From positions 12,403-76,402 of the forward strand of contig CAZTBM010000005.1 in assembly GCA_964611985.1 (NCBI GenBank): DNA of 64,000 nucleotides, written 5' to 3'. The notes beneath the pieces are model-generated. The model saw only the letters and a list, made by a program, of their open reading frames with translations, did not search any database and was not told where the DNA came from. This DNA is from an uncultured Desulfurococcales archaeon. Lineage in GTDB: Archaea > Thermoproteota > Thermoprotei_A > CAZTBM01 > SZUA-1508. Made by a program: the position numbers and the translations under genes. Below are positions 1-64,000 of this stretch, piece after piece (within the stretch, counting starts at the first letter, position 1; the number at the start of each line of letters is the position of its first letter).

Positions 1-338
1 CCAGGTCTAATGTCGCTTGGTATCTTGAAGTATGCATGCCATGATTTAAATGTCGAGTTATAGCTTACCTTTACAAACTCTAGCGTTGCATCGGCAAAAT
101 CATTGTAGATGAATGCTTCGAAACCAGATAGTTTAGCTGTTTTATCTAATGCTATCCTAACCTCGAGTAACCCACCCTGTAGTACAGGTTCTGGTATACT
201 TGGTAAGGGATATTTTACTACTTTAGCAAAATATGTTATCTTACCTTGAGTTATTGGCAGACTAGTTATTAATGCAGCGGATAATACTATAATGATAATT
301 AACGATAGTGTAATGTGGGCTTTCTTATTCAAGCTCAT
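1..338 (-). CDS. hypothetical secreted or membrane-anchored protein, N-terminal part only (gene runs off the window start)
   Basis: Minus-strand frame is open from the ATG at 336-338 to position 1 with no stops. It begins MSLNKKAHITLSLIIIIVLSAALITSL, a basic n-region followed by a hydrophobic core. It is absent from the ORF track because it is truncated. Confidence 0.4.
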   Translation of the reverse strand, partial: MSLNKKAHITLSLIIIIVLSAALITSLPITQGKITYFAKVVKYPLPSIPEPVLQGGLLEVRIALDKTAKLSGFEAFIYNDFADATLEFVKVSYNSTFKSWHAYFKIPSDIRP

Positions 339-423
339 AACAACACCTAAGTTTACACTTTTATTCTGGAATACAATTACTAAGAGGTATTAGAAAAACT
401 TATTCTATTATGAATAGACTATG

Positions 424-1530
424 TTAGACCCTGAGCTCTCTGCTATAGGCTACTTCACCTGCCTCTCTCAAAGGTAAGATTATAGTATTTATGTATGGTA
501 TGTAAACTGTGATCTTCTCTCCACGCTTAAGTACTAAGTCAGAGCTTACATTAGCTAGAATTGCTGTTTTCCCAATCTTTATTCTAAGCTCTGTGTAAGG
601 GCCAGTGAATGAAACCCAGTCTATTATACCATTAAATTCATTGGATGGCTTATTTAGTTTTTCTATGTAAAAATCTTCAGGCCTTAATATTATCGCAACT
701 TCTTCGTCTATTTTAACCTTTATATCACGAGCTGGGATGACTCCAGTGATTTTGTGATCCCCATGTAGTACTGTAACCATATCCTCTTTAATTGAGTGTA
801 CGATTCCCTTAAGAATAGTACATCGACCTAAGAATGAGGCAACGAAGAGGTTTTGTGGACGTCTGTAAACTTCCCGAGGCTCACCTACTTGCATTATTCT
901 ACCTTGATTCATTACTGCTATCCTATCAGATATGACCATAGCCTCTTCTTGGTCATGTGTTACATATATTGCTGTTATACCAAGCTTCTTTTGCAGTCTT
1001 TTGATTTCTTCTCTCATTTCAATTCTAAGTTTAGCATCAAGATTACTTAGTGGCTCATCTAATAGTAGGACTCTCGGCTCTATTACTAGTGCTCTTGCTA
1101 AGGCTACACGTTGCTGTTGACCACCACTAAGCTGAGTAGGATATCGATTTTCTAATCCTCTAAGTTTGACTAGTTCAAGTACTTCTAGCACCTTTCTCCT
1201 AATCTCCTCTTTAGGTACTCTCCGTATCTTTAACCCATACGCTATGTTGTCAAATACTGTCATGTGAGGCCATAGTGCATAGTTCTGAAAAACCATTCCA
1301 GTATTTCTCTTATATGGTGGCAGTTCAGTTACATTCTCATCATCAAAATATATTTCACCTTCATCCGGATATTCTAAACCAGCAATAATCCTTAAGGTAG
1401 TTGTTTTTCCACACCCACTAGGTCCAAGAAATGTAAAGAACTCTCCATGCTCAATCTTTAGTGTTATCCTGTCTGCTGCTATTACTTCGCCAAACCTTTT
1501 TGTTATATTTTTTAATGTCACGGTTACCAT
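424..1530 (-). CDS. ABC transporter ATP-binding protein (PotA/MalK/FbpC-like importer ATPase with C-terminal regulatory/OB domain)
   Basis: Walker A GPSGCGKTT, ABC signature LSGGQQQRVALARAL, Walker B LLLDEPLS and H-loop YVTHDQ. It lies 3 nt downstream of the permease gene. Confidence 0.9.
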   Translation of the reverse strand: MVTVTLKNITKRFGEVIAADRITLKIEHGEFFTFLGPSGCGKTTTLRIIAGLEYPDEGEIYFDDENVTELPPYKRNTGMVFQNYALWPHMTVFDNIAYGLKIRRVPKEEIRRKVLEVLELVKLRGLENRYPTQLSGGQQQRVALARALVIEPRVLLLDEPLSNLDAKLRIEMREEIKRLQKKLGITAIYVTHDQEEAMVISDRIAVMNQGRIMQVGEPREVYRRPQNLFVASFLGRCTILKGIVHSIKEDMVTVLHGDHKITGVIPARDIKVKIDEEVAIILRPEDFYIEKLNKPSNEFNGIIDWVSFTGPYTELRIKIGKTAILANVSSDLVLKRGEKITVYIPYINTIILPLREAGEVAYSRELRV

Positions 1531-1533
1531 GGT

Positions 1534-3420
1534 TTAGACACCTAGGAAGGCTACTCTCTGTTTAAGTATATAGTTTGAAACTGTAATAGCTATTATCTGT
1601 AATGTCATGAGGAGTACTCCTAGAGCAGCAGCTATGCTTACTGTTCCTACAGCTGCACTAGCATAGATGAGCTGGCTCATCTCGAAAGTTATTGGTCCTT
1701 GAGCTGGGTTAAGGTTACTAAGAGTTATGCTTGTGCTGACTTCACTCATAGAGTAAACGAAAGATAATATTGCTCCGCCAATTATATTAGCTGAAATTAA
1801 AGGTAGAACTATTCTAAAGAATGTTACTGTGCGGCTAGCTCCTAGGTTAAGTGATGCCTCTTCTAAACTTACATGCGTTTGCTGTAAACCGGCGAAAACT
1901 GCTCTAACTGTGAATGGAAGTCTACGAACAGTATAAGTAAATATGAGTAGAAGGCCTGGGTTAATGAAGGGATCAAGCGGCGTTTCAGAGAACACTACGC
2001 TAAAGAATACAAGATAGCCTACGGCAACAATTATTCCAGGAACTGCTATAGGTATTGTTGATAGGGCATCAAGAAAATCTCTTCCAGGTATGCGTCTACG
2101 TGCAACAACATATGCCGCGCTTGTACCTACAAGCACGATTAATAGTACTGCCGACCCAGCATACATCATACTATTCATTATTGATCTAAGAACTTCAGAT
2201 TTAGAAATTAACGAGTACAAGTATTCAGTTGTAAACTTTGTTGGATAAGGTAATCCACTAATGCCCCAATCAGTAAAAGCTAGTAAGACTACACCTATTT
2301 GAGGGTATGCTGAGATTATAACTAATGGTATAAGGAAAGCATAGATCGCTATGAGTCCTTTAATTTTTGGTCTTCTTACTCTAGGACTCCATCTTCCACC
2401 TTTACTTAACATGGCATATTGCTTTAGAGTTACATACTTCTTTATTCCAAGAAATGCTGTTGCCGCTAGTAGCAATAATATGACTGCCAAAGCATACGTA
2501 GTTGGGTGTACCTGTCCTAATTGTGACGCTTTACGAAATTCATCATAGATCTTAAATGATATAAGCTTAGTATAAAGTCCTTCTCCGAAGGCCCCACTTA
2601 AACCTATAGGTGCCCCAAGATCCTCCATACTAAATATGAAGACTATTGTAGCGCCAGCCATAAGCCCAGGGAGTGCTAGAGGTAGTGTTACTGTTCTGAA
2701 TAGTTTAAACCCTTTGGCACCAAGGTTTTCGGCTTGCTCCTCTAATGAGGGATCAATATTGATAATAGCTGATAAAGTGTTTAAATAAACTATAGGGAAA
2801 TAGCTTAATGTTTGTATAAGTATTACAGCTGGTAAACCGGAAATTATTATCCTATATGGAATTATATGTAATGTATCAAAAAATATATAGTTTAATAGAC
2901 CATAGGGTCCAAGCACTCTACCTAACACATACGCGTTAACAAATGGTGTAGCAAGCATAGGAATAAGCAATACCACTCTAAATAACATTTTACCTGGAAA
3001 ATCATATCTTGCCATAATGAATGCTGCTACAAGCCCTAATATAGATGTGAATATCGTGACAACTACCGCGACGAATATAGTATTAAGTATATATCCGAAA
3101 TCAGGTCCCTCAACTCCTATAGCTAATATTCTTTCAGTTACTAGTACTCTTGACCCGTTAGGTAAGATTCTGAATTTATATCTCTCCTCTACCTTAATCC
3201 AAGTGCCTTTAGGAGGTATCTTTATCATTTCTTTATCAGATGCTATATCTTCAAAATGTTTAAACGTAAAAGAGCCTTCATGAATAAACGCGCTTACGAG
3301 CATTGAGAATATAGGTACGAGTAAGAAAAAAATCAGAATGGAAAATGCTATTATGACTTGTATTATAGTTAGTCTATCAAATTCTCTTCTTAGCAGTTTT
3401 ATTCGCTGCGCTAATTGCAT
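1534..3420 (-). CDS. ABC transporter permease, fused double-domain type (FbpB/ThiP-like, about 12 TM)
   Basis: 628 aa and highly hydrophobic, with two repeated permease halves. It sits in an operon between the binding protein and the ATPase. Confidence 0.85.
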   Translation of the reverse strand: MQLAQRIKLLRREFDRLTIIQVIIAFSILIFFLLVPIFSMLVSAFIHEGSFTFKHFEDIASDKEMIKIPPKGTWIKVEERYKFRILPNGSRVLVTERILAIGVEGPDFGYILNTIFVAVVVTIFTSILGLVAAFIMARYDFPGKMLFRVVLLIPMLATPFVNAYVLGRVLGPYGLLNYIFFDTLHIIPYRIIISGLPAVILIQTLSYFPIVYLNTLSAIINIDPSLEEQAENLGAKGFKLFRTVTLPLALPGLMAGATIVFIFSMEDLGAPIGLSGAFGEGLYTKLISFKIYDEFRKASQLGQVHPTTYALAVILLLLAATAFLGIKKYVTLKQYAMLSKGGRWSPRVRRPKIKGLIAIYAFLIPLVIISAYPQIGVVLLAFTDWGISGLPYPTKFTTEYLYSLISKSEVLRSIMNSMMYAGSAVLLIVLVGTSAAYVVARRRIPGRDFLDALSTIPIAVPGIIVAVGYLVFFSVVFSETPLDPFINPGLLLIFTYTVRRLPFTVRAVFAGLQQTHVSLEEASLNLGASRTVTFFRIVLPLISANIIGGAILSFVYSMSEVSTSITLSNLNPAQGPITFEMSQLIYASAAVGTVSIAAALGVLLMTLQIIAITVSNYILKQRVAFLGV

Positions 3421-3435
3421 TTTTCATAGCCTCTT

Positions 3436-5196
3436 TTAGCTGCCTAGTAGTTCTTTGAGCTTACTTTCTACAGCTAAGTATCTCTCTTCTGCAGCTTTTC
3501 TCCACGCCTTAACTAAGTCCATTCTATAATAGGCATCCTTTATTATTAGTGGGTTAATTTTCTGTGCAAATTCCTGTGTGAATGTTGCCTCCTTCCCAGT
3601 CTTTGGATCAATGAATTTAAGCTTTGACGGATTACCTAACTCGTCAATTAGCTCTTTGAAGGTTTTAGCGTTTATTTTACCCTTGAGCCTAGCTATCGCT
3701 AGCTCTTTCCAGACCTTCTGTAATGTATCATGTGGTAATGTTATTGCCGCATGGAAGAACCATCTTAAGGCCTCTTCATATGATAATGCTAATTCATCAC
3801 TAAACTCTATTGTTGATGCTTTTAATGTACTCTTATATGCTTCATAAAGATCTGATCTCTTTTTGCCTTCGGGGGTCTCAAATACTTTAGCATTTACTGG
3901 CATACGATTAATGTTTTCATCGAGCCATATCTTTTGTCCTTCGACGCTTAGAACCCAAGCTATGAATGCTTGTGCCGCTTCTGGATGTTTGCTTGTAGTG
4001 AGCAGTGCTATTGGATCACCATTAACTATTGTTCCATCCTTCGGCAGGATGTACTTACATATTCCTGGATTCTGTATTTGAGCTGTGTAGCCATAGAAGT
4101 CTATTGTTATACCTACACCGATATCTCCTCTTATAACAGCGTCTCTCACAAGCCCTGACTGATCGTATATTCTTGAGTTAGCACCCATTAGCGTTATTAT
4201 CTTCCATCCTTCATTCCATCCATAAGCTTGTACAATGATTTCATACATTCTAGTATTACTTGTACTTCTTGTTGCATCTGCGACGCCCACACTTGGAGCA
4301 GGGAGCGTTATCGCATAAGTTTCGTTAGCTAGACTTATCCATGAATCTGGCATTGGCAGACCCATTTTCTCAAGGTACTTCTTATTTATTGTAAAGCCGA
4401 AGGACGCTATTGCAGCTGCAACCCAGACTATTTTACCTTCTTTATTTAACCTCTTCATTGATGAGCCTGCAATATTGTCTGGTATTTCTTTAATGACTTT
4501 CATAACCTCATCACTTGATAGCGGGGCTAAAAGGCCCTCCATATTCAACATATCAAAGAGTGTTGGACCCCCACCCCAGGCTACGTCGATTTCCTTACCA
4601 GGCTTCTTTGCGCTAAGCTTGATTAAGTCTATCCACTGGCTTGGGTCTACAGGTAACCATCTGATATCAACAATTCTGTATTTCTTTGCTAATTCACTTT
4701 TAAGAAAGGCCCCTTTAGCTCTATCCAATATATCATAGCCATGTCTAGTTATCACTCTTAATACTACTTCCTCTGTAGGCGTAGGAGTAGGTGACGTAGT
4801 TGTTGTGGTTGCGGTAGTTGTCACCGTAGTTGTCGGTGTTGTAGTTGTAGTAGTGGCTGTTGTTGTCGTAGTTGTTACTGTTGTGGGGGTCGTTACAGTT
4901 GTTGTAGCAGGAGTCGTAGTTTTTGTTGGTGTAGTAGCTGTAGTAGTCTCAGTTACTGTTGTGGTAGTTATTTCTGTTGGTGTTGTTGTCGTAATTGTTG
5001 TAGTAGTTGTTGTGATCGTGGTAGGTGTATATGTGGTTGTAGGTGATGTTACTGTTGTGGTTGTTGTGGTTGGTGTTGTCTCTACCGGTTTGGGCTTGAA
5101 TACATACTGTGAGACAGCGAATATAGAGGCTACTATTACTACAAGTATGACTATTCCGATTATCATTCTAGAGCTAACAGCTTTATACGCGACCAT
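3436..5196 (-). CDS. ABC transporter substrate-binding protein with N-terminal membrane anchor and ~100-aa Thr/Pro-rich stalk
   Basis: N-terminal TM segment IIGIVILVVIVASIFAV is followed by a poly-Thr linker (aa 40-141) and then a periplasmic-binding-protein-like domain. It is the first gene of the ABC operon. Confidence 0.8.
   Translation of the reverse strand: MVAYKAVSSRMIIGIVILVVIVASIFAVSQYVFKPKPVETTPTTTTTTVTSPTTTYTPTTITTTTTTITTTTPTEITTTTVTETTTATTPTKTTTPATTTVTTPTTVTTTTTTATTTTTTPTTTVTTTATTTTTSPTPTPTEEVVLRVITRHGYDILDRAKGAFLKSELAKKYRIVDIRWLPVDPSQWIDLIKLSAKKPGKEIDVAWGGGPTLFDMLNMEGLLAPLSSDEVMKVIKEIPDNIAGSSMKRLNKEGKIVWVAAAIASFGFTINKKYLEKMGLPMPDSWISLANETYAITLPAPSVGVADATRSTSNTRMYEIIVQAYGWNEGWKIITLMGANSRIYDQSGLVRDAVIRGDIGVGITIDFYGYTAQIQNPGICKYILPKDGTIVNGDPIALLTTSKHPEAAQAFIAWVLSVEGQKIWLDENINRMPVNAKVFETPEGKKRSDLYEAYKSTLKASTIEFSDELALSYEEALRWFFHAAITLPHDTLQKVWKELAIARLKGKINAKTFKELIDELGNPSKLKFIDPKTGKEATFTQEFAQKINPLIIKDAYYRMDLVKAWRKAAEERYLAVESKLKELLGS
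4774..5079 (-). repeat. low-complexity Thr/Pro-rich coding tract (probable O-glycosylated stalk)
   Basis: About 100 consecutive codons are dominated by ACN (Thr) with scattered Pro, Val and Ile. On the plus strand this reads as GTN-rich poly-Val. Confidence 0.85.
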
Positions 5197-5283
5197 AAAA
5201 GATCACTCCCTAAGCTTCAACTATAAACTCTAAGACATGTAATATTTAACCTTACTTATTGAGTTATCTGAGAATTTTAGTGA

Positions 5284-6144
5284 TTAAGGATAAACACCGT
5301 ATGTTTCAATAATGTTATCAATGTTTATTCTTTCCAGGTACTCTCTACTAACAATTTTTTGATTTAGAAGTTCCAGTTCGTGTTCCACCATAACCCAAGG
5401 GTAAATTACTACTCCCGGCCTTCTAGGGTCATCTAAATGATCACTTTCAACCATGAATACTGGTGGTATCATGTCAAGTTTAGTTAGTACGCTAAAAGTT
5501 CCAGGAACCGTAGTACTGAACCCTAAATGTATAGCTTCTTCAAGCAATGTTGGATCGGTAACATGGTGTAGTATTATTTTTCTCCTATCCTTGAGTCCTA
5601 TCATTTTACATATCCTGTGGATATAGTTAGCTGTTACTATTCCTCCGTTCTCCATATGTAAATGTACTATGAAATCATAGTCTTTAGCTGCATCTAGGGC
5701 TTTCATTAAGAGCATTTCAGATACTGCAATCCGCTCAGGCGAAGTCTTGTAATGTTGTCTTCCAACTTCACCTATACCGTCAATTAAGCCCTCTTTACAC
5801 ATATCTATGAGTGCATCTAAGACTCTATCTAATAGGTTATAAGCTTCATCTAGTCTATAATTATATTTGTCAATTAATTTGTCTATATCAGCAGGATGAA
5901 CACCAGCAAAACACTTACATTTTATACCCAATTCCTTAGCAGTCTTACACTCTTTGATTATAATTCTTGCAGAAACCAAATAATGTTCATATGTAGGATC
6001 TAGCCCGTAATGCCACGGAGCAAGAGAGACTAAGGCCATAAACCAACCATTTACTTCTTTAAATTTAGGTACTATACTTCTTACACCTAGCCCCCTAACA
6101 GGATTGGTATGTGTATGCGCGTCTGAAAATAAAAGTTTAGTCAT
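5284..6144 (-). CDS. TatD-family metal-dependent hydrolase
   Basis: Motifs occur in TatD order: SDAHTHTNP (HxH), GIGEVGRQH, FIVHLHMEN, IILHHVTD and VESDHLDDP. Confidence 0.7.
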   Translation of the reverse strand: MTKLLFSDAHTHTNPVRGLGVRSIVPKFKEVNGWFMALVSLAPWHYGLDPTYEHYLVSARIIIKECKTAKELGIKCKCFAGVHPADIDKLIDKYNYRLDEAYNLLDRVLDALIDMCKEGLIDGIGEVGRQHYKTSPERIAVSEMLLMKALDAAKDYDFIVHLHMENGGIVTANYIHRICKMIGLKDRRKIILHHVTDPTLLEEAIHLGFSTTVPGTFSVLTKLDMIPPVFMVESDHLDDPRRPGVVIYPWVMVEHELELLNQKIVSREYLERINIDNIIETYGVYP

Positions 6145-6401
6145 CCACCACTCACCCTGAAAAACTTTAGTCAGTGAAGGACCACTTCCTCATCCCCCGG
6201 CCTTTTCTTACTGTTTCCCCGGGGATTTTTACCTCGGTTGTGGTAGGGGCCTCATCACACTCTACATATTATTTTCTTATCGTTTTATAAATTTAATACT
6301 AGTTTATGCAGCGGGATATATACAGGTAGTGGTATACAATCAATATAGAAAATAATATATTCTCCTATCCATATTAATTCTTTCTTGAGGGAGAGTTCTC
6401 C

Positions 6402-8678
6402 ATGAAAGTAAATGCTAAGAAAATACTCTCAGTATTAATACTGTTAACGTTGGTACTAAGTGTAACAGTAAGCCTAAGCACAGCTATAGTGAAAGCTCAG
6501 AAACCTATTGTTGCTGTTTTTGCTAAAGGCCTTTTGGACCCCGATGCTGACCCTCTACTTAAGGCTATGAGAGGTAATATCACCGAGGTCGAGTGGAAAG
6601 TTTTCACGGACACTATAACCTTTGACGGCATTAAAGATGCTAAAATGCTCATATGGGTGCTTGTTGATACGGGGTTAAATGTAACAGATGAAGAACTAAA
6701 GGTAATCAAGGACTGGTTTAACCTCGGCGGTAGAACCCTATGGGTTTGTGGAGACAGTGATTATAAGGGTGGAGACTTTAAACGTATTCCACCAGCAAAC
6801 GCAATATTAGAGACTGTAGGCAGCGTTCTTAGAAATGAACATTGTGAGGCAGTAGACAGAGAGAGTAATATTGGTGGTAGACCATACAGAGTAGCCGCAA
6901 TAATTGACCCTGATCCTGAAGTAGACTTCTTAAAGGACGGTGTTGAGAAACCAGTACTATTCCATGGACCTGGAGCAGTGGTAGCCTACAAAGACGGTAA
7001 ATGGATAAAGTTAGAGAAAGAAAAAGTACCTAACGTATACAGAATTGCCTGGACCACTGAGAAAGGCGCCATAGCGGAATTCGTGAAACCACTACCTCAA
7101 ACACATGACATTGGTGAAGAAGGCAAGTTTGTATTGATGGCGGCAGAAGTATTCCCGAAGAAAGATAACCTCGTAATACTTAGTGCTGAAGCACCCTTTG
7201 ATCATTATCAGGGTATGTGGACACCAGAATACAAAGGAATAGCCCTTGATGGCCCAAGATTCATCAAGAACGTCATATTATGGGGTGTGGGATTACTAGG
7301 AGAGAGAATACCTAAGCCAAAGCCTTTAGTTGCAGTGTTCGCTAAAGGACTATTATCACCAACAGGTGATGCTCTACTTAACGCCATGATGGGTAATATC
7401 ACTAGCGTTAAGTGGAAAGTATTTACTGACACTATAACATTTAAGGACATAAAGGACGCTAAAATGTTAATAATGGTATTAGTTGATACAGGTCTGACCT
7501 ATACCGAGGATGAATTGAAAGCTATAAAGGAGTGGTTCGATCAAGGCGGTAGAACCCTATGGGTTTGTGGTGACTCAGACTATAAAGGCGGGGACTTCAA
7601 GAGAATACCACCAGCAAACTCAGTTCTAGAGACAGTCGGTAGTGTACTTAGAAACGAGCACTGTGAAGGTGTTGATAGAGAGAGTAATATTGGTGGTAGA
7701 CCATACAGAGTAGCCGCAATAATACAGCCAGACACTGAAGCATGGTTCCTAGCAATGGGTATTAAACGTCCAGTACTATTCCATGGACCCGGTGTTGTCG
7801 TAGCTTATAAGGATGGCAAATGGATTAAACTAGAGAAGGAGAGACCACCAAACGTCATTAGAATTGCCTGGACTACCGAGAAGGGTGCAATAGCAGAGTT
7901 TGTGAAACCACTACCAGAAGTGCATGATATAGGTGAGGAAGGAAAATTCGTATTAATGGCCGCCGAAATCATGCCAGAAAAGAAGAATATTGTAATACTT
8001 AGTGCTGAAGCACCCTTTGATCATTATCAGGGTATGTGGACACCAGAATACAAAGGAATACCTCTAAATGGACCTGAATTCGTTCAAAACATTATACTAT
8101 GGGGTGTAGGGTTACTAGGAGAAAGGATACCAACAGCAATAATACTAAAACAGGAAATAGCAAAATTACAAGCAAAAGAGGAAACCCTAAAGAAAGAGTT
8201 AGAGAAATTAACACATGACCTTAAGGCCAAAGAAGAAGAGGTAAAGAGCCTATCCGAGAAGCTCACAAAGGCCGAAGAAGAGATAAAGAACGTAAAGGCC
8301 GAGTTGGAGAAGACAAAGGGCGAATTAGCTAAGAGGACTAGTGAATTAGAAGCAAAAGCAGCTGAAGTCGAGAAGTTACGTTCAGAGCTAGATAAAGCTA
8401 AGAGCGAATTAAGTAAGAAAGCGGCTGAATTAGAGGCAGCTAAAGCAGAACTTGAGAAGACAAAGGCAGAACTCGAGAGCGTCAAGTCAGAGTTATCTTC
8501 AGTTAAATCAGAGCTTTCACAAGCTAAGAGTAGACTAGGTGACTATGAAAAGAAAGTCAAAAGCTTAGAGGAGGAAGTAGCCTCACTAAGCTCTCAAGTA
8601 CCATGGTACCTAACATTAGGCGTAATAATAGGCATCATCGTTGGAGTGCCTGTAGGAATCTTTATGAAGAAGAAATAA
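6402..8678 (+). CDS. cell-surface protein: signal peptide, two tandem ~273-aa alpha/beta domains, ~150-aa coiled-coil stalk, C-terminal TM anchor
   Basis: Signal-like N-terminus ILSVLILLTLVLSVTVSLSTAIVKA, a duplicated domain (see repeat feature), heptad-rich KAELEKTK/SELxxxKSEL region and terminal WYLTLGVIIGIIVGVPVGIFMKKK. Confidence 0.75.
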   Translation: MKVNAKKILSVLILLTLVLSVTVSLSTAIVKAQKPIVAVFAKGLLDPDADPLLKAMRGNITEVEWKVFTDTITFDGIKDAKMLIWVLVDTGLNVTDEELKVIKDWFNLGGRTLWVCGDSDYKGGDFKRIPPANAILETVGSVLRNEHCEAVDRESNIGGRPYRVAAIIDPDPEVDFLKDGVEKPVLFHGPGAVVAYKDGKWIKLEKEKVPNVYRIAWTTEKGAIAEFVKPLPQTHDIGEEGKFVLMAAEVFPKKDNLVILSAEAPFDHYQGMWTPEYKGIALDGPRFIKNVILWGVGLLGERIPKPKPLVAVFAKGLLSPTGDALLNAMMGNITSVKWKVFTDTITFKDIKDAKMLIMVLVDTGLTYTEDELKAIKEWFDQGGRTLWVCGDSDYKGGDFKRIPPANSVLETVGSVLRNEHCEGVDRESNIGGRPYRVAAIIQPDTEAWFLAMGIKRPVLFHGPGVVVAYKDGKWIKLEKERPPNVIRIAWTTEKGAIAEFVKPLPEVHDIGEEGKFVLMAAEIMPEKKNIVILSAEAPFDHYQGMWTPEYKGIPLNGPEFVQNIILWGVGLLGERIPTAIILKQEIAKLQAKEETLKKELEKLTHDLKAKEEEVKSLSEKLTKAEEEIKNVKAELEKTKGELAKRTSELEAKAAEVEKLRSELDKAKSELSKKAAELEAAKAELEKTKAELESVKSELSSVKSELSQAKSRLGDYEKKVKSLEEEVASLSSQVPWYLTLGVIIGIIVGVPVGIFMKKK
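6495..8132 (+). repeat. intragenic tandem duplication, 2 x 819 bp
   Basis: Unit 1 spans about 6495-7313 and unit 2 about 7314-8132. A 69-nt block is identical between them (7173-7241 = 7992-8060), and further long identical runs are offset by exactly 819 nt (for example near 6858 and 7678). Confidence 0.9.
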
Positions 8679-8715
8679 AGAGATACATGTAAAATTTTAT
8701 AATACTATTTTTCTT

Positions 8716-9087
8716 TTATTCTCTCTCTTCAGAACTTACAGCTTCTGCAGACTGGAATTTTATTGATCTTTCTCGTTTAAATACATCAATCTCTATTTCA
8801 TACTTATCAATTGTTACCTCAAAGTCCCCATCAACTTCTTTATAGTCAAATGATACAGTACCCCTAATCTTTATCAAGTAGTCTTCAGGTAAAGGTATGC
8901 TATATCCATTCTTAGCCAGTACTTCTAAAACCTTGTATGCTAGATGCTTTGTCAGTTTTCTACCAATTTTGTTTATCTTAGACTTTTCTTCTATAGGTAA
9001 CGTTGATTTTAAGGGCCCTGATAATCCTACGGTCACAGCATATACAGGGTCGTTTGCGGCTCTTGTTGTAAACCTAACCTCGACCAT
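8716..9087 (-). CDS. hypothetical protein
   Basis: 123-aa ORF with normal composition. No recognisable motif. Confidence 0.45.
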   Translation of the reverse strand: MVEVRFTTRAANDPVYAVTVGLSGPLKSTLPIEEKSKINKIGRKLTKHLAYKVLEVLAKNGYSIPLPEDYLIKIRGTVSFDYKEVDGDFEVTIDKYEIEIDVFKRERSIKFQSAEAVSSEERE

Positions 9088-9198
9088 TTATTTCCACCTA
9101 GGTTAGAAAATTTAGGCTAAGAGTATATTAACTTTAATGTAATGGGAGAACGCTATACTATTGATTAGATTAATTTAACTATATGATATCCTGAAATT

Positions 9199-9354
9199 CT
9201 AACTTTTTACCGTTATTGTTTTAATTGGCCTCCTAGTTATATGTTTACTCTTTTTCAATACTAATTTATAGCCACAAACGTAACATACGAATTTTCCATT
9301 AATCAGCTTTAGCGGGTTTTGGCAGACAGGACATATAAAATATGTATAGTTCAT
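9199..9354 (-). CDS. small 4-Cys zinc-ribbon protein, Rpo12/RpoP (Rpb12)-like
   Basis: 51-aa ORF below the track cutoff: MNYTYFICPVCQNPLKLINGKFVCYVCGYKLVLKKSKHITRRPIKTITVKS. CxxC...CxxCGYK[IL] followed by a basic tail matches the RNA polymerase subunit P pattern. Confidence 0.5.
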   Translation of the reverse strand: MNYTYFICPVCQNPLKLINGKFVCYVCGYKLVLKKSKHITRRPIKTITVKS

Positions 9355-9469
9355 TTCTGAGTTTAACCTCCAATATTTTATATTACTTTCTCGGGGTAAT
9401 ATATTTTTCTTAAATTACATATATATGCATGCTAGTAATTTTTCTTTATTTAACATCTTTTTGTTATCA

Positions 9470-10903
9470 TTACACCGATAATAGTGTTGTATGTGAGCTG
9501 TAGACTACAAAGGGCCCTGCTATATAATTATGGTATAAGGGAACGTAGAAGTCGTAGAGAGGACCATTATGCTCCTCCACTCTAATAGCAATGACTGGGT
9601 CCCACCTGAATGATAATAGATACAAGGCTTCGGTGAGTATTTCCCTTACTGATGTTAAGCTATAATATTTCGTGTATTTTTTATGTATTATCTTCTTTAA
9701 TTCATCCCTGGAGATAACGTAATATCCATTGATATATGATATTTTAGCTTCAGCCTCTATTAGCCCCTTGACACTGTTAGTTAAAGGTATGATATCGTCG
9801 AGGTCTCTTTTAGGAGACACTTGAACATCATAGTATATGTATTTGCCTATAGTGTTCAAAAAGTTCTTAATGTTTGTCTCTCCACGTATTCTTAGCTTTA
9901 CTTGTCCTGTCTCTTTATCCCTAGTTACATAGGGATATATACCCAGTCTTAACATTAATAGTTGGAGCTTATATGCAAGGTCGATATTGTTTAATGTTAG
10001 CTCTATGGAATCATTATTTACTCTTCCATTAGCATCATATATTCCGGAGATAAATGCTGCTATAACTGATGTTGGGCTTCGGGCTATAGCCTCAAGTATA
10101 ATACTATAGTGGTCTATTATGTGTTTAATTAGTATGTTGCCATACCTGCTAAGCCCTATAATCCATAAACGACTACTTTTATGTCTATAGACCTTACTCT
10201 TTATTTTGAACAGTCTTCTAATGTTACTAGCGTATCCCTTTGCAACATCCTTATTTCTACATAATATCTTTATTTCATCATCAATTAGTGTATGACTAAA
10301 CTTTATATAGGCGAGTGTTTGAGCTAGGTCTTCATTTAAAACACTTATGGTTTCTACATGCTTACTGTCACCATAGTGTTCGATAGCCTCTTCTACTCTC
10401 CTACGTTTTTTCCTCTTAAAAAGTAATGAGACAATAATTCTCAATTTGCTTTTTCTTTCACTTTCGTAAACTCTTTCAGGGAACCCGCCATCAAAGCTGT
10501 AATCATATGCACCAAGTGATACCGATACATGAGAAAGCGGAAATCCTATGTATTTTTTACTTCTAACATTTATTTTAAAGGGTACTGCTAGGAAATCACC
10601 TGTTTTTATTTGGTCAGCTCTCATAACCTTCAGTGAATTATCACTTAAAACTAATAATCTATGGTTTCGGGAGACTCTTATTTCACTATGCAACGTTCTT
10701 ATCGCTACAACTCTACTAGCTAATACCATAATTTTCTTGGTCGTTACAGGTGTAGGTGAGATGTATGAGAAATCGTAGGCAAGTAAATGTACATTTACAT
10801 CCTTAGCCTTTATTATACTACCATCAGGCAACATCATGTAAGTGTCTGGATGTACTCCGCTCTTGATATGCTCCCCTACTACACTATATGGTTGTCTAAG
10901 CAA
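9470..10903 (-). CDS. free-standing intein-like protein (Hint domain + LAGLIDADG endonuclease), splicing residues degenerate
   Basis: Intein blocks PDTYMMLPDGSIIKAKDV, VSRNHRLLVL, FISGIYDANGRV and LYDFYVPLYHNYIAGPFVVYSS. TTG start with an in-frame stop 7 codons upstream. There is no host gene. Confidence 0.75.
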   Translation of the reverse strand: MLRQPYSVVGEHIKSGVHPDTYMMLPDGSIIKAKDVNVHLLAYDFSYISPTPVTTKKIMVLASRVVAIRTLHSEIRVSRNHRLLVLSDNSLKVMRADQIKTGDFLAVPFKINVRSKKYIGFPLSHVSVSLGAYDYSFDGGFPERVYESERKSKLRIIVSLLFKRKKRRRVEEAIEHYGDSKHVETISVLNEDLAQTLAYIKFSHTLIDDEIKILCRNKDVAKGYASNIRRLFKIKSKVYRHKSSRLWIIGLSRYGNILIKHIIDHYSIILEAIARSPTSVIAAFISGIYDANGRVNNDSIELTLNNIDLAYKLQLLMLRLGIYPYVTRDKETGQVKLRIRGETNIKNFLNTIGKYIYYDVQVSPKRDLDDIIPLTNSVKGLIEAEAKISYINGYYVISRDELKKIIHKKYTKYYSLTSVREILTEALYLLSFRWDPVIAIRVEEHNGPLYDFYVPLYHNYIAGPFVVYSSHTTLLSV

Positions 10904-11101
10904 TAGCGATCCCTTAGAAAGCTTTTAAGCTATCCTCTCCTGTAATTCTTCATTTACTCAAGAAAGGTTTTTAAGAAAACAGGCTAAGTAATATCTCCTA
11001 GCTAAATTTCGGTTTACTTCTACTTATCGAGAAATCAGCACAAGAGGAATAATGAAATTGTAAGAGAGGAGAGAAATTACGGTTAAGAAATTTCTACAAA
11101 T

Positions 11102-11656
11102 TTACTTTCTTAAGCAACCTAAGTCGTCAAGTTTTTTATAGATCTTCCTTACAGCATCATATATCTCTTCTTCTCTCTTTGCTCCTGTGACAACCATTTT
11201 GCCAGAACTAAATATTAGTAAGACGACTTGTGGGTCATCCATTCGGTAAATTAGACCTGGGAACTGTTCAGGCTCGTACATTGAGTTTTCCAGCAAGAAA
11301 GCAGCCTTTTCAAGATTTACCTCTACGCCTAAATTAGCTGATGCAACAATGTTTTGTATTTGGACTTTCGGCCTACCAGTAATGATCATGTCATGTTTCC
11401 TTAAAATTTTGATTATCTTCTTAACAGCCTTAATTAGCTCATCAGTACTTTTTGCACCTGTTACAACCATCTTACCTGACTTGAAGATTAAAGCCGTAAC
11501 CTTGGGTTTGTCAAGTCTAAAGACCAATCCCGGAAATTGCTCAGGATTATATTCTACCCCTGGTATACTTCTCTCTATGGCATAAAGGTCAAGAGTTTGA
11601 TCAAGTGTCACTGTTGAAACTATATTCTCCACTTTTGCCGATAATCTCGGAGGCAT
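11102..11656 (-). CDS. tbp: TATA-box binding protein
   Basis: Two TBP repeats: NIVSTVTL...FPGLVFRL...[16 protein letters not shown] and NIVASANL...FPGLIYRM...[16 protein letters not shown]. Confidence 0.95.
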
Positions 11657-11755
11657 AACGCGATAACCCCTCGACTGATTTAAAAATGTTTATAAACCTT
11701 TATAAATTCTCCTAATATAAGACACGAAGAAATATTATGTAGAAACTTAATATCC

Positions 11756-12079
11756 TTAATTACTGAGAGACAGAATTACTAAAATATTATTGAGATTTAC
11801 AATAAGGTATGCAATTACAGTCGACAAACATATACCGTGGATAGCTTTTCTTACGCTACTTACTTTAAAATGAGACCAAGCAATATACGTAACAAGTGTA
11901 AAGAGAACATACCACATAATCTTTAACATTAACCCTAGAGGCTTGAGAACAATAGCAGACATAAGAGTATTACATTCAATAGCTCCAAGACTTAGGGCTA
12001 TATGTGTCGTTATTATGTCAAAAATCTGCATAATACCAAGTATAAGCAATATCATTATTAGTTTCAGTGAGGTGTCCAC
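11756..12079 (-). CDS. small integral membrane protein (DUF5658-like)
   Basis: 107 aa with 3-4 predicted TM helices. Confidence 0.45.
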   Translation of the reverse strand: MDTSLKLIMILLILGIMQIFDIITTHIALSLGAIECNTLMSAIVLKPLGLMLKIMWYVLFTLVTYIAWSHFKVSSVRKAIHGICLSTVIAYLIVNLNNILVILSLSN

Positions 12080-12104
12080 GTACTCTCCCTATACTGTATA
12101 GTGG

Positions 12105-12145
12105 AAATAAAATATAAAAACCTTTGCTTTTATGTAAAGCAAAGG
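12105..12145 (-). terminator. hairpin plus T-tract downstream of the regulator gene
   Basis: Perfect 10-bp stem CCTTTGCTTT/AAAGCAAAGG (12121-12130 / 12136-12145) with a 5-nt loop. On the minus strand it is followed by TTTTTATATTTTATTT. Confidence 0.45.
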
Positions 12146-12217
12146 TCAGGATACTCTTAATTCTATTCCTAACTTTGAACAAATATGGTAATTTAGTGTT
12201 GAGTGTTTTATAAAGAC

Positions 12218-13357
12218 TTATGATGAAAGATGTTTCTCATATAACTTTATAAGGTCTATTGGAGGCTTTAGGAATGCTCTATGTGTTTGAACACTTTCAG
12301 GTATTAGTGTTAGAACTTCATAGTCTCTTATTAACTCTTGTTGCATTAATGCCTCATGGAACCATAGAAACTTTATTTCTTCTTGTCTTGGTATGAACAC
12401 TGAGAATATGTATGTGCTCTTCCCCTTGATTCTGCATATTGATAGTATTGGTGCATGAATATACATCGTATTTACATACTTGTTTGCTTCTCTAGGTCCA
12501 TTAAAGCTTACTTTTAGTATCAAGTAATGTGATTTCTCGAGTGGTGTTGGCAGTATAAGAGGTGCCCAACCAACTATAACTTTTCTACCTTCGATATGCT
12601 TTAGATAATGATATCTTAATGTTTGATAGTTTATGTTGGCTACTTTGCCCATGTCAACATAGTCTATTAATGGATCCTTAAATATTAATTGCAACACTAA
12701 ATAATCTATATGATCCAGGGTCTCTTCTTCCGTAGCTAATCTAGGTAGTAGTATTGGTTCTTCTGACGCTTCAAGAACTTCATCGACCCATGACCCCCAA
12801 TTATAAACGTACTGTTGCATTTGAGGATTATAGTCTCTATCATTAACTATTGTTGTTATAATCTCTTCATCACAAACATTATAATCATATTCTTCTAGTA
12901 TGCCTTCATTTCTCATTTTTTCTAAGTATTCTATAGCAGGATTCTGATTGCCTTTAGGTGTTAGCATTTTTATCTGTATATTGTGTCCAGGTGTCAAGGT
13001 TATTCCGATGCTCCTAGTAAACTCCTTATTCAATTTTTTATATGCTTGTATAAGCTTACCTTTAGCTGGCTTGATATTAGCATAGAGTATTTCATAGCCT
13101 AATGCTTGAAGTCTGAGTGATGGCTCTATTCTTAAACCAATACGCATTAATCTTTGTAATCTATACGTTATTGTGCTTCTTGGTAACTTGGTAATTCTAC
13201 TTATTTGACTAATATTCCTTGGACCATATTTCCATATAGCCTTAAGTATTATAGCATTAGGTACATCAATTTCGGAGAGGAGAGCACTCATGACTCGTAA
13301 GTGGCTAGATGAGCTGAGTGCGTTAACATACTCTTTTAGACCTACATGTTTGTCCAT
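12218..13357 (-). CDS. transcriptional regulator with two winged-HTH modules
   Basis: N-terminal HTH ILKAIWKYGPRNISQISRITKLPRSTITYRLQRL and a second HTH around VANINYQTLRYHYLKHIEGRKVI. Confidence 0.6.
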   Translation of the reverse strand: MDKHVGLKEYVNALSSSSHLRVMSALLSEIDVPNAIILKAIWKYGPRNISQISRITKLPRSTITYRLQRLMRIGLRIEPSLRLQALGYEILYANIKPAKGKLIQAYKKLNKEFTRSIGITLTPGHNIQIKMLTPKGNQNPAIEYLEKMRNEGILEEYDYNVCDEEIITTIVNDRDYNPQMQQYVYNWGSWVDEVLEASEEPILLPRLATEEETLDHIDYLVLQLIFKDPLIDYVDMGKVANINYQTLRYHYLKHIEGRKVIVGWAPLILPTPLEKSHYLILKVSFNGPREANKYVNTMYIHAPILSICRIKGKSTYIFSVFIPRQEEIKFLWFHEALMQQELIRDYEVLTLIPESVQTHRAFLKPPIDLIKLYEKHLSS

Positions 13358-13597
13358 TTTTTCACCCTAAGATTTATTATGTTTTGATTGAACATTTGTC
13401 CAATATTTGATTCTCAAACTGGTAAATATATTGCACCCCCCATATCTAATAAGGGTTACCCTTGAGAGATAGCGCAATCAAGTATATTCTTGCTTTTTAA
13501 CGCAGTTATAATTATGAAGAGTGACTAAGATAAACATAAATACTATGCAAAGTAGAAAAAAATATAAACTCTTAAAACAAATAATTAAATTGGCGGA

Positions 13598-13906
13598 GCG
13601 GTAGGGCTAGAGGAGTAATAATACTACAATTATCTATGACCTTGCCGCCGCTAAGCATAAGGCGGCTAAGGAATCATACTTACCCAGATGTAAAAGCGAT
13701 AAACCTAAGACCTCACAACCATTATAAAGCCTATAATATTACACAAATGGTAGCTTCCTAGTAAATCTAAAGCACAACTAGAATATGCTAAAATGTCGTA
13801 TATTGCAATCCTTGACTGAAGGAACAGATTCATAGACAATAAATATGAATCTTAAGGATGTCGTGAAAGATGAGAAGATTAAATCAATGGCCCTAGCCCT
13901 ACCGCG
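13598..13906. repeat. GC-rich inverted repeat pair flanking ~283 bp of AT-rich non-coding DNA (MITE-like or long-range RNA helix)
   Basis: GCGGTAGGGCTAG (13598-13610) is the exact reverse complement of CTAGCCCTACCGC (13894-13906), extending to 15 of 16 positions. An internal GC hairpin GCCGCC/GGCGGC lies at 13644-13666. Confidence 0.4.
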
Positions 13907-15458
13907 ATGATGCCTCTTTCTTTTTACTTTCCCATATAACTCCGTATACTGTTTTTCCTTCCATTATTACTGCTTGAGGTTTTAGCTTGTTAAGCAGTTT
14001 TATTGGTACTTTGAATGGATCTTTATTGTATATCTGTATATCAGCTGGTGCACCTACACTAAGATATGGATATTCCTCTGATAGTGCAACTCTACCTCCA
14101 TAAGTGTAGAGCGTTAAGGCTTCATTTAAGGTCAGAGCTTCGTGGCTTCTATCCACTGTTGCCCGTATACTCAGCCAAGGATTAGCTGGTTCAACCGGGG
14201 CATCCGATGACCCTGCAAGTAGAAGACCACTTTCTATTAATGACTTAAAAGCGTAAGCGTATTTAACTCTTGGTCCTAATCTCTGCTCTATCCACCAGTC
14301 GCTCACTATGAAGTGAGGCTGTACAACGAGTGCTTTAGGCTTGTAGTTTCTTAACTCACTTATTATATCAGGGGGTGTTAGTGAGGCGTGTTCTATTCTT
14401 ACTTTACTTCTAATACTATTGTTAACTTTTTTGAGAGCTAATATCGTTTCTTCCATAGCTTTATCACCTATACAATGAATAGCTATATCAAGCCCTTTTC
14501 CAGCGACTCTCTTAAAGAGTTTTAAGATATTATCATGTGTTAAAAGAAGCTCACCTTTATTTAGTGGATCATCACTATAGGGCTCTCTTAGGGCAGCTGT
14601 TCTACCGCCAAAACTTCCGTCAACGAAGGTCTTTATACCCATAATTCTTAATTTGACATCACCTAACTTTGAAATTACACCAAGTTTAACTAGGTGACTC
14701 GTATAGTCTGAGTTGAAATAGAGCCTAACTTTAACCTTCAATTGGCTTCTTTGATTAAGTTTCTGCAATGCCCTAAACTCTCCATTCTCTACACACATTG
14801 AACTAACTAGACCTATACCGTAACTTAATAGTTCATTAAGCGTTTGGCTAAGTAACTTTAAGTAAAGATTGAACCTAGGCTTAGGTACGTATTTCAGGAT
14901 ATGGTCTAATGCTTGTTCACGTAAAATCCCGGTAATCTTACCGTCAACAACATCAACTAAAGGATACATGTCTCTTCCTTTACCAAGTAAACCACATAGC
15001 TCTAAAGCCTTAGTATTAGCTACTGCTATATGACCGCAAACTCTAATGAGGAGGACGGGTTTATGTGGAACAGCTTCGTCGATATCCCATCTCGTGGGCA
15101 TTCTTTTTTCAATAAATCTTTCTTGATCCCACCCTCTACCTAAGATCCAAGGAGTAACTGTCTGAGATGCTACTCTTCTTATCATCTCCTTTAATTCTTC
15201 TATTGAACGAGTATGTCTCAAGTCGAGCCATAAATGTGATAAAGTTAAGCTTGACAAATGAATATGAGCATCAACAAACGTCGGTAACACAACCTTACCA
15301 TTAAGGTCAATAATTCGAGAAGAGTTGCTTAGCTTTAACGCCTTCATATCGTCATCTCCTATATAGACTATTCTGCCACATTTAATCGCCATACTGGAGG
15401 CTACGGGGTTATCAGGGTTAAAGGTGTATATGACACCATTAACTAATGCTAGATTCAT
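13899..15458 (-). CDS. amidohydrolase-family metal-dependent hydrolase (Amidohydro_3-like)
   Basis: 519 aa. N-terminal beta-sandwich is followed by LPTFVDAHIHL (HxH metal motif), AIHCIGD, RIEHA and a C-terminal GSDAPVEP motif. Confidence 0.8.
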   Translation of the reverse strand: MNLALVNGVIYTFNPDNPVASSMAIKCGRIVYIGDDDMKALKLSNSSRIIDLNGKVVLPTFVDAHIHLSSLTLSHLWLDLRHTRSIEELKEMIRRVASQTVTPWILGRGWDQERFIEKRMPTRWDIDEAVPHKPVLLIRVCGHIAVANTKALELCGLLGKGRDMYPLVDVVDGKITGILREQALDHILKYVPKPRFNLYLKLLSQTLNELLSYGIGLVSSMCVENGEFRALQKLNQRSQLKVKVRLYFNSDYTSHLVKLGVISKLGDVKLRIMGIKTFVDGSFGGRTAALREPYSDDPLNKGELLLTHDNILKLFKRVAGKGLDIAIHCIGDKAMEETILALKKVNNSIRSKVRIEHASLTPPDIISELRNYKPKALVVQPHFIVSDWWIEQRLGPRVKYAYAFKSLIESGLLLAGSSDAPVEPANPWLSIRATVDRSHEALTLNEALTLYTYGGRVALSEEYPYLSVGAPADIQIYNKDPFKVPIKLLNKLKPQAVIMEGKTVYGVIWESKKKEASSR

Positions 15459-15480
15459 ACTATTCTTCCCTGAACTGAAT

Positions 15481-15924
15481 TTATCGTATTATAGTCGAGT
15501 CTATTGCATATTTTATAATTAAGAGTAAACCTATTACCACAAAAAAGATATTAATTAATGGATTATCGTATCTTACCCTAGTAACTCTAACCCTATTACT
15601 ATTTAAAGGATAGAATAGAGCAACACCTGCCTTAGTGAACATATCGGAGAATAAGTGTGAGACATACCCTATTATAAAGGACCAGATGTAATAAAGGTTG
15701 TATGAACCTATATATCTAAACAAAAATGCTAAAAGTATCGATAAAATAAATAACGAGAAGACATTATGTAACAACATTCTATGTTTATGTTTTAAATCAA
15801 AATCAGGAAAAATCGATCCCAGTAATGCAAACATACCACACCACATTAGTATTTCAGGGGGAGGATTACATAGATAAATAGCCGTTCCTAGACCAAAGAT
15901 TATGTGGACTACCTTTTTCACCAT
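15481..15924 (-). CDS. membrane-bound metal-dependent hydrolase, YdjM/DUF457-like
   Basis: Four TM segments with His-rich motifs VVHIIFG, HKHRMLLHNVFS and SHLFSDMFTKAGVALFYP. Confidence 0.6.
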   Translation of the reverse strand: MVKKVVHIIFGLGTAIYLCNPPPEILMWCGMFALLGSIFPDFDLKHKHRMLLHNVFSLFILSILLAFLFRYIGSYNLYYIWSFIIGYVSHLFSDMFTKAGVALFYPLNSNRVRVTRVRYDNPLINIFFVVIGLLLIIKYAIDSTIIR

Positions 15925-16200
15925 AAATTAGCCAATCCCCCACAGAAATAATATATTTTCTACTCTTCTAGATAAACTCTAAGTGGGATAAAAGTATAAT
16001 AAGAACAATAAAAATTAATAAACTACAAGTGTAAAACTACCCATATATGGGATGAAGAGACTTGCCCCCCGGAGATTTAATGACGAAATTACCGTGGTCA
16101 GACCAAGAAGGAGACAATTTTTATTTCCAACTACGAATATATTTCCAAAAATATATAGTAATAACAGGGGATAGGAGATCTAAGAGCATTAAGGTGTGTT

Positions 16201-16893
16201 ATGTTGACACCTGGTATTGTGAGGACTTACATCAAGGGCTTAGATGAAGCTCTTGGAGGTGGATTCCCCCGACCCGGAATAGTATTTATAGTAGGACATC
16301 CTGGTACAGGAAAAACCATATTATCAGCTCAATATTTAGCTAATAGAGCTCTAAGAGATGAGGAAAAAGGTTTCTACATTCTTATATCACAACCTCTCAA
16401 AACACTAGAATTAGAATTATTAAATCTAAAGATAGGATTCGATGAGGCTGTAAATAAAGGTTTAATAGAAATACTAGAGTTTTTACCACTTATTGAAAGT
16501 GAAAGCGTTAAAACATTAATAGAAGATGTAATACTACGTATTGAGCAAGGTAACTATACCAACATAGTTATCGATAGCGTGACAGCTCTAGTATCATTCT
16601 TCAGTCCTAGTGAAGTTAGAGCATTACTATCATACATACTGAAATATATGGTCGAAAAAAGTATGACATGCATCCTAATAGGCGAATTACCATTAATTGG
16701 ACAAGCGTATGCTCCAGCTGTTGAAGAATTCCTAGCCGACATGTTGATAAAAATGGAGTTTAAAGAAAAAGAAAATAGACTCGTAATAAGATTTACACCA
16801 ATTAAATCACGGAACACTTTAATTACTAGAAGGTACTATGAAGCAGTAATTGCCTCAGAAGGATTCATGCTGATCGGTGAAGCCTCATTGTAG
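16201..16893 (+). CDS. KaiC/RadA-like RecA-superfamily ATPase (single domain)
   Basis: GLDEALGGGFPRPGIVFIVGHPGTGKT (Walker A), IVIDSVTAL (Walker B-like) and TCILIGE. Confidence 0.75.
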   Translation: MLTPGIVRTYIKGLDEALGGGFPRPGIVFIVGHPGTGKTILSAQYLANRALRDEEKGFYILISQPLKTLELELLNLKIGFDEAVNKGLIEILEFLPLIESESVKTLIEDVILRIEQGNYTNIVIDSVTALVSFFSPSEVRALLSYILKYMVEKSMTCILIGELPLIGQAYAPAVEEFLADMLIKMEFKEKENRLVIRFTPIKSRNTLITRRYYEAVIASEGFMLIGEASL

Positions 16894-18316
16894 CCTGTTA
16901 ACATCAATACTTAGTAAGGTTTATTGTGTCATGTCTGTCTATACCGAGAAAAAATCATATCTTAAGGATACATTCTCACTACTACTATTATTATATACGG
17001 TTCTCGTCTCAATAATCTTAATACTATACTATGTACTTGGAGAAGTGAGAATCAAAAGCTTTATATCACTTGATATGCTTTATAGTAGATTCCTAGCCTT
17101 AGCAATAATAACTATAATTGCATTAACCTCTCTAAGCTTGATAATATTGTCTAAAGTTAAAGTACGACATGAATTCTCTTCAAGATTAATAGTCTATGGC
17201 ATACTACTTGCTGTCTTTGCACATGTAAATAGTATAATATCAGTGCTCTTTAGATACAATGAGATACTATCTCTCTTAACCATTACATTTCCTTTTATAT
17301 TCGGTTGTTTATGTGTACTCGTCGGATTCTCTTCATGGTTTGTTTTCCAATTAAATCTTAATGAGGCAGTGAGACATGTTGCCAAATCCTTTATTGTCGC
17401 TGTACCAGTATCCCTCTTGATAGCGCTTTTGGTATTTAACATTGGAGGGACACCTTACTTCGATTATGAAGTTGAAGAGTCAATGCTGCCTTACTGTTTC
17501 TCATTAATGCTGGTTTCTATTACATCTTTAATATTCCATTCCACTTTAAGAATAGTTGATAAATTTATACACTTTTTACGTATAGTCATTATTATGCTTT
17601 CGTTATGTTTCTTATTTGCATCAATAACAGATATACTCTCATACATATATCGTGATGTGTACATTTTTGAATATACAGCATCAACATTGTATATTGCCGG
17701 GTTCATATTATTTTCCTCTGTTTTACCTCTATCAATATTCTATATCATTGAGAGAAGACTGCCTGTTATCCGTAAGCTAAGTGTCACTACAAAAGGGCCA
17801 AAAATGTTAGATCATGGAAGATCCATTCTCTTGGAGTATATGCTCTCAGAGGCACATATAGATAAAGTTGCCTCTATTATTAGAAAACTTATTGAACCTT
17901 ATGATGTCATAGTTCTTGTATCTCACAAAGCTAGTCCAATATTAAGGAATTTACTTAACACAATAGGTAAAAGTAAGAAGTGCGTGACCGTTCTATATGA
18001 TTCAAGAACCATGTATCCTCGTGAGATAGCTAAAGACACTTATGCCTCAATGCTCGATCCAACTCACATAATAAGCATTATATCTAAGCTTAAAGATAAA
18101 TACTATGATAAAAACATTGCAATAGTCTATGATAATTTAACAGACAGTATAATAACATGCAATTTCAAAGCAACATACCTTATGGCTAAGGATATACTTT
18201 CATCCCTCAACTCAAGAGATACAGCAATTTTCCTCTTCGTTAAAGGGAGTCTTAATGAAAGGGATTATAACACTATAAAATCATTATTTGAGATTGTAAT
18301 ATCAGTATCTGCATAA
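16877..18316 (+). CDS. polytopic membrane protein with C-terminal P-loop-less KaiC-like (DUF835-like) cytoplasmic domain
   Basis: About 9 TM helices over aa 30-300, then a domain with KaiC-like strand order (GRSILLEY..., VIVLVSH, IAIVYDNLTDSI, TAIFLFV) but no GKT. It overlaps the upstream ATPase gene by 17 nt; the true start may be MSVYTEKK at 16931. Confidence 0.6.
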   Translation: MKPHCSLLTSILSKVYCVMSVYTEKKSYLKDTFSLLLLLYTVLVSIILILYYVLGEVRIKSFISLDMLYSRFLALAIITIIALTSLSLIILSKVKVRHEFSSRLIVYGILLAVFAHVNSIISVLFRYNEILSLLTITFPFIFGCLCVLVGFSSWFVFQLNLNEAVRHVAKSFIVAVPVSLLIALLVFNIGGTPYFDYEVEESMLPYCFSLMLVSITSLIFHSTLRIVDKFIHFLRIVIIMLSLCFLFASITDILSYIYRDVYIFEYTASTLYIAGFILFSSVLPLSIFYIIERRLPVIRKLSVTTKGPKMLDHGRSILLEYMLSEAHIDKVASIIRKLIEPYDVIVLVSHKASPILRNLLNTIGKSKKCVTVLYDSRTMYPREIAKDTYASMLDPTHIISIISKLKDKYYDKNIAIVYDNLTDSIITCNFKATYLMAKDILSSLNSRDTAIFLFVKGSLNERDYNTIKSLFEIVISVSA

Positions 18317-18338
18317 TAGCGATAATAGGGGACAGTAA

Positions 18339-19088
18339 TCAGCCTATTAATTCATGAATATCCTTTAATGGAGGAAGTTCTAGTGCAACTCCCTCCTCAC
18401 TTATGACATAAGGTATAGCTTCCTCCAGTATACCTAGGTCTCGGACTATTGGCGATAAGTAATTCTCTCTCATAATGGTTACACGTGTTCCTAAGGCATA
18501 AATACTTAGGGCTGGAATAATCACTAACTCCTGTCCCGTTTTTAATGGGACTTTAAGAAAACATGACAACTTTGTAACATGACCTAGTTCGTCCCGGATA
18601 CTTATACTAGGATGTTCGTGACCTATTATGATTATTTTTACATGTGATGTCGCCATAGGATAGTATTCATGTCCATGGATTAAGAGAATATCGTTTATGA
18701 GCATATATTCATAGAGTGGTATATCATATTTACTAAGTATCAATGATATGTAATTATCATGATTACCTCTTGTAATATATACTTCTAATCCTTTATCTCT
18801 CAAGAATTTAATGAACTCTGAAACTTCACTCCTCTCTTGATAAGTTAGTTTAGAAAAACAATGCTTCACATCACCATTAATTATGACTTTAGAAGCCCCA
18901 CTTAGATTAAGTAATTTTTCAACCTTTTTGATGAGCTTTTTAAGTTGCACTCTAGGTAAAAAGAGCCCATGTTCAGCACTTACTTCTTCAAAGCCCAAAT
19001 GTAAATCGGCAATAACCAGGGCATCAAAGTCTCTTAGATATAGAGCTGGTTCACCATAAACTATCTCTATTCCCGGATATAGTTCCAC
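18339..19088 (-). CDS. calcineurin-like metallophosphoesterase
   Basis: Ordered motifs DLHLG, GDVKH, GNHD and GHEH. Confidence 0.8.
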   Translation of the reverse strand: MELYPGIEIVYGEPALYLRDFDALVIADLHLGFEEVSAEHGLFLPRVQLKKLIKKVEKLLNLSGASKVIINGDVKHCFSKLTYQERSEVSEFIKFLRDKGLEVYITRGNHDNYISLILSKYDIPLYEYMLINDILLIHGHEYYPMATSHVKIIIIGHEHPSISIRDELGHVTKLSCFLKVPLKTGQELVIIPALSIYALGTRVTIMRENYLSPIVRDLGILEEAIPYVISEEGVALELPPLKDIHELIG

Positions 19089-19134
19089 AAACTAACACCG
19101 AGTATGATACAGTAGAAGAAATGAGGCTTAAATG

Positions 19135-19279
19135 TGGCGGGCCCGCCGGGATTTGAACCCGGGACCTACGGGTTTCCCCTGACCCACCCCTCCTGTAGGA
19201 GGGTGGGTTTCATTAAGAGCCTCGACCAACCGGCATGAGCCGGTTGTCCGTCGCTCTAACCAGGCTGAGCTACGGGCCC
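19135..19279 (-). tRNA. tRNA-Lys (anticodon CUU) with two introns and genomically encoded CCA
   Basis: Exons assemble to GGGCCCG TA GCTC AGCCTGGTTA GAGC G ACGGG CTCTTAA CCCGT AGGTC CCGGG TTCAAAT CCCGG CGGGCCC G CCA. Intron 1 (~27 nt, 19221-19247) lies in the anticodon stem (29/30 or 30/31) and intron 2 (40 nt, 19174-19213) at the canonical 37/38 site. Each intron contains a GC hairpin. Confidence 0.85.
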
Positions 19280-19307
19280 TCGTTATGTTAGATTTATGTG
19301 GGGGGTT

Positions 19308-20126
19308 TTAAGTGTTTCTTGTTTTAGCTTGTAATTGACTATGTATAAATTTTACTGTATCTATATCTACTTCTTCACTATAAAATCCATTCTTGCAACT
19401 GTACTCTAAAATTCCTACAGTTAAGTTACCTACTTTTATGTATTTTAGGTGATTCTGAGATGAAGGTATAACCATAATTAATGATTTCATAATATTTATC
19501 TCCCTAATTGTGCTCACCTCTTTTATCAGGTTGCGCACGGAATATATTAGAGCCTTACTCTTTGGTAAAAGAGCCAAGAAGCTTATGTTCATGTTTATTT
19601 CTTCTATTAATTTTAGAATTACGTGTAAAGGCATCCTTGTTGATACAGCTTTCCCCTTGATTACACCATTACAGGTCGTTATATGATATTCTGAAACATA
19701 ATACGTATTATATTCTTCTATTTTTTGATAACATTCCCTAACTTTTACTAGGTATCCTTTGGAATTATTACCATATTTAATTAGCATTCCTTTACCAATG
19801 ACCCTACCATTGTTATCGACTATGAACACTCTTTTGTTATGTAAATTTATATCTTTAAACCAGTTTATTACGGTATAAATGTCATTATAGTTTAATGATT
19901 CACATATTAATCCGCCAGCTTCGTCAACAGGCAATATTATGAAGATATCACCGTTTTTGTAAATCTCGCATACGAGAACTGGTATTCCACCATGTGTAAA
20001 GCGCTCTTCGAATGTAATACCATAATCTTCTTTTATAGTTTTTAAAAGACTAGTATAAATACCATCAATACACACAGATTTACAAAGGTTCATAAACTTA
20101 TGGTCTATCTGCATTATACTATACAC
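19308..20126 (-). CDS. hypothetical protein
   Basis: 272-aa ORF with no recognisable motif. Confidence 0.45.
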   Translation of the reverse strand: MYSIMQIDHKFMNLCKSVCIDGIYTSLLKTIKEDYGITFEERFTHGGIPVLVCEIYKNGDIFIILPVDEAGGLICESLNYNDIYTVINWFKDINLHNKRVFIVDNNGRVIGKGMLIKYGNNSKGYLVKVRECYQKIEEYNTYYVSEYHITTCNGVIKGKAVSTRMPLHVILKLIEEINMNISFLALLPKSKALIYSVRNLIKEVSTIREINIMKSLIMVIPSSQNHLKYIKVGNLTVGILEYSCKNGFYSEEVDIDTVKFIHSQLQAKTRNT

Positions 20127-20436
20127 CCTATAAAATTATAAATTTCGAGTGAATGAAATATATTACTGGATGATGAAGCCGACATAGGCGTTAACTATTG
20201 GGATGTCGAGGGGTCGATTGACTGACAATAATCTAATGCCAAGAGGGGAGGGAGATTAAGAAAATAATTTGCCCTTATTGTGGTTTTAGTGGTCAACCTA
20301 AAGACTATTGGCTTCTTTATGAAGGTGAAGTACTTATTGACCAATATAGTCTTGCTGTTGAAGGCTCAAGTAAGGGACTTGTACTTATTTGTCCACGGTG
20401 TAATAAAGCATTCACCATTGAGGAATAATATGTTAT

Positions 20437-20952
20437 CTAATGCTTCTCATCCCAATGGCTCACTCCTTTAATCATGTTAATTACATGATCTACCTCGGGT
20501 AAAAGTATTTCCTCGAGAGCCAACTCAACTGCCCCAGTGCTTCCAGGTACGACAACAATCAGAGCATTATGGTATATTCCAGCTATTGCTCGTGAGAGCC
20601 AAGTTCTTGAACCAATCTTCTGATATGAAAGCATGCGAAAGAGTTCTCCAAAACCCGGAATCTCTTTTTCAAAGAGGGGTTTAACAGCTTCAACAGTTAC
20701 ATCTCTAGGTCCTATACCAGATCCGCCAATTAATATGATAATTTTGCATCCTTTGTCTAAGGCTTTTCCTAAAGTATTTCTTATCTTCTTGATGTCGTTT
20801 GGTACAATTTCATAATATGATACTTTATATCCTTCTTTTTCAATTGTTTCTTTAGCTTTTAAACCACTAGCATCCTTGGCCAATCCTTTGAATATTCTGT
20901 CACTTACAACTATAACTCCAAAGACCACATATAACCCTCCAACGTGTTTCAC
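20437..20952 (-). CDS. moaB: molybdenum cofactor biosynthesis protein B (MoaB/MogA family)
   Basis: MoCF_biosynth pattern: VIVVSDR, IILIGGSGIGPRDVT and VVVPGSTGAVELALEE. Confidence 0.85.
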   Translation of the reverse strand: MKHVGGLYVVFGVIVVSDRIFKGLAKDASGLKAKETIEKEGYKVSYYEIVPNDIKKIRNTLGKALDKGCKIIILIGGSGIGPRDVTVEAVKPLFEKEIPGFGELFRMLSYQKIGSRTWLSRAIAGIYHNALIVVVPGSTGAVELALEEILLPEVDHVINMIKGVSHWDEKH

Positions 20953-20955
20953 TAC

Positions 20956-21372
20956 TTATTTATGATTGTTAATGCGCTTAACTTTTACTATTAGGCCTTC
21001 TCTCTTAACAATTATAACTTTGGCTCCTTTAGGTATTGCACTTTTTCCATCAACATTTTCTGCTTGCCATAGTACTCCATCTACTAAAATTAGCCCTCTA
21101 GGATTAAGTTCCTCGACAACCTCTCCTTCCTTACCAATAATCTCACAGTAACTTGATCTAATCAGAGCTTGATATGCACTGTAGAAGAGTAATATGAGAA
21201 TTAGAGAGCTTACAACTGCTACTACAAGTATTAGAATTAGCGGTAATCTAGCCAAAATTAATAATATGATTACGGCTATGGCAATCACTGCCTCATCTAA
21301 TATAGATAAAAGTGCTTTGTAAAAATTATCCTTTAACCGCTTTAACATTGACTTTCTACCTCTACTAACCAT
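20956..21372 (-). CDS. NfeD-like membrane protein (TM region + C-terminal OB-fold)
   Basis: Two to three N-terminal TM helices, then GKEGEVVEELNPRGLILVDGVLWQAENVDG...AKVIIVKREGLIVKV, typical of the NfeD C-terminus. Confidence 0.7.
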   Translation of the reverse strand: MVSRGRKSMLKRLKDNFYKALLSILDEAVIAIAVIILLILARLPLILILVVAVVSSLILILLFYSAYQALIRSSYCEIIGKEGEVVEELNPRGLILVDGVLWQAENVDGKSAIPKGAKVIIVKREGLIVKVKRINNHK

Positions 21373-21518
21373 ACTTTACAGCATATAGGGTAACACCACT
21401 TTACTTGGATATTGCTGTGTACAGCTCTTTTAATAGTCCCGGTATCTAAGAATAGTAGTAGAGCAATCGTATTTATTAATATAAAACAATTAAGATTAGA
21501 TAGGGAGAACAAACCAAG

Positions 21519-22793
21519 ATGGAGCAAGGAATGCACACATCACCAATAATCAATGATGTTAAGGTAATAACTAGGGAGATAAGTAAACTTAGAAATTATA
21601 ATGTAAGGTGGAATATACAAGCCCGTCTAGACGAGTTCCTAAACGTTAGAGGCGAGTATGATGTCGATGTAGAATTCTTAGGGACTAAGGTTATTAGTGA
21701 ATTGGAATTTCACAATCCGCCTCCAATAGTAGCTATAGATGGCAGCAATAGAAACATAGACACACCTTATGCTTTCACCACAATAGCGTCCGGTTCAATA
21801 GTATCAGAAAGATTAGGAGTATTGTTAGATTATCCAGCTGCATGGTTTAACTATCCAGTAAACACTAAAGAAATAAACATACCTTACATTGGTATTGCAC
21901 CTGATGCCGATAACGTAATATTAAATTTACCTCCATCAGCTACACAGTATAGTCCTGTAGGTAAAATCTATGACAGCAATTATAATAGACATCAAGTAAT
22001 AGACGAAATTAGGGTCAGGGTAGAAAATACGCTTCTAGGTCTCATACCCAAAATTGATGCAAAGACATTTATAGGTTTAAGACATAGGGTCGTCATTATT
22101 GATGGCCCATTATACCATATTCCTAGAGGACTCTTTGATCAAGCGGTTGAAGAATACTACATTAGAGCATGGAGAAAACTAGTTCAAGATAGAATAAGGA
22201 CACTTACGAAGTTAGATGCAAAAAGGATAGTTGCAATAGGCGTAGTAAAGCGAATTGAGAAATCAAAAATACTTACTAAATCACAGGAATTCAAGTATCA
22301 AGTTAAGAACATGATTAAAGTTAATATTTCAGGAGAAAACGACCTAGTAATAGTTGATAAACTGATAAGTGAAGCATTAGCAAATAATATAATCCATACA
22401 CCCTTGAAACCATTCTTAATAGGACCATTTAAAGTAAAAACAAGTATAGGGAGAGTATTAGGAGTAAAAAATGCACCATTGAAGATTATAGGTTATGTGC
22501 TCATACCATATCATCCTTACAGCCTTCTTAATCATAGAGTTTTAAGGGTTGAAATATCTGAAACCATGTACAAAATTTTCGATGACGTTATTTTCTCATG
22601 GATAGCTTATGATGCAATAAATTATTCTACAACCATTCCGTACTCTCTACACTTAGCCCATAGTAGATGTAATAAATGGTGTACTATGCTTTTCACATAT
22701 TATACAAGTTACTACTCAAATGCAGGCATACCTTTAACCTATGATACCAAATTACAATTCTTACAGGTGAGATCAGAGTATGAGCTCAAGTGA
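21519..22793 (+). CDS. nurA: NurA-like nuclease (RNase H-fold 5'-3' nuclease family)
   Basis: IVAIDGSNRN (catalytic Asp motif) and VVIIDGPLYHIP. It is translationally coupled (14-nt overlap) to a HerA-like ATPase. Confidence 0.65.
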   Translation: MEQGMHTSPIINDVKVITREISKLRNYNVRWNIQARLDEFLNVRGEYDVDVEFLGTKVISELEFHNPPPIVAIDGSNRNIDTPYAFTTIASGSIVSERLGVLLDYPAAWFNYPVNTKEINIPYIGIAPDADNVILNLPPSATQYSPVGKIYDSNYNRHQVIDEIRVRVENTLLGLIPKIDAKTFIGLRHRVVIIDGPLYHIPRGLFDQAVEEYYIRAWRKLVQDRIRTLTKLDAKRIVAIGVVKRIEKSKILTKSQEFKYQVKNMIKVNISGENDLVIVDKLISEALANNIIHTPLKPFLIGPFKVKTSIGRVLGVKNAPLKIIGYVLIPYHPYSLLNHRVLRVEISETMYKIFDDVIFSWIAYDAINYSTTIPYSLHLAHSRCNKWCTMLFTYYTSYYSNAGIPLTYDTKLQFLQVRSEYELK

Positions 22794-24801
22794 TATAGCG
22801 AAAGCCTATATCGAGGCTAAAGCTAGACTAGAGAAAGCACTTAAATCGGCATCAGAGTATGGTGAAATAGTAGGTTTTGTGTCAAGGTTTACACCATCAA
22901 GAGTTGATGAGTCCTCTCCATTAATTCAATTTGATGTTGATCCTTATCAATACTTCCTTAAATTTGATAGTATAGCCGCAACTGGTACCTACCTTGCTGT
23001 TATAGATGTGAAATCCGGCCATGTAATCAGCCTTAGAGTTAAGGGTGTTGAAAGAAGAGATATAATGGCTGAAATAGGAGTTCCAGATTCTTCGGGCTTA
23101 ACCCCTAAGCTTGATGCTTCAGGTTTAATAACTAGAGCTAGAGTAAAAGCAGAGCCTTTACTTGCGTGGAATCCTGAGACAGATGAAATTAAAGCCGCTA
23201 CATGTGTGATTGAACCTCAATCTCCTGTTATTAAACCTAAGCCTGAGGTATTAGAGAAGATTCTAGGACTACCATCTGAGGGTGTTGTCCTAGGCTCCTT
23301 AACTATGGCTGAGGAAGTTGTCGAAGGAGCTAAGGTAAGGTTGCCTCTTAAAGCTTTTTATCAACACATATTGGTCCTTGGGACTACAGGCTCAGGTAAA
23401 ACTACATTTATGAAGAATCTTATAGTTTCGCTTCTAAATATGAAAGAATACTCAATAAAACCTTTCAATATGAAACCTACGGTTATAGTTATTGATTCAA
23501 CAAGAGATTATGTGCACATGATGCTAGATAGACTCTGGGAAGAGACACCGAATATAAATTTAGAACATGAGACAAAACTTGCAAGAACAATTTATGGTGA
23601 TATTGAACCTCCCTCCAAGGTTACAGTAATAGTACCTGTCACCAAGATACTTATAGGAAAACTACATGAGTATAGCAAAAACAAAGGCATAACAATCAGA
23701 GATTCCATAACAGCTTTCGAAATGCTAGCGAGATACTATTTTGAAGTCACATATAGCAGAGTGATAACTGATATACTATTAGGCTCAATAGACGAAGTTG
23801 AGGTAAAGATTAGTGGATATCAACCTAGAAGAATTGCAACATTAAAAGTTAAGTATCAAGTTAGAGGAAGAAGTAGAGAAATAATAATAAACATATTACC
23901 TTATGCCTTTAGGTTTACAGAGGTTAAAGGAAGTGAACTTGCAGAACTTAATCCCTTCCTTACAAGCCAGGCTAGAGATCAGCTTCCACGAATAATACTA
24001 GCTTTTGAAAGACATAATATTAAAATTAATACTTTAAAGGATTTAATTGATCTACTTAGGGAGAGTGTCAGAGGAAAACGTGAGAGACGCGGCTTAGAAG
24101 AGAAATCACCTTTAAGTGACATAATATATCACGAACTAGGCATACATAAAGGTACAGTTGAGAATATTATTAGAAACCTTGGAGTCCTAGATGATAGCGG
24201 AATATTCGATGTTATCTTAGGGAATGAATACGTCTATGAACCCGACCTAAACTGGCTTCTAGAACAATCACCTGGAAACCTAATAATATTGGACTTAGAA
24301 TTCCTTAGAGAACATACACCAATAATGGCAGGTAACGTTGAAAGTATCGTAGCACTCAGAATGCTTCACAGAGCGTTTAAATGGAAGATGACCAAGTATG
24401 CCCAAAGGGAGCGTAGTCAACCAGTTATAGTCGTTGTCGATGAAGCTCACAGATTCTTTCCCGCAGTAGGTGGAGGTGAAGGTGAGTACGTTGTCCAAGT
24501 AGCTAATATGTTAGCCTCTATAGCTAGACTTGGTAGAGCTAGAGGATTAGGTATAATCTTTGCCACGCATTCACCAAAGGACGTTCACGATATTGTACTA
24601 CAATTAACGAATACGAAGGTTATTTTTAGAATGGATCCTGCATTAGTAGATAGACTTGACCTACCTAGTGAGTATAAGAGGTTCATAGTTAGAGTAAGTG
24701 ATAGAGTGGCTATTGTGAAATCACATATGCTAAGATTATCATATGTCACCATAAAAACGCCATTACCATTAGCAGGGCACTTTGACCTATCAGCTCTTTG
24801 A
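22780..24801 (+). CDS. herA: HerA/FtsK-superfamily hexameric ATPase-helicase, long form
   Basis: N-terminal HAS-barrel-like region, Walker A LGTTGSGKTT (aa ~200), Walker B VIVVVDEAHRF (aa ~550) and IIFATHSPKDV. Confidence 0.8.
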   Translation: MSSSDIAKAYIEAKARLEKALKSASEYGEIVGFVSRFTPSRVDESSPLIQFDVDPYQYFLKFDSIAATGTYLAVIDVKSGHVISLRVKGVERRDIMAEIGVPDSSGLTPKLDASGLITRARVKAEPLLAWNPETDEIKAATCVIEPQSPVIKPKPEVLEKILGLPSEGVVLGSLTMAEEVVEGAKVRLPLKAFYQHILVLGTTGSGKTTFMKNLIVSLLNMKEYSIKPFNMKPTVIVIDSTRDYVHMMLDRLWEETPNINLEHETKLARTIYGDIEPPSKVTVIVPVTKILIGKLHEYSKNKGITIRDSITAFEMLARYYFEVTYSRVITDILLGSIDEVEVKISGYQPRRIATLKVKYQVRGRSREIIINILPYAFRFTEVKGSELAELNPFLTSQARDQLPRIILAFERHNIKINTLKDLIDLLRESVRGKRERRGLEEKSPLSDIIYHELGIHKGTVENIIRNLGVLDDSGIFDVILGNEYVYEPDLNWLLEQSPGNLIILDLEFLREHTPIMAGNVESIVALRMLHRAFKWKMTKYAQRERSQPVIVVVDEAHRFFPAVGGGEGEYVVQVANMLASIARLGRARGLGIIFATHSPKDVHDIVLQLTNTKVIFRMDPALVDRLDLPSEYKRFIVRVSDRVAIVKSHMLRLSYVTIKTPLPLAGHFDLSAL

Positions 24802-24864
24802 TAGTAGAGTAGGATTTAAATTTAATAACCTATAAATGCTACCATAGACGAGAGTGATAAGAAA

Positions 24865-25020
24865 ATGATAGTCGTATGTCCCAAGTGTGGATTCAAGTTC
24901 GATGCATCTTACGCTAGAGCATATTCATGTAAGTCCTGTCCCGTACTATTAACTAGCCTGACATGCAACTATATTAAATGCCCTCGTTGCGGTTATGAAT
25001 TTAGAATATATCAGCCCTAA
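24865..25020 (+). CDS. small 8-Cys double zinc-ribbon protein
   Basis: 51-aa ORF below the track cutoff: MIVVCPKCGFKFDASYARAYSCKSCPVLLTSLTCNYIKCPRCGYEFRIYQP. It starts 64 nt downstream of herA on the same strand. Confidence 0.45.
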   Translation: MIVVCPKCGFKFDASYARAYSCKSCPVLLTSLTCNYIKCPRCGYEFRIYQP

Positions 25021-25064
25021 AGCGAGTCGTCATTGAGTCGGCTCCTGCCGGACTCATCATATTT
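25008..25064 (-). ncRNA. C/D box sRNA (2'-O-methylation guide)
   Basis: The minus strand reads ATGATGA(C)-GTCCGGCAGGAG(12)-CCGA(D')-CTCA-ATGACGA(C')-CTCGCTTTAGGG(12)-CTGA(D), the canonical archaeal box order with 12-nt guides. Confidence 0.7.
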
Positions 25065-25149
25065 ACATGTCCCGTCATATCTAATAGACCACATAGCTAG
25101 TTATATGATTTTTCATCTATGTTAAAGATTTATAACGGGATAGCCCCAC

Positions 25150-25866
25150 TCAAGCTCGTTTACTCTTACCTATATAGAATGATATTATCGATGCTAATAA
25201 GACTATCATACACATTAGTAAAAGTGATCTCTCTGACCATTCTTGAACTACAGTTACCGTCACCGTCTCCCTCTTATACTCCGTTATAGTTCTTATAATG
25301 TCTGTAACGATTACTCCATACGATTTCTGGGTTGAACCCCTGTCATAAACTTTAAAGTTGCCAACGTACATTTCTTTACCATCTACTATTATCCAGACAT
25401 CACAAACAACATTAGACTTATGAATACTATTTTTCAAGACTTCCCAAGCTGCTGAAGCAGGTTCTTTGAGGATCCATAGCAAATAGCTTGTATAAGCTGG
25501 CTTTCCGGGATTGCATTCAAGAGAGGCCCCAACATGAAACGTTGCATTATTATAAACTATCTTTCCACTACTTTTAATTTTGAATTTTAGACCTTGAGCT
25601 GACATATTTATATATCTTAATATTCCATCACATGTTTGCCACCGCGAATTCTTATAACACTCTATAGTATCTATCTTGACACCATATACTATTTTAAGAG
25701 AGCCAATAACCTCCTTTTGCTTATTTAAGATAGTTATTTCTGTTATTTGTTGTATATCCCCCTTATGAGCTAAAGTTCTGAGAGGGGCCAAAGCTGATAA
25801 TACCATCAGTAGAAGGAGTAACACGTATATGGAATATTGCTTTTTCTTATACCATCCTTTACTCAT
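25150..25866 (-). CDS. membrane-anchored extracellular protein (signal peptide + C-terminal TM), unknown function
   Basis: N-terminal YSIYVLLLLLMVLSALAPLRTLA, a ~170-aa Cys-containing ectodomain and C-terminal SLLLMCMIVLLASIISFYIGKSKRA. There is a 4-nt ATGA overlap with the upstream gene. Confidence 0.55.
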   Translation of the reverse strand: MSKGWYKKKQYSIYVLLLLLMVLSALAPLRTLAHKGDIQQITEITILNKQKEVIGSLKIVYGVKIDTIECYKNSRWQTCDGILRYINMSAQGLKFKIKSSGKIVYNNATFHVGASLECNPGKPAYTSYLLWILKEPASAAWEVLKNSIHKSNVVCDVWIIVDGKEMYVGNFKVYDRGSTQKSYGVIVTDIIRTITEYKRETVTVTVVQEWSERSLLLMCMIVLLASIISFYIGKSKRA

Positions 25867-26189
25867 TCTAGTTCACTACACCATCTTGGTCTACGACCAT
25901 TAAAGAAGTCTATTAAACATTGTATAGCTTTTTGTATAGGTAATTCACCTATAAGATCTTCATCATAATTTTTATCATAATATCTAACTTGGTAAATATC
26001 TTCAGAGAGCCTTGTAAATTCTAGAAATGAACCATCTTGATTGAGAAAACCCACCATTTGAGGTATTTCAACTGTTTCGGGCGATATTTCTAATTCGTCC
26101 ACCAAAATCATAGCATCCTCTAATGTTATTAACCCCTTTTCTTCAATTTCTGGTGAGTCTTCTTCTTGTATATACCATGTTATTCTCAT
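25863..26189 (-). CDS. small highly acidic cytoplasmic protein, unknown function
   Basis: 108 aa, rich in Asp/Glu. It is translationally coupled to the downstream membrane protein gene. Confidence 0.5.
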   Translation of the reverse strand: MRITWYIQEEDSPEIEEKGLITLEDAMILVDELEISPETVEIPQMVGFLNQDGSFLEFTRLSEDIYQVRYYDKNYDEDLIGELPIQKAIQCLIDFFNGRRPRWCSELE

Positions 26190-26221
26190 ACTACATTACA
26201 CCATTTTAAACCAATTATTTT

Positions 26222-26256
26222 AAGTCTAGAAGCACCTACCTTGTGCTTCTAGACTT
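26222..26256. promoter_or_regulatory. perfect 14-bp inverted repeat (candidate operator) in a divergent promoter region
   Basis: AAGTCTAGAAGCAC-ctacctt-GTGCTTCTAGACTT. It lies 33-67 nt upstream of the minus-strand gene start at 26189, next to a TATA-like TTAAAATAA on the minus strand, and about 140 nt upstream of the wHTH gene at 26394. Confidence 0.4.
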
Positions 26257-26393
26257 CTTCACCATAGGGTTTAGAATAACCCTACTCTGAGATCCTTGTA
26301 CGAATTTCAAAAAGAGGAAACAATATATTAAGTTTACTCACTCACAAGTGAATGTCAGTAAGTAATACTAAAATGATAGCCTAAGGGACATAT

Positions 26394-26816
26394 TTGGGAG
26401 GCTTAAAAATGAGATGGCCAAAGAAAAGAGAATTTATTATGTATTATCTAATTTTCAGAGTGTTTGGATGCAAAAAAGTCAATATCGGTAATATAATTGA
26501 TATCCTGAGCCCCTTCCTAAGTAGGAAAAACGCTTATCGTATTATTAAAAGATTAAAACAATTAGGCTTATTAAGACAGATCGATAAATTAACCTATGAG
26601 GTTGTCGATTTACAGGAATATTTAGACCGTGTAGCTGCCAGCTATATTACTCAAAGATTAATAAAGACAATTAAGTCAAGTGGTGCAAGTATAACAGTTA
26701 TGAAGAATGATGACAAGATAATAATTAAGGGTCCCAATGTCGATAAATTTAGTGTACTTACTTTAATACCATTTATGAAAGTTGATTTAATTAGAGATAA
26801 AGAGCTTATAGGTTAA
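26394..26816 (+). CDS. winged-helix DNA-binding protein
   Basis: IIDILSPFLSRKNAYRIIKRLKQLGLLRQID resembles a wHTH recognition helix plus wing. The likely true start is MRWPKK at 26409. Confidence 0.5.
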   Translation: MGGLKMRWPKKREFIMYYLIFRVFGCKKVNIGNIIDILSPFLSRKNAYRIIKRLKQLGLLRQIDKLTYEVVDLQEYLDRVAASYITQRLIKTIKSSGASITVMKNDDKIIIKGPNVDKFSVLTLIPFMKVDLIRDKELIG

Positions 26817-26849
26817 TTCCTCATAAATAACAAATCCTTTATATAAGCT

Positions 26850-27212
26850 ATGTACTACTCTATATTGCAGGGTTCTAGCATGTCTTTAGAGGGCGAGGAA
26901 AAGAAGAGAGTAGCAATATTCCAGGGTGAAGCTAAGGTAGGTGAGGTTATACCAGCCTTTGCTCAAATACAATTAAGACCTGAAGACTTCACTAGCCCAG
27001 TAAGCCTTCAAATGGCTCTTTCAAGAATCTATGAGGCTTTAATGAATGCTGTACAACGTGGGCCCGAAAAGAAGTACATTGCTGAAGTAAAGTTCAAGGA
27101 CGCTCTTGGTAATGTTATTGCTTTTGCCATAGATTTAGGGTCTTCCCCACCCCCATTTACTAAGAGGGAAGTAAAAGCTAGAATACTCGTTGAGATCTTT
27201 GAAGAAGAGTGA
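26850..27212 (+). CDS. hypothetical protein
   Basis: 120-aa ORF (probable start MSLEGEEKK). No motif recognised. Confidence 0.45.
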   Translation: MYYSILQGSSMSLEGEEKKRVAIFQGEAKVGEVIPAFAQIQLRPEDFTSPVSLQMALSRIYEALMNAVQRGPEKKYIAEVKFKDALGNVIAFAIDLGSSPPPFTKREVKARILVEIFEEE

Positions 27213-27325
27213 AAGTTTAATACTTTTTAATTTAGTTTCATACACTTTATTTCCTAGCTTAAATGGGTGTTCAGCAACCCTTTTAACTAGGTTTACACAA
27301 GCCTATAAGGCGTTTACTTTAACTT

Positions 27326-27739
27326 ATGTTTAGCCTACTAACCTTAATCCTAGGTGTTAGTGTGGCAAAGGGTAATAGCGAGAACAACGATGTATGCCCC
27401 TACTTTAAATATGGTCAATGTCTCTTGGTACCCGTACATTTGGCCTATGTGGTGGTTGATCTACATAGATGTAGAAGTGGCTGGCGTACATGTAAGTATT
27501 ACTTAAACATGGGTGGTGGAAAAATCACTGAAGAACGTATTCTTAGAGGTAATGGAACTCTAGAAGACTTCGTCCAGAAAGTTAGTCAAATTTCACTAAA
27601 TAGTAATAATGCTAAGAAGCGTAAGAGAAAATCGCTTGAAACCTTCATTAACGATAAGACTAAAACTGATAAAGATGAGAAAGCAAAATATATGAAGCTA
27701 AAGAAGCTTCTTGAATCGCTTACAACCACTAATGATTAA
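27326..27739 (+). CDS. hypothetical protein with Cys cluster and Lys-rich tail
   Basis: CPYFKYGQC...CRSGWRTCKYY followed by KKRKRK and a KTDKDEKAKYMKLKK tail. Confidence 0.4.
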   Translation: MFSLLTLILGVSVAKGNSENNDVCPYFKYGQCLLVPVHLAYVVVDLHRCRSGWRTCKYYLNMGGGKITEERILRGNGTLEDFVQKVSQISLNSNNAKKRKRKSLETFINDKTKTDKDEKAKYMKLKKLLESLTTTND

Positions 27740-27771
27740 TTCTTGATAATAAATCTAGAGAAAATAATAAC

Positions 27772-27984
27772 TTATATTATTGTATAGCTTACTTTCATCA
27801 TTGCCTCATCTATAGCTAGTAATGCTAAGGCATAAAGTTCCTTATGTGAGGGACTTCTATTATTAAGCTCTCGGAAGGATGCCACAATTTCCTTGAATAT
27901 TACTTTAACGAAGTCTATATTGAGTTTATTATACAGTTTTAGTGTTTGGAGCATTTGATATAAAATTTGGTATTCCGTGTCCAT
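27772..27984 (-). CDS. hypothetical small helical protein
   Basis: 70-aa ORF with no motif. Confidence 0.3.
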   Translation of the reverse strand: MDTEYQILYQMLQTLKLYNKLNIDFVKVIFKEIVASFRELNNRSPSHKELYALALLAIDEAMMKVSYTII

Positions 27985-28070
27985 ATAATCTATGCCTAGA
28001 GTTTTTGTTTAGGAAGAATTAGATTAATTTAAAGAAAAACTCTGATTGGTTGTTATTATTTTATTTTATT

Positions 28071-28361
28071 TTACTTTTTGAGTATTGTTATTTCGATTGT
28101 TGATACTCTTGATTGTCTTCCCTCTGGTCCTTGTACTGTTTGGCTGCCGATCTTGATCTCCTTTACCTCTATTTGTCCTGGTAGGAATCTGTTTCTTACT
28201 ATCTCTACTGTGTCTACTGCTTTGCTTATTGCTCTTCCTCTAGCCTTTACTACGATCTCGTTTACTCCCTGGTTTAGTAGAGTTAGAGTTGCTAATACGT
28301 AGTTCATTACGGGCTTCTTTCCAACTAATACTACATTGCTTGGGGCTGGAGCTTCTGCCAT
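28071..28361 (-). CDS. albA: chromatin protein Alba (Sso10b family)
   Basis: [51 protein letters not shown] is the Alba signature, and the 96-aa size fits. Confidence 0.9.
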
Positions 28362-28482
28362 TGCTAAAACCTCTAGGTTGTTGTCGTAGGCTCTTTTAGA
28401 TTATACTCAGATATAAAGTTTACCATAGAAACTCTTAGTGACTATTAATTCTCTAGTACACAATAGGTTATTTAGAGCATGT

Positions 28483-30738
28483 TTAGGCTATTGCTTCACC
28501 ATACGGTTTTTCCTCAATTTCGACTTTAATTCCCTTTAGTATCTCTTCCAGTATTCTTATCGCTCCTTTACGTGACAATAGTCTATTATTATTACCGCAG
28601 TATGGTGTATAAATACATCTGGGGCACCCATCTACACATGAGCATGAAGTTAGCATCTTATATGCTCTCTTTAGGGCTACCTCAAAATTGGAATATAGTA
28701 GTTTTGAAAGTCCACTTCCACCAGGGTTGCTATCATAAACTATTATGTGTCCCGAGGGGTAACTTAATCCTCCAAGATCACTTGGAGAGGCACCAATGAT
28801 AGTTTGAGCTGCCAGTATGATTGCATGTTCAAAAGCGTGATATGCCTTTATTGCATATTCTATGTTCCAATCTTCGATTTGAGGAAGCCTAAATGTCAAT
28901 GCTTTAGTCTTAAATGTGTACTTTATTGGTTTACTTAGTATACTCTCTCCTATGGTTTCATATGACCTATAATCTTTAACTATGAATCCGTATACTTCCT
29001 CTGTAATTTCTATGTCTGCATATTCTATATCCATACCGTATTCTGTACTTCTTCGACTAATCTTCTCAATGGCATTCACTTCTCCAGTGTATAGGGCTAC
29101 AGTATAGTATGGTATAGTATAGGGTAGCTTTTTTACTATGGCTCTTCTCTTATTAATGTCGAAATCTAAAGACTCGTAAAGTTCGCCACCTAAGAGATAT
29201 ATTGCATGTGGATGTAACTCTTTCATAGCCATTGGCATTTCGCGAAAACCTAAATATACTCCCCTATCATCAAATATTGATATTATTATACCGGCCCCTC
29301 TTAGACTGATATTTTCTCGAACAAATCTTATGGCCTCTCTTGTAGGTATGATATATTTCCCTCTACGAGTCAAATAACCTTCTCTTATGAGGTCCCCTGT
29401 GACCTTTTTTGTAAAATCGTCTAACTCCTCTATTCTAATCCATTTATCTCTACTCATACTTATGATTTGGATTCTTGCTACTTCTTCATTTCTTAGTTCT
29501 AACGCTACGTCATCTGGTTTCGAGTTAAAGAATTCAGTAGGATAATTCTCGTAGTAATAACTTATGGGATCTTCACCGAGTATTGTAAAGACATACGATT
29601 TTTGACCTCTTCTACCACATCTACCTATTCTTTGAAGATATCTGGAAAATGTTGGCGGTATATTAACGAGTATTACTGAATCTAAATCTCCTATGTCGAT
29701 ACCAAGTTCTAAGGTGGGTGTTGCCACTACAGCTTTAATAAGCCCTTTCTTGAAGTATTGTTCTACAGTGATCCTAAAGTCTATTCTTAAACCAGCTCTG
29801 TGAACTTCAAGAGGTACATTTCTCTCTGTAGCCATCCTCTTGAGTAATTCTACAGTCTTATGACTATCAGCAAATATTATTGTTTTCAGATTATGCTCAA
29901 GGAGAACTCTGAGTAGTTCTATTGCTTCAGCTAAGCGAGATCTATAAAGAGGCCTTAACATTACATGGTAAATTGGCCCTCTCTTTCCTTTATTTGAAGA
30001 AACTAATTCGACTTTTTCAGAGAATAATTTTGATGCATGTTCTATGGGATTGCCTATGGTTGCTGATGATCCTATGAGAATCGGCCTATCCCTTATTATT
30101 CTCTTTAACCTTCTGATAATGTATGCTACATGACAGCCGAAAACACCTTCATAGGTGTGTAACTCATCTAGAACAATAAACTTTACATTTTGGATAAGCT
30201 CCCTAAATTTACGGACTTCCTGTAATGCTATATGTATCATGTCAGGATTTGTTATTAGGATTTGCGGTGGTTTCTCATATATTCTCCTTCTCTCCTTTTG
30301 CGGTGTGTCACCATCATATATTGCACTGTAGAGGCCAAACATAGGTCCTATTAGTTTCTCTATTTTCCTATACTGGTCTCTTGCTAGAGCCTTTGTAGGA
30401 TAGATTATCAATGCAGTAGTACATGGAGGTTTACGAGTTAAGATGTAGTCAAGTATTGGTAATAGGAAAGCTTCTGTTTTACCTGCACCCGTACCTGCAG
30501 TTATAACTATTGATGACCCATCTTTGATTTTCTTTATTGCTTCAAATTGAAACTTGTATAGTCTCGATATTCCAAGCTTTTTGAGTCTATCCTTCAGCAC
30601 AGGATTTATATCCAATTCGTCGACTGGTGGTCCATACTCTGGTTCCATGGAGGGCTCGTAATGTATGTAGACTATTCTATGGGCTTCATCAGCTTTAATC
30701 TCTTCTATCACTTCATCTACTGGGGGTAACGTACTCAT
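28483..30738 (-). CDS. DEAD/DEAH-box helicase with C-terminal DUF1998 Cys-cluster domain (YprA/MrfA, COG1205-like)
   Basis: Motif I AGTGAGKTEAF, motif II VLDELH, SSAT, motif VI QRIGRCGRRG, and C-terminal CSCVDGCPRCIYTPYCGNNN. Confidence 0.85.
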   Translation of the reverse strand: MSTLPPVDEVIEEIKADEAHRIVYIHYEPSMEPEYGPPVDELDINPVLKDRLKKLGISRLYKFQFEAIKKIKDGSSIVITAGTGAGKTEAFLLPILDYILTRKPPCTTALIIYPTKALARDQYRKIEKLIGPMFGLYSAIYDGDTPQKERRRIYEKPPQILITNPDMIHIALQEVRKFRELIQNVKFIVLDELHTYEGVFGCHVAYIIRRLKRIIRDRPILIGSSATIGNPIEHASKLFSEKVELVSSNKGKRGPIYHVMLRPLYRSRLAEAIELLRVLLEHNLKTIIFADSHKTVELLKRMATERNVPLEVHRAGLRIDFRITVEQYFKKGLIKAVVATPTLELGIDIGDLDSVILVNIPPTFSRYLQRIGRCGRRGQKSYVFTILGEDPISYYYENYPTEFFNSKPDDVALELRNEEVARIQIISMSRDKWIRIEELDDFTKKVTGDLIREGYLTRRGKYIIPTREAIRFVRENISLRGAGIIISIFDDRGVYLGFREMPMAMKELHPHAIYLLGGELYESLDFDINKRRAIVKKLPYTIPYYTVALYTGEVNAIEKISRRSTEYGMDIEYADIEITEEVYGFIVKDYRSYETIGESILSKPIKYTFKTKALTFRLPQIEDWNIEYAIKAYHAFEHAIILAAQTIIGASPSDLGGLSYPSGHIIVYDSNPGGSGLSKLLYSNFEVALKRAYKMLTSCSCVDGCPRCIYTPYCGNNNRLLSRKGAIRILEEILKGIKVEIEEKPYGEAIA

Positions 30739-30756
30739 TAAGGGTTATTCCCCTAT

Positions 30757-30921
30757 TCATTCTTTTACTCCATGGTATACTAATGCTTTAGAGTGGGGTA
30801 AGTGAACGGCTTCTTCAACCCTAATACCTACTTTACTTAGAGTTACGTATATTCTCTCCTGCCAAACCCTATGCATTCCAGCAAACACCGATATTGTACC
30901 ACCATTCTTAAGTAGCCTAGC
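30757..30921 (-). pseudogene. C-terminal fragment of a disrupted class I SAM-dependent methyltransferase
   Basis: The frame reads ARLLKNGGTISVFAGMHRVWQERIYVTLSKVGIRVEEAVHLPHSKALVYHGVKE*. It continues the N-fragment that ends ...SFLAKLARVL at 32290. An in-frame TGA lies just upstream and there is no start codon. Confidence 0.65.
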
Positions 30922-30938
30922 GTAGCAGTTTCATTTTT

Positions 30939-30957
30939 CGTAAGCTTTAATAGACAT
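30939..30957. repeat. terminal inverted repeat, gene-distal (3') end of the element
   Basis: CGTAAGCTTTAATAGACAT on the plus strand. It overlaps the TnpB-like stop codon. Confidence 0.55.
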
Positions 30958-31975
30958 TTATGGATTTAAGTGCTCTATACGCCAGTATGTATGCTGATAC
31001 TGTATGTGTATCAAGCCTTAGTTTTCTGGCTATTAGCTCAGCATCTTGTGAAGAAAATGCAGGATTTACCTCGCAAAATTTCTTACCTCTCTTCGCTACC
31101 ATTACCTTAGCATGAGTAAGTAATTGTTTCTTAGAGAACTTACTCAACTTTCTATTAATATTTTTATTAGATGTCTTCTTTCTCTTTATCTTTCCTAATT
31201 TCTCAAATACGAAGTACTCGACATCATGGTAACATGCATAATCTATCAACTCTGATAGAGCTTTAAGTCTGATATCCTTAGCTTTCTCCTTAGGAAAGCC
31301 ATGTTGTGTAACTTCTGGGAAATGTTTAACTTTGAAATCCAATAGTTCTCCATTACTGTTAATTATAGCCATGTTTATTCTATCCGTATTTAAATCGAAG
31401 CCAGCAACATGCAGAGATTTTCCTTTTCTGCCAACCTTCTTACCTAGATATTTGGCGTATAGTTCAAGTGGAACATATACATGTATTTTATAATATTCTC
31501 CAATCTCGACTCCATAGCTTACATTCCTCCTAGATAGCTCTTTCAATAGCGGAATGTATCTTTTGCCAAATTTCGCTTTACATTCTATCCATTCATGTCT
31601 TCCATTTGCATGTGGTATCTTTATCTTAACAATAAAGTAATTATCCGAGGGAATTAACCTAATATTCCTGTTCCCCTTTTCAGCGGATTTTCCAACACTG
31701 AAAAGGAACTTTTTCCTTAATTTCAAATAGGGCTGGTTTTCCCACAGCTTAGCTCTTTGGTATGCTGAATGCCCATAGTGTGCGTTAGAGATAAAAGACG
31801 TTAATCTCTTCTCGATATCCTTCCAAGCTAATCCTTTCCTTGTTAAATAATGTGCCATTTTAACCGCATCTCTGAATAGCCTCATGGTATATAGTAATTT
31901 ACTCCTAGCTATATTATCCATAATCAGTAGTTTTCCATTTACTGCTAAGTACTCTTTCCGTGCTTTTCTAGCCAT
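30947..31975 (-). CDS. TnpB-like (IS200/IS605 OrfB family) RuvC-fold protein lacking the zinc-ribbon
   Basis: RuvC-I HVAGFDLNTD, RuvC-II YFVFEKLGKIK, then LSKFSKKQLL...KFCEVNPAFSSQ (TnpB pattern vdPayTSq). The CxxC...CxxC segment is replaced by AELIARKLRL before DTHTVSAYILAYRAL (RuvC-III-like). Confidence 0.7.
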   Translation of the reverse strand: MARKARKEYLAVNGKLLIMDNIARSKLLYTMRLFRDAVKMAHYLTRKGLAWKDIEKRLTSFISNAHYGHSAYQRAKLWENQPYLKLRKKFLFSVGKSAEKGNRNIRLIPSDNYFIVKIKIPHANGRHEWIECKAKFGKRYIPLLKELSRRNVSYGVEIGEYYKIHVYVPLELYAKYLGKKVGRKGKSLHVAGFDLNTDRINMAIINSNGELLDFKVKHFPEVTQHGFPKEKAKDIRLKALSELIDYACYHDVEYFVFEKLGKIKRKKTSNKNINRKLSKFSKKQLLTHAKVMVAKRGKKFCEVNPAFSSQDAELIARKLRLDTHTVSAYILAYRALKSINVY

Positions 31976-32097
31976 AATCTTATCGCCTCTTCAACGGCTT
32001 CTGCTAATGCCCCCTTCTTAACCCCTTTCACTTCCAAAACTTTTCTTCTAAATTCTATTGCTAGATCTTTATCGATTTTAACATGGATTATACTCAT
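31945..32097 (-). CDS. ribbon-helix-helix (CopG/Arc-like) DNA-binding protein
   Basis: MSIIHVKIDKDLAIEFRRKVLEVKGVKKGALAEAVEEAIRLWLEKHGKST shows a beta-strand, helix, Gly, helix pattern. The track ORF extends to 32133, but the internal ATG at 32097 is more plausible. Its 3' end overlaps the TnpB-like ORF. Confidence 0.55.
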   Translation of the reverse strand: MSIIHVKIDKDLAIEFRRKVLEVKGVKKGALAEAVEEAIRLWLEKHGKST

Positions 32098-32257
32098 ACA
32101 CTCAAACACCAAAATACTAATATAAGGCAACACTTATGAATTCTTCGGGTAAGCGAGACTGATGATGCATCGAGGTCAATGAGAATTAATGCACCCACAT
32201 TCGCCGAGGGAGGAAGACCTCCGTAGGAGGGTGTGGGGAAATTCAGGGGTAATGAAT

Positions 32258-32289
32258 ACTTACGTAGGTCTATTAATGTCTACGTAAGT
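32258..32289. repeat. hairpin at the gene-proximal end of the element
   Basis: Perfect 10-bp arms ACTTACGTAG (32258-32267) and CTACGTAAGT (32280-32289) separated by 12 nt, lying exactly at the junction with the methyltransferase sequence. Confidence 0.55.
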
Positions 32290-32841
32290 AAGAACCCTAG
32301 CTAGTTTGGCAAGAAAACTCTCACTATATAATCTCGGATTTTTATTAGGATTCGGACCCCCATCATGGATTATATGATCAAAAACGTCGGGTATCATATC
32401 AACTGCTTTAAGAGCATCAGCCCATGCAACTTTTACTACATTACTATTTAGCGCTTGCATATATTCCTTGATAGGGTTTGAGAATAAAGCTATAGCCAAC
32501 ATAGTTAATGACTTGTCCAATGATAAGTAAAGTGAGGGTGAAGTATTCTTTACTACAATGAAACATGTTCTACCTAAACCTGTACCTACCTCTAACACTT
32601 TTGGTTTAGACTTGACAACCTCAACCCATGATATAATTACCCCTGCAAAGTTCATTTCCAAAATGTTCAGCTCGCCACCTTTATAGCCTAAACCACCAGT
32701 TATTTCATCAATTATCCTTAACTTTTCACCATAGTCTATATGAGCTATATATTTTAGATAATACTGTCTAGCTTTGGCCCTAGTAATTTTATCAGCTGTA
32801 TTGTAATCTCCTTGTTGCAGGTACTTGTATATCTCGTTCAC
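32260..32841 (-). pseudogene. N-terminal fragment of a disrupted class I SAM-dependent methyltransferase
   Basis: Motif I LEVGTGLGRT and post-I/IV region FDHIIHDGGPNP...SFLAKLARVL. The frame then reads 9 element-derived codons (TYVDINRPT) to a stop. The expected LKxGG motif is missing here and is found in the fragment at 30757-30921. Confidence 0.7.
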
Positions 32842-32920
32842 AACACTTTTCCCAATGAAGAATTAGGAATGAGATTTTTATAAAGTGTAGACTTGACCAG
32901 TTAATTGTTTGTATTATTAA

Positions 32921-35900
32921 GTGCTAACACTTAATATTCTTAAACTTAAGGTTAATGCGTTATTGGTGTACAGTGACTTGATACCACACATAATATTGGG
33001 CTTTTGCCCTAATTGTAATGGTGATATTGAAGCATCAAGGTTAAGGTACGGATTACCCTGTAGTAAATGTTTACCACTGAGCAGAGAAGAGTATGAAAAA
33101 CTGATTAGTTTCGAGAGAGAGGAGAGACTAAATAAGGTACTTAATCTTTTACATAAGAATGGTAATGTAGGCAACTTGTGGAGATTATGGTTTATTGAGG
33201 AAGAATTAAAATCATTTAGTGAGTTCTTTGAAAAGGCGACTAAAAGAAGATTGTGGAGTATTCAGCGAACATGGGCTCGCAGATTATTCCTCGGTGAAAG
33301 CTTTGCAATAATTGCTCCGACTGGTGTGGGTAAAACCACGTTCCTCTCTGCATTTACTTTATATTATGCACTTAAAGGTAAAAAAGTCTACTTTATAGTG
33401 CCTACTAGAGTTCTTCTAAAACAGGTTTATGAGAAGATCTTAAGAATGCTAGAAAATGTTAACTGCCAGCTTAAGATAATAGCTTTAGGCATAAATAATA
33501 TAAATAAAGCTGAATTGGACATCTCAAAGTATGATGTAGTAATATCTTCTGCAACTTATTTATCTAGAAATTTCAAACTATTCACTAGTAGCAAATTTGA
33601 CCTGATAATAGTTGATGATGTCGATGCTCTTCTTAAAAACTCAAAAAATGTTGATAGAGTACTCTTATTACTAGGTTTTAATCAAGACGTGATAGACAAG
33701 GCATATAAACTCGTTATTGCGAAAATCAACCTATTTAAAGCATTGTCTGAAGGTAACAATGAGAATTATAAGAAGTATAAAGAGAAAGTTGAATCACTGA
33801 GAGTTGAAATAGATAAATTCCTTTCAGAGAATAATGTTGGCCAGTTGATAGTATCTAGTGCTACAGGTCGTAGTAGAGGATTAAAGGCTAAAGTATTTAA
33901 GGAGTTATTAGGCTTCGAAGCAGGTTGTGTAATGGAGTACTTAAGAAACGTAACAGACGTGTATGATGAAGCACATAGCCTTAATGAGATGATAGATAAA
34001 ACTATCAGATATGTTAAAATGTTTGGTAAAGGAGGATTAGTGTTTGTAGCACATGACTTAGGGCTTAAAGTCGCTTATATGATCAGAGATAGGCTTGCAG
34101 AGAATGGTGTTAAAGCAGAATTAGCGGCTTCAGGAAGAAGAGGCTACATTGAAAAGTTTAGTCATGGCGAAGTAGAGGTACTTGTAGGTGTCGCTTCATA
34201 CTATGGTGTTATTGTTAGAGGCTTAGACTTACCTCACATAGTTAGATATGCTATTTTCGTCGGTGTACCAAAGTTCAAGATAGACTTCACAAAAACTATA
34301 AGAAACCCCATTAAGCTATTCACAGTCATAAGCATACTCATAGACCTTGTTAATAATGATGGTGACAAAGCAAAACTTGTTGAATATTCAAATAAGCTAA
34401 AGAAACTACTATTCAAGTTAAGCTATAGCGAGATCAGACTAGTACATAAAGCGCTTGAAGGCAAAATAAATGTTGAAGGATACTTAAGGAAAGTTAAAGA
34501 GTTCCTCGAAGAAATAGGAAATTATGTAAATAAGCTTGTCAACACTTATGAGGTTAAAGAGAAGCTCGTTAGAAGCAATAGAATAACAGTTATAGATGAT
34601 AATGGCAAACTTTACGTTGTTGTACCTGATTACTTAACATATATTCAGGCAAGTGGTAGGACGTCACGATTATTCTCTAATGGTATGACCAAGGGCTTAG
34701 CTTTGACATTAGTTGACGATATGAGAGTTTATAATTTGTTACTTGAACAACTCTTACTCCACATAGACTCATTTAGTGCAAAACATGTGTCTGAAGTCAA
34801 CCTAGAAAAACTATTCAATGAGATAGATAGGGATAGAGAAATAGTAAAGGAAATGTTGATTAATGATACAGGAGTTAAAGTAAAAGATCCATTAAAGAGC
34901 GCTTTACTCATAGTGGAATCGCCTAACAAAGCCAGAACTATAGCTAGCTTCTTTGGTAAGCCTTCAAAAAGGAGATTTGGCAAGATAGTAGTTTACGAGG
35001 TTGTATTAGGCGATCCCATGTTAGGTACAGAGGACTACATGCTATCAATAGTTGCAACAAGAGGACATATACTTGACCTAACAACAGACAATAAAGGGTA
35101 CCATGGTGTACTACTAGAACCCGAAATAATGCCCATATACGAGACCATAAAGAGATGTCGATCCTGTGGATACCAATTCACTAAAGGAGACATTTGTCCA
35201 CGCTGTAAATCAAGTAATATCAGAGATTCTATTGAAATAGTACACCTACTAAGAAAGTTAGCCATGGAAGTAGATGTAGTGTTTATAGGTACAGACCCTG
35301 ATACTGAAGGAGAGAAGATAGCTTGGGATGTTTATGTGTCAATTCAACCTTATGCAAAGAACGTATATAGAGTGGAGTTTCATGAAATCACAAGAAATGC
35401 TATCGTATGCGCACTTACTAATCCTAGAATGATAGATGAGAAGCTTGTTGAGGCTCAGATTGTTCGTAGGGTTGAGGATCGTTGGATTGGTTTTGAGCTT
35501 TCATCTAGGTTGTGGAGGGTTTTCGGAAAACACTGGCTATCAGCAGGAAGAGTACAAACACCAGTACTAGGATGGATAATACAAAGACAGAAAGAATGGA
35601 AAGAAGGAAGAAGAGTTTTTGTTAAGTTAAATTACGAAAAGGGGATATCAGTTACATTAGCATTAGAGCCTAAATTAAGGGCGGTAAAGGAGGAATTACC
35701 CAAATTAAACAGAGCAAACATACTTCACATAGAGGATTATATTGAAGAGAAAAATCCGCCTCCACCATATACGACTGATAGTATATTATTCGATGCCTCT
35801 TGGAAATTAAGACTAGACGCAACTAAGGCCATGAAGATACTTCAAGAACTATTCGAAGCCGGATTAATAACTTATCATAGAACTGATAGTATTCATGTGT

Positions 35901-36715
35901 CAGGTAAAGGTTTCCAGATAGCTCAACAGTACTTAGCTTCACAGGGCTTACATCATCTTATTCAGAACAGGAGTTGGGGCCCTCATGGGACTCATGAGTG
36001 TATAAGACCCACGAGACCTATTGATGCGGAAACCTTGAGAAGAATGATTGTAGATGGAACCTTTAGAGTTCATGTTAGGCTATCTGAAATACATTTGAAG
36101 GTGTATGACTTGATCTTTACAAGGTTCATGGCAAGTCAAATGAAACAAGCAAAGGTGAAAAGAAGGAGGGTCATGCTTATGATAGGTGATAGAGTAGAGT
36201 CATTTGATGAAATAATTGATGTCTTAGAAGAAGGCTATACTCGCATATTAAGTGTTGACGTGAATAAGGAGTTGGAGAACCTGAGAGTTGGAGATATACT
36301 GAAACTGGTCGATTACACGGTATGGAAGGGCTCACTCTACCCGCTATATAAACAAGGTGACGTAGTAAAGTTGATGAAGGAGCGCGGTCTAGGTAGGCCG
36401 TCAACATACACAAAAATACTCGCATCATTATTACGACATGGATATCTATTTGAAACTAAGAGAAAATATCTCGTAGCCACGAAAATGGGCACTCTAGTAT
36501 ATGAATATTTAACAGCTAATTTTGACCAACTAGTTTCAGAGGAAAGAACAAGAATAGTTGAAGAAGTAATGAGGCTAATAGAAGAGGGCACCTTAAGCGC
36601 AAAACAAGTATTAAGAATGTTCCTAGAGGAGATCTCAAGCATAACAAGTGAAAAGCCGGAGAAAATAATAGACATAAGAGAAACCATATCTAAACTCTCA
36701 ATTACGGTTGCTTAG
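32921..36715 (+). CDS. rgy: reverse gyrase (helicase-like domain fused to type IA topoisomerase)
   Basis: N-terminal zinc finger CPNCNGDI...LPCSKC, helicase motif I APTGVGKTT and DDVD, a Toprim/topo IA part with IVESPNKARTI, a second zinc ribbon CRSCGY...CPRC, then TDPDTEGEKI and ITYHRTDS (catalytic Tyr). The true start is probably the TTG at 32978 (MIPHIILGFCPNC). Confidence 0.95.
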   Translation: MLTLNILKLKVNALLVYSDLIPHIILGFCPNCNGDIEASRLRYGLPCSKCLPLSREEYEKLISFEREERLNKVLNLLHKNGNVGNLWRLWFIEEELKSFSEFFEKATKRRLWSIQRTWARRLFLGESFAIIAPTGVGKTTFLSAFTLYYALKGKKVYFIVPTRVLLKQVYEKILRMLENVNCQLKIIALGINNINKAELDISKYDVVISSATYLSRNFKLFTSSKFDLIIVDDVDALLKNSKNVDRVLLLLGFNQDVIDKAYKLVIAKINLFKALSEGNNENYKKYKEKVESLRVEIDKFLSENNVGQLIVSSATGRSRGLKAKVFKELLGFEAGCVMEYLRNVTDVYDEAHSLNEMIDKTIRYVKMFGKGGLVFVAHDLGLKVAYMIRDRLAENGVKAELAASGRRGYIEKFSHGEVEVLVGVASYYGVIVRGLDLPHIVRYAIFVGVPKFKIDFTKTIRNPIKLFTVISILIDLVNNDGDKAKLVEYSNKLKKLLFKLSYSEIRLVHKALEGKINVEGYLRKVKEFLEEIGNYVNKLVNTYEVKEKLVRSNRITVIDDNGKLYVVVPDYLTYIQASGRTSRLFSNGMTKGLALTLVDDMRVYNLLLEQLLLHIDSFSAKHVSEVNLEKLFNEIDRDREIVKEMLINDTGVKVKDPLKSALLIVESPNKARTIASFFGKPSKRRFGKIVVYEVVLGDPMLGTEDYMLSIVATRGHILDLTTDNKGYHGVLLEPEIMPIYETIKRCRSCGYQFTKGDICPRCKSSNIRDSIEIVHLLRKLAMEVDVVFIGTDPDTEGEKIAWDVYVSIQPYAKNVYRVEFHEITRNAIVCALTNPRMIDEKLVEAQIVRRVEDRWIGFELSSRLWRVFGKHWLSAGRVQTPVLGWIIQRQKEWKEGRRVFVKLNYEKGISVTLALEPKLRAVKEELPKLNRANILHIEDYIEEKNPPPPYTTDSILFDASWKLRLDATKAMKILQELFEAGLITYHRTDSIHVSGKGFQIAQQYLASQGLHHLIQNRSWGPHGTHECIRPTRPIDAETLRRMIVDGTFRVHVRLSEIHLKVYDLIFTRFMASQMKQAKVKRRRVMLMIGDRVESFDEIIDVLEEGYTRILSVDVNKELENLRVGDILKLVDYTVWKGSLYPLYKQGDVVKLMKERGLGRPSTYTKILASLLRHGYLFETKRKYLVATKMGTLVYEYLTANFDQLVSEERTRIVEEVMRLIEEGTLSAKQVLRMFLEEISSITSEKPEKIIDIRETISKLSITVA

Positions 36716-36811
36716 ATCTAATATCCCAGTAAAGCGCAATGCCGCCAAGTTCCATGGTTATTAAGTCTAATACTAGATAGATTTATTTAGTTCATATTTT
36801 ACATTAAATCT

Positions 36812-36873
36812 CTGGTGATGTCCCCGGTTACATCTGAGACGATGAATATGATGAGGAGTTGCTCGACTGATTA
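36812..36873 (+). ncRNA. C/D box sRNA
   Basis: GTGATGT(C, 36815-21)-CCCCGGTTACAT(12)-CTGA(D')-GACGATGAAT-ATGATGA(C', 36848-54)-GGAGTTGCTCGA(12)-CTGA(D, 36867-70). It is intergenic, downstream of rgy. Confidence 0.6.
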
Positions 36874-37249
36874 AAAGTCATGTGACCAGTCAAAGCTAAT
36901 TCGCTATCATGGTTTTTTAATTGTAAGTGTTTCTATTCTTATTAGGCAGATAGAATTATAAACCCCCGTAATAATGTAACCCTTCCAGTGTTGGATAAAT
37001 GGGCTTTAAATATAATGGCTTAAGAATAGGGCGCTAGACTCGAGGTGAAATGTGTAGGTGATAGTATTATTTCTACTGCTAGTAGTCACTATATCACTCT
37101 GTTACATAATACTTGATATGGTAAGAGTCATACGGTTTATATTTAGGAAGACATTTAGGTAAACGGTATTACCTATAGAAATTAAAGTAAGATTTTACTA
37201 AACTTCTTACTAAATGTAGCAGAGATAAAGAACGGTGGAGGATTAACTT

Positions 37250-37753
37250 TTGCGGTCTGAACCATTAGTTCCATGGGTTCCAACACCAGAAGACATACTT
37301 GACGAAATAGCTGATCTATTAGAACTTGATGAAAAAAGTGTATTTATAGATCTGGGTGCTGGCGATGGTAGAGTGGCTATAGCGATAGCAAAAAGAGGAG
37401 TATTCAGTATTGCTTTAGAAATAGACTTAATAAACTGTATTATAGCTAGGGATCAAGCTAAAGTAAATAATGTTCTAGTAGATGTTGTTCGAGGAGATTT
37501 CAAAACATTCCCTCTTCATAGGATTAATAGAGTATTCATGTACCTTTATAAAAGTATACAAGATGAATTAAAAGAAAAACTAGCTAACGAACTTCCTGAT
37601 GGTACACGTATTGTAACCTTAGATTTCCCCATTCCAGGCTGGATTCCTGTAAAGGTAAGAAGGTGTAATACAAGCTCTGGGGTAATTAGGACACTATACT
37701 TATATATTAAAGGGGTTTCAGAAAAAGAGAGACAATGGTGGAGTATAAAATAA
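37250..37753 (+). CDS. small class I SAM-dependent methyltransferase
   Basis: Motif I VFIDLGAGDGRVAIAIA, 167 aa, TTG start. Confidence 0.7.
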   Translation: MRSEPLVPWVPTPEDILDEIADLLELDEKSVFIDLGAGDGRVAIAIAKRGVFSIALEIDLINCIIARDQAKVNNVLVDVVRGDFKTFPLHRINRVFMYLYKSIQDELKEKLANELPDGTRIVTLDFPIPGWIPVKVRRCNTSSGVIRTLYLYIKGVSEKERQWWSIK

Positions 37754-38778
37754 GGCTCCAGGGCAGACCATTAGTAAGAATAGGCTACGATCTTGATATA
37801 CCATTAGTTGGAGCAATATCCTTCGGTCTTATAGATAGAGGAACTAATATTATCCAAGTTAGGCCAGTAAGCTTCTGCGTACTAAATTGTATATTTTGCT
37901 CTACTGATGCAGGGCCTAAGTCGAAATGTAGACAAGCAGAATACATTGTAGACCTAGATATACTCATTGAATGGTTTAAAGTTTTAGTAAAGTATAAGGG
38001 AGGAAATATCGAAGCACATATAGATACTGTGGGAGACCCACTACTATATAATAAGATAGTCGACTTAGTTCATGAATTAAAAAGCACTAAGGGAGTAAGA
38101 GTAGTTAGTATGCAAAGTCATGCACCCACACTAACTGAAAAACTAGCTGATAAACTAAATGCCGCCGGTCTTGATAGACTAAATCTCAGTATAGATGCGC
38201 TAGACCTCAATCTAGCAAAATACCTTCAAGGCACTCAGTGGTATAACGTAAATAGAGTTATGGAGGTGACGGAATACATTGTTAAGAACACTAGAATAGA
38301 TGTACTTCTAGCTCCCGTTCTTCTACCGGGAATAAATGATCAGGAGTTACCAAAGATTATCGAATGGGGGTTAAGGATCGGCGTAGGCAAGAAGTGGCCT
38401 CCCTTTGGCATCCAAAAATACCTAAAACATAAGTATGGTAGGAAACCAAAAGGCATTAAGAGTATGAGTTGGAAAGAATTCTATAACTATCTAAGAAACC
38501 TAGAAAGAAAGTATAATGTGAAGCTTATAAACGATCTAAGCGATTTTGGAGTAGAACACAAACCTATGATACCCTTAAGGTTTAGAGTTAATGAAAGGGT
38601 TAGAGTAAAAGTTGTAGCACCTGGCTGGCTAAGAGGGGAGAAACTCTGCATACCATTAAGTAAAGGAGGAGATAGAGTTATAACACTCATAAATGCGGAT
38701 GATATACCACTTGGGGCTAAGGTTACAGCTAGAATAATAGCAAATAAGCACAATATTTATCTTGCAGAACCATTATAA
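37735..38778 (+). CDS. radical SAM protein
   Basis: CVLNCIFCS is a CxxxCxxC cluster near the N-terminus with a TIM-barrel-like remainder. It overlaps the methyltransferase gene by 19 nt. Confidence 0.8.
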   Translation: MVEYKIRLQGRPLVRIGYDLDIPLVGAISFGLIDRGTNIIQVRPVSFCVLNCIFCSTDAGPKSKCRQAEYIVDLDILIEWFKVLVKYKGGNIEAHIDTVGDPLLYNKIVDLVHELKSTKGVRVVSMQSHAPTLTEKLADKLNAAGLDRLNLSIDALDLNLAKYLQGTQWYNVNRVMEVTEYIVKNTRIDVLLAPVLLPGINDQELPKIIEWGLRIGVGKKWPPFGIQKYLKHKYGRKPKGIKSMSWKEFYNYLRNLERKYNVKLINDLSDFGVEHKPMIPLRFRVNERVRVKVVAPGWLRGEKLCIPLSKGGDRVITLINADDIPLGAKVTARIIANKHNIYLAEPL

Positions 38779-38826
38779 GGGAATGAAGAATACTATAATC
38801 GTGTCCTACTACTCTATTATACCTAG

Positions 38827-39135
38827 TTATATCATAGCTGCATCAGCAAAGTAATTATCTTCTCTATGAGGTCTAAGGAAGTTTAAAAGTGACTTCATAT
38901 CTAAGTCTGTTAACATGTTGAACTCTATAACATTGATACTACCTTTCTTATCCTTATCTTCGTATGTTCTAACGAATATATCATTGATAACTATAGTGTT
39001 TATATGTTCCGTTAATCTATTAGGCTCTATTTTAAGTTGTGGACTATACTCTATCCTAACATTAGGCTCTGTATGAACACTAATACTCATAACATTAACT
39101 ATATCATATCTGCTAACCTTAAAAGTAAGCCTCAT
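38827..39135 (-). CDS. hypothetical protein
   Basis: 102-aa ORF with no motif. Confidence 0.4.
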   Translation of the reverse strand: MRLTFKVSRYDIVNVMSISVHTEPNVRIEYSPQLKIEPNRLTEHINTIVINDIFVRTYEDKDKKGSINVIEFNMLTDLDMKSLLNFLRPHREDNYFADAAMI

Positions 39136-39274
39136 ACTCGCTCCCTAATAAGAATTTATATTATCGACATAGATACTTAAAGCTCAGTACTCAATAATAA
39201 TAAGTGAGTCATCTTTGAAAACATAATCATGAAAGTATGGAACATACTAAATTCATAGTCATGGAGGACTAAAT

Positions 39275-39721
39275 TTGACCATAATTGAAGGAACCGTTGT
39301 AATACTCGATCTTGACAGGTTTAGCGAGTTAACAAAATCTATGGGATGGGACGAATATAAACCAAACATTATAACTGGTACATTAACCCATTTAGTTGAA
39401 GATTTCGTAAGAAAATACAGTGCTGATATATTATATGGTCTAGATCACAAAAGAGGAACAGAGGAAGCGGTAATTGAAATACCATACGTAAAGCCGGAGG
39501 AAATAATAGATGATCTTAAAAGAATAAAGGCTGAAATAGAGAAGCTAGGAGCCTCTATAAGCATAGGAGTCGCTTATGGCCCTTTAGAACCTGTCAAAGT
39601 AAGATGTAGAAGAGATGCATATTCAGGTATAACTCGGAGAAAAGCCCTTAAAGCTCTTAGAGAGGCAAAGAGAAAAGGAGGTAATAAAATAGTCATTTTT
39701 GGGTTAGGTGTAGTAGGATGA
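39275..39721 (+). CDS. minimal GGDEF / Cas10-palm-like (nucleotide cyclase fold) protein
   Basis: 148 aa. VVILDLDRF matches the metal-binding DxD strand, GTEEAVIEIP (aa 61-70) sits where GGEEFxxxLP occurs, SISIGVA matches tvSiGva, and ALKALREAKRKGGNKIVIF matches ADxALYxAKxxGRNxv. TTG start with GGAGGA 8 nt upstream. Confidence 0.55.
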   Translation: MTIIEGTVVILDLDRFSELTKSMGWDEYKPNIITGTLTHLVEDFVRKYSADILYGLDHKRGTEEAVIEIPYVKPEEIIDDLKRIKAEIEKLGASISIGVAYGPLEPVKVRCRRDAYSGITRRKALKALREAKRKGGNKIVIFGLGVVG

Positions 39722-40368
39722 AACTGAAAGAACTTCTTAGTGAGATTACAAAGGCTAAGAGAGGTGTAAAGCCCGCCTATACTAAATACCATGTACTTAA
39801 ATGTTTATTATTAATATACAATGATGAACCGATTGGCAGAATTAAACTTTCAAAGGCTTTAAATCTTGGTGAAACATCTGTTAGGACGCTTCTTAGTAGA
39901 TTGAAGGAACTGGATATTATAAATATAGATAGAGTGGGAGGGGTCTATTTATCAGATCATGGCAGATCATTACTTAAAAAGGTAATGGATATTATACATG
40001 GCATTCAGAAAATTGATTCCATCTATATAGAAAAGATTATGCCACAGTATAAGTACGTGTATAGTTTGTCATTAAAAATCCCATTACGAAAACTTAATAT
40101 TAAGCTCACAAGCTTAAGAGACATAATTATAAGATCTGGAGCTGATGCAGCATTAATATTGATAGTAGAGAATGGTAAATTATGTTTACCATATGATGAT
40201 ACTGTTATATGTGAGGACTCGAATGAAGATCTAATGTTCTTAAGACAAGGTCTCAACATAGATGAAGCCAAAACCATATTATTAGCTTTATCCTCTAGAA
40301 GCGATAATCAAGCAGAAAAAGCTCTAATAGGGACTCTAATAGAGTTAATGGAAAATGACCTAATATAG
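39718..40368 (+). CDS. wHTH protein with uncharacterised C-terminal alpha/beta domain
   Basis: IGRIKLSKALNLGETSVRTLLSRLKELDII is wHTH-like. There is a 4-nt ATGA overlap with the upstream GGDEF-like gene. Confidence 0.5.
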   Translation: MKLKELLSEITKAKRGVKPAYTKYHVLKCLLLIYNDEPIGRIKLSKALNLGETSVRTLLSRLKELDIINIDRVGGVYLSDHGRSLLKKVMDIIHGIQKIDSIYIEKIMPQYKYVYSLSLKIPLRKLNIKLTSLRDIIIRSGADAALILIVENGKLCLPYDDTVICEDSNEDLMFLRQGLNIDEAKTILLALSSRSDNQAEKALIGTLIELMENDLI

Positions 40369-40384
40369 TGAGTGGTGCGCGATT

Positions 40385-41218
40385 ATGACTCGATATGCCA
40401 TTGAGTACATTAAAGTGGGGTATAGGGCAGATAACACACCCATATTTATTCCCATGCTACGTTTTATTAGTTCAGGTAAAGCTTCACCACTTATGATTTT
40501 ACCATTAAATTTACTTATTGTCCCAAAGGTCATATGGAGTGTAGTACATAAACTTAAAGCACAGGATATTAAACGTGATGTTCTACTTCTAATGCCCAGC
40601 CCTGAATATGATTTAGGCCATATAGATATTGAAGACTACATTGTTAGTAATAATAAAATATGGGGTAAAATAGCTGAGAAGGTTCCTGAACATACTATAT
40701 TATTAACGATTTCATCATCAGGTATTGGTTTACCTTTCATCAAATATATGAGAGTAAAGGGTGTCCTTGAGGAACATTTAAAGAATGCTAATATCCCAGT
40801 AATATGGGATGCTTGGCTTTTAGATAAATTACCTTATAATACGTTTAAGCACAAGGTTGATGATGTGTTAATTTTGAAGATACCAGAGGATTATGACAAA
40901 GCATTAGATTTACTGATACTCTTACTACAATTATTGAATGTTCTAGAGATCTCTGAGAAAAAGCCAGAATCTATAATAGCTAATTTAAAGTTAAAAGGAA
41001 ACAGGATACACAGAATATTCTATGATAAATCGGGCTTTGTAGTATATCATATTAAGGCAGGAGATTATGTAGAGAAAGGACAAACAATAGCAGACATTAA
41101 GGGTTTTTTCGGAGAGACCATAGGGCAAGTGAAAACACCTATTAATGGTTTGATAGTTTCATTAAAAACTTTTAGGATAATTAAGCCAGGTGACTTAATA
41201 GTAGAATTAGTCACATGA
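40385..41218 (+). CDS. succinylglutamate desuccinylase/aspartoacylase (AstE/AspA)-like protein, metal ligands apparently missing
   Basis: C-terminal hammerhead region KAGDYVEKGQTIADIKGFFGETIGQVKTPINGLIVSL...IKPGDLIVEL is typical of the family. The expected N-terminal HGxE site reads LNLL. Confidence 0.4.
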   Translation: MTRYAIEYIKVGYRADNTPIFIPMLRFISSGKASPLMILPLNLLIVPKVIWSVVHKLKAQDIKRDVLLLMPSPEYDLGHIDIEDYIVSNNKIWGKIAEKVPEHTILLTISSSGIGLPFIKYMRVKGVLEEHLKNANIPVIWDAWLLDKLPYNTFKHKVDDVLILKIPEDYDKALDLLILLLQLLNVLEISEKKPESIIANLKLKGNRIHRIFYDKSGFVVYHIKAGDYVEKGQTIADIKGFFGETIGQVKTPINGLIVSLKTFRIIKPGDLIVELVT

Positions 41219-41298
41219 AACTCTCTTTCAGTTTACTATATTTATAAAGAAAATATTTATATCATTGACATTTAACATCTCCTTAGTGGTGGTGTATA

Positions 41299-41946
41299 AT
41301 GGTTAACCTTGTTCTCTTAGGCCCCCCAGGTGTAGGTAAAGGAACTTATGCAAAAGAACTTAGTAAGAAACTAGGTATACCACATATCTCAACAGGTGAT
41401 ATATTTAGAGAAGAGGTAAAGAAACGTAGTCCCCTAGGACTTAAGGTAAAGGAGTATCTTGATAAAGGTTTGCTTGTACCAGACGAGATAGTTAATGAAG
41501 TTGTAAGACAACGACTAAGCAAAGAGGATTGCAAAAAGGGATTCATCCTAGACGGGTATCCTAGAACATTAGCTCAGGCTAAAGCATTAGATGCTATGAC
41601 TAAGATTGATGCTGCTCTATACTTTACTGCACCTAAAGAGGTTATTATAGAACGAGTTAGTGGTAGACGTATATGTCCAAAATGTGGAGCAATATACCAT
41701 ATTAAAAACATTCCACCAAAGAAACCAGGTATATGTGATGTTTGTGGAACACCATTAATTCAAAGAGAAGACGATAAACCTGAAGTTGTAGAAAAAAGAT
41801 TAAAAGTATATGAAGAAACTATGAAGCCCGTTATAGACTATTATCGTGAGAAAGGATTATTGATTGAAGTCGATGCTAGCGATCCCGTAGTCGAAAAGAT
41901 CGTAGAAAGAGCTATAGAGAAACTTAAAGAAAGATACCTTATATAA
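41299..41946 (+). CDS. adk: adenylate kinase, long form with 4-Cys zinc lid
   Basis: P-loop LLGPPGVGKGT, ISTGDIFR, GFILDGYPRT and lid CPKCGAIYH...CDVCG. Confidence 0.92.
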   Translation: MVNLVLLGPPGVGKGTYAKELSKKLGIPHISTGDIFREEVKKRSPLGLKVKEYLDKGLLVPDEIVNEVVRQRLSKEDCKKGFILDGYPRTLAQAKALDAMTKIDAALYFTAPKEVIIERVSGRRICPKCGAIYHIKNIPPKKPGICDVCGTPLIQREDDKPEVVEKRLKVYEETMKPVIDYYREKGLLIEVDASDPVVEKIVERAIEKLKERYLI

Positions 41947-41961
41947 CATAACTACTTTTAG

Positions 41962-42507
41962 TTAATCCTTTAATTTTGGTAATAGATAGATAACTCCATC
42001 ATCTGCTTCAATCCTTTCAATGTCTCCCTTGACATAATAGTAAGCTACAAGTAGACATATTAACGCGTCAATCTCATCTTTAGATAGCTTGTTAAGCACA
42101 TAGGGTTCAATTGTAAGATGAGTTGAGATAAGGGACATACCATTTTTATATCCTGATGTTTTAAGAGTGCTTCTGGGATGGGTTTCAATAACCTTTACGC
42201 CATTTTCATTAAGTTTGTCCTTTAATGCTATTGCTCTATCCACAAGAGGCTTCATAGTTCTCCATCCAGGAGGTAAAACATTAAGGCCTTTTCTCTTCAT
42301 TTCTAGGTCTACTTTTCGATACGTTCTTGCATGTGATAAAGGAGCATCTACAGCTACCACTTTCACATCATGTTTGAGAATAGTATCGAGAATTTCTTCA
42401 TCACTGTAAACTTTAGAAACCATAATAACTATATTATCTTTAGCTATAGCCAGTCCGGAAGGCCTATTTTCTTTAGCTGCTAAGTCCAATCCTGCAACAA
42501 ATACCAT
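41962..42507 (-). CDS. DUF429-like predicted RNase H-fold nuclease
   Basis: VAGLDLAAKENRPSGLA and VVAVDAPLS motifs, 181 aa. Confidence 0.5.
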   Translation of the reverse strand: MVFVAGLDLAAKENRPSGLAIAKDNIVIMVSKVYSDEEILDTILKHDVKVVAVDAPLSHARTYRKVDLEMKRKGLNVLPPGWRTMKPLVDRAIALKDKLNENGVKVIETHPRSTLKTSGYKNGMSLISTHLTIEPYVLNKLSKDEIDALICLLVAYYYVKGDIERIEADDGVIYLLPKLKD

Positions 42508-42540
42508 AGCTCTATGCTACCTTTTCTTTTAGGTTTCTAA

Positions 42541-42600
42541 GGGTCAGAGCTGGGTTCCACCACATAAGCTGCTTCGGACGGTGGCGTTCTCATCATATCC
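42541..42600 (-). ncRNA. C/D box sRNA (C' box degenerate)
   Basis: The minus strand reads ATGATGA(C, 42590-96)-GAACGCCACCGT(12)-CCGA(D')-AGCAGCT-TATGTGG(C'?)-TGGAACCCAGCT(12)-CTGA(D, 42544-47). It forms a GC-rich island in an AT-rich spacer. Confidence 0.5.
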
Positions 42601-42676
42601 TGGCTAAACTATTTGCAAATACATATTTATATATTTAAATTTCCTCTGATTACTATATGAGATAAAGGTGTAAATC

Positions 42677-43387
42677 TTGGGTATAATAGCTGAGGCACCT
42701 CTTATCCCTGTTGATATAATTGTTGACTCAAGAGAGGCTTCAAAACAGAAAGAAATAATTGAGGCACTTAGGAAAGCTGGAATAAGAGTTGCTATATCGG
42801 CTTTAAGTGTTGGAGACTATTATTTAATGGCTTGTGAAGATAAAAAACCTATTCTTGTCGAGAGAAAAAGCGTAATAGACTTTGCTAATAGCATAAGGGA
42901 TAATAGGGTCTGGGAGCAAGTAAAACTTCTTAAACAAGCTGAAGAAGAGGAAGAATTGAAGCCAGTAATACTCTTAGAGGGAAACTTGAATACCATAATC
43001 AGATTCACTAAATGGAATATAACAGTTATACTCAGAATAATAGATGAAATAACATTGAACTGGAAGATACCAATAATACCATCACCTAACAAGGAGGCAA
43101 CCACTAAATGGCTTATAGCTAAGGCTAAGGCGCTAGGTGAAACAAATAAGAAAAAACCTCCAAGATTAAGAGTAAAGAAAAAGCCTATGACTATAAATGA
43201 AAGAATACTGTATGTGGCTGAAGGATTAGTAGGACCAACACTTGCAAGAAAATTGCTTGAACATTTCAAGACATTAAAGAACGTAGCTAATGCATCTACA
43301 TTAGAGTTAATGAAAGTAGAGGGTATAGGAGAAAAAAGGGCAAGAGAAATATACATGATATTTAATACTCCTTGGAGGCCAAAGTAA
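42677..43387 (+). CDS. xpf: XPF/ERCC4-type structure-specific endonuclease, short crenarchaeal form (nuclease + HhH2)
   Basis: ERCC4 motifs IVDSRE, VGDYYL and VERKSVIDFANSI, with C-terminal HhH2 LVGPTLARKLLEHF...VEGIGEKRAREI. There is no helicase domain. TTG start. Confidence 0.85.
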   Translation: MGIIAEAPLIPVDIIVDSREASKQKEIIEALRKAGIRVAISALSVGDYYLMACEDKKPILVERKSVIDFANSIRDNRVWEQVKLLKQAEEEEELKPVILLEGNLNTIIRFTKWNITVILRIIDEITLNWKIPIIPSPNKEATTKWLIAKAKALGETNKKKPPRLRVKKKPMTINERILYVAEGLVGPTLARKLLEHFKTLKNVANASTLELMKVEGIGEKRAREIYMIFNTPWRPK

Positions 43388-43516
43388 TTGTTCTCTCATT
43401 ATCTTGTGTATGTATCCTAAGTAGGAGTTAATAATGAAATAAATTAAAATAGACAATATTAGATAATACTTTCTAGCTAAGCGAAGATTAATAGTGTTAT
43501 CGAGAGGGTAAGACTA

Positions 43517-44710
43517 ATGAAGTACTATATGGCGTCTGAGAAAGAAATTGATGAAGGAGAAGCTACAGATGTATATTTCGTTAGAACTAAAGAGATAGTA
43601 GAGAAGAAAGGATTAAGTCGCGTTAAGGTAAAAATGGAATTACATAGTTACAGTCTACCTAAAGGTTATGAATGGGCTGTTTTTGCAGGCCTTGAGGAAG
43701 CATTGAAACTACTTGAAGGTAAGCCTGTGGATGTATGGGCCATTCCTGAGGGCACCTTATTTAAACCGTATATGCCCATTATGAGAGTTGAAGGACCATA
43801 TAACGTAATAAGCATTTATGAAACTGCACTTCTAGGCATAATTCGGCATGCAACAAGTATTGCAACCAAAGCAGCTAGAATAAAAAGGTTGGCTGGGAAT
43901 AGGATAGTATTATTCTTTGGCTTAAGAGCTCTTCACCCAGCAATATATCCTATGGCTGATAGGGCTGCTTATTTAGGAGGATGCGATGGAGTTTCTGGCT
44001 GGCTTAGCAGAAAATATCTAGGCATAGAGCCTAAGGGCACAATGCCACATGCCCTCATAATAGTTTTTGGCGATCAGAAGGCAGCATGGAAGGCTTTTGA
44101 TGAAATAATGCCAGAGAATGTACCAAGAATAGCTCTCTGTGATACATTTTTCGATGAAAGATTAGAAGCCCTTATGGCAGCAGAGACATTAAAAGATAGA
44201 CTATTTGGAGTTAGATTTGACACTCCCAGTAGCCGTAGGGGTAATATGAGGAAAATAGCTCTGGAGGCAAAATGGACTTTAGAATTACATGGTTATAAGG
44301 ATGTTAAAATATTTATTAGTGGAGGAATAGGTGAAAAAGAGATATTAGAATTACGTGATATAGTTAACGGTTTTGGTGTGGGAACGTCAATAGCTTTTCC
44401 AAAATCTATCGATATTAGTATGGACATAGTAGAAATTGATAGAGGAGAAGGGTGGAAGCCTATAGCTAAGAGAGGTAAAATGCCAGGAGCTAAACAAGTA
44501 TATCGATGCCCAAACCATATAGATGAAGTCAGTATTAGGATATGGAATTCTGAACCTCCAATATGTAGTAAATGTGGATCCCTTATGAAGCCTTTAATGG
44601 AGAAATTTATCGAGGGAGGCAAGTTAATTAAGAAACTACCAGGTATTAATGACATCAGAGAATATGTTTTAAACCAGATATTTAAATTGCCTGAACCGCG
44701 ACCGGTATGA
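43517..44710 (+). CDS. nicotinate phosphoribosyltransferase (type II PRTase family)
   Basis: [12 protein letters not shown] at the N-terminus, [21 protein letters not shown] and ISGGIGE, plus a C-terminal 4-Cys element CPNH...CSKCG. Confidence 0.75.
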
Positions 44711-44740
44711 ATGAAATATTTTTGTAAACTTTCATTCTAT

Positions 44741-46768
44741 TCAAAGTCTCCATCTCTCTTTTCTGTATTCTAGGATTATCTTCTCCAGATCTAAAGGCTT
44801 TATATACTTCTGTTTCAATTCTTCCTTTACTTGTTTAGCGTATTCCTCTAGCTCAGGCTTGTAGAGGATAATATTATCTGAGACCTTAACTACGAGCTCA
44901 GCTATTTCATTTAAGTTGATGACTGGTATTAATATACTATTTAGCGTCTCTTTTGCCTCACTGCTTACATTACATGTAATTATAGCTAAGATGTTTCTCC
45001 TTTTAATTTCATCCAGTACCTCTTTTTGTATGAACGTTAAGTTTTCAATGAATAATATATCATTCTCACATATTTTACCGTACTCTTTCTCAGTATGGGA
45101 TATGCTGTTTAGTGTTAACGAAGATAAAGGTTTCATAAGCTTATATTCCCCTTTAGACAGACTAATTAGTGCTTTCTCAAGGCTCACAATCTTATTCTTA
45201 AGCTCTCGTAACTCTTCATCACGAATTTTAACTTCTCTTGTTAACTTGTTTACTTCTTCTGCAAGTAAGGCTACTTCACGTTTAGCTTTTACTTCGATGT
45301 TCATAGTTTTCTTTAACTCATTAAGCTCTAGCTCTAATTCCTCTACGCGTTCCATTAACTCCTTAATCTTAGATTTTAGTATAGCTCGTTCTTTTCTTAA
45401 TTCCTCTATTTTGCTTCTAGCCTTGAGTAACATTTCCTGTTGTAACTGTTGGTCCTTTGTTTCTTTCTGTACCTTTTGTTGCTGTATCATATGAGGGGTT
45501 TCCTTCTCTTTCAAATATTTAGCTATTTCTCTTTCAACTGCTTCAACTATGGTCATTCCCTTTATTATCTCGGCTTTAATTCTTTCAAGAGGTAAATTAA
45601 TACCAAACTTACCTACATAAGCCTCAACTTGTCTTAACTTGGATTCATACATTCTATAAGATTTTAATGCTGCCGCCAAAGCGTCTCTTTGGTGAGAATC
45701 TACTATTCTTATTTTAAGTCCTTTCTTTATTATGTATTCTTCAACTATCTCTTGTTTTTCACTCGTGCTTAATGATCTTGAGGGAACGAACAGTTTAGCA
45801 TTAACTGCTGAGGCTATTTTTGAAACGGCCTCAGGTGGAGGATTAACATCCGTGGCTATAATTAATGGTACCCCGTATTCACTTATTTTAGATATTATTT
45901 CTTCTCTGTCTAGCCCTTTACCGCTAGTTACTTCAACAATTTCACCATTGATGTCTATTATTGCTAGGCCTGTAATTATTCCAGGATCTATTCCAACAAT
46001 AAGGTATTTCCTTTTCGGATAGACTATTTTACCTCCATGAGGTAATGTTACTTTACTTTTGAGTACAGGTTTTATTAGAACTCTTATGTTCCTGCTTTTA
46101 ACAGGTTTTACTATACCGTAAAGTTTCTTTCTAGGCGCATATACTATGAAGACGCTACTATCAAGGCCGCTATCGCTTCTTCTAAATAATAGGTCATAAT
46201 CAAAACCGTGAGAATCCAATGCATCCTTTATTTTTCTTGTATATCTTAGTATTAGGCTCCTAATTCTCCTTTTGTATCTGTCTTGACTGGAACCTCCTGC
46301 ACTAGCAGTTCTCTTTCTTGAGACTATGATCTTAGTCTTTTCTTTGTATAATTTGATTCTATATCCTACCCCTTTATATGCAAGAAGGGCTATTAAGTAA
46401 GCTGACTCTAATGAGCTAAGTTTACCTCGAACTTTTATGTTCATCTTTTTTGCTACTTCACTTAAACTTTCAAATCCTTCGGGACCTAAGGTTACCTGTA
46501 CAATATTGATGTCAGGTGGTAATAAGCTCATTAGCTTGAGTATGCTTTTCTCATCCTTACCTAACTCGAATATGTTGTCTACACCGATGATTTTAGGCTT
46601 ATACTCCCAGCATAATCTTATAATCCTATGTAAGGGTATCTCCTCATACTCTTCTATCTTTTCACCATCACCTAAAACTACGAGAGAGTATAATGGCTGC
46701 CTTGTGGACTGAGGACTTGAACCTGGATTTATGTCAATTCCGAACACTATTGTCTTATATTTTTTCAA
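44741..46768 (-). CDS. DUF460-family protein (RNase H-like domains plus central coiled coil)
   Basis: VFGIDINPGS and IVGIDPGIITGLAIIDINGE are RuvC/YqgF-like starts. A long EELxELKxK coiled coil spans aa ~430-540. Confidence 0.55.
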   Translation of the reverse strand: MKKYKTIVFGIDINPGSSPQSTRQPLYSLVVLGDGEKIEEYEEIPLHRIIRLCWEYKPKIIGVDNIFELGKDEKSILKLMSLLPPDINIVQVTLGPEGFESLSEVAKKMNIKVRGKLSSLESAYLIALLAYKGVGYRIKLYKEKTKIIVSRKRTASAGGSSQDRYKRRIRSLILRYTRKIKDALDSHGFDYDLLFRRSDSGLDSSVFIVYAPRKKLYGIVKPVKSRNIRVLIKPVLKSKVTLPHGGKIVYPKRKYLIVGIDPGIITGLAIIDINGEIVEVTSGKGLDREEIISKISEYGVPLIIATDVNPPPEAVSKIASAVNAKLFVPSRSLSTSEKQEIVEEYIIKKGLKIRIVDSHQRDALAAALKSYRMYESKLRQVEAYVGKFGINLPLERIKAEIIKGMTIVEAVEREIAKYLKEKETPHMIQQQKVQKETKDQQLQQEMLLKARSKIEELRKERAILKSKIKELMERVEELELELNELKKTMNIEVKAKREVALLAEEVNKLTREVKIRDEELRELKNKIVSLEKALISLSKGEYKLMKPLSSLTLNSISHTEKEYGKICENDILFIENLTFIQKEVLDEIKRRNILAIITCNVSSEAKETLNSILIPVINLNEIAELVVKVSDNIILYKPELEEYAKQVKEELKQKYIKPLDLEKIILEYRKERWRL

Positions 46769-47651
46769 TCTTTCCCCTCACATAATCAAGCGCACGAGCT
46801 ACATCGACTCTTATATTATATCTTCTATAGAAGTATTTAACGATATATTCTACATCACGCTTGAGTAATGATTCCGCGCTAGGATGCGTTCTCTCAACGT
46901 ATTGGGGCCAATCTATTATTAATGGCTCTTCTTTTTCATCAATTATTTTTACTAGGATATTATACTCACTAAGATCCCCATGAACTATTTCCGCCTTTAA
47001 ATATGTCTTCCTTATATCGTCTAGTATAGTGTAAAGGAGGCCTTCTGGATCCCTAGTGTTCTTATATTTAACTAAAAGTATGCCTTCAATAAACTCTGTT
47101 ACAACAATGTGTCTATCTCTAGCTATAGGTTTAGGTACATGGACTTTAGCTTCGTAAGTTAAGTTCAGTGCTGTATATTCTCTTTCAGCAGCAATCTTAG
47201 ACTCTATAAGCCATGAAACATTTGGTTTATCAACAGTATACGTTCTCCATCGCCTAGTGTGTCTGAAGCTTATTCTACCTACCTTATGGAGTTTTATTGT
47301 TATTCTCAGCCCTGTCGGCGTAAGGGCTTCATAAACGTCAGATTCCTTTCCTACGCCAAGTTTAGGACCTAATGCTGATACTATATTCCTTCTAATTAAG
47401 CTTTTTAAAGCTAAACAATCATAACCTAATGGTGTAAGCATGTATCCTACATAGTCTCCTATTCTTCTTTTAATTAGTTTTAACCTATTTATTTTCATTA
47501 TGGAGTAAGATAGTTCGTTTGGTCTAAGCCTGCTATGTTTCTCAATAAATTCTAGAGGCACATACTCATACGTAGGCATACCTCTTTCAATAGCTTTTAA
47601 TACCCTAACGTCGTTATCTGTTAACTGTTTTACTATGTACGCTAGTTTCAT
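46755..47651 (-). CDS. rio2: RIO2-type serine/threonine protein kinase (N-terminal wHTH + RIO domain)
   Basis: LGPKLGVGKESDVYEA, IKLHKVGRISFR, IVHGDLSEYNILV and IIDWPQ. Confidence 0.85.
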   Translation of the reverse strand: MKLAYIVKQLTDNDVRVLKAIERGMPTYEYVPLEFIEKHSRLRPNELSYSIMKINRLKLIKRRIGDYVGYMLTPLGYDCLALKSLIRRNIVSALGPKLGVGKESDVYEALTPTGLRITIKLHKVGRISFRHTRRWRTYTVDKPNVSWLIESKIAAEREYTALNLTYEAKVHVPKPIARDRHIVVTEFIEGILLVKYKNTRDPEGLLYTILDDIRKTYLKAEIVHGDLSEYNILVKIIDEKEEPLIIDWPQYVERTHPSAESLLKRDVEYIVKYFYRRYNIRVDVARALDYVRGKIEKI

Positions 47652-47799
47652 AATTTAACTCAGCTCTCATGTTTTAGGTAAAAAGCATAGTATATAAGAA
47701 TTAGTATTTTTTATTTTGGTTCTCTAATTTTAATTTTATGTAAAAGTTAATATATTCCATTACATACTAAAATAGTTAGATTACGTATGGTGTCATATC

Positions 47800-48159
47800 A
47801 TGAGTCTACTAACTAAATTTAAAGAGAGATTAAGAGAAGAATTCAAGATCCCTGAAGCTCCGGGTATATACGTTTTTGAGGATACCCTCATAGCCAAAGG
47901 TGAAGAATATGTTAGGAGAGTGGCGTCAGCACTATCCTCTCAAACTAGACTTAAAATACTTAAGCATTTAAGATCTAAAGAGATAGATGTTGGCAAGATA
48001 GCTGAGTTAATAGATCAAAGTAAAGCTAATGCAAGTGCTCAAATAAGAATACTTGAGCAGGCTAAGCTAATAACAACAACATATAAGCCTGGATTAAGAG
48101 GGGTTAAGAAGCTATGTAAATCAAGTATTAAGTGTATAGTATTATTACTTGAAGACTAA
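47800..48159 (+). CDS. ArsR-family wHTH transcriptional regulator
   Basis: ALSSQTRLKILKHLRSKEIDVGKIAELIDQSKANASAQIRILEQAKLI. Confidence 0.6.
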   Translation: MSLLTKFKERLREEFKIPEAPGIYVFEDTLIAKGEEYVRRVASALSSQTRLKILKHLRSKEIDVGKIAELIDQSKANASAQIRILEQAKLITTTYKPGLRGVKKLCKSSIKCIVLLLED

Positions 48160-48178
48160 ACTGACAGCTGACAGCTTA

Positions 48179-49792
48179 CTATCTTAACCTCTCACTCGCT
48201 GCCTTCATAAATCCAAGGTATGGTGGCGACGGCTTCATAGGCCTAGATTTAAACTCCGGATGTGCTTGAGTTGCAAGATAGAACGGATGTTCGCAAGTGT
48301 TCAACTCTATGAACTCTACTCTACCTCCAACCTTACTAATACCCGAAATAATAAGACCATGCTCTTCAAGCATACTTATATATTGTGGGTTTACTTCATA
48401 CCTATGTCTGTGCCTTTCGTAGATTATTTTACTATTATAAAGCTTATACGCCATAGTGCCTTTCCTAAGTACTATTGCATAAGCACCTAGCCTCATAGTA
48501 CCTCCAAACTTTGTCACATGCTTTTGTTCTTCAAGAAGTGCTATGACCGGATGAGGAGTATGTGGATCTACTTCTGTTGTATGAGCACCTTTAAGACCAA
48601 GAACATTACGGGCATATTCTACTACAGCTAGTTGCATACCAAAGCATATACCAAGCATGGGTATTTTGTTTTCTCTTAGATACTGTATTGCCTTAATTTT
48701 GCCTTCGACACCACGTATGCCGAAACCTGGCAGTATCAGAGCACCATTAACATTAGATAGTACGTTTTCAACTTTAATTTTACCCTCTTCTATATATGTA
48801 GCCTCAACCCACTCAAAGTCTACTCTTACGTTTAATTCTGTTGCAGCATGTCTGAGTGCCTCAATTATGCTAATGTAGCTGTCTTTGAGTTTAGTATATT
48901 TTCCTACCATAGCTATTTTTACCTTTCTAGTGGAGGTCTTTACTCTTCTAACAAATTCAGCCCATTCACTGAGGTCGGGCTGTCTCTCCTGAAGTTTTAA
49001 TCTATGAATAATGTATTTTCCAAAACCCTGTTTTTCTAATATTAATGGCACTTCATATATGGTTTCAACATTGTAAGAGGTAAATACGGCATCTTCTGGT
49101 ACATTACCATAAAGTGCTATTTTATACTTAGCTTCAGGCTCAAGTGGGGTTCTACACCTAGCAACTATAGCGTCTGGCTGTATACCTATCCTACGAAGCT
49201 CTTGAACACTATGTTGTACAGGTTTAGTTTTTTGTTCGCCAGTAACTTCAAGTATGGGGACTAATGCTACATGAATAAACATTGTATTGTCGAATCCTTC
49301 TTCTATCCTCATTTGCCTTACTGCTTCAAGAAAAGGTAATCCCTCAATATCACCTACTGTTCCACCTATCTCAACAAGCGTTACATCTGCTTGGGATAGC
49401 TCAGCTACTTCTCTTATTCTTCTCTTTATCTCATCAGTTATATGGGGTATTATTTGAACACATTTCCCTAAATATTCTCCTCTTCTCTCTTTTTCAATAA
49501 CACTTTGGTATATTTGACCGGTTGTTATATTATGCTTTTTAGTCAATGTTATATCTAAAAATCTCTCATAATGACCTAAATCTAGGTCTGTTTCTCCACC
49601 ATCCTCTGTTACAAATACCTCTCCATGCATGTAAGGGTTCATAGTCCCAGCATCAACATTTAGATAAGGATCTATCTTAATTGCTGTCACATTGTATCCC
49701 CTAGCCTGAAGGAGCTTTGCTGCTGATGCTGTAACTATACCTTTACCTACACTAGAAAGCACTCCACCAGTAATGAAAATGAACTTCTTCAC
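48179..49792 (-). CDS. pyrG: CTP synthase
   Basis: [28 protein letters not shown], and a GATase domain with GICFGMQ and HRHRYEVN. Confidence 0.95.
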
Positions 49793-49881
49793 TAATTACC
49801 ACCCACACTAGTAGTCTTCAATAATACACTACTTAAAATTTTTAAGACCTAAAGAGTGTTGAGTAAGATGGAGAACGCCTT

Positions 49882-50574
49882 ATGACACGTGCAAGAATAC
49901 TTAAAAGGAGAAGGTATCTCCAAGTAGCACTAGATATACCTACTCTTGATGACGCATTGAGAATAGCTAAGGAAGCCTTTGATGGTGGAGCAGACATTAT
50001 AGAAGCTGGAACGCCATTGATAAAAAATGAGGGATTACGCGCAGTCAAAGTTTTAAGAAAGAGGTTTCCTGAAGCATTAATATTAGCTGACATGAAGACT
50101 ATGGACACGGGTTTCTTAGAAGTGGAACTGGCAGCTAAAGCAGGTGCCGATATAGTGACTGTGCTCGGAGTTGCAGATGACCAAACAATAATTGAAGCCG
50201 TGAATGCAGGTAGGAAATTTAATGTTTTTGTAGAAGTTGACTTAATATCCCATCCTAGCCCTGTCAAAAGGGCTATTGAGGTTAAGAAGCTAGGTGCAGA
50301 CATAGTATGTTTACATGTAGGAATAGATGTTCAAAGAAAGCTCAAAATGACTATCAAAGATATGTGTGGATTGGTAGCATTAGTAAAGAGAGAGATAGGT
50401 GAGTACTTAGCAGTGGCAGGAGGAATAAATGAGAACACGGCAAGAGATCTCACGCTTGCAGGTGCCGATATTATAGTTGTGGGCTCGGCTATAACGAAAT
50501 CAGGAAATCCGAGAAGCACTACTGCCAAAATTAAAGATAGTATCTTGAAGGCTCTAGAAGAGAGGTCAATGTAG
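49882..50574 (+). CDS. hps: 3-hexulose-6-phosphate synthase (OMP decarboxylase superfamily)
   Basis: LQVALDIPTLDDAL, IIEAGTPLIKNEG, LADMKTMDTG and GADIVTVLG. Confidence 0.8.
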   Translation: MTRARILKRRRYLQVALDIPTLDDALRIAKEAFDGGADIIEAGTPLIKNEGLRAVKVLRKRFPEALILADMKTMDTGFLEVELAAKAGADIVTVLGVADDQTIIEAVNAGRKFNVFVEVDLISHPSPVKRAIEVKKLGADIVCLHVGIDVQRKLKMTIKDMCGLVALVKREIGEYLAVAGGINENTARDLTLAGADIIVVGSAITKSGNPRSTTAKIKDSILKALEERSM

Positions 50575-50718
50575 CAATAGCTGCACTTAATACTACATGC
50601 TATACAAGCATATATAAGCTAGTATATATGAAACGATATGAGTATAATTGAGTAGATTCCTTTTTAAACCAAACGTTAATCTAAGAGTAAGTATAGCTGT
50701 GTAGAGTCAGAGTATTCA

Positions 50719-51303
50719 ATGACTACTTATCGTGTTACAAAGCTTATAAGGGTTGAGAGAATGGTTCTATTGACGATACTGCATATTATAGTATACGCTA
50801 TAGTAGGGTTGATACCAGTATTGTACAATTATTACTTTATAAAAGATAAAGTTAGAAAGCTTAGAAAGTTTTACCTAGATAAACTAAGAAAACATCAAGA
50901 ACAAGCTTGTAAGATACTCACTGAAGGCAGCGGAAGAGTAAATGAGGGTTCCACTTCACCACGTCAACATAGTGGAGGAACGTTTAAAACCGCAATTATC
51001 TCTCCTACTTATATTTACCGACAATCATCACAGATAGATAATAATGTTAAAGATAGTAAATCTATACAACCATATACCATAACATTAACAAGTCATGTAG
51101 CTTCTCCTCTTGGAACTACCGAGAAGGTAAACAATGCTTCAAGTCACTCTCCTCAGCAATATGTTGTTGTAATAATTATGGATAAGAATATGATAATGAA
51201 CACTCCGGTTATATCTAGTATAATATCGAATATACCTCAGGTACTGTTGCAGATGAATAAAGGACAACTAGGGTTTGTAGGATCCCATGAAAACAAGGCA
51301 TAA
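50719..51303 (+). CDS. hypothetical protein (one TM, low-complexity Ser/Thr/Gln region)
   Basis: ORF only, with weak coding signal. Confidence 0.3.
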   Translation: MTTYRVTKLIRVERMVLLTILHIIVYAIVGLIPVLYNYYFIKDKVRKLRKFYLDKLRKHQEQACKILTEGSGRVNEGSTSPRQHSGGTFKTAIISPTYIYRQSSQIDNNVKDSKSIQPYTITLTSHVASPLGTTEKVNNASSHSPQQYVVVIIMDKNMIMNTPVISSIISNIPQVLLQMNKGQLGFVGSHENKA

Positions 51304-52519
51304 CTTTATAAAATATATTGGACCAGGTTTTATATCAGCTGTAGCTGGGTTAGAAATAACAAATATTGGGAGCTTTTCTTACGTTGGATCTGTTTATGGC
51401 TTCAACATATTATGGGCTATAGTGTTTGCTGTAGTGGTTACGGCATTCTTTCAACAACTAGCAGTTGAAGCTGGCATATATAAGGGCCGAGGCATAATCA
51501 TTGAAGCCAAGGAAACTTTAGGCAGATCATTCACTATATTCATGCTCCTAACACTATATATTTCTAACATACTAACGGCGGTTTTGAACATTGCTGGTGC
51601 AGGTATGGCCATAGAGGCCTATACGGGTATGCCATGGTATATTATCAGTCTAGCCTTTATAACACTAATATACGGTTTTATAGCCAAGCGAAATCATAAA
51701 AGAGTAGAAAGAATATTGACTGTTCTAAGTATAGCTTTAGTGGTTTACATGCTATTAGCCCTAGAATACATAATTCGTAAGCCAGCAACGATATTAAATA
51801 TATTTGAGGGCGTGTTTATTCCTCATTTTGAATTAAATAAGGAGTACATATTAAACTTCCTCATGATACTTGGTGCAGCTGCTGCTCCCTATTCAATAAT
51901 ATTTAATGTTTCCTCAGTACTAGATAAGTCAGTCTATGAGATGCCGGAGGAGATAAGAGACATTCTTATTGGTCTTATATTTACTAGTCTAGCCAGTATA
52001 TCAATTGCATTAGTCTCTGTCTATCCAGCTTTAAAGGCTGAAACAATTCATGAAATAGTGTTAAGTCTTGTACGTGTTAAACCTCTTCATGCAATACTTT
52101 TCATTATTGGCTCTATTTCTTCAGCCCTTCTTTCAACGTTAGCAATAATATTATGTAACATTTATGTATTATACGAGTATAAAGGTCATCGTATCATATG
52201 GGAGGATGTTATATATGCTAAGAGATACAAGTCTCATGTAACAATATCAATTATAATTATAGTCTGTATAATGTTAGGTTTAGGTTTACTGTATAATTTG
52301 TCCTTAAATGTATACATGGTAATGTTGCGTTTAGCATCTTTGTCAACTAGCTTTGCCTCTTGGATCCCTTGTGTAATAGTTGTAGTTGCTTACTGGAGCA
52401 TAAGGGAATTAAGATCATCATTTATAAGGGTTATTTCTGCTATTCTTGCAGGGTTCTTGGCTATAGCTAATATTATTGGGTTTATGAGTGTAATAGGATT
52501 AAGTTTATTTCAACATTAG
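51287..52519 (+). CDS. Nramp/MntH-like divalent metal transporter
   Basis: GPGFISAVAGLEITNIGSFSYVGSVYGFNILWAIVF resembles the Nramp TM1 region. About 11 TM helices. Confidence 0.6.
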   Translation: MKTRHNFIKYIGPGFISAVAGLEITNIGSFSYVGSVYGFNILWAIVFAVVVTAFFQQLAVEAGIYKGRGIIIEAKETLGRSFTIFMLLTLYISNILTAVLNIAGAGMAIEAYTGMPWYIISLAFITLIYGFIAKRNHKRVERILTVLSIALVVYMLLALEYIIRKPATILNIFEGVFIPHFELNKEYILNFLMILGAAAAPYSIIFNVSSVLDKSVYEMPEEIRDILIGLIFTSLASISIALVSVYPALKAETIHEIVLSLVRVKPLHAILFIIGSISSALLSTLAIILCNIYVLYEYKGHRIIWEDVIYAKRYKSHVTISIIIIVCIMLGLGLLYNLSLNVYMVMLRLASLSTSFASWIPCVIVVVAYWSIRELRSSFIRVISAILAGFLAIANIIGFMSVIGLSLFQH

Positions 52520-53956
52520 CTCTTCATACTTTCTGACATACTCTACTGAATGCTTTAGATCAATGAATAAACTTCGAGCCTCTTTTACATCATCAACGTC
52601 GACTTCATCTTTACCCTTACTTTTTGCTATTTGTCTAGCAGGTTCCATGAGTTGTACAGCATATCTAAGGCTTGTTTCTGTACCTATCTTTGTTAATTCT
52701 TCTAAGGCTTCCTCTGTTAATTTGACGGCCTCGGCCTCTGCCCTAATTTTAAGTATCTCCTTAATCTCATCAGCTGTGTATGGTCTAGTAGGTATAATTA
52801 GCAGTCTATCGAGAAGATCCAATGGTACACCGTGTGGTGATTCTATGTCAGTCCCTCTGATTTTCGTTACACCTCTATTTGTTGCTAGTATAATTATTGG
52901 TGCAAGCTCACTTTCCATTGCTTTACTAAGGAAAGCAAAGGCCTCAATATCTAACATATGAACATCATCTATGAATAGTACACCTGGTATTATCTCTGCC
53001 TTGCCTTCATCAACTAATTTCTTGACTTCTCTATCAACTCTTTCTCTAACTTCACTTGATATTTCCTTCTCCATGGGTGCTCCAAATAGTAATGATATTA
53101 ATCCTCCCTGTCTAGCTAATGATACGTCAAGATGATGAAGCGAAACTACATGGATGAATTCTTTTTCTTTAAGGATAGGACCAGAGGGCATAGATACATA
53201 TATTTCAGTCTCAATATCATAATATTTTGCTTTACTTATCCCCTTAACTTTACCTACACGTGTAACTCTCCCTGTTTCACTATCAATCCAGATGACATCA
53301 CCTACTTTTACACCCTTTGATAGAAGTTCCATAGTTATGTCTGAGTCAACTGTAAAGGTTTTCTCTTCATCTCTAGTAGCTAACGTTATACGGGCACTAC
53401 TAGGTACTCTAGTATATGGGTTATATGGGTGCCTAGTGAACCTTACTTTTAAGTCTCTAACAACACCTTCGTATACTTTCCTTACTTCTTTGAGTTTAAC
53501 ACCAATAGCCCTTCTCATGGCTTGCATTAGAACTTCTGTTTTCTTCATTTCGGCAGAGAATATTTCAGAAGCAGACAGCATTACGAAAGGCGTATCTTCG
53601 CCAAGCTCTCTAGCAATAGCTATTGCTAGAGCTGTCTTACCTGTACCAGGTGGGCCTACTAGTAGTATGCCTCTACCAGCCATTTTACCTTCTTTAATCA
53701 TTTTAACTATAATACCAGCTGCCTCTCTAGCCTCGATCTGGCCCACCATGCCATCAGCAATAAACTTGGCTTTACCGTGCTCATCTAAGCCTAAACCAGT
53801 AATATGGCTATGGGCGCTAACCCTCTCGAATCTCCCACCTTTAACCTCCACTATTTCAGGCGTACATATCACCCCCTTGGCATAGGGAGTGACAGCTCTA
53901 TCATGATAGATGGGGTGTCGTAATTTAAGCTTAACCTTTAAGCTGTAATATAACAC
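52505..53956 (-). CDS. TIP49 / RuvB-like (RuvBL1/2 homologue) AAA+ ATPase
   Basis: SHSHITGLGLDE, GILLVGPPGTGKTALAIAIARELGEDTPF, a domain-II-like insertion, Walker B VLFIDDVHMLD, and ILATNRG. Confidence 0.85.
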   Translation of the reverse strand: MLYYSLKVKLKLRHPIYHDRAVTPYAKGVICTPEIVEVKGGRFERVSAHSHITGLGLDEHGKAKFIADGMVGQIEAREAAGIIVKMIKEGKMAGRGILLVGPPGTGKTALAIAIARELGEDTPFVMLSASEIFSAEMKKTEVLMQAMRRAIGVKLKEVRKVYEGVVRDLKVRFTRHPYNPYTRVPSSARITLATRDEEKTFTVDSDITMELLSKGVKVGDVIWIDSETGRVTRVGKVKGISKAKYYDIETEIYVSMPSGPILKEKEFIHVVSLHHLDVSLARQGGLISLLFGAPMEKEISSEVRERVDREVKKLVDEGKAEIIPGVLFIDDVHMLDIEAFAFLSKAMESELAPIIILATNRGVTKIRGTDIESPHGVPLDLLDRLLIIPTRPYTADEIKEILKIRAEAEAVKLTEEALEELTKIGTETSLRYAVQLMEPARQIAKSKGKDEVDVDDVKEARSLFIDLKHSVEYVRKYEELMLK

Positions 53957-53987
53957 TAAGGAAAAGGTGAAATAATATTTAAAAATA

Positions 53988-54545
53988 CTATAAACCTAGT
54001 TCTTCATGAACTTCCTGCAGAGCTTTAAGCGATATTTCTAAAAATCTTTCTAACGGTAAACCTATTCTCTCACATAATCTTATCTTGTCTCTGCGTACAC
54101 TTCTTGCAAAATCTTTTTGTTTAAACTTCTTCAATAGTGAACTAAGCTTAACTTCACTAAGCCTCTTATTTGGCATGACTAAAGCTGTTGCAACAATTAA
54201 TCCTGAAGCTTGATCCGCAGCCTTTAAGGCTAAGGCCAGTTTTGTATCACTTACAAATCCTGTTAACTCATTATGTGCTCTTATAGCCTCTAAGGCCTCT
54301 TTAGGTAGTTTATTCCTCAGTATGTTTTCAGTGCTTATTACACCATGCTTTTCCATGTCTCCTTTAGCAAGCTCGTAATCTATGTCGTGTAGTAAACCTG
54401 TTAAAGCCCATAGCTCTTCGTCTTCTCCAAGAGCTTTTGCTAAATTTCTCATAATAGCCTCCACAGCTATACAATGTTTAATGAGCTTCTCATTCTTTAA
54501 ATACTGCTTTAAAAGTATAAGAGCTTGACTCCGTGACATAGACAT
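53988..54545 (-). CDS. HD-domain (HDIG-type) phosphohydrolase
   Basis: KHCIAVEA and LLHDIDY motifs. Confidence 0.75.
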   Translation of the reverse strand: MSMSRSQALILLKQYLKNEKLIKHCIAVEAIMRNLAKALGEDEELWALTGLLHDIDYELAKGDMEKHGVISTENILRNKLPKEALEAIRAHNELTGFVSDTKLALALKAADQASGLIVATALVMPNKRLSEVKLSSLLKKFKQKDFARSVRRDKIRLCERIGLPLERFLEISLKALQEVHEELGL

Positions 54546-54686
54546 TGAAGAGACACCAGACCTTATAGTTTTAATGCCTATTTATAACACTAACTATACT
54601 TAAATGTTGTCAGTATGCCTTCAATTCTGAATGTTCATGAAAAGTATATAAGGAATAAGATTATAATGATTACCTGGAAATAGCAT

Positions 54687-55115
54687 ATGAAGCTCCAGGG
54701 AAAACTAGGACTTTCAGAGATTATTTCGGCCTTACTCTTAACCATGATTGCTTTAAGCATTTTCAGTATACTATACATATTCCTGAGTAGCTATTTCACT
54801 GAAAGAAAAAGCATCCTTCACTCAATATATAGCTCTAATATTGAACGCTTATTGGAAAGGGTTACAATAGCTTACGCTTTCTATAATGATAGTGGACTAT
54901 ACTTGTGTATTTACAATTATGGCTACGTTGACGCAAAAATTGTCTTACTCTTCATAAATGATACACTAGTAGATAATAGTCTAATAACGCCTTTAGAGTT
55001 ACCAGTAGACGAATTAACCATAGTTCATGTGGATGTATCCCTGAATCAAGGAGTATATTACATCAAAATTGTAAGTGAAAGAGGCAATAGTTATGAAACA
55101 TTTGTTAAGGTATAG
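54687..55115 (+). CDS. archaeal type IV pilin-like / FlaF-FlaG-like protein
   Basis: Class III signal-like N-terminus KLQGKLGLSEIISALLLTMIALSIF followed by a beta-rich ~100-aa domain. Confidence 0.55.
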   Translation: MKLQGKLGLSEIISALLLTMIALSIFSILYIFLSSYFTERKSILHSIYSSNIERLLERVTIAYAFYNDSGLYLCIYNYGYVDAKIVLLFINDTLVDNSLITPLELPVDELTIVHVDVSLNQGVYYIKIVSERGNSYETFVKV

Positions 55116-55554
55116 AGGTTATAAAAGAAAAGCACAGGCAAACCTAATGGTAGTGTTGCTTATTATCCTAGCTACTTCCCTCTTCATATCCATGATATAT
55201 GTTGCATACGAACTCACTTCATGGTATGAATCCGAAAAACAAAAAACTAGCCAGCTTGAAGTCGAAAGATTAGAAGAGAACATAATTATTGAGAAAATCG
55301 GACAAGGCATAGGCTCAATACATTTAAACATAACTAATGTTGGCTCAGTACCAGTTCTAATAAGATACGCTATTGTAGTTTATGTTAAAGGCTCAGAATT
55401 AGTTATGGCCTATGACGAGTTAAATGTATACATCAATGTAGGTGAGGAGCTATACAATGTTAAAGTGGATATACCACCTCCGACAAACATAAAATATATT
55501 ATGTTAGTGACAAGTAGGGGGAGAGTATTCATCAAGGTTATTAAAACGGTCTAA
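55075..55554 (+). CDS. archaeal type IV pilin-like / FlaF-FlaG-like protein
   Basis: KRKAQANLMVVLLIILATSLFISMIYV, then a beta-sandwich-like region (IHLNITNVGSVPVLIRY). The probable start is MKHLLRY at 55093. Confidence 0.55.
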   Translation: MKEAIVMKHLLRYRGYKRKAQANLMVVLLIILATSLFISMIYVAYELTSWYESEKQKTSQLEVERLEENIIIEKIGQGIGSIHLNITNVGSVPVLIRYAIVVYVKGSELVMAYDELNVYINVGEELYNVKVDIPPPTNIKYIMLVTSRGRVFIKVIKTV

Positions 55555-55574
55555 ACGGTGATGAGGTCACTATC

Positions 55575-58500
55575 ATGATTGCATCTTTCAAGAAGAAGTC
55601 TGCATCAGAGAAGGTGATTCGCAAGGGTATAAAACTTATTTCGTTAGGAATTACTAGTAGGCTCCGCAAAGTTGTTGAGGAAGGGGAGAAGCTATCCTCA
55701 TATAACATTGGTATATCAAGAGTTGATATTTATGAATATGAAGGTCGAGGATACTACATTATAAATGAGCCTTCATTAACGCAAGAAGAGATCAGTGCTT
55801 ACTACAGGATCATGGATGAATTGTATTTCTCACTTAAACCAATAGTAGAAGTCGACCCCTCTAAGGTTATTGATGAAGTATTTAAAGTTATAGGTAAAGT
55901 CTACAAGAATATCGATATAAACAAAATAAAATACTATGTTATTAGAGATACTTTAGGTTATGGTCCATTAGACGTAGTAATGAACGATCCTAAAATAGAG
56001 GACATTAGTGGTGAAGGGGTTAATAGGCCTATAAGAGTTTTCCATAGAGACTTCTCATACTTAGACTGGTTAATAACAAATATAATATTTGAAACTGAAG
56101 AGGACGCAGATAGAATAGCTTTACTACTTGCACATAAAGCTAGAAGACACGTATCAACAGCATTCCCCATAGCTGAAGGAACGCTTCCAGAGAAACACAG
56201 AATAGTCATAACATATGGTTTTGAGGTAACACCATTTGGCTCAGGATTTACGGTTAGAAAGTTTAGAGAAGAACCGTTATCAATAGCTCATCTAATAAAG
56301 TTTGGAACCATATCACCCCTAATGGCAGCATACTGGTGGATAATATTTGAAAACAAAGGCTCAGCCTTCATAGTCGGTGAAATGGCGTCAGGGAAGTCCG
56401 TTCATCCAAAGAGCGTTATTATGGCTCTTATTGATGGAGTTCCTAGAATCTTAACTATAGAGGAATTATGGAATCTAGTACAGGAAAAAGTAAAAACGAT
56501 AAATAAAGTTAATGAGATGGAATACATTGATTTAGAAGGCCTTGATATCAAGGTACTAGCACTTAATGGTCTTAATATTAGCTGGTATAAACCACGGTAT
56601 ATAATAAGACATAAAGCACCAGAAAAACTAGTCAAGATAAAACTCTATAGTGGTAGAAAGATTATCGTTACCGAAGATCACTCCCTATTAGCATTTAAGC
56701 CTAATGGGTCAATAGAGGTTATAAAGCCACAGAATCTAAGTAAAGAAATGTACTTGTTAGGAATAAAGAGACTAAGACTACCTACAATAGATAAACATCT
56801 ACTATTACAAGAAATCATAGAGTCATTAGGAAAACAAGGACTAATGTTCAAAATCAAAGGCTTAAAAAAGAAAATAGCATATCGTGAAATTTTAAAGATA
56901 CTAAATAGTGATGCAGTTAAAATATCAGACATTTATGTGACAAGTATAAATACAAAAACCCAGGTTCCATTAGAAGCATTATTCAAGCCTGAATTTGGCT
57001 ATCTACTAGGCCTATTCGTATCTAAAGGGTATGATGATGGACAAGAAGTTCACTTATATATAGAATTCCAAAGTAAGGAATTAAAAAGTAAGTTAGAGAA
57101 TATAACTAATTCACTTAAGTTAAAATATAATGAATATAAGTTAAAGACTTGCCTTAGAGTAAGTTTTCCACCAGTTATCTCCAAGGTAATAAGAGCATTT
57201 AACTGTGGTAAAAAAGCCTGTAATAAACGGATACCAAGTATAGCTTGGATCATGGATTATAAGTGGATTATACACTTAATTGCAGGAATAATAGATGGGG
57301 ATGGTTATGTATCTGAAAGGGGAATAGAGGTAACAATCTCTAGTGAAAACTTAGCTTATGACATGATGTACGCATTTACAATACTAGGGATATATCCCAC
57401 TCTAAGGGTAAAAGTCAACAATGAGACTAAGAAAAAGTATCATACCATATATGTTTCAACATACTGGATTGACGAGCTTAAAGAACTTTTACATATACTA
57501 TTAACAACGAAAAGATCTAAATTACTAAAGGGAGTGAAAGAAAGAGCAATATTCCACTCTGAAATAGACATAATTCCCAAGGAAAGCCTTTACGTATTGT
57601 CGAAGAAGGCACCAAGAGAAATACAAATGTGTCTTCGTGGTTTATACTATTCAAATGAAAATGCTAGTAGAAAGAATTTAATGAAATACTACAATATATT
57701 ACCTAAAGAAATTAAAGAGCTTGTTAATTCAGACTTGATATTTGAGAAGATAAAAGAAATAGAGATTGTAGAAAACGATAACAAGTATGTTTATGACATT
57801 GAGGTTCCAGGAATAGAGAATTTTGAGGTAAATACAATATTTGTACATAACACAACTTTGATGAACGCTCTATTATCACTATTACCTCCTAATGCTAAGA
57901 TAGTTACAATAGAGGATACACCTGAGTTAAGACTACCACATATTGGTTGGAAGCCTCTTGTAGCAAGACATACGTATACTCTAACAGGTAGTAAGGTTAC
58001 TGAAGTATCACTTTTTGATCTAGTAAAGTTAGCTCTAAGAGAAAGAGCAACAGTCATAGCCATAGGAGAGATTAGAGGAGAAGAAGCATACGTATTCATC
58101 CAAGCCATAGCCAGCGGCCACGGGGGTGTTTGTTTAAAACACGGTGAACCCATAATCATAAAGGAGAATGGAATAGTAAGAATAGTACCTATAGGAAAAT
58201 TGGTAGATAATATATTAAGTAATGGAAAGAAAATAGGAGATATTAAAGTTTTAACTTTTAATCCAATGAAAGGTTTAGAATGGAAGCATTTAAAGAGAGT
58301 GTATAGAGTAGAGGGTTTGAAAACTTGGGTTAAAATAAAAACAGTAGAAGGTAGAATATGTGAAGTCACCAGTGATCATATAATACCAGTTGTTGAAAAT
58401 AATAAAGTAAAGTTTAAGAAAGCAATAGAAATACGCAAAGGAGATACTATACTCTTAGCATCTAAGTTGCCTATGGAACCTAAGTACAATACATTAAACG

Positions 58501-59936
58501 CTATTGAATGTTTAGAGGAGGACGAAGACAAACTATACGTTGATGGAAGAACCACTATTAAGGAATTAGTTAAAGCATATGGTATAAGAAATGTAGCTAA
58601 ACTGCTTAGAGTGCCCGAACATTCTATTAAGGATTGGGCTATTAGATCCTATATGCCATATATTATCTATAAGAAGTTAAAAGACGCCAACAATAAGGTA
58701 ATGGTTAAATATGGTGCAAAGGGTAGAAATGCCATCCCATCAATCTTAGAATTAAATAGAGACTTAGGTTTTATTATAGGGTTATATCTTGCTGAGGGAA
58801 CAGTAAGTGGAGTTAAAGTAGTTTATAATCTAGGTAAAGACGAAGAAAAGCTAGCTAAAAGAGTTAAAGAAAATTTGGAAAGGATATTTAGCTTAAAGCC
58901 TAAAATTAAAAGGGATAAATCAGCAATAATAGTCTATGTTAATTCTAAGATACTTGCTAAGTTATTTAAGAAGCTATTTGGAAGTAGAGCAGAAGATAAA
59001 GATATACCAGATTTCCTCCTTAACACACCTAAGGGCTTTAGAGCTGGTATAATAGAGGGATATTGGCTTGGTGACGGCCACATAAGAAGACATGGTTCTA
59101 AAACATACATGGCAGTAGCTGAAACGGCCTCAAAGAGCTTAGCATACAAAGTACATTACCTCTTAAAAACGCTGGAAATAGATAGTTCTGTAAGAAGCAT
59201 AAAGAGGACAAGTACAAATAAGCTTTATAAAAGACCTCATTATATAATAAGGATACATGGTGGGAAGAGCTTAAGCAACTTTATCAGTATATTTGATTTA
59301 GAAAAACCTAGAACAGGCTTGACTAAAGCCGAGCTACTATCTGGGAGTAAAACTAAACCCCCTGATACTCTCTTAGATGTTGTAACCGAAGCCGAGATAT
59401 ACTCATCTACTGATCCTGCATATGATATTGAGATCGAAGGAAACCATACATTCGTTCATGGATGTTCTATGATAACACATAACTGCACATTTCATGGTGA
59501 TTCTCTTGAAAGTATGGTTATGAGGTTAACAACACCACCAATAAATGTTCCAATATCGTTCCTTCCACTCGTTAGCAACGTGATTATAACGAGGTATATT
59601 AGAATACCTGGTGAGAAGCCTATGAGGAGAGTTGTAAAGGTATATGAGATAACAGGGTTAAAGAGTGCTAGTGAACTAGAGTATAAAGTCATTTTCGAAT
59701 GGAACATTTTAGAAGATAAACACTATCCGGACACTCCAGAGGAGGTTGTTAAAAAGAGCGAGAAACTTCAACGAGTAGCAATGCTCTTAGGATGGACGGA
59801 GGATCTTCTTCTAGAAGAGTTAGAGCGTAGAAGAAAATTACTCGAGAAGCTAGTTGAAGAGAATAAACTATCATATAATGAAGTCACCTTAGCAATTCAA
59901 AATTATTATAAGGAGGTTTGGAAGCCATTGCAATAA
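55575..59936 (+). CDS. FlaI/ArlI-VirB11-type type II/IV secretion (pilus assembly) ATPase carrying two inteins
   Basis: Exteins (517 aa) assemble to IVGEMASGK|TTLMNALL (Walker A), ATVIAIGEIRGEEA (Walker B) and IASGHGGV|CTFHGDS (His box). The gene lies between pilin-like and FlaJ-like genes. Confidence 0.9.
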   Translation: MIASFKKKSASEKVIRKGIKLISLGITSRLRKVVEEGEKLSSYNIGISRVDIYEYEGRGYYIINEPSLTQEEISAYYRIMDELYFSLKPIVEVDPSKVIDEVFKVIGKVYKNIDINKIKYYVIRDTLGYGPLDVVMNDPKIEDISGEGVNRPIRVFHRDFSYLDWLITNIIFETEEDADRIALLLAHKARRHVSTAFPIAEGTLPEKHRIVITYGFEVTPFGSGFTVRKFREEPLSIAHLIKFGTISPLMAAYWWIIFENKGSAFIVGEMASGKSVHPKSVIMALIDGVPRILTIEELWNLVQEKVKTINKVNEMEYIDLEGLDIKVLALNGLNISWYKPRYIIRHKAPEKLVKIKLYSGRKIIVTEDHSLLAFKPNGSIEVIKPQNLSKEMYLLGIKRLRLPTIDKHLLLQEIIESLGKQGLMFKIKGLKKKIAYREILKILNSDAVKISDIYVTSINTKTQVPLEALFKPEFGYLLGLFVSKGYDDGQEVHLYIEFQSKELKSKLENITNSLKLKYNEYKLKTCLRVSFPPVISKVIRAFNCGKKACNKRIPSIAWIMDYKWIIHLIAGIIDGDGYVSERGIEVTISSENLAYDMMYAFTILGIYPTLRVKVNNETKKKYHTIYVSTYWIDELKELLHILLTTKRSKLLKGVKERAIFHSEIDIIPKESLYVLSKKAPREIQMCLRGLYYSNENASRKNLMKYYNILPKEIKELVNSDLIFEKIKEIEIVENDNKYVYDIEVPGIENFEVNTIFVHNTTLMNALLSLLPPNAKIVTIEDTPELRLPHIGWKPLVARHTYTLTGSKVTEVSLFDLVKLALRERATVIAIGEIRGEEAYVFIQAIASGHGGVCLKHGEPIIIKENGIVRIVPIGKLVDNILSNGKKIGDIKVLTFNPMKGLEWKHLKRVYRVEGLKTWVKIKTVEGRICEVTSDHIIPVVENNKVKFKKAIEIRKGDTILLASKLPMEPKYNTLNAIECLEEDEDKLYVDGRTTIKELVKAYGIRNVAKLLRVPEHSIKDWAIRSYMPYIIYKKLKDANNKVMVKYGAKGRNAIPSILELNRDLGFIIGLYLAEGTVSGVKVVYNLGKDEEKLAKRVKENLERIFSLKPKIKRDKSAIIVYVNSKILAKLFKKLFGSRAEDKDIPDFLLNTPKGFRAGIIEGYWLGDGHIRRHGSKTYMAVAETASKSLAYKVHYLLKTLEIDSSVRSIKRTSTNKLYKRPHYIIRIHGGKSLSNFISIFDLEKPRTGLTKAELLSGSKTKPPDTLLDVVTEAEIYSSTDPAYDIEIEGNHTFVHGCSMITHNCTFHGDSLESMVMRLTTPPINVPISFLPLVSNVIITRYIRIPGEKPMRRVVKVYEITGLKSASELEYKVIFEWNILEDKHYPDTPEEVVKKSEKLQRVAMLLGWTEDLLLEELERRRKLLEKLVEENKLSYNEVTLAIQNYYKEVWKPLQ
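56397..57851 (+). mobile_element. intein 1 (485 aa, Ser1, LAGLIDADG) inserted in the Walker A P-loop
   Basis: It starts SVHPKSVIMALIDG right after GK and ends NTIFVHN, followed by Thr+1. Endonuclease motifs LLGLFVSKGYDDG and LIAGIIDGDGYV. Confidence 0.85.
58131..59483 (+). mobile_element. intein 2 (451 aa, Cys1, LAGLIDADG) inserted in the His-box region
   Basis: It starts CLKHGEPIII and ends CSMITHN, followed by Cys+1. Endonuclease motifs IIGLYLAEGTV and IIEGYWLGDGHI. Confidence 0.85.
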
Positions 59937-61897
59937 CGTTTAGAATACGGCTAATTCTATTCCTAATTATTAGCTTCGTATTATCTCTATTTGAGGTAAT
60001 CTTTGCCCTAAGAATTAGGAATCTCTTGTTTATAATAGTCAGTCTTATTGGACTTGCATTATTCTTGCCTATACTTGCAACAATATTAGCCTTATGGGAG
60101 GAAATATGGATACAAGTAATTAAGAGCTTTAAAAAGGAAAGGCCGAGAAGAGAGCTTCCACCTTTAAATAGGATTTCATCAAGCATTACACTACGTAGAA
60201 TCAGTAATTTACCGGTATTTAGGAGTATCATAGGATTTTTAGCTAAAAGACTTAGAGAAGATGCATTAAAAGCAGGAGTATACACTCATATTGAGGCTTT
60301 ACTAGCTTTGATTCTACACATAACCTTAATAATGGTATTAACGACAATTACAAGTATACTAATATTAATCTACATACCATTAATACCATTAGTTCTAAAG
60401 AACATACTAACTCTCCTTTCATTCATACTCCCTATTGCTTCTCTAATTATGTTACTCTCCCCCTTCCTTTACGTTCAAATAAAAAAAGTAAATAGAGTTG
60501 GCGAAATAGAAGACGAACTACCATTCTTTACAGTTTATGCCTCAATAATTCAAGAGGTAGGTCTAAGTCTATATCAAGCCTTTGAAAGAATAATAAATAA
60601 GGGAATATTCAAGGTTCTAGAGGTTGAGGCAAAACACGTTATTAGATTATTTACCTTCTTCATTCATAGCCCTCTTGAGTCGCTAGATGAATATGCTAAT
60701 TTTAACCCTAATAGTACATTAAAGAATATGATTAAAGGGTATAGTAGTATACTTAAGAGCGGTGGTGAAGCATCAAAATACCTTGAGGAGTATAGTGAAA
60801 AACTACTAGAAAAGCATGTAAATAAATGGAAAAATTATGTTCAGACAATTACAACGTTTGGCGAGATAATTATAGCTATATTCACTTTATTTCCTACATT
60901 ATTTATTCTTGGTGCTATAGCCTTTAGCCAGCCATTAAGTAAACTTTTCATAATACTGTATACTGCTGTAGGAGTGCCAGCAATAACCATAATAATGTAC
61001 GCTTTAATAAATCAGTTTCAACCTAGAAGTAGGAACAACATGAGAGTTCCAGTCAAAGCGTTACTCATCGGTATAGTATTGTTTATAGGTACATATTATT
61101 TACTAAGTAATATACTGGTCTTAAAAGACCAGTTAACTATAATTGTTCTCTCATTAATATCATTCATAACTCCGGTAACAATAGCCTCAAGAATAATACT
61201 TTACGAGATTAAATCTATTGAGCATGCTCTACCTCAATTCCTACGTGACGTCACAGAATATATTAAGATAGGATATGATATCACTCAGGCTATTGAGAGA
61301 ATAGCTGAAACACGAAGCTATAATAGATTATTTGATAACATCGTTAGAACCATAAGTCGTTTACTAAAAATGAACGTACCTTTCCCTATTATCGCTGAGT
61401 CCATCGAAACAAGATGCTGGATGCTTAAGTACTCTCTTTTCATAATCTCAGAGCTTGCAACAGTAGGCGCTCTTACACCTAAACCTCTAGAAAGACTATG
61501 TCTCGCCATTGATAAGGCGTTACGCTCAAAGTATGAGGCAAGAGCATCCTTAACTACATACTCCTTCCTAGCATATTTTACACCATTATTTTTAGCTATT
61601 TTAGTATACTTCACATCAAATATAGTACTAGGTATAACAGGATTCGTTGGCGGAGTATCCTTTATTAATGTAAAATTGATTAAAGAAATAGTCTACTTAA
61701 CCAACATCTTAACTATAACTATAGCGGTAGCTCTAGGTATTTTACTGGCTAAACTTAAAGACCAATCACTGTCAAGTACCTTTCATTTACTTGTAATTCT
61801 TGCCCTAACCCTTTTAGCTTTAAAAGTACCAGAGATACTAACATTTCAGCTATTACCATTACCTAAATTTACACCTAGAAAGATAATAACCCCGTAA
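59918..61897 (+). CDS. FlaJ/ArlJ-TadC-like polytopic membrane platform protein
   Basis: 659 aa with multiple TM helices around two cytoplasmic T2SSF-like domains. It overlaps the ATPase gene by 19 nt. Confidence 0.75.
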   Translation: MEAIAITFRIRLILFLIISFVLSLFEVIFALRIRNLLFIIVSLIGLALFLPILATILALWEEIWIQVIKSFKKERPRRELPPLNRISSSITLRRISNLPVFRSIIGFLAKRLREDALKAGVYTHIEALLALILHITLIMVLTTITSILILIYIPLIPLVLKNILTLLSFILPIASLIMLLSPFLYVQIKKVNRVGEIEDELPFFTVYASIIQEVGLSLYQAFERIINKGIFKVLEVEAKHVIRLFTFFIHSPLESLDEYANFNPNSTLKNMIKGYSSILKSGGEASKYLEEYSEKLLEKHVNKWKNYVQTITTFGEIIIAIFTLFPTLFILGAIAFSQPLSKLFIILYTAVGVPAITIIMYALINQFQPRSRNNMRVPVKALLIGIVLFIGTYYLLSNILVLKDQLTIIVLSLISFITPVTIASRIILYEIKSIEHALPQFLRDVTEYIKIGYDITQAIERIAETRSYNRLFDNIVRTISRLLKMNVPFPIIAESIETRCWMLKYSLFIISELATVGALTPKPLERLCLAIDKALRSKYEARASLTTYSFLAYFTPLFLAILVYFTSNIVLGITGFVGGVSFINVKLIKEIVYLTNILTITIAVALGILLAKLKDQSLSSTFHLLVILALTLLALKVPEILTFQLLPLPKFTPRKIITP

Positions 61898-61925
61898 AAT
61901 AGAACTATACTAACTCACATTGTAA

Positions 61926-63374
61926 TCACTTTATTATCTTAACTTTACTTTCAAAATAACCTACTATACTATAGGATATTAGTGAAAATAATAAAACTAA
62001 AAGGCTACTTGGAATACCCAAGATGCTAACCTTTAACACTAATAGCACAAACGCTGTTATGAATCCCACAATTATGGTTGTTAGTGCACAATATTTTTCT
62101 CCAACTTCTGTTAGTACACCACCAATAAATAATATGGCAAAGGGTAAGAGCATTGTTGAAGATGCTACAGCTAGGTCTACTATAAAACCTGGTTTTATAT
62201 AAGCGAATAGCGCTGCAATGGAGCATATTACTATTAACACAAGCTTACCTATTGTTATCTCTTTTTTCGGATCTCCATTAATTAACTTATGGTATACATC
62301 TCTTGATATCATAGAGCTTAAGGTTAAAGCTATAGAATCTATTGTTGTAATCGCCGCCGCCAATATCGATACTCCTACTATGACTGATAGTACCATTGGT
62401 ATCTCTTGAACTGTTAGGAGTGTTGGAGTAACTAAATTCCAGTTACTTCTCTTGCTGATGTCAATTTTTGCAAATATTCCTATTTCGCTAGATCCTCGTA
62501 ACATTATACCTAGAATGGTTGTCAAAATAGTGTATAAGAGGCCGAAAATAGCAAAACCTAAGACCATACTCTTATAAGCCTTAAAGTTCTTTGGAATAAA
62601 CACTCTCTGAACAACTTGAGGGTTACTCATGGCGAAGAATATCCATGGTATAGTGTAAGCTATAAATACTGTAGGAGTCCAGAAACTATTGGGGAACTTT
62701 ACAACTTCATGATTTACTCTTACCAGATAATCTATAGTATTCCCTGACCAGATGTAAACCCAAACGACTATTGCTATTGCTGAGGAGAGCATTATTATAC
62801 CTTGGAAAGCGTCAGTCCAAGCAATACCTCTTAGTCCTCCTATTAAACTCCATATAATTGATAAGATTGTTGCAATTATCACCGCCACCATATAGGGTAT
62901 GGTGCCATTACTCGTTCTTTCTAAGATCAGAGAAGGACCTATTATTTGAATCGAGGCATATGGTATTAAGGCTACTAACATTATTATAGCGGCTATAGCA
63001 CCTACAATTTTGCCTTTGTAACGTTCTGAAAGGTACTCTGCTGGAGAGACATACCTCTTAATTCTACATTTACTCCATAGTAATGGTCCTATGAATGATA
63101 GTAGGATAAGTGTAGAAACAAGGTATGCTAACTCAAAGCCTAAAGCACCAATACCAGTAGCGTAAGCTAGCCCTACAAGTCCTATCATCATGAAAGCACT
63201 ATATGTTGTTGCAGCATATGTCAATGCAGATACGATACCACTAATGTTATGTGATGCTATAAAGTAATCTATAGGGTCACCCTTCTTTAAAAGCCTCCTA
63301 GAAGACACAACAATAGCAGTTCCTATAATTATGTACAAAGATAGTATAAGGTAAGGTAGTATCATTATCTCCAC
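61926..63374 (-). CDS. sodium:solute symporter family (SSF) transporter
   Basis: 482 aa and about 13 TM helices; the GGLRGIAWTDAFQGIIM motif is typical of SSF. The start is likely the ATG at 63365. Confidence 0.85.
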   Translation of the reverse strand: MEIMILPYLILSLYIIIGTAIVVSSRRLLKKGDPIDYFIASHNISGIVSALTYAATTYSAFMMIGLVGLAYATGIGALGFELAYLVSTLILLSFIGPLLWSKCRIKRYVSPAEYLSERYKGKIVGAIAAIIMLVALIPYASIQIIGPSLILERTSNGTIPYMVAVIIATILSIIWSLIGGLRGIAWTDAFQGIIMLSSAIAIVVWVYIWSGNTIDYLVRVNHEVVKFPNSFWTPTVFIAYTIPWIFFAMSNPQVVQRVFIPKNFKAYKSMVLGFAIFGLLYTILTTILGIMLRGSSEIGIFAKIDISKRSNWNLVTPTLLTVQEIPMVLSVIVGVSILAAAITTIDSIALTLSSMISRDVYHKLINGDPKKEITIGKLVLIVICSIAALFAYIKPGFIVDLAVASSTMLLPFAILFIGGVLTEVGEKYCALTTIIVGFITAFVLLVLKVSILGIPSSLLVLLFSLISYSIVGYFESKVKIIK

Positions 63375-63535
63375 TCACTTTCAAATTTTCTTAGAATTTT
63401 ATACGCCAATACCATCTGGACTACTGTTAGGATGCACCAATAAACATAAGGTAATAGAGGATAAGCTTGAATTATAAATGGAAGCATGTAAAATAACAAT
63501 AAGACCAGTATACTAGTTATAGCATAGATCTTCAC
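63365..63535 (-). CDS. small two-TM membrane protein upstream of the SSF transporter (DUF3311/YhdT-like position)
   Basis: 56-aa ORF below the track cutoff, from a GTG start: KIYAITSILVLLLFYMLPFIIQAYPLLPYVYWCILTVVQMVLAYKILRKFESEWR. Its stop overlaps the transporter start region. Confidence 0.4.
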   Translation of the reverse strand: MKIYAITSILVLLLFYMLPFIIQAYPLLPYVYWCILTVVQMVLAYKILRKFESEWR

Positions 63536-63695
63536 TATTTTCCACCGAACAAATGTTCGTTTATTAATGAAATAAAAACTTTACTATAATTAAGTGTACT
63601 ATTATCCACACTCTTGGCTTCAATCAGTAAATTATAATGTAGTAAGCGGTAACTTATTAAGCGAGGTACTATCTATATGATATACCTGAAGAGCA

Positions 63696-64000
63696 TTGCA
63701 AACGCTAGAAGAGTTATTACTAAAAATCCTTGAGAAAGCAGGCGAAGAGGGTATTCCACAATCTGAGTTGTCAAGAATCACAGGCTACTCACGTAGCTAT
63801 ATTACTGAGACCATAAAACGTTTAGAAGCTAAAGGTATAGTTAGAAGATTAAGAATAGGCAAAAGAAGCTATATAGTTAAATTATCTAGGTATATTAAAA
63901 TACCCAGAGTACAGTCTTATTTAAAACTCGGAATTTTAAGAGCAAGCGAGTACATATACTTACCTCTCTTCCGCAAATACCTAAGAGATGTAGGGCTAAA
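63696..64000 (+). CDS. wHTH (MarR/ArsR-like) protein, N-terminal part only (runs off the window end)
   Basis: Open frame from a TTG start: QTLEELLLKILEKAGEEGIPQSELSRITGYSRSYITETIKRLEAKGIVRR... Confidence 0.45.
   Translation, partial: MQTLEELLLKILEKAGEEGIPQSELSRITGYSRSYITETIKRLEAKGIVRRLRIGKRSYIVKLSRYIKIPRVQSYLKLGILRASEYIYLPLFRKYLRDVGL

What the first reader, a model, noticed from the sequence alone, without database searches (positions are those of the whole stretch)
9470..10903. Free-standing, splicing-dead intein ORF that keeps vestigial extein codons resembling the P-loop site of the pilus ATPase 45 kb away
The 477-aa ORF has full intein architecture: block A-like PDTYMMLPDGSIIKAKDV, block B-like VSRNHRLLVL, LAGLIDADG-like FISGIYDANGRV, and block F/G-like LYDFYVPLYHNYIAGPFVVYSS. 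It sits in no host gene. An in-frame stop lies 7 codons upstream of its TTG start, and it terminates 6-7 codons after the intein end. Its flanks look like relics of the site occupied by intein 1 of the ATPase at 55575-59936. At the N junction, VVGEHIKSG-VHPDTYMMLPDG compares with IVGEMASGKS-VHPKSVIMALIDG. At the C junction, VVYSSH-TTLLSV(stop) compares with IFVHN-TTLMNALLSL. The nucleophile position appears to be Gly and the terminal His-Asn is lost, so splicing should be impossible, yet the long frame is intact. A TATA-like TTAAAA lies about 22 nt upstream of the start. This suggests either near-complete deletion of a paralogous secretion ATPase around its intein, or domestication of an intein as a stand-alone endonuclease or DNA-binding protein.
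Basis: partly seen in the sequence, partly recalled or inferred. Interest (0 to 1): 0.7.

Follow-up and report, generated by a model that had tools for sequence, protein, structure and literature searches.

The report
Intein that outlived its host gene
This archaeal gene is a complete intein that has lost its splicing and DNA-cutting residues and the dCTP deaminase gene it once interrupted, yet is still kept intact by natural selection, so a selfish element has probably become a host protein of unknown role.

Summary
The 477-aa ORF at 9470-10903 (minus strand) is real and stands alone. It has the full intein architecture: a HINT splicing domain plus a LAGLIDADG domain. The position-1 nucleophile, the terminal His-Asn and both LAGLIDADG catalytic acids are replaced.

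It is not a decaying relic. Orthologues at 72% and 60% identity have the same length, TTG start, stop position and gene neighbours. Synonymous sites are saturated (pS about 0.7-0.8) while pN is 0.16-0.24, and only 0.03-0.05 in the C-terminal HINT lobe.

The proposed link to the pilus ATPase 45 kb away fails. The ATPase's two inteins score lowest of 16 inteins tested against the family profile (about 18 bits). Flank resemblance of that size also occurs with unrelated hosts.

The closest inteins among 1.84 billion proteins sit in dCTP deaminase (Dcd). In the nearest genomes that lack this ORF, an intein-less dcd occupies exactly this slot between TBP and a small zinc-ribbon gene. The ORF is therefore the in-place remnant of an intein-bearing dcd whose exteins are gone.

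The function is unknown. My best guess is a non-catalytic, basic binding protein, but that step is inferred. I rate it a new variant of a known kind, comparable to yeast HO and bacterial WhiA.

The parts
9470..10903 (-). Whole free-standing intein-derived gene: 477 codons plus stop, TTG start.
   Evidence: ORF list and translation. Pfam Intein_splicing and LAGLIDADG_3. Orthologues of 477-478 aa at 99, 72 and 60% identity.
10859..10903 (-). Codons 1-15 (MLRQPYSVVGEHIKS), the N-terminal relic before the intein position-1 residue. It aligns without gaps to the last 15 residues of the Dcd N-extein (NLRSTYARLGLMIPP), with 5 of 15 identical.
   Evidence: MSA and codon view. The codons are translated: residues are conserved while third positions change. 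The origin cannot be decided from these residues alone.
10559..10858 (-). HINT N-lobe, residues 16-115. Gly16 sits at the Cys1 position. Block A is VHPDTYMMLPDG. Block B is SRNH, with Ser78 and His81 kept.
   Evidence: MSA with 14 inteins. 69% of positions are invariant across the family.
10346..10558 (-). Variable basic linker, residues 116-186, including KRKKRRR. Poorly conserved and modelled with low confidence.
   Evidence: pN 0.37-0.48. 17% invariant. pLDDT below 50.
9809..10345 (-). Monomeric LAGLIDADG domain, residues 187-365. Both catalytic acid positions are replaced: Ser203 in motif 1, and Asn292 in motif 2 (Thr in the orthologues).
   Evidence: Residue-by-residue alignment to the TliVMA and PhoVMA inteins and the MSA. 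AF2 pLDDT 70-90 in this domain. Foldseek match to I-DmoI with TM 0.66, and to WhiA.
9494..9808 (-). Residues 366-470: helical connector plus the HINT C-lobe with blocks F and G (LYDFYVPLYHNYIAGPFVVYS). Asp451 and His458 are kept. The terminal His-Asn is replaced by Tyr468-Ser469. This is the most conserved part of the protein.
   Evidence: MSA. pN 0.03-0.05 against pS 0.69-0.87. Residues 417-470 are 91% invariant.
9470..9493 (-). C-terminal tail HTTLLSV plus the stop codon. HTTLLS is invariant in all orthologues.
10967..10994 (-). Conserved upstream element ATATTACTTAGCCT-(6 nt)-TTAAAAAC, a candidate TATA box or promoter, 64-91 nt before the TTG.
   Evidence: Three-lineage alignment of the upstream regions. 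The motif is not enriched elsewhere in the window. Its function is inferred.
10909..10915 (-). Conserved purine-rich AAGGGAT, 5 nt before the TTG start. A candidate ribosome-binding site.
   Evidence: Conserved as AAGGGRT in the window, L001 and L005. Its function is inferred.
11102..11656 (-). TBP gene, the upstream synteny anchor. In relatives, dcd follows it directly.
   Evidence: Pfam TBP 4.8e-69. Synteny in L001, L009 and L010.
9199..9354 (-). 51-aa zinc-ribbon gene, the downstream synteny anchor. Its homologue follows dcd in L009.
   Evidence: tblastn hits in L001, L005, L009 and L011.

Best explanation
The ORF is the in-place remnant of an intein-bearing dCTP deaminase gene (dcd) that once lay directly downstream of TBP.

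Proposed history:
- The intein sat at the Dcd site ...ARLG(L/I)xIPP|T(I/V)(I/V)DAGFEG.
- Its homing endonuclease was probably already inactive.
- In the common ancestor of a small group of low-GC Desulfurococcales, the Dcd exteins were lost. Only about 15 codons remain before the intein and 7-8 after it.
- The junction residues needed for splicing were replaced.
- The intein body gained or kept its own promoter, ribosome-binding site and TTG start. It has since been inherited vertically under purifying selection.

It is therefore an exapted intein, dead for splicing and dead as a nuclease.

Shown: the architecture, the residue replacements, the orthology, the synteny, the selection, and the closest relatives.

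Inferred: the present function. My best guess is a non-catalytic, basic (pI about 9.7) binding protein. It would use the extremely conserved HINT lobe, the LAGLIDADG core and the C-terminal half of the saddle to bind nucleic acid and/or a protein partner. This would be analogous to nuclease-dead WhiA.

The confidence of 0.6 is for the whole statement. I put the origin and exaptation part at about 0.75-0.8, and the specific binding-protein function at about 0.35.
For: Origin:
- An exhaustive profile search of 1.84 billion representative proteins found only the family's own cluster below 1e-30. The best outside hits are Dcd inteins: P0006 8e-24, P0007 3.5e-20 and P0013 1.5e-17.
- Against trimmed inteins, the family profile gives Dcd 98, 86 and 75 bits. 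The window ATPase inteins give about 18 bits.
- In the MSA, the family shares features with Dcd inteins that the other 11 inteins lack. These are FRWD before block F, AGPF in place of ANG, a GKY motif with a 12-column deletion, no HTH-like insert, and non-acidic residues at both LAGLIDADG catalytic positions.
- Synteny: in L009 the order is DUF5658, TBP, intein-less dcd (171 aa), zinc-ribbon. In the window it is DUF5658-like, TBP, ORF, zinc-ribbon. L010 has TBP followed by dcd, and shares Metallophos...TBP...UDG-SpoIIM with L001.

Selection:
- Three lineages keep the same length, TTG start and stop.
- pS is 0.68-0.78 (saturated) against pN 0.16-0.24. HINT-C pN is 0.03-0.05.
- The uncorrected pN/pS of 0.285 lies within the range of neighbouring genes, 0.02-0.35.

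Dead chemistry:
- Gly16 sits at Cys1, Tyr468-Ser469 at His-Asn, and Ser203 and Asn/Thr292 at the LAGLIDADG acids.
- WhiA lacks the same acids and does not cut DNA (PMC3384342).

Fold:
- Foldseek top hits are the TliVMA, PI-PfuI and PI-TkoII inteins, I-DmoI and WhiA.
- pI is 9.6-9.8.
Against: - No Dcd extein remnant is detectable in the flanking DNA. The dcd origin therefore rests on synteny plus intein homology, not on residual extein sequence.
- Overall identity to Dcd inteins is only 23-25%, barely above other inteins at 18-24%.
- TBP-dcd adjacency was seen in 2 of 4 related genomes examined; L011 and L013 lack it.
- The one intein-bearing dcd locus I could read (L012) has no TBP within 5 kb.
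- For the function: the first three strand pairs of the LAGLIDADG saddle are only 25-33% invariant. That fits poorly with a strictly sequence-specific DNA binder using the classic saddle.
- There are no expression data.
- The HINT part of the structure model is low-confidence.
Confidence: 0.6

Rival explanations
1. One reading: the ORF is what remains of a paralogous type IV pilus, archaellum or secretion ATPase that was deleted around a P-loop intein. That intein would be related to intein 1 of the ATPase at 55575-59936.
For: The strings VVGE...SG and TTL are shared with IVGEMASGK|...|TTLMNALL. By residue shuffling, the combined flank score of 35 has p about 0.003 for the window and 0.012-0.024 for the orthologues.
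Against: - The site ranks 4th of 113 junctions, behind aIF5B, and is not significant after correcting for the number of sites compared.
- The ATPase inteins are the least similar of 16 inteins to the family profile, at 17.6-17.7 bits. BLASTP finds only the generic LAGLIDADG motif.
- VHP/LHP at intein positions 2-4 is common to many unrelated inteins.
- It would need deletion of about 270 upstream codons plus a new promoter.
- The syntenic slot holds dcd.
Confidence: 0.03
2. The ORF derives from the 5' end of an intein-containing aIF5B (infB) gene. That gene's P-loop lies only 15-30 residues from the natural N-terminus, so the whole N-extein would be retained and only the C-extein lost.
For: - Best flank score of all 113 junctions: window MLRQPYSVVGEHIKSG...TTLLS against aIF5B LRQPVVVVLGHVDSGK|...|T(S/T)LLD. 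That is 9 of 15 identical without gaps, shuffle p about 0.00015.
- Aeropyrum and Pyrococcus aIF5B read (L/I)RQPI(V/I)..LGHVDHGKTTLLD.
- The NCBIfam best hit for the ORF is the intein-containing IF-2 model.
- The length of the N-extein fits.
Against: - LRQP occurs only in the window lineage. The orthologues read FKRG and FKQL, and their scores drop to 16-17, which is not significant.
- aIF5B inteins score 42-68 bits, below Dcd inteins.
- Genuine infB in Desulfurococcales sits between S6e/aIF2-gamma and NDK, not near TBP.
- It needs a 2-residue deletion at the N junction and a 2-residue insertion at the C junction.
Confidence: 0.07
3. The ORF is a non-functional pseudogene-like leftover that merely has not decayed yet.
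For: The splicing and nuclease residues are lost. A free-standing inactive intein with short exteins has been described as a pseudogene, the Arthrobacter Arth_1007 intein (PMC3196547).
Against: - Three lineages with saturated synonymous divergence keep an uninterrupted 477-478-codon frame, the same start and stop, and a conserved promoter/ribosome-binding-site region. Protein identity is 60-72%.
- pN/pS is similar to neighbouring real genes.
- HINT-C is 91% invariant.
Confidence: 0.04
4. The ORF is still a selfish, active free-standing homing endonuclease, as in the yeast WHO elements that sit next to their target gene. It would cut intein-less dcd or a site near TBP.
For: It sits directly downstream of a conserved gene, as WHO genes sit next to FBA1. 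The full LAGLIDADG fold is retained.
Against: - Both metal-binding acid positions are non-acidic in all family members. Loss of these residues abolishes cleavage in LAGLIDADG proteins (PMC3384342).
- Inheritance looks vertical with fixed synteny, and there is one copy per locus. No clusters of copies or pseudogene copies were seen.
- The family is confined to four 90%-identity clusters in 5.8 billion proteins.
Confidence: 0.06

Closest known systems
dCTP deaminase (Dcd) inteins of archaea, e.g. P0006, P0007 and P0013 (site ...ARLGxxIPP|C...THN|T(I/V)(I/V)DAGFEG)
   Same: They are the closest homologues in an exhaustive search. They share the motifs FRWD, AGPF and GKY, the same deletions, and non-acidic residues at both LAGLIDADG catalytic positions. 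The window ORF lies at the genomic position that dcd holds in relatives.
   Different: Dcd inteins keep Cys1, the terminal His-Asn, a +1 Thr and full Dcd exteins (about 110 plus 60 aa). The window ORF has Gly16, Tyr-Ser, and no exteins beyond 15 plus 7-8 residues. Identity is only 23-25%.
Yeast HO endonuclease and WHO elements (domesticated or unorthodox intein-derived genes; eLife 2020, read as bioRxiv 10.1101/2020.01.20.913210)
   Same: They are free-standing genes derived from a full intein (HINT plus LAGLIDADG), no longer embedded in a host protein and not splicing. HO is maintained by selection for a host function.
   Different: HO and WHO proteins are active endonucleases and carry a C-terminal zinc-finger domain. 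They are eukaryotic. The window protein lacks the catalytic acids, has no added domain, and is archaeal.
WhiA/DUF199 (bacterial transcription factor derived from a LAGLIDADG homing endonuclease)
   Same: It has the monomeric LAGLIDADG fold with both catalytic acids lost, and is kept as a non-nuclease host protein. WhiA appears among the Foldseek hits.
   Different: [quoted passage not shown] It is ancient and universal in Gram-positive bacteria. The window family is tiny and its most conserved part is the HINT lobe.
Arthrobacter sp. FB24 Arth_1007 intein (PMC3196547)
   Same: It is an intein-like ORF with very short flanks (66 aa in total), lacks catalytic residues, and does not splice.
   Different: Arth_1007 was judged an inactive pseudogene, with no evidence of conservation. 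The window ORF has conserved orthologues under purifying selection.
Archaeal intein homing endonucleases with solved structures (TliVMA 7qss, PhoVMA 7qst, PI-PfuI 1dq3, PI-TkoII 2cw7)
   Same: They give the best sequence matches (phmmer 1e-8 to 1e-6) and the best structural matches (Foldseek 2.5e-15 to 3e-10). They have the same two-domain layout.
   Different: They are embedded in host proteins and keep their splice-junction residues.

Membership tests
Intein (protein-splicing element) | HINT fold with blocks A, B, F and G | tested here: met
   Pfam Intein_splicing 5e-13. The blocks align with 14 inteins. Foldseek top hits are inteins.
Intein (protein-splicing element) | Nucleophile (Cys, Ser or Thr) at position 1, or the class 2/3 substitutes (+1 Cys attack, or the block F Cys of the WCT triplet) | tested here: not met
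   Gly16 sits at position 1 in all orthologues. Block F position 4 is Asp451, not Cys. There is no Cys in the C-terminal lobe.
Intein (protein-splicing element) | C-terminal Asn (or Gln/Asp), normally preceded by His | tested here: not met
   Tyr468-Ser469 align with His-Asn. The alternative register gives His471-Thr472. Neither register has Asn, Gln or Asp.
Intein (protein-splicing element) | Embedded in frame within a host protein (exteins on both sides) | tested here: not met
   A stop lies 7 codons before the start and stops follow codon 477. No extein-like sequence is detectable in the flanks.
Intein (protein-splicing element) | Splicing or cleavage activity | not testable with these tools
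   Needs expression and mass analysis of the protein.
LAGLIDADG homing endonuclease | [quoted passage not shown] | tested here: met
   Pfam LAGLIDADG_3 2.2e-13. AF2 pLDDT 70-90 in residues 190-445. I-DmoI TM 0.66 normalised to the target.
LAGLIDADG homing endonuclease | An acidic metal-binding residue at the end of each LAGLIDADG motif | tested here: not met
   Ser203, and Asn292 (Thr in the orthologues), align with the Asp/Glu of the TliVMA intein and of 10 other inteins.
LAGLIDADG homing endonuclease | Site-specific DNA cleavage | not testable with these tools
   Needs a biochemical assay.
Dcd-site intein lineage | Closest homology to inteins inserted at the Dcd IPP|T site | tested here: met
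   Ranks 1, 2 and 8 of 1.84 billion representatives. Profile scores of 98, 86 and 75 bits. Shared indels and motifs.
Dcd-site intein lineage | Located in the dcd gene or locus | tested here: inconclusive
   The Dcd exteins are absent. However, the ORF occupies the slot between TBP and the zinc-ribbon gene that intein-less dcd occupies in L009, and that dcd occupies after TBP in L010.
   17.6 bits, the lowest of 16 inteins. BLASTP finds only an 18/44 LAGLIDADG-motif match. The flank score ranks 4th of 113.
HO/WHO-type domesticated intein | Intein-derived, free-standing, plus a C-terminal zinc-finger domain and a retained nuclease active site | tested here: not met
   No extra domain is found (Pfam). 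The catalytic acids are absent.
WhiA/DUF199 | Nuclease-dead LAGLIDADG domain fused to a C-terminal HTH, and no HINT domain | tested here: not met
   A HINT domain is present and no HTH is detected. The resemblance is structural only.

The most novel reading that the evidence does not exclude
The intein gained a host-beneficial function that does not depend on splicing or DNA cutting, possibly while it still sat inside dcd. That function then kept the intein alive after its host gene was lost. The catalytically dead HINT splice-site lobe is as conserved as TBP itself (91% invariant, pN 0.03). It may have been repurposed as a binding module for a conserved cellular partner, for example a component of the basal transcription machinery encoded next door, or for a new chemistry involving the invariant Ser/Thr-rich tail YSSHTTLLS. 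If so, this would be the first prokaryotic example of a whole intein turned into a host protein.
Probability: 0.3. Interest if true: 0.8.

Novelty: new variant of a known kind. Interest (0 to 1): 0.62.

Why it matters
Inteins are usually seen as selfish passengers that survive only because removing them imprecisely would kill an essential host protein. Here the reverse seems to have happened. The host gene (dcd) is gone, and the intein remains under purifying selection with both of its known activities disabled.

That is direct comparative evidence that an intein-derived protein can be useful to a prokaryotic cell in its own right. It bears on the long-running question of whether inteins are purely parasitic, and it gives a concrete protein to test.

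The case also carries a methodological warning. Relic 'extein' matches of 5-15 residues pointed convincingly to two wrong hosts, the pilus ATPase and aIF5B. Only synteny and exhaustive homology searching identified dcd.

Tried and rejected
- ATPase kinship: BLASTP, the MSA, identity by region and profile scoring all place the two ATPase inteins as the most distant. Rejected.
- aIF5B origin: I pursued this seriously after flank scoring put aIF5B first. I then searched Aeropyrum aIF5B homologues and read two infB loci. I rejected it as the main explanation because LRQP is specific to the window lineage, infB synteny differs, and aIF5B inteins are more distant than Dcd inteins.
- Extein remnants: tblastn with relaxed settings, DNA local alignment with shuffling, and three-frame Smith-Waterman of the flanks against Dcd from L009, L010, P0007 and P0013 gave nothing above background. 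No dcd, infB or radA extein was found elsewhere in the 64-kb window.
- Wider family members: the genome-contig scan found only the known SZUA-1508 MAG. The exhaustive representative search found no further cluster.
- TBP next to an intein-bearing dcd: the only readable locus (L012, from the metagenome scan) has no TBP within 5 kb.
- Regulon search: the conserved upstream motif ATATTACTTAGYCT is not enriched in the window, with 4 matches against 4.1 expected.
- Structure: the first AF2 run on 5 sequences was unusable, pLDDT 40. The second, on 8 sequences, gave pLDDT 58. It is confident only for the LAGLIDADG domain, so I draw no conclusions about HINT geometry.
- A local hhalign run timed out and was replaced by hmmsearch.
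- Literature: searches for stand-alone, extein-less or domesticated prokaryotic inteins found nothing relevant.
Full report
**1. What is in the sequence**

The minus strand carries a 477-codon ORF at 9470-10903 with a TTG start. An in-frame stop lies seven codons upstream, and three stop codons follow codon 477.

Pfam finds an intein splicing domain split across residues 59-466 (5e-13). It also finds a LAGLIDADG_3 domain at residues 280-353 (2.2e-13). phmmer against PDB sequences hits the Pyrococcus and Thermococcus VMA inteins at 1e-8 to 1e-6.

An AlphaFold model built on eight sequences is confident only in the LAGLIDADG domain. Its best Foldseek matches are the TliVMA, PI-PfuI and PI-TkoII inteins, then I-DmoI (TM 0.66 normalised to the target), then WhiA.

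The window holds no other inteins except the two inside the ATPase at 55575-59936.

**2. Catalytic residues**

I aligned the ORF and two orthologues with 14 inteins from seven host proteins. I also used the residue-level alignment to the TliVMA intein. The findings are:
- Gly16 occupies the Cys1 position.
- Block B keeps Ser78 and His81.
- Block F keeps Asp451 and His458.
- The terminal His-Asn is replaced by Tyr468-Ser469. In an alternative register with a 3-residue insertion, it is replaced by His471-Thr472.
- The two metal-binding acids of the LAGLIDADG motifs are Ser203 and Asn292. The latter is Thr in the orthologues.

No class 2 or class 3 substitute nucleophile is present. By the established requirements of protein splicing, this protein should not splice. 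By the established requirements of LAGLIDADG catalysis, summarised for I-DmoI and WhiA in PMC3384342, it should not cut DNA. This is inference from sequence and has not been tested.

**3. It is a conserved, selected gene**

The 5.8-billion-protein search found four clusters: 99%, 72%, 72% and 60% identity, all 477-494 aa. Together they hold nine distinct sequences.

The 60% orthologue comes from a Desulfurococcales MAG. It lies in the same order: HTH regulator, DUF5658-like, TBP, ORF, zinc-ribbon, 123-aa protein.

All three lineages start at the same TTG. A conserved AAGGGRT lies 5 nt upstream, and ATATTACTTAGYCT...TTAAAAAC lies 64-91 nt upstream.

Synonymous sites are saturated (pS 0.68-0.78) while pN is 0.16-0.24. 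The uncorrected pN/pS of 0.285 lies within the range of neighbouring genes:

| Gene | pN/pS (window vs L001) |
|---|---|
| TBP | 0.02 |
| 123-aa protein | 0.16 |
| HTH regulator | 0.24 |
| This ORF | 0.285 |
| Zinc-ribbon | 0.35 |

Constraint is uneven along the protein:

| Region | Invariant positions |
|---|---|
| HINT C-lobe (417-470) | 91% (pN 0.03-0.05) |
| C-terminal tail | 86% |
| LAGLIDADG helices | 73-85% |
| HINT N-lobe | 69% |
| Last saddle hairpin | 69% |
| First three saddle hairpins | 25-33% |
| Linker (109-186) | 17% |

Synonymous differences are abundant inside the HINT-C region. The constraint is therefore on the protein, not on the DNA or RNA. The relic codons 1-15 are translated: amino acids are kept while third positions change. 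A decaying pseudogene is excluded.

**4. The ATPase link fails**

BLASTP between the ORF and the ATPase aligns only the generic LAGLIDADG motif with intein 1 (18/44 residues). With intein 2 it gives 21% identity over 328 residues.

A profile of the ORF family scores the two ATPase inteins at 17.6 and 17.7 bits, the lowest of 16 inteins tested.

I scored the 15-residue N-relic and the 7-residue tail against 113 intein junctions taken from the hit list. The ATPase site ranks 4th (score 35). It falls behind three aIF5B junctions (38-44) and sits close to Dcd and RadA junctions (30-33).

VHP or LHP at intein positions 2-4 is common to Dcd, DHH, beta-CASP and other inteins.

**5. A second misleading flank match**

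The window's MLRQPYSVVGEHIKSG...TTLLS matches the aIF5B P-loop junction, LRQPVVVVLGHVDSGK|intein|T(S/T)LLD. Nine of 15 residues are identical without gaps, with shuffle p about 1.5e-4. aIF5B naturally has a very short N-extein.

However:
- The orthologues read FKRG and FKQL in place of LRQP, and their scores are not significant.
- aIF5B inteins are more distant than Dcd inteins.
- Genuine infB in Desulfurococcales sits between S6e/aIF2-gamma and NDK, not near TBP.

I treat this match as coincidence. I leave it a small residual probability.

**6. What it came from**

Two independent lines of evidence converge on dCTP deaminase.

(a) Homology.
- An exhaustive HMMER search of 1.84 billion representative proteins finds no relative below 1e-30 other than the family itself.
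- The best outside hits are inteins in Dcd: P0006 8e-24, P0007 3.5e-20 and P0013 1.5e-17. Their junction is ...ARLGxxIPP|CLHP...AGPFITHN|T(I/V)(I/V)DAGFEG, and Pfam finds DCD on the exteins.
- The family and the Dcd inteins share features absent from the other inteins aligned. These are FRWD before block F, AGPF, a GKY motif with a 12-column deletion, no HTH-like insert, and non-acidic residues at both LAGLIDADG catalytic positions.
- The last feature suggests the nuclease was already dead while the intein still sat in dcd.

(b) Synteny.
- I took the nearest TBP homologues outside the family (84% identity) and read their loci.
- In L009 (GCA_029258925.1) the order is Metallophos, DUF5658, TBP, intein-less dcd (171 aa, empty site IPP|T), then a homologue of the window's zinc-ribbon gene.
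- In L010 the order is Metallophos, TBP, dcd ... UDG, SpoIIM. This matches the flanks of the 60% orthologue's locus.
- The ORF therefore occupies exactly the slot that dcd occupies in relatives, bracketed by the same genes.

The 15 N-terminal residues align without gaps to the last 15 residues of the Dcd N-extein. Five are identical in the window, and Tyr6, Gly10 and Ile13 are invariant in the family. In one register the tail HT|TLLSV resembles HN|TI(I/V)DA. Section 5 shows that such short matches prove little on their own.

Caveats:
- No further extein remnant is detectable.
- Identity to Dcd inteins is only 23-25%.
- Two other related loci lack dcd after TBP.
- The single intein-bearing dcd locus I could read is not next to TBP.

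**7. How it most likely works**

Shown: this is a vertically inherited, selected, basic (pI 9.6-9.8) two-domain protein. It lacks the residues needed for both ancestral activities.

Inferred: it acts as a non-catalytic binding protein. Precedents are WhiA, a nuclease-dead LAGLIDADG transcription factor, and HO, a domesticated intein whose HINT part is retained.

The conservation pattern points to the HINT lobe, the LAGLIDADG core and the C-terminal half of the saddle as the functional surface. It does not point to the whole classical DNA-binding saddle. A protein partner, or a mixed protein and nucleic-acid interface, is therefore as plausible as sequence-specific DNA binding.

I found no enrichment of the conserved upstream motif elsewhere in the window.

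The most puzzling observation remains unexplained. The dead splice-site lobe and the tail YSSHTTLLS are conserved almost as strongly as TBP.

**8. Novelty**

NCBI annotates the orthologue as a hypothetical protein. Searches of the held literature found no stand-alone or domesticated intein described in prokaryotes. The nearest described cases are:
- HO/WHO in yeasts, which are active nucleases with an added zinc finger;
- WhiA, which has no HINT domain;
- the Arthrobacter Arth_1007 intein, judged a pseudogene.

I classify this as a new variant of a known kind. It is an exapted intein that outlived its host gene, in Archaea, with both activities lost.

**9. Verdict**

- Observation: largely confirmed.
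- ATPase interpretation: rejected.
- Domestication: supported.
- Origin: reassigned to dcd.
- Interest: 0.62. The case is a clean, testable example bearing on whether inteins can be useful to their hosts. It is limited by a tiny phylogenetic range and an unknown function.

Noticed in passing
window 55575-59936 (+): A 1453-aa FlaI/BasE-like secretion ATPase carries two full-size inteins. NCBIfam matches FlaI at 5.5e-91 and bindosome BasE at 1e-75. Intein 1 (residues 275-759) begins with Ser and splits the Walker A motif as GEMASGK|S...HN|TTLMNALL. Intein 2 (residues 853-1303) sits at GHGGV|C...HN|CTFHG. Both keep the canonical junction residues.
   Followed up: partly
window 6402-8678 (+): A 758-aa secreted or anchored protein has an internal duplication of about 270 aa (residues about 35-305 and 315-585), followed by a long Lys/Glu-rich coiled coil and a C-terminal transmembrane helix. 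It is not found at the corresponding place in L001.
   Followed up: no
window 10967-10994 (-); L001 about 5905-5935; L005 about 190-220; L009 about 5470-5490: The conserved intergenic motif (T)AATATTACTTAGYCT...TTAAAAAC lies upstream of the intein-derived gene in all three lineages. A similar AATATTACTTATGG lies upstream of the zinc-ribbon gene in L009, and ATATTACCCC(G/C)AG lies upstream of the zinc-ribbon gene in both the window and L009. The gene's promoter may have been borrowed or duplicated from its neighbour.
   Followed up: partly
It is nevertheless conserved next to TBP/dcd in L001, L005, L009 and L011.
   Followed up: partly
L009 4859, L010 4889, L012 5001: The dcd genes of three related lineages all start with TTG (TTG ATA CT...). 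The intein-derived ORF also uses TTG, but at a different codon of the ancestral gene.
   Followed up: no
window 10835-10903 (-); protein P0397: One database gene call for a 99%-identical copy is 454 aa long. It starts at the ATG of codon 24 instead of the TTG. The 60% orthologue has Ile-Ile at that place, so the ATG cannot be the shared start.
   Followed up: yes
P0006, P0007 and P0013 (Dcd inteins); L012 5001-6962: All three Dcd-intein representatives keep a full-size LAGLIDADG domain although both catalytic acid positions are non-acidic. That nuclease-dead domains persist in splicing-competent inteins may hint at a function that predates the loss of dcd.
   Followed up: partly
window 11102-11656 vs L001 5217-5771: TBP is 98% identical at the protein level between lineages whose synonymous sites are saturated (pS 0.73). 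This gives a useful internal scale for how strong the 91% invariance of the HINT C-lobe is.
   Followed up: yes

What the first reader, a model, noticed from the sequence alone, without database searches (positions are those of the whole stretch)
30757..32841. SAM methyltransferase gene split by a ~1.35-kb RHH + TnpB-like element with inverted-repeat ends
The ORF at 32260-32841 carries methyltransferase motif I (EVGTGLGRT) and ends ...SFLAKLARVL followed by 9 foreign codons. The missing continuation ARLLKNGGTISVFAG... lies in frame at 30921-30757, just 18 nt upstream of the DUF1998 helicase start. Between the two fragments are the RHH and TnpB-like genes. The ends carry a 19-nt imperfect inverted repeat matching at 15 of 19 positions (32266-32284 versus 30939-30957). 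A perfect 10-bp-stem hairpin sits exactly at the upstream junction (32258-32289). Both junctions also repeat target-like sequence: AAACTAGCTAGGGTTCTTA versus AAACTGCTACGCTAGGCTACTTA, encoding LARVL and ARLL. This indicates a discrete insertion, and it probably also uncoupled a methyltransferase-helicase operon.
Basis: seen in the sequence. Interest (0 to 1): 0.65.

Follow-up and report, generated by a model that had tools for sequence, protein, structure and literature searches.

The report
Compact TnpB transposon splits methyltransferase gene
A 1.38-kb mobile element has cut a methyltransferase gene of a heat-loving archaeon in two; it carries a very small TnpB-type (Cas12-like) nuclease gene, a tiny DNA-binding protein gene and a conserved folded RNA on the opposite strand, and it belongs to a TnpB branch that the literature treats as an immobile toxin-antitoxin pair.

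Summary
Seventy uninterrupted orthologues (about 235 aa) span both fragments. A related genome keeps the same gene order (methyltransferase, helicase, Alba) with the methyltransferase intact. The insert is 1,380 bp, best placed at 30919-32298. Similarity to copies in unrelated contexts stops exactly at its ends.

It is a transposase-less element of the archaeal "RHH/MazE-TnpB" branch (clade RIIIr-4 of Altae-Tran 2023). The 342-aa nuclease has a Cas12f/TnpB fold, an invariant D-E-D/H RuvC set and no zinc finger.

There is no target-site duplication. Only four bases (AGGC) at one end belong to the host.

New here: a roughly 150-nt multi-helix RNA module lies between one element end and the promoter region. 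It occurs in about 50 of 74 family loci, covaries strongly and has no Rfam match. It folds better on the strand opposite the genes in 50 of 51 loci. No conserved structure exists at the usual 3' position.

I infer a divergently transcribed guide RNA that reads out of the element. Mobilisation would need a transposase supplied in trans; this is unproven.

The insertion itself is ordinary. The mobility and architecture of this clade are moderately novel.

The parts
32299..32841 (-). Host methyltransferase gene, N-terminal part (181 codons, MnmC-family / Methyltransf_30). As an ORF it runs on into the element and stops at 32260.
   Evidence: ORF list. Pfam PF05430 at 24.4 bits against a cut-off of 22. 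Aligns to residues 1-181 of uninterrupted orthologues.
30757..30918 (-). Host methyltransferase gene, C-terminal part (53 codons + stop), starting AGG CTA CTT AAG. It ends 18 nt before the helicase start.
   Evidence: In-frame translation. Aligns to the C-termini of the orthologues. The rejoined gene is 234 aa with no gap relative to syntenic L076.
30919..32298 (-). The inserted element, 1,380 bp. Read on the - strand it holds the RNA module, the promoter region, the small DNA-binding gene, tnpB and a short tail. The alternative limits are 30915-32294.
   Evidence: blastn similarity to copies in unrelated contexts (L002, L004, L005, L006) is confined to 30915/30922-32298/32301.
30915..30918 (+). 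GCCT on the + strand (AGGC on the - strand): the conserved 4-nt host target next to the tnpB-stop end, and the predicted TAM-like motif.
   Evidence: Conserved next to this end in all subfamily-1 copies, and it co-varies with the other end across subfamilies. Exactly 4 nt of the AGGG/AGGC pair must be host. The junction codon is Leu in 50 of 70 orthologues and Val in 10, which favours host AGGC.
32154..32298 (+). Conserved structured RNA module with five helices, proposed to be a guide-RNA (omega-RNA-like) scaffold transcribed on the + strand and running out of the element at 32298.
   Evidence: RNAalifold finds 27 pairs on the gene-sense strand and 37 pairs, 18 of them covarying, on the antisense strand. 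96.4% of cells are paired against 37-51% when slid. The covariance model finds it in about 50 of 74 loci and once in the window. The antisense strand is more stable in 50 of 51 loci. No Rfam match.
32257..32290 (.). Perfect 11-bp-stem hairpin, 8 nt from the element end. It is helix P2 of the RNA module and a possible transposase-recognition hairpin.
   Evidence: All 12 pairs show compensatory changes across the family.
32299..32318 (+). Flank AGCTAGTTTGGCAAGAAAAC: the predicted guide portion if the + strand RNA reads out of the element. It is antisense to the 3' end of the methyltransferase N fragment.
   Evidence: Inference only, from the geometry of TnpB/Cas12 guide RNAs (scaffold 5', guide 3') and from the strand evidence.
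32101..32153 (.). Promoter/operator region with two TATA-like boxes (32133-32142 and 32117-32126). Relatives have a palindromic CTTATAAG flanked by symmetric A-rich and T-rich tracts, or two inverted TATA boxes.
   Evidence: Sequence printouts for 50 loci. A bidirectional promoter is inferred, not shown.
31945..32097 (-). Small ribbon-helix-helix-like gene (50 aa from ATG 32097). Its end overlaps the tnpB start.
   Evidence: Pfam RHH_6 at 17.5 bits, below the cut-off of 27. The same 50-aa gene is called in L001, L002 and L004. A gene of about 50 aa sits at this position in every locus: RHH type, MazE/AbrB type (PF04014, 38-47 bits) or unassigned.
30947..31975 (-). TnpB-like nuclease gene, 342 aa, of the SSO2105 / PF27229 family. 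It has no zinc finger.
   Evidence: NCBIfam TIGR01766 at 33.8 bits against a cut-off of 32. Precomputed Pfam family PF27229. Invariant D194, E258, D322 and H324 and no conserved Cys. AlphaFold pLDDT 83. Top Foldseek hits are Cas12f, Cas12k, TnpB and RuvC.
30936..30955 (.). Subterminal inverted-repeat arm at the tnpB-stop end. It pairs with 32268-32287, which covers one hairpin arm plus the loop.
   Evidence: 16 of 20 positions. Recurs at the same offsets and co-varies in relatives.
28483..30738 (-). Downstream host gene: DEAD/DEAH helicase with an MrfA zinc-binding (DUF1998) domain. Not part of the element.
   Evidence: Pfam DEAD, Helicase_C and MZB. The same gene follows the intact methyltransferase in L076-L078.

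Best explanation
The feature is a recent insertion of a 1,380-bp transposase-less element of the IS200/IS605-OMEGA kind. It belongs to the archaeal RHH/MazE-TnpB branch (TnpB clade RIIIr-4, Pfam SSO2105_N). The insertion lies in an MnmC-family methyltransferase gene that sits directly upstream of a helicase gene.

Shown:
- The gene is split, and removing 1,380 bp restores it exactly.
- The element has fixed ends shared by copies at unrelated sites.
- It makes no target-site duplication and sits next to a conserved 4-nt motif.
- It encodes an intact compact RuvC nuclease and a small DNA-binding protein.
- It carries a strongly covarying five-helix RNA module of about 150 nt at the end upstream of the small gene.

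Inferred:
- The RNA module is transcribed on the strand opposite the genes, from a bidirectional promoter/operator that the small RHH (Arc-like) protein represses.
- The RNA runs out of the element, so its 3' end carries flank sequence as a guide.
- The TnpB-RNA complex then recognises the empty site (GCCT + AGCTAGTTTGG... on the + strand) and cuts it. Recombinational repair from a filled copy would restore the element (homing/retention), as shown for canonical TnpB.
- First-time insertion at new sites needs a single-strand (Y1 TnpA-type) transposase supplied in trans. Its identity is unknown.
For: Split gene and empty site:
- 70 uninterrupted orthologues cover both fragments.
- Syntenic locus L076-L078 has the order methyltransferase, helicase, Alba with the gene intact.
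- The codon-level rejoin is exact.

Discrete element:
- Similarity to L002, L004, L005 and L006 is confined to 30915-32298.
- L002 and L004 share only the element.
- Element length is 1,378-1,406 bp in 11 copies.
- Flanking genes are unrelated in 71 loci.
- L053 carries a protein-free miniature copy of about 270 bp that keeps the RNA module and the tail.

Family:
- TIGR01766 scores above its cut-off, and the precomputed Pfam family is PF27229.
- D194, E258, D322 and H324 are invariant and there is no zinc finger.
- The model has a Cas12f/TnpB/RuvC fold.
- An upstream RHH or MazE/AbrB gene is present in every locus.
- This matches the description in PMC10691335.

RNA module:
- 27 predicted pairs on the gene-sense strand and 37 on the antisense strand.
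- On the structure-fitted alignment, 30 of 30 pairs show compensatory changes and 92.8% of cells pair, against about 44% when slid.
- On an unfitted MAFFT alignment, 96.4% of cells pair against 37-51% when slid.

Strand:
- A:C exceeds G:U on the gene strand, 69 to 42.
- Two U-G pairs are invariant, and C-G alternates with U-G, only on the antisense strand.
- The antisense strand is more stable in 50 of 51 loci, by 14 kcal/mol on average.
- In the window the folding energies are -53.7 and -45.1 kcal/mol.

Other:
- RNAalifold predicts 0 pairs in the last 160 nt at the tnpB-stop end.
- The TATA/BRE-like arrangement is symmetric.
- An RHH protein ('Arc') acts as promoter repressor in bacterial IS605 elements (10.64898/2026.09.24.754181).
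Against: - No RNA data: transcription, strand, ends and guide function of the module are all inferred.
- The G over C excess of the antisense strand contributes to its lower folding energy by itself.
- Which 4 nt are host (AGGC or AGGG) rests on a 5:1 Leu:Val preference plus the strand evidence, not on an empty allele. None was found.
- No transposase was found in the window or in 71 loci, but only by a motif regex and recurrence clustering.
- The end next to the tnpB stop has no convincing hairpin, unlike classical IS200/IS605 ends.
- Altae-Tran et al. scored this clade as non-mobile by their copy-divergence metric.
- The multi-helix structure could also serve single-stranded DNA recognition.
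Confidence: 0.6

Rival explanations
1. Canonical architecture. The guide RNA is gene-sense at the 3' end of tnpB, as in ISDra2, and reads out past 30919. The structured module at the other end is only a transposase-recognition end, a transcription insulator or a single-stranded DNA structure.
For: All characterised TnpB systems have a 3' sense omega-RNA, and PMC10691335 suggests a 3' UTR guide for this clade. The short tail carries a conserved GAAACTG motif. The LE hairpin and the GGGT/ACCC pairing resemble IS608-type end recognition.
Against: RNAalifold predicts no pair at all in the last 160 nt. Only 20-35 nt follow the stop codon. Five covarying helices with variable-length inserts exceed what IS200/IS605 ends need. 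Strand-specific G-U pairs favour the opposite strand.
Confidence: 0.17
2. Immobile toxin-antitoxin pair, the published hypothesis. TnpB is the toxin and the RHH/MazE protein the antitoxin. The pair was acquired by horizontal transfer and illegitimate recombination rather than transposition.
For: The two small overlapping genes have a toxin-antitoxin-like layout, and MazE-type partners occur in relatives. The distribution is patchy. This is the proposal in PMC10691335, repeated in a 2026 review.
Against: The ends are precise and conserved, and removal of 1,380 bp restores the gene exactly. The same ends occur at unrelated sites next to a conserved 4-nt motif. A protein-free miniature copy exists. 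The small protein has been replaced by non-homologous DNA-binding folds, which suits a promoter regulator better than a specific antitoxin. A toxin-antitoxin role and mobility are not mutually exclusive.
Confidence: 0.12
3. Inverted-repeat (DDE-type) non-autonomous transposon that carries TnpB as cargo and is moved by a cut-and-paste transposase binding the inverted repeats.
For: A conserved, co-varying subterminal inverted repeat of about 20 nt. TnpB associations with DDE transposases are known (PMC10691335).
Against: There is no target-site duplication. The 4-nt strings at the two ends differ within copies: AGGG/AGGC, TGGG/AGGC, AGGG/CAGC. The repeats lie 8 and 21 nt inside the ends. No DDE gene recurs near any copy.
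Confidence: 0.06
4. Mobile intron, either archaeal bulge-helix-bulge or IStron-like, that is spliced from the methyltransferase mRNA so that the gene stays functional.
For: The element lies in the same orientation as the host gene. Both gene fragments are free of further lesions. The ends can pair. TnpB-carrying IStrons exist in bacteria (PMC10690162).
Against: Most other copies are intergenic. The flanks differ, so no constant exon-intron helix can form. There is no Rfam intron or ribozyme match. The structure folds better on the strand antisense to the host mRNA.
Confidence: 0.03

Closest known systems
RHH/MazE-TnpB systems within TnpB clade RIIIr-4 (Altae-Tran et al. 2023, PNAS, PMC10691335)
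   Same: Archaeal (Thermoproteota and Euryarchaeota). The small RHH or AbrB/MazE gene lies directly upstream of the tnpB gene. The TnpB lacks the C4 zinc finger. RuvC-III is altered, with invariant D-x-H here, and the nuclease is predicted to be active.
   Different: The published account calls the clade non-mobile, a probable toxin-antitoxin pair, with a long 3' UTR as candidate guide. Here the pair lies inside a 1.38-kb unit with fixed ends that has inserted into a gene. Only about 30 nt follow the stop codon. The only conserved structured RNA lies upstream, on the opposite strand.
IS200/IS605 tnpB-only elements (IS1341 group) and the ISDra2/IS608 OMEGA paradigm
   Same: No target-site duplication. 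Insertion next to a short conserved motif that resembles the other end's terminal bases. A subterminal hairpin a few nt from one end. A TnpB nuclease. No transposase in cis. Miniature protein-free derivatives exist, like PATEs.
   Different: The guide-RNA candidate is divergent from tnpB instead of overlapping its 3' end. There is an extra small regulator gene. No clear hairpin exists at the second end. The target motif is G/C-rich. No TnpA has been identified.
Arc (RHH)-containing bacterial IS605 elements (Moon et al. 2026, bioRxiv 10.64898/2026.09.24.754181)
   Same: An element-encoded RHH protein sits next to an intergenic promoter region. In those elements the protein represses that promoter, and bidirectional promoters are proposed.
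   Different: Those elements are bacterial, encode TnpA, and usually have arc and tnpA divergent from tnpB. Here RHH is co-oriented and translationally overlapped with tnpB, and in relatives it is replaced by MazE/AbrB-type proteins.
IscB omega-RNA (HEARO) arrangement
   Same: The structured guide-RNA gene lies upstream of the nuclease gene at the element end.
   Different: The IscB RNA is gene-sense with a 5' guide. Here the RNA is inferred to be antisense with a 3' guide, in keeping with TnpB/Cas12 polarity. There is no sequence or Rfam relation.

Membership tests
TnpB/Cas12 (RuvC) superfamily | Split RuvC/RNase H fold with WED/REC-like N-terminal part | tested here: met
   AlphaFold model with pLDDT 83. 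Foldseek PDB top hits are Cas12f, Cas12k, ISFba1 and ISDra2 TnpB, and RuvC, with E 8e-8 to 7e-4. A profile hits the RuvC-II region of Cas12X at E 6e-7. TIGR01766 scores 33.8 bits against a cut-off of 32.
TnpB/Cas12 (RuvC) superfamily | Conserved acidic catalytic residues in RuvC-I, -II and -III | tested here: met
   D194 (GFDLNxDR), E258 (FVFEKL) and D322/H324 (LDxHTASAY) are invariant in 16 diverse members. Which of D322 and H324 is catalytic was not resolved.
Canonical TnpB (typical clade) | C4 zinc finger between RuvC-II and RuvC-III | tested here: not met
   No conserved cysteines. NPAFSSQ is followed directly by DAELIARKLRLDTH. The NCBIfam guided_TnpB model scores 34 bits against a cut-off of 100, and the match ends at residue 310.
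Canonical TnpB (typical clade) | Structured omega-RNA overlapping the 3' end of tnpB, gene-sense | tested here: not met
   RNAalifold on the last 160 nt of 12 copies predicts 0 pairs. The tail after the stop codon is 20-35 nt.
RHH/MazE-TnpB (RIIIr-4 clade, PMC10691335) | Small RHH or AbrB/MazE gene immediately upstream of tnpB | tested here: met
   A gene of about 50 aa sits at this position in 49 of 50 loci examined. It is RHH-like (tblastn in 23 loci; Pfam RHH_6 weak) or MazE_antitoxin (PF04014, 38-47 bits).
RHH/MazE-TnpB (RIIIr-4 clade, PMC10691335) | No zinc finger, with the RuvC-III aspartate replaced by histidine | tested here: inconclusive
   Absence of the zinc finger is met. The invariant D322-x-H324 fits the published D-to-H description. 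I could not align to a canonical TnpB to fix the register.
RHH/MazE-TnpB (RIIIr-4 clade, PMC10691335) | Non-mobile with a long 3' UTR (as described) | tested here: not met
   There is a discrete insertion with a syntenic empty site, copies at unrelated sites, a miniature copy and a tail of only about 30 nt. These are descriptive rather than defining features, so membership stands.
IS200/IS605 family insertion sequences | No target-site duplication; insertion next to a short specific motif; the other end terminates in a similar motif | tested here: met
   The two ends read AGGG...AGGC, ACCG...(G/A)CCC and (A/T)GGGG...ACGGC in three subfamilies, and the two 4-mers differ within copies. Removing 1,380 bp restores the gene.
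IS200/IS605 family insertion sequences | Subterminal hairpins at both ends | tested here: inconclusive
   One end has a strong, covarying hairpin 8 nt from the terminus. The other end has only a half-site inverted repeat and no convincing hairpin.
IS200/IS605 family insertion sequences | Y1 HUH transposase TnpA (in cis or in trans) | tested here: not met
   None in the element. No Y1 motif turned up in the window or in 75 loci by regex. No gene recurs in the neighbourhoods. A trans-acting copy elsewhere in the genomes could not be searched.
Type II toxin-antitoxin module | Toxicity of the large protein neutralised by the small one | not testable with these tools
   Only the two-gene layout is seen. 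Non-homologous replacement of the small gene argues for a generic DNA-binding regulator.
MnmC-family SAM methyltransferase (Pfam Methyltransf_30) | Rossmann SAM-binding motif and full-length match to the family | tested here: met
   PF05430 scores 24.4 bits against a cut-off of 22 on the N fragment. The rejoined 234-aa protein aligns end to end with 70 homologues, with the invariant TGG, GTGxGR and HDGGPNP motifs. Substrate unknown.

The most novel reading that the evidence does not exclude
The RHH/MazE-TnpB branch is not a toxin-antitoxin pair. It is a distinct class of OMEGA mobile element with an inverted layout. A guide RNA of about 150 nt is transcribed divergently from the nuclease operon off a shared, repressor-controlled bidirectional promoter and reads out of the opposite element end. 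It pairs with a 342-aa, zinc-finger-less, hyperthermophilic nuclease that uses a G/C-rich 4-5-nt TAM (GCCT here). In the strongest form, this nuclease-RNA pair moves the element without any dedicated transposase.
Probability: 0.45. Interest if true: 0.72.

Novelty: new variant of a known kind. Interest (0 to 1): 0.55.

Why it matters
An insertion sequence splitting a gene is routine. What matters is which element did it.

- The RHH/MazE-TnpB branch has been described only by computation. It was called immobile and interpreted as a toxin-antitoxin system. This window gives a clean before/after case of its insertion and defines its ends and target motif. Miniature copies also exist. The clade should therefore be re-read as a mobile, or recently mobile, element.
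- The family-wide RNA module is strongly covarying, has no Rfam match and sits on the opposite strand upstream of the operon. If it is the guide RNA, this is a new locus layout for TnpB.
- It would also explain why no 3' guide was evident, and it would make the guide and TAM of a 342-aa thermostable nuclease directly predictable. That is of practical interest for compact genome editors.
- The interchangeable RHH/AbrB genes next to a symmetric promoter extend the recent 'Arc represses IS605 promoters' finding to archaea.

Tried and rejected
- Target-site duplication. The strings at the two junctions looked like a diverged 6-19-nt duplication. Copies elsewhere carry the same end sequences with different flanks, so the idea was rejected.
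- Rfam. No family matches 30500-32700 at E <= 10 apart from chance hits. A hammerhead-like CUGAUGAG string on the + strand therefore has no support.
- 3' omega-RNA. No consensus structure was found.
- Empty alleles. Exact-pattern scans of JGI metagenome contigs for the rejoined flanks of L004 and of the window found nothing. No near-identical intact methyltransferase exists in the protein collection; the best full-length match is 67% identical.
- Viral carriers. None in IMG/VR.
- Linked transposase. A regex for Y1 motifs and all-against-all clustering of flanking ORFs found none. Neither is a sensitive search.
- Same-genome empty site for L002 through L079/L080. There is no DNA similarity.
- Pfam Hydrolase_3 hit on the nuclease (22.9 bits). 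Treated as spurious because the fold search gives Cas12f/TnpB/RuvC.
- Literature. SSO2105 returned no paper. No paper describes an upstream antisense guide for this clade. The supplement of PMC10691335 is not held.
- Intron idea. Rejected, because most copies are intergenic and the flanks vary.


Full report
**1. The observation**

All coordinates below refer to the window, and the genes concerned lie on the - strand.

- ORF 32260-32841 encodes 193 aa with EVGTGLGRT. It ends ...SFLAKLARVL followed by TYVDINRPT*.
- The frame 30921-30757 reads ARLLKNGGTISVFAGMHRVWQ...HGVKE*. It stops 18 nt before the ATG of a 751-aa DEAD/Helicase_C/MrfA-Zn helicase (28483-30738).
- Between the fragments lie a small RHH-like ORF and a 342-aa ORF. 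The latter passes the NCBIfam TnpB-related domain model (TIGR01766, 33.8 bits, cut-off 32) but not the full guided_TnpB model (34 bits against 100).
- The hairpin at the upstream junction has a perfect 11-bp stem (32257-32267 / 32280-32290). The pattern is unique in the window, with 0 expected.
- The inverted repeat is 16 of 20 positions (30936-30955 vs 32268-32287).

**2. Is the gene really split?**

A query made by joining the two fragments finds 71 proteins. The truncated 193-aa form (99% identical) is this same locus. All the others are 221-271 aa and cover 81-100% of the joined query. The closest is P0002, 67% identical, 237 aa, 100% coverage.

- Alignments show the orthologues running straight through the junction (...FL..L..LLK.GGT.S.F.G...).
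- P0002 lies in a locus with the same gene order as the window: methyltransferase, helicase with MZB domain 14 nt downstream, Alba, then a gene of about 70 aa. There the methyltransferase is intact.
- At codon level the relative reads CTA GTA AGA TTA TTG AGA AGA GGC. The window, after removal of 1,380 bp, reads CTA GCT AGG CTA CTT AAG AAT GGT, with no gap.

**3. Limits of the insert**

Close relatives of the 342-aa protein (88-90% and 75-76% identical) lie on contigs whose other genes are unrelated to the window's.

- blastn similarity between the window and L002, L004, L005 and L006 is confined to 30915/30922-32298/32301.
- L002 and L004 share only their elements.
- All copies begin (A/T)GGGTTC...hairpin and end ...GAAACTGYTAC...AGGC.

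RVL in the N fragment and the A of ARLL are element-encoded.

Restoring the reading frame requires exactly four bases of the AGGG/AGGC pair to be host DNA. The codon concerned would then be GTA (Val) or CTA (Leu). Among 70 orthologues it is Leu in 50, Val in 10 and Ile in 6. This favours host AGGC and an element at 30919-32298. The alternative is 30915-32294.

The two 4-mers differ within copies (AGGG/AGGC, TGGG/AGGC, AGGG/CAGC), so they are not a target-site duplication. Across subfamilies the two ends co-vary: AGGG with AGGC, ACCG with (G/A)CCC, (A/T)GGGG with ACGGC. IS200/IS605-type elements show this behaviour, with insertion beside a short specific motif and no duplication (established knowledge of IS608/ISDra2). 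Eleven copies measure 1,378-1,406 bp.

**4. The proteins**

*Nuclease.* The 342-aa protein belongs to a small family. An exhaustive profile search of 1.84 billion representatives finds 53 at E <= 1e-30 and 316 at E <= 1e-10.

- The protein collection labels the family PF27229, SSO2105_N.
- Sixteen diverse members share invariant D194 (GFDLNxDR), E258 (FVFEKL) and D322-x-H324 (LDxHTASAY). They have no conserved cysteines, so the zinc finger of ordinary TnpB is missing.
- An AlphaFold model (pLDDT 83) matches Cas12f, Cas12k, TnpB (ISFba1, ISDra2) and RuvC in the PDB.
- A family profile hits the RuvC-II region of Cas12X.

*Small gene.* In every locus a gene of about 50 aa lies directly upstream. 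It is RHH-like in the window's subfamily and several others, MazE/AbrB-type (PF04014, above cut-off) in others, and of two further unassigned kinds.

*Published match.* This corresponds to the 'RHH/MazE-TnpB' systems of clade RIIIr-4 in Altae-Tran et al. 2023: archaeal, no zinc finger, RuvC-III Asp replaced by His, predicted active. Those authors called the systems non-mobile, noted a long 3' UTR as a possible guide, and proposed a toxin-antitoxin pair (PMC10691335). A 2026 review still repeats that idea.

**5. Mobility**

- The window shows a clean insertion with a syntenic empty site.
- Copies with the same ends sit at unrelated places, mostly intergenic.
- Flanking genes are unrelated across 71 loci, and no gene recurs beside the element.
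- One contig (L053) carries, besides a full copy, a protein-free miniature copy of about 270 bp that keeps the RNA module and the tail.

This is the behaviour of a mobile, non-autonomous element. No transposase is encoded in it. A crude motif search found no Y1 transposase in the window or the fetched loci.

**6. A conserved structured RNA module**

The roughly 170 nt between the hairpin end and the small gene are more conserved than the coding sequence. nhmmer detects this stretch upstream of proteins that are only 35-55% identical.

- RNAalifold on a plain MAFFT alignment of 12 copies predicts 27 pairs, 14 with compensatory changes.
- A covariance model built from it finds the module, always at the same place and orientation relative to tnpB, in about 50 of 74 loci and once in the 64-kb window.
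- On that structure-fitted alignment, 92.8% of cells pair against about 44% when partners are slid, and all 30 pairs show double changes.
- Rfam has no match.
- The last 160 nt at the other end, where canonical TnpB elements keep their omega-RNA, give no predicted pair at all. Only 20-35 nt follow the stop codon.

**7. Which strand folds?**

- On the gene-sense strand, A:C mismatches outnumber G:U pairs 69 to 42, although the alignment had been fitted to a sense model.
- The strand opposite the genes is G-rich; the gene-sense strand has 53 C against 34 G on average. It folds more stably in 50 of 51 loci, by 14.4 kcal/mol on average. In the window the values are -53.7 and -45.1 kcal/mol, both with z about -4.5.
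- On an unfitted MAFFT alignment of the opposite strand, RNAalifold finds 37 pairs (18 covarying). These include two invariant U-G pairs and a position alternating between C-G and U-G. They extend one helix to 16 bp, which is possible only on that strand. There, 96.4% of cells pair against 37-51% when slid.

I therefore place the functional strand on the window's + strand, 32154 to 32298, pointing out of the element. The G-richness itself contributes to the energy difference, and no transcript data exist, so this remains an inference.

**8. Promoter region**

Between the module and the small gene, the window's relatives have one of two arrangements. Some have two inverted TATA-like boxes (for example CTTATATA-N10-TATATAAG). 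Others have a single palindromic CTTATAAG flanked by symmetric purine-rich and T-rich tracts (ACAGAAAGC CTTATAAG CTTTTCTGT).

From general knowledge of archaeal promoters, a near-symmetric TATA box is oriented by flanking BRE elements. This arrangement therefore fits divergent transcription: rightwards into the small gene and tnpB, leftwards across the module. The symmetry equally fits an operator for the RHH/AbrB protein. In bacterial IS605 elements the element-encoded RHH protein Arc binds and represses exactly such intergenic promoters (Moon et al. 2026). The replacement of RHH by unrelated small DNA-binding folds in sister subfamilies suits a generic regulator better than a dedicated antitoxin.

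**9. Proposed mechanism**

*Shown:* the insertion, the ends, the nuclease family, the RNA structure and its strand bias.

*Inferred:*
- The + strand RNA is a guide-RNA scaffold whose 3' end continues into the flank (AGCTAGTTTGGCAAG..., 32299 onwards). This matches the universal scaffold-5'/guide-3' polarity of TnpB and Cas12.
- The conserved host 4-mer at the other end (GCCT on the + strand, 30915-30918) then plays the part of the transposon-adjacent motif. An emptied site (GCCT|AGCTAGTTTGG...) would be recognised and cut, and repair from a filled copy would reinstate the element, as demonstrated for canonical TnpB.
- This reproduces the canonical TAM-LE...RE-guide geometry on the + strand, with the protein operon simply inverted relative to the RNA gene.

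How the element reaches new sites is unresolved. Several features point to a single-strand Y1-type transposase acting in trans:
- there is no duplication;
- there is a specific target motif;
- a hairpin lies 8 nt from one end;
- a miniature derivative exists.

Against this, the second end lacks a clear hairpin and no transposase was found. The conserved, co-varying subterminal inverted repeat remains unexplained. It may be a protein-binding site or may pair the two ends in a single-stranded intermediate.

**10. Consequences for the host**

The methyltransferase is broken into 181 + 53 codons with no further lesions, which suggests a recent event. The truncated form is the only one sampled at high identity. 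The helicase gene has lost its upstream partner. Whether its expression suffers is untested, since the element's operon points the same way.

**11. Verdict**

The insertion is ordinary.

The element belongs to a described but experimentally untouched clade. Three results go beyond the published account and partly contradict it:
- the clade has been mobile;
- its ends and target motif are now defined;
- it carries a family-wide RNA module on the opposite strand.

I rate the finding a new variant of a known kind, with interest 0.55.

Noticed in passing
L053:1035-1305 (minus strand); full copy at L053:2656-4034: A protein-free miniature copy of about 270 bp lies next to a full copy on the same contig. 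It keeps the structured RNA module and a short tail ending GGAACGGC, like a MITE/PATE.
   Followed up: partly
L056:1085-1213: In an Acidilobus MAG the tnpB-stop end of the element abuts the 3' end of a tRNA-Thr(GGT) gene (1138-1213, minus strand).
   Followed up: partly
L007-L012, L014, L015, L023, L025 and others, about 130-180 nt upstream of tnpB: The small gene upstream of tnpB is RHH-like in some subfamilies and MazE/AbrB (PF04014) in others. Still others have two unassigned ~50-aa types (for example ...YVFHARISKTSHGLLCIYIPKELSEKM...). This is non-homologous displacement at a fixed position.
   Followed up: partly
L006:3001-4028: This copy (75% identical, Thermoproteota MAG S9B1_HD70) has a frameshift near residue 301 of the nuclease, so some copies are decaying.
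   Followed up: no
window 30936-30955 and 32268-32287, and the same offsets in L002, L005, L007, L012, L025: The subterminal inverted repeat equals one arm plus the loop of the end hairpin, so the tnpB-stop end could pair with the hairpin end in a single strand. It co-varies between copies. Its role is unexplained.
   Followed up: partly
window 28071-32841, compared with L076:5001-8708: The block methyltransferase, MrfA-type helicase, Alba and a ~70-aa gene is conserved in order and spacing in a related Desulfurococcales-like genome. Reverse gyrase (32921-36715, +) lies divergently upstream in the window.
   Followed up: partly
window 30947-31975: Pfam Hydrolase_3 (HAD) scores just above its cut-off on residues 200-314 of the nuclease (22.9 against 20.9 bits). 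I judged this a false positive on the RNase H-like region.
   Followed up: partly
protein representatives P0245-P0337: More distant relatives of the family profile are 400-550 aa (one is 1,208 aa) and match only profile positions ~80-340. The compact 340-aa form may be the reduced end of a larger clade.
   Followed up: no

Follow-up and report, generated by a model that had tools for sequence, protein, structure and literature searches.

A non-autonomous mobile element from a Desulfurococcales archaeon with a zinc-finger-less TnpB-like gene and a structured RNA at its opposite end

A TnpB-like gene that lacks the zinc finger, is preceded by a gene for a small DNA-binding protein and has no transposase beside it raises the question of what kind of element it belongs to and where its guide RNA, if any, is encoded. 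Such a gene is found in a stretch of 64,000 nucleotides from an uncultured Desulfurococcales archaeon, which is called the window in this work. The first-pass annotation of this DNA pointed out the combination with an RHH protein, which had already been published as RHH/MazE-TnpB, an archaeal branch of the TnpB clade RIIIr-4 in which the canonical RuvC-III Asp is a His (Altae-Tran et al., PNAS 2023, PMC10691335). In that study the systems were viewed as immobilised or exapted, a toxin-antitoxin role was proposed and a possible guide was placed in a long 3' UTR. Although the pairing has been known since 2023, what is new here is a mobile element of 1.38 kb with a conserved folded RNA that would run out of its opposite end. 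The account that is considered probable is that 30919-32298 is a non-autonomous insertion of the IS607/IS605 superfamily (IS607-type) in a methyltransferase gene, with a small regulator encoded alongside a TnpB and an omega-like RNA. The features are collected in Table 1.

Table 1. Coordinates of the element and of its surroundings, in window positions
Feature	Position	Strand	Evidence or remark
Whole mobile element, 1380 bp	30919..32298		homology limits of five copies; joining of the flanks restores an ORF
Split SAM-methyltransferase gene, 3' part	30757..30918	-	ortholog aa 184-235 against window 30918-30763, 75% identity
Host GCCT adjoining the element on the tnpB side; a candidate for the target/TAM motif or for the crossover site	30915..30918	+	junction conservation
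tnpB-side end, 28-nt tail past the stop codon	30919..30946	-	consensus CTATGAAAAnTGAAACTGyTAC, kept across subfamily loci
TnpB-like protein, zinc-finger-less, 342 aa	30947..31975	-	ORF call, profiles, homologues, AF2 model; D194, E258, D322/H324; GNRN 101-104
RHH-type small DNA-binding protein, 50 aa	31945..32097	-	ORF; sub-threshold RHH Pfam matches; synteny; dN/dS
Two back-to-back TATA-like boxes	32117..32140		position kept in 24 loci
Proximal TATA-like box CCTTATATTAG	32127-32117	-	about 25 nt ahead of the RHH ATG
Distal TATA-like box TTCATAAG	32140-32133		position kept in 24 loci
Structured RNA gene, omega-RNA-like scaffold	32150..32298 (about)	+	covariance model, nhmmer, pairing, wobble, MFE
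Structured RNA core	32153-32257	+	
Structured RNA terminal stem and hairpin	32245-32298	+	ends at the element boundary
Host flank AGCTAGTTTGGCAAGAAAAC, a candidate guide segment should transcription of the RNA continue past the boundary	32299..32318	+	deduced from where the last stem lies
Split SAM-methyltransferase gene, 5' part	32299..32841	-	ortholog aa 3-186 against window 32841-32290, 66% identity

Boundaries and copies of the element

The ends of the element have been fixed by the points where homology starts and stops in five copies located at different genomic sites (the window copy, L025, L027, L028 and L029). When position 30918 is joined to 32299, an intact methyltransferase ORF of 234 aa is obtained, and the ortholog from the same genus is uninterrupted and adjoins a helicase gene. 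An M20 peptidase gene is likewise cleanly split by the paralogue L003, at ortholog residue 169. Long duplications of the target are absent. The two junctions of an element share one short core (CCT/CCT in the window, ACT/ACT in L003) and a simple join restores the host ORFs; the limits of the window element can be shifted by the trinucleotide CCT (+ strand). A simple 6-bp duplication (GCTAGG) of the target at the window element was ruled out, because in other copies GCT lies within the conserved terminus of the element. At the tnpB-side junction G-C-C-(T/G) is kept in 17 independent loci, other subfamilies having GACT or GGGT/GGGC, and in each subfamily the RNA-side end finishes in the same three bases as this motif. 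The tail on the tnpB side gave no stable hairpin on folding.

Four copies of the family are present in this genome. They are paralogues at 36-46% identity and hence old, so they give no sign that full-length copies have transposed recently. Besides, there is a derivative of 233 bp without protein genes (C39:12-244), in which sequence from one terminus of the C13 copy (94% identity) is fused to the C13 RNA module (167 nt, 100% identity); both protein genes are absent, and the ends and the RNA are kept. The boundaries, the gene disruption and this derivative establish that the element is mobile.

The TnpB-like protein and its small partner

The TnpB-like ORF is a real gene, with more than 150 homologues of 335-350 aa and a dN/dS of 0.11-0.14 against homologues that are 88-90% identical. 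The protein matches NCBIfam TIGR01766 with 33.8 bits (cut-off 32), NF040570 with 34 bits, which is under the cut-off of that model, and a Cas12 RuvC-II profile with E 4.5e-7. Its sole Pfam match in the local search, Hydrolase_3, was dismissed as spurious; the Pfam entry of the family is PF27229 (SSO2105_N). Searches with PADLOC and PHROGs profiles returned nothing useful. The AF2 model (pLDDT 83) finds its best Foldseek matches in Cas12f, Cas12k and TnpB (E 2e-7 to 3e-4).

Several features recognised in the first-pass annotation are confirmed by these data. The ORF of 342 aa exists and encodes a compact protein like TnpB and Cas12f, its zinc ribbon is missing (no CxxC pair occurs in 18 aligned family members) and the place of the zinc finger is taken by a predicted helix, residues 309-319 (DAELIARKLRL). 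The proposed RuvC residues hold in part. With hhalign, D194 and E258 pair with RuvC-I and RuvC-II of one canonical TnpB, and the RuvC-III of that protein could not be aligned across the zinc-finger deletion. D194, E258, D322 and H324 are invariant in the 18-member alignment, distant members included. However, the aspartate of LDTHT (D322), which had been taken as the third residue, lies off the canonical RuvC-III position, and it is the invariant H324 that falls there when LD(322)xH(324)TxSAY is set on DRDxNAA (motif from PMC10691335). The structure prediction that had been suggested as a check supports the relationship with Cas12f, Cas12k and TnpB. According to the motif alignment, the site is D-E-H, with His replacing the RuvC-III aspartate. 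Cleavage activity is uncertain because of this replacement and of the absence of the zinc-finger/TNB domain.

The overlapping RHH gene of about 50 aa that had been reported is also present, and its 3' end overlaps the start of the TnpB-like gene by 31 nt. It likely starts at the ATG at 32097 (50 aa) and not at the GTG at 32133. The Pfam matches to RHH families are sub-threshold yet consistent, in several members, the dN/dS is 0-0.05, and in nearly all of 49 loci a gene of the RHH or of the AbrB/SpoVT type (AbrB/MazE) lies directly upstream of the TnpB-like gene. The two TATA-like boxes may act as promoters; in the protein-less C39 derivative the distal box and the RNA have been retained and the proximal box has been lost.

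The element therefore resembles the published RHH/MazE-TnpB systems of RIIIr-4 in being archaeal, in encoding a protein of about 340 aa without C4 zinc finger and with His at the RuvC-III Asp, and in the RHH or AbrB/MazE gene immediately upstream. It differs from them in its 3' tail of 28 nt and in the structured RNA, which is upstream and on the opposite strand; moreover, whereas those systems were regarded as immobilised, sharp ends, two gene disruptions and a protein-less derivative are found here.

The structured RNA at the opposite end

In the first-pass annotation the element end was placed about 25 nt beyond the stop codon (28-31 nt were measured), a distance that would suit a guide scaffold overlapping the 3' end of the ORF. 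The distance agrees, but the scaffold is not there. The stretch at the ORF 3' end folds no better than shuffled sequences (z -1.32), its conservation is not above coding constraint and a covariance-model search gave no match in it, so that a guide RNA at this place has been rejected. A covarying RNA is found instead at the other end, upstream of the RHH gene and on the strand opposite to the protein genes, and its last helix stops exactly at the boundary. The covariance model over homologous element ends that had been proposed succeeds on the RNA side and fails on the ORF side: 47 of 73 loci have the RNA next to the gene, in every case upstream of it and on the antisense strand, and 25 of these 47 were outside the seed. 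The module is conserved in 26 loci according to nhmmer, and it adjoins all four paralogues of this genome.

The alignment of the RNA has 97.8% of its cells paired, against 42-60% in slid controls, and a covariation score of 0.679, against 0.14 or less when slid. Double changes occur in 10 of the 15 pairs, and the terminal stem itself covaries (GGG/CCC, GGA/UCC, CCG/CGG, GUGG/CCAC) up to the boundary. The minimum free energy is -53.7 kcal/mol (z -4.68). Conservation stops at 32298, with none beyond, and the module is 88-92% identical while synonymous sites differ by 31-37%. From these comparisons and the dN/dS values, the RNA, the TnpB-like gene and the RHH gene are all seen to be under purifying selection.

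Both the expression of this RNA and its direction are deduced from covariation and wobble counts. G.U wobble pairs support the outward (+) strand (44 versus 15), and RNAalifold gives -21.6 kcal/mol for this strand versus -11.5 kcal/mol for the other one. A sense-strand reading of the upstream RNA was ruled out on these two grounds, although the sequence of L029 dissents, favouring the other strand in one helix. The RNA is thus probably read divergently, outward from the element. A search of Rfam with it found no family, the matches to a miRNA and to sR28 being at noise level. The sequence evidence suggests that it is probably the guide RNA of the TnpB-like nuclease.

This arrangement can be compared with the canonical OMEGA systems of IS200/IS605 and IS607 elements (ISDra2; SisTnpB1 of Sulfolobus islandicus). 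The TnpB fold is shared, a short conserved motif stands at the opposite junction, the ends of one subfamily match a resident IS607-type element, and the last helix of the RNA abuts the transposon end, where the flank could supply a guide. In contrast, canonical omega RNA lies on the tnpB strand and shares sequence with the 3' end of this gene, whereas the RNA described here is separate, divergent and far from that end. The D-E-H site, the missing zinc finger and the extra small DNA-binding protein are further differences.

Transposition, function and competing explanations

As noted in the first pass, no transposase or recombinase gene is found in the element, nor near the TnpB-like gene. The family has a patchy distribution, being carried by 11 of 41 related genomes; cultured archaea with it include Metallosphaera yellowstonensis MK1, Stygiolobus sp. 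and Thermococcus. Y1 TnpA is absent from all 11 carriers, and therefore its action in trans has been rejected; an IS607-type serine recombinase occurs in 10 of the 11, versus 8 of 30 non-carriers. The suggestion that the RHH gene stands in place of TnpA is consequently misleading: it fits the lack of Y1 but overlooks the serine TnpA, which is encoded elsewhere in nearly all carriers. In this genome the latter lies at C37:12687-13268, outside the window element. The autonomous IS607-type element C37:12678-14615 has the same ends as the L003 subfamily: the flank gact followed by.TT.AATAG at one boundary, and CGGGCAACCACT reaching the other. The 14-mer CACGGGCAACCACT at this second end occurs four times in the genome, three times as an element end and a fourth time on C8. 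In canonical elements, the corresponding end is that of the omega RNA. The ends of the window subfamily (finishing in GAACCCT) resemble the resident IS607-type element loosely, the strong end match being that of the 41%-identical paralogue L003. The possibility of a distant TnpA, raised in the first pass, is thus answered differently for the two classes, and the serine TnpA in 10 of 11 carriers together with the L003 ends leads to the element being regarded as a non-autonomous copy, of unusual layout.

Like solo-tnpB elements of the IS1341 type and other non-autonomous or miniature IS derivatives, it is devoid of a transposase gene, would depend on a transposase in trans and has a short protein-less derivative with ends. 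However, the partner transposase is apparently a serine recombinase and not Y1 TnpA, and the derivative, unlike such miniatures, still has the RNA gene in full together with the TATA-like box that belongs to it. Autonomous IS607 elements differ from the window element in encoding their serine-recombinase TnpA.

An RNA-guided function is the best reading of the TnpB-like protein. In the proposed mechanism, the operon would provide the RHH protein and the zinc-finger-less D-E-H TnpB, and the separate, divergent RNA gene would be transcribed from its own TATA box outward, past the element end into the flank, whose sequence would become the 3' guide of the RNA as in canonical omega RNA. The protein would bind this RNA and recognise the vacated donor site by a 4-nt motif (GCCT here) followed by a match to the guide; cutting or marking of that site would then allow repair to restore the element. 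Movement would be catalysed in trans by the IS607-type serine recombinase. This would account for the identical trinucleotide at both junctions, for which a 3-bp target duplication by another enzyme is an equally good explanation. The RHH (or AbrB) protein may repress the divergent promoter region or restrain the nuclease.

Other explanations have to be weighed against this one. The toxin-antitoxin module of Altae-Tran et al. (2023), in which the TnpB-like nuclease is the toxin, RHH or AbrB is the antitoxin and persistence is due to addiction and not to RNA-guided homing, draws on the fact that RHH and AbrB/MazE are classic antitoxin folds, on the small DNA-binding gene always located upstream and overlapping the large one, on the patchy distribution in 11 of 41 relatives and on a published co-folding argument (PMC10691335). 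Nevertheless, it leaves unexplained the conserved covarying RNA, the defined ends with insertions into genes and the derivative that has ends and RNA but neither protein; no PADLOC or toxin-antitoxin family profile matched. This account is unlikely as the main explanation, though partly compatible with the preferred one. It is quite improbable that the protein is a nuclease-dead RNA-guided binder comparable to TldR or to Cas12k/Cas12m, binding without cutting, for instance to repress or mark a site or to recruit the recombinase. His in place of the RuvC-III Asp and the missing zinc-finger/TNB domain point in that direction, and exapted inactive TnpBs are precedents (PMC10691335). However, D194, E258, D322 and H324 are invariant in distant members, which suits an active site that has been rearranged but still works, a view also taken in PMC10691335, and its mobility sets the element apart from a fixed host regulator.

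With TldR the element shares a TnpB derivative beside a non-transposase partner gene, and a possible regulatory use of RNA guides. TldRs have lost the catalytic residues and are fixed host genes whose guides are aimed at promoters, whereas the present protein has retained its acidic residues, is encoded by a mobile element and would draw its guide from the flank. The zinc-finger/TNB domain loads the substrate into RuvC, hence the weight given to its loss in the nuclease-dead reading. Very improbable is the view that the upstream module acts as DNA, that is, as a transposon end with recombinase-binding hairpins and operators for RHH or AbrB, with no guide RNA or with a guide at the ORF 3' end. 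The outermost hairpin does resemble the subterminal hairpins of IS200/IS605-type elements, and either strand of it folds well as DNA, and the repeated TCATC motifs could be protein-binding sites. The long-range helices, in contrast, contain many compensatory changes with G.U-type exchanges that favour one strand, which is the signature of RNA; furthermore, at about 150 nt the module is much longer than the 28 nt that suffice at the other end, its motifs are kept with either partner, RHH or AbrB, and the ORF 3' region has neither significant structure nor a covariance-model match.

Returning to the RNA-guided, IS607-type account, a broader proposal is possible but tentative: the D-E-H zinc-finger-less TnpBs of hyperthermophilic archaea may be active RNA-guided nucleases whose separately promoted guide RNA leaves the far end in the opposite direction, maybe shaped by kink-turn-like GAUGA motifs, the elements being moved by serine recombinases and gated by RHH or AbrB.

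Until now this TnpB branch has been published as a prediction from computation, in which no definite guide was assigned to an immobile toxin-antitoxin pair. A concrete anatomy is now available for it: the element ends have been placed, a target motif and a guide RNA with a defined 3' boundary stand as candidates, and the transposase can be assigned to a likely class. If the proposal is true, it would represent a new OMEGA architecture, among the smallest RNA-guided nucleases (about 340 aa), and the omega RNA would be separable from the 3' end of tnpB, which is relevant to the search for guide RNAs in 'orphan' TnpB branches. Should the ribonucleoprotein prove active, a thermostable protein of about 340 aa would achieve RNA-guided cleavage with a His in its RuvC site and no zinc-finger domain, and this would bear on how far the Cas12/TnpB scaffold can shrink.

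The TnpB-like protein and its small partner

As the first-pass annotation had described, the window carries a TnpB-like protein without zinc ribbon, accompanied by an overlapping RHH-like small gene (Table). For the large protein, over 150 homologues with lengths of 335-350 aa were found in Thermoproteota and other archaea, and the source genome (G000; 1.65 Mb, around 90% complete) holds three further paralogues with 36-46% identity. The dN/dS of the gene, calculated against homologues 88-90% identical, is 0.11-0.14, and on sequence grounds the large protein is a real gene product. The sequence signal for its kinship with TnpB is weak but consistent: TIGR01766 is matched with 33.8 bits (cut-off 32) and NF040570 with 34 bits, under its cut-off of 100; a profile of the family hits Cas12 structures in their RuvC-II region (E 4.5e-7), and the best PDB matches of the AlphaFold2 model (pLDDT 83) are Cas12f, Cas12k and ISFba1 TnpB (E 2e-7 to 3e-4).

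The residues invariant in an 18-member alignment include D194/N196/D198/R199 (GFDLNxDR), E258 (FVFE), and D322 and H324 (LDxHT), and the CxxC...CxxC zinc ribbon is absent from every member; residues 309-319 are predicted to form a helix. The D of LDTHT (D322) had been proposed as a candidate RuvC residue; however, when LDTHTVSAY is aligned on the DRDxNAA motif, the canonical position is occupied by H324. Given the histidine in the site and the missing zinc finger, the protein may be a nuclease-dead binder, but D194, E258, D322 and H324 do not vary, which speaks for a functional site.

The small gene most likely starts at the ATG at 32097, giving 50 aa. RHH_6 matches, sub-threshold but recurrent, were obtained in 6 of 12 members, together with RHH_3, 56B_RHH and RHH_1. 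An overlapping upstream gene, of RHH or AbrB/SpoVT type, is found at nearly all of the 49 loci examined, and it is of AbrB type in L004, one of the G000 paralogues. This pairing is already published, and the loci analysed here fit the description of 'RHH/MazE-TnpB', an archaeal branch within the major TnpB clade RIIIr-4, in which the C4 zinc finger is absent and the RuvC-III catalytic Asp is changed to His (Altae-Tran et al. 2023, PMC10691335). According to that work, the TnpB gene is found downstream of a small gene of RHH or AbrB/MazE type, the systems are immobilised, a toxin-antitoxin role is proposed and the 'long 3' UTR' might encode the guide (PMC10691335). The toxin-antitoxin hypothesis is the sole thing cited on them by a 2026 review, and a literature search found no experimental paper on RHH/MazE-TnpB.

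Coordinates of the element, its surroundings and related features
Feature	Location	Strand	Size	Remarks
Element	30919-32298 (window)		1380 bp	tnpB-side end 30919, RNA-side end 32298
TnpB-like ORF	30947-31975	-	342 aa	
Small ORF	31945-32133 (ORF listing)	-		Overlaps start of TnpB-like frame
RNA	32150-32298	+		
Methyltransferase gene	32260-32841			Upstream of element; C-terminus missing
ORF	30757-30888		43 aa	Downstream of element
Reverse gyrase gene	32921-36715	+	1264 aa	
DEAD/DEAH-type helicase gene	28483-30738	-	751 aa	C-terminal Cys cluster
Hydrolase fragment (HAD-type)	L002:2763-3053 (G000 C2)		96 aa	N-terminal; upstream of paralogue
RNA terminal hairpin	L003:2830-3107 (G000 C28)			
Closest genome_contigs homologue	L029:3001-4025 (Thermoproteota MAG)			75% identity
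IS607-type pair	L035:3-1497 (uncultured archaeon)			Serine TnpA (202 aa), canonical TnpB
Orphan RNA-model match	C9:23842-23986 (G000)	-		32.7 bits, E 0.0016
Protein-less derivative	C39:12-244 (G000)		233 bp	
Serine recombinase gene	C37:12687-13268 (G000)		193 codons	
Autonomous IS607-type element	C37:12678-14615 (G000)		1938 bp	Serine recombinase, zinc-finger TnpB

Element boundaries and gene disruptions

The boundaries were set by aligning four homologous loci, taken from other metagenomes, to the window; their protein identity is 75-90% and their flanks are unrelated. In gene orientation, homology in the window and these loci starts immediately after AGG, with GTTCTTACTTACGTAG, and stops at ...GAAACTGCTACGCTAGG. 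The ORF downstream of the element is the absent C-terminus of the methyltransferase, whose gene is intact in G001, a genome of the same genus (237 aa, adjoining a helicase gene). Ortholog residues 3-186 correspond to 32841-32290 and residues 184-235 to 30918-30763, and joining 32299 to 30918 yields an unbroken frame of 234 aa; the trinucleotide CCT (+ strand) stands at both junctions. The split gene is flanked on one side by a reverse gyrase gene, which marks a hyperthermophile, and on the other by a helicase gene.

The paralogue L003 interrupts a gene for an M20 peptidase, the break falling at ortholog residue 169 and ACT standing at either junction. The RNA's terminal hairpin (CCCGTACCCG...CGGGCACGGG) has around 260 more loop bases in L003 than in its relatives L049 and L050, and the element therefore reaches 1678 bp. 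At another genomic site, contig C39 carries a derivative of the C13 paralogue with neither protein gene, in which the tnpB-side end, represented by 67 bp (94% identity), is fused directly to the 167-bp RNA module (100% identity), retaining its own TATA-like box. Whereas the published systems are described as immobilised, the window element and L003 are gene-splitting insertions, and a protein-less derivative exists; these sharp ends, two split genes and the derivative contradict immobilisation, at least in this lineage. The four full-length copies in G000 are old paralogues, and recent movement is shown by the C39 derivative alone.

At the paralogue L002, the frame of the hydrolase fragment runs on into the element, which supplies its …APFTSSVA, and the C-terminal part of the hydrolase was not found on the opposite side, so the context shows more rearrangement than a simple insertion. 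In L029 the TnpB-like frame is broken (the first ORF has only 71 aa), despite which the RHH and RNA modules are intact.

A structured RNA at the far end

The first-pass annotation had suggested a guide RNA at the 3' end of the TnpB-like ORF, where the fold of 30919-31100 (-) gives a z of only -1.32; the tnpB-side end has no stable hairpin, and the structured RNA lies at the other end, on the opposite strand. The window RNA folds with -53.7 kcal/mol (z -4.68; 0 of 200 shuffles as good), and G+C is 53% in the stretch that separates the element end from the putative RHH promoter, compared with around 36% in the surroundings. The module was matched by nhmmer in 26 loci, with RHH and AbrB partners alike, and is 88-92% identical among copies with 31-37% synonymous-site difference. 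No Rfam family matches it. A covariance model, suggested earlier as a check across homologous element ends, was built from 24 loci and detects the RNA beside all four G000 paralogues, including L004 (outside the seed), and at 47 of 73 fetched loci, 25 of these 47 being outside the seed; all 47 are antisense matches located upstream of the start of the TnpB-like frame, at a distance of 180-400 nt.

Pairing holds for 97.8% of cells when the MAFFT alignment is used (42-60% with slid partners), double compensatory changes occur in 10 of 15 pairs, and the covariation score is 0.679 against at most 0.14 in slid controls. The comparison of strands favours the one opposite to the genes, with 44 G.U-compatible cells versus 15 on the gene strand (two invariant U.G pairs left out) and RNAalifold energies of -21.6 versus -11.5 kcal/mol; L029 is the one dissenting sequence, in one helix. 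The 3' part consists of a closing stem enclosing a long hairpin; this stem covaries across subfamilies (GGG/CCC, GGA/UCC, CCG/CGG, GUGG/CCAC) and its 3' strand stops at the element boundary. Repeated GAUGA/CUGAUGA motifs recall kink-turns.

Two back-to-back TATA-like boxes, both putative promoters, lie between the RNA and the RHH gene. A leaderless mRNA is suggested by the distance of around 25 nt from the proximal box to the RHH ATG; the distal box precedes the first conserved RNA helix by around 22-26 nt and is the one that survives in the C39 derivative. A weak orphan match on contig C9, between chemotaxis-like genes, has a TATA-like box ahead, lacks the terminal hairpin and is not accompanied by a TnpB-like gene. 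A decayed remnant, or else a free-standing RNA related to the module, may account for it.

Serine recombinase and the proposed reading

The earlier statement that no recombinase gene accompanies the TnpB-like gene holds for the element itself. Y1 TnpA (PF01797) is absent from G000 and from all 11 carriers among 41 related genomes (present in 10 of 30 non-carriers), and serine recombinase (PF00239) is encoded elsewhere in 10 of the 11 carriers versus 8 of the 30 non-carriers; the single carrier without it is only 59% complete. The sole serine recombinase gene of G000 lies immediately upstream of the gene for a canonical zinc-finger TnpB (410 aa) in the IS607-type element of contig C37, whose ends match those of the L003 subfamily: gact in the flank, with (G/A)TT(C/G)AATAG after it, is equivalent to the tnpB-side end, and ...CCGTGCCCG-loop-CACGGGCAACCACT corresponds to the RNA-side end. 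The 14-mer CACGGGCAACCACT has four sites in G000, three of them element ends, at C28 (the L003 copy), C37 (the IS607-type right end) and C44 (adjoining a TnpB fragment), and the fourth on C8. The similarity of the window subfamily to the C37 end is only loose (GAACCCT vs CAACCACT). The matched C37 end is a right end, and it is there that the omega RNA reads out in canonical IS607/IS605 elements, which independently supports an outward-reading RNA. In L035, an IS607-type pair lies around 200 nt past the RNA-side end of a truncated AbrB-TnpB copy (281 aa), with the pair and the RNA pointing the same way.

In each subfamily, the opposite junction repeats the three bases that close the RNA-side end (CCT/GCCT, ACT/GACT, GGT/(GGGT or GGGC)). 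This would be expected if a serine recombinase exchanged strands at a short identical core, and equally if the motif were both target motif and right-end cleavage motif; a 3-bp duplication could also produce it. A toxin-antitoxin pair may coexist with RNA-guided function, but by itself it explains neither the RNA nor the ends nor the protein-less derivative. The best-supported reading is a non-autonomous IS607-type element with a small protein, a minimal TnpB and an omega-like RNA, for which RNA expression, RNA-protein binding, cleavage and the RHH protein's function are all predicted. The small protein would act as repressor or antitoxin-like factor and the minimal TnpB would use a D-E-H site; the omega-like RNA, with a promoter of its own, would exit through the far end and draw its guide from flanking sequence, from 32299 onward (AGCTAGTTTGGCAAGAAAAC). 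The ribonucleoprotein would then recognise the donor site, once emptied, by GCCT and the guide match that comes after it.
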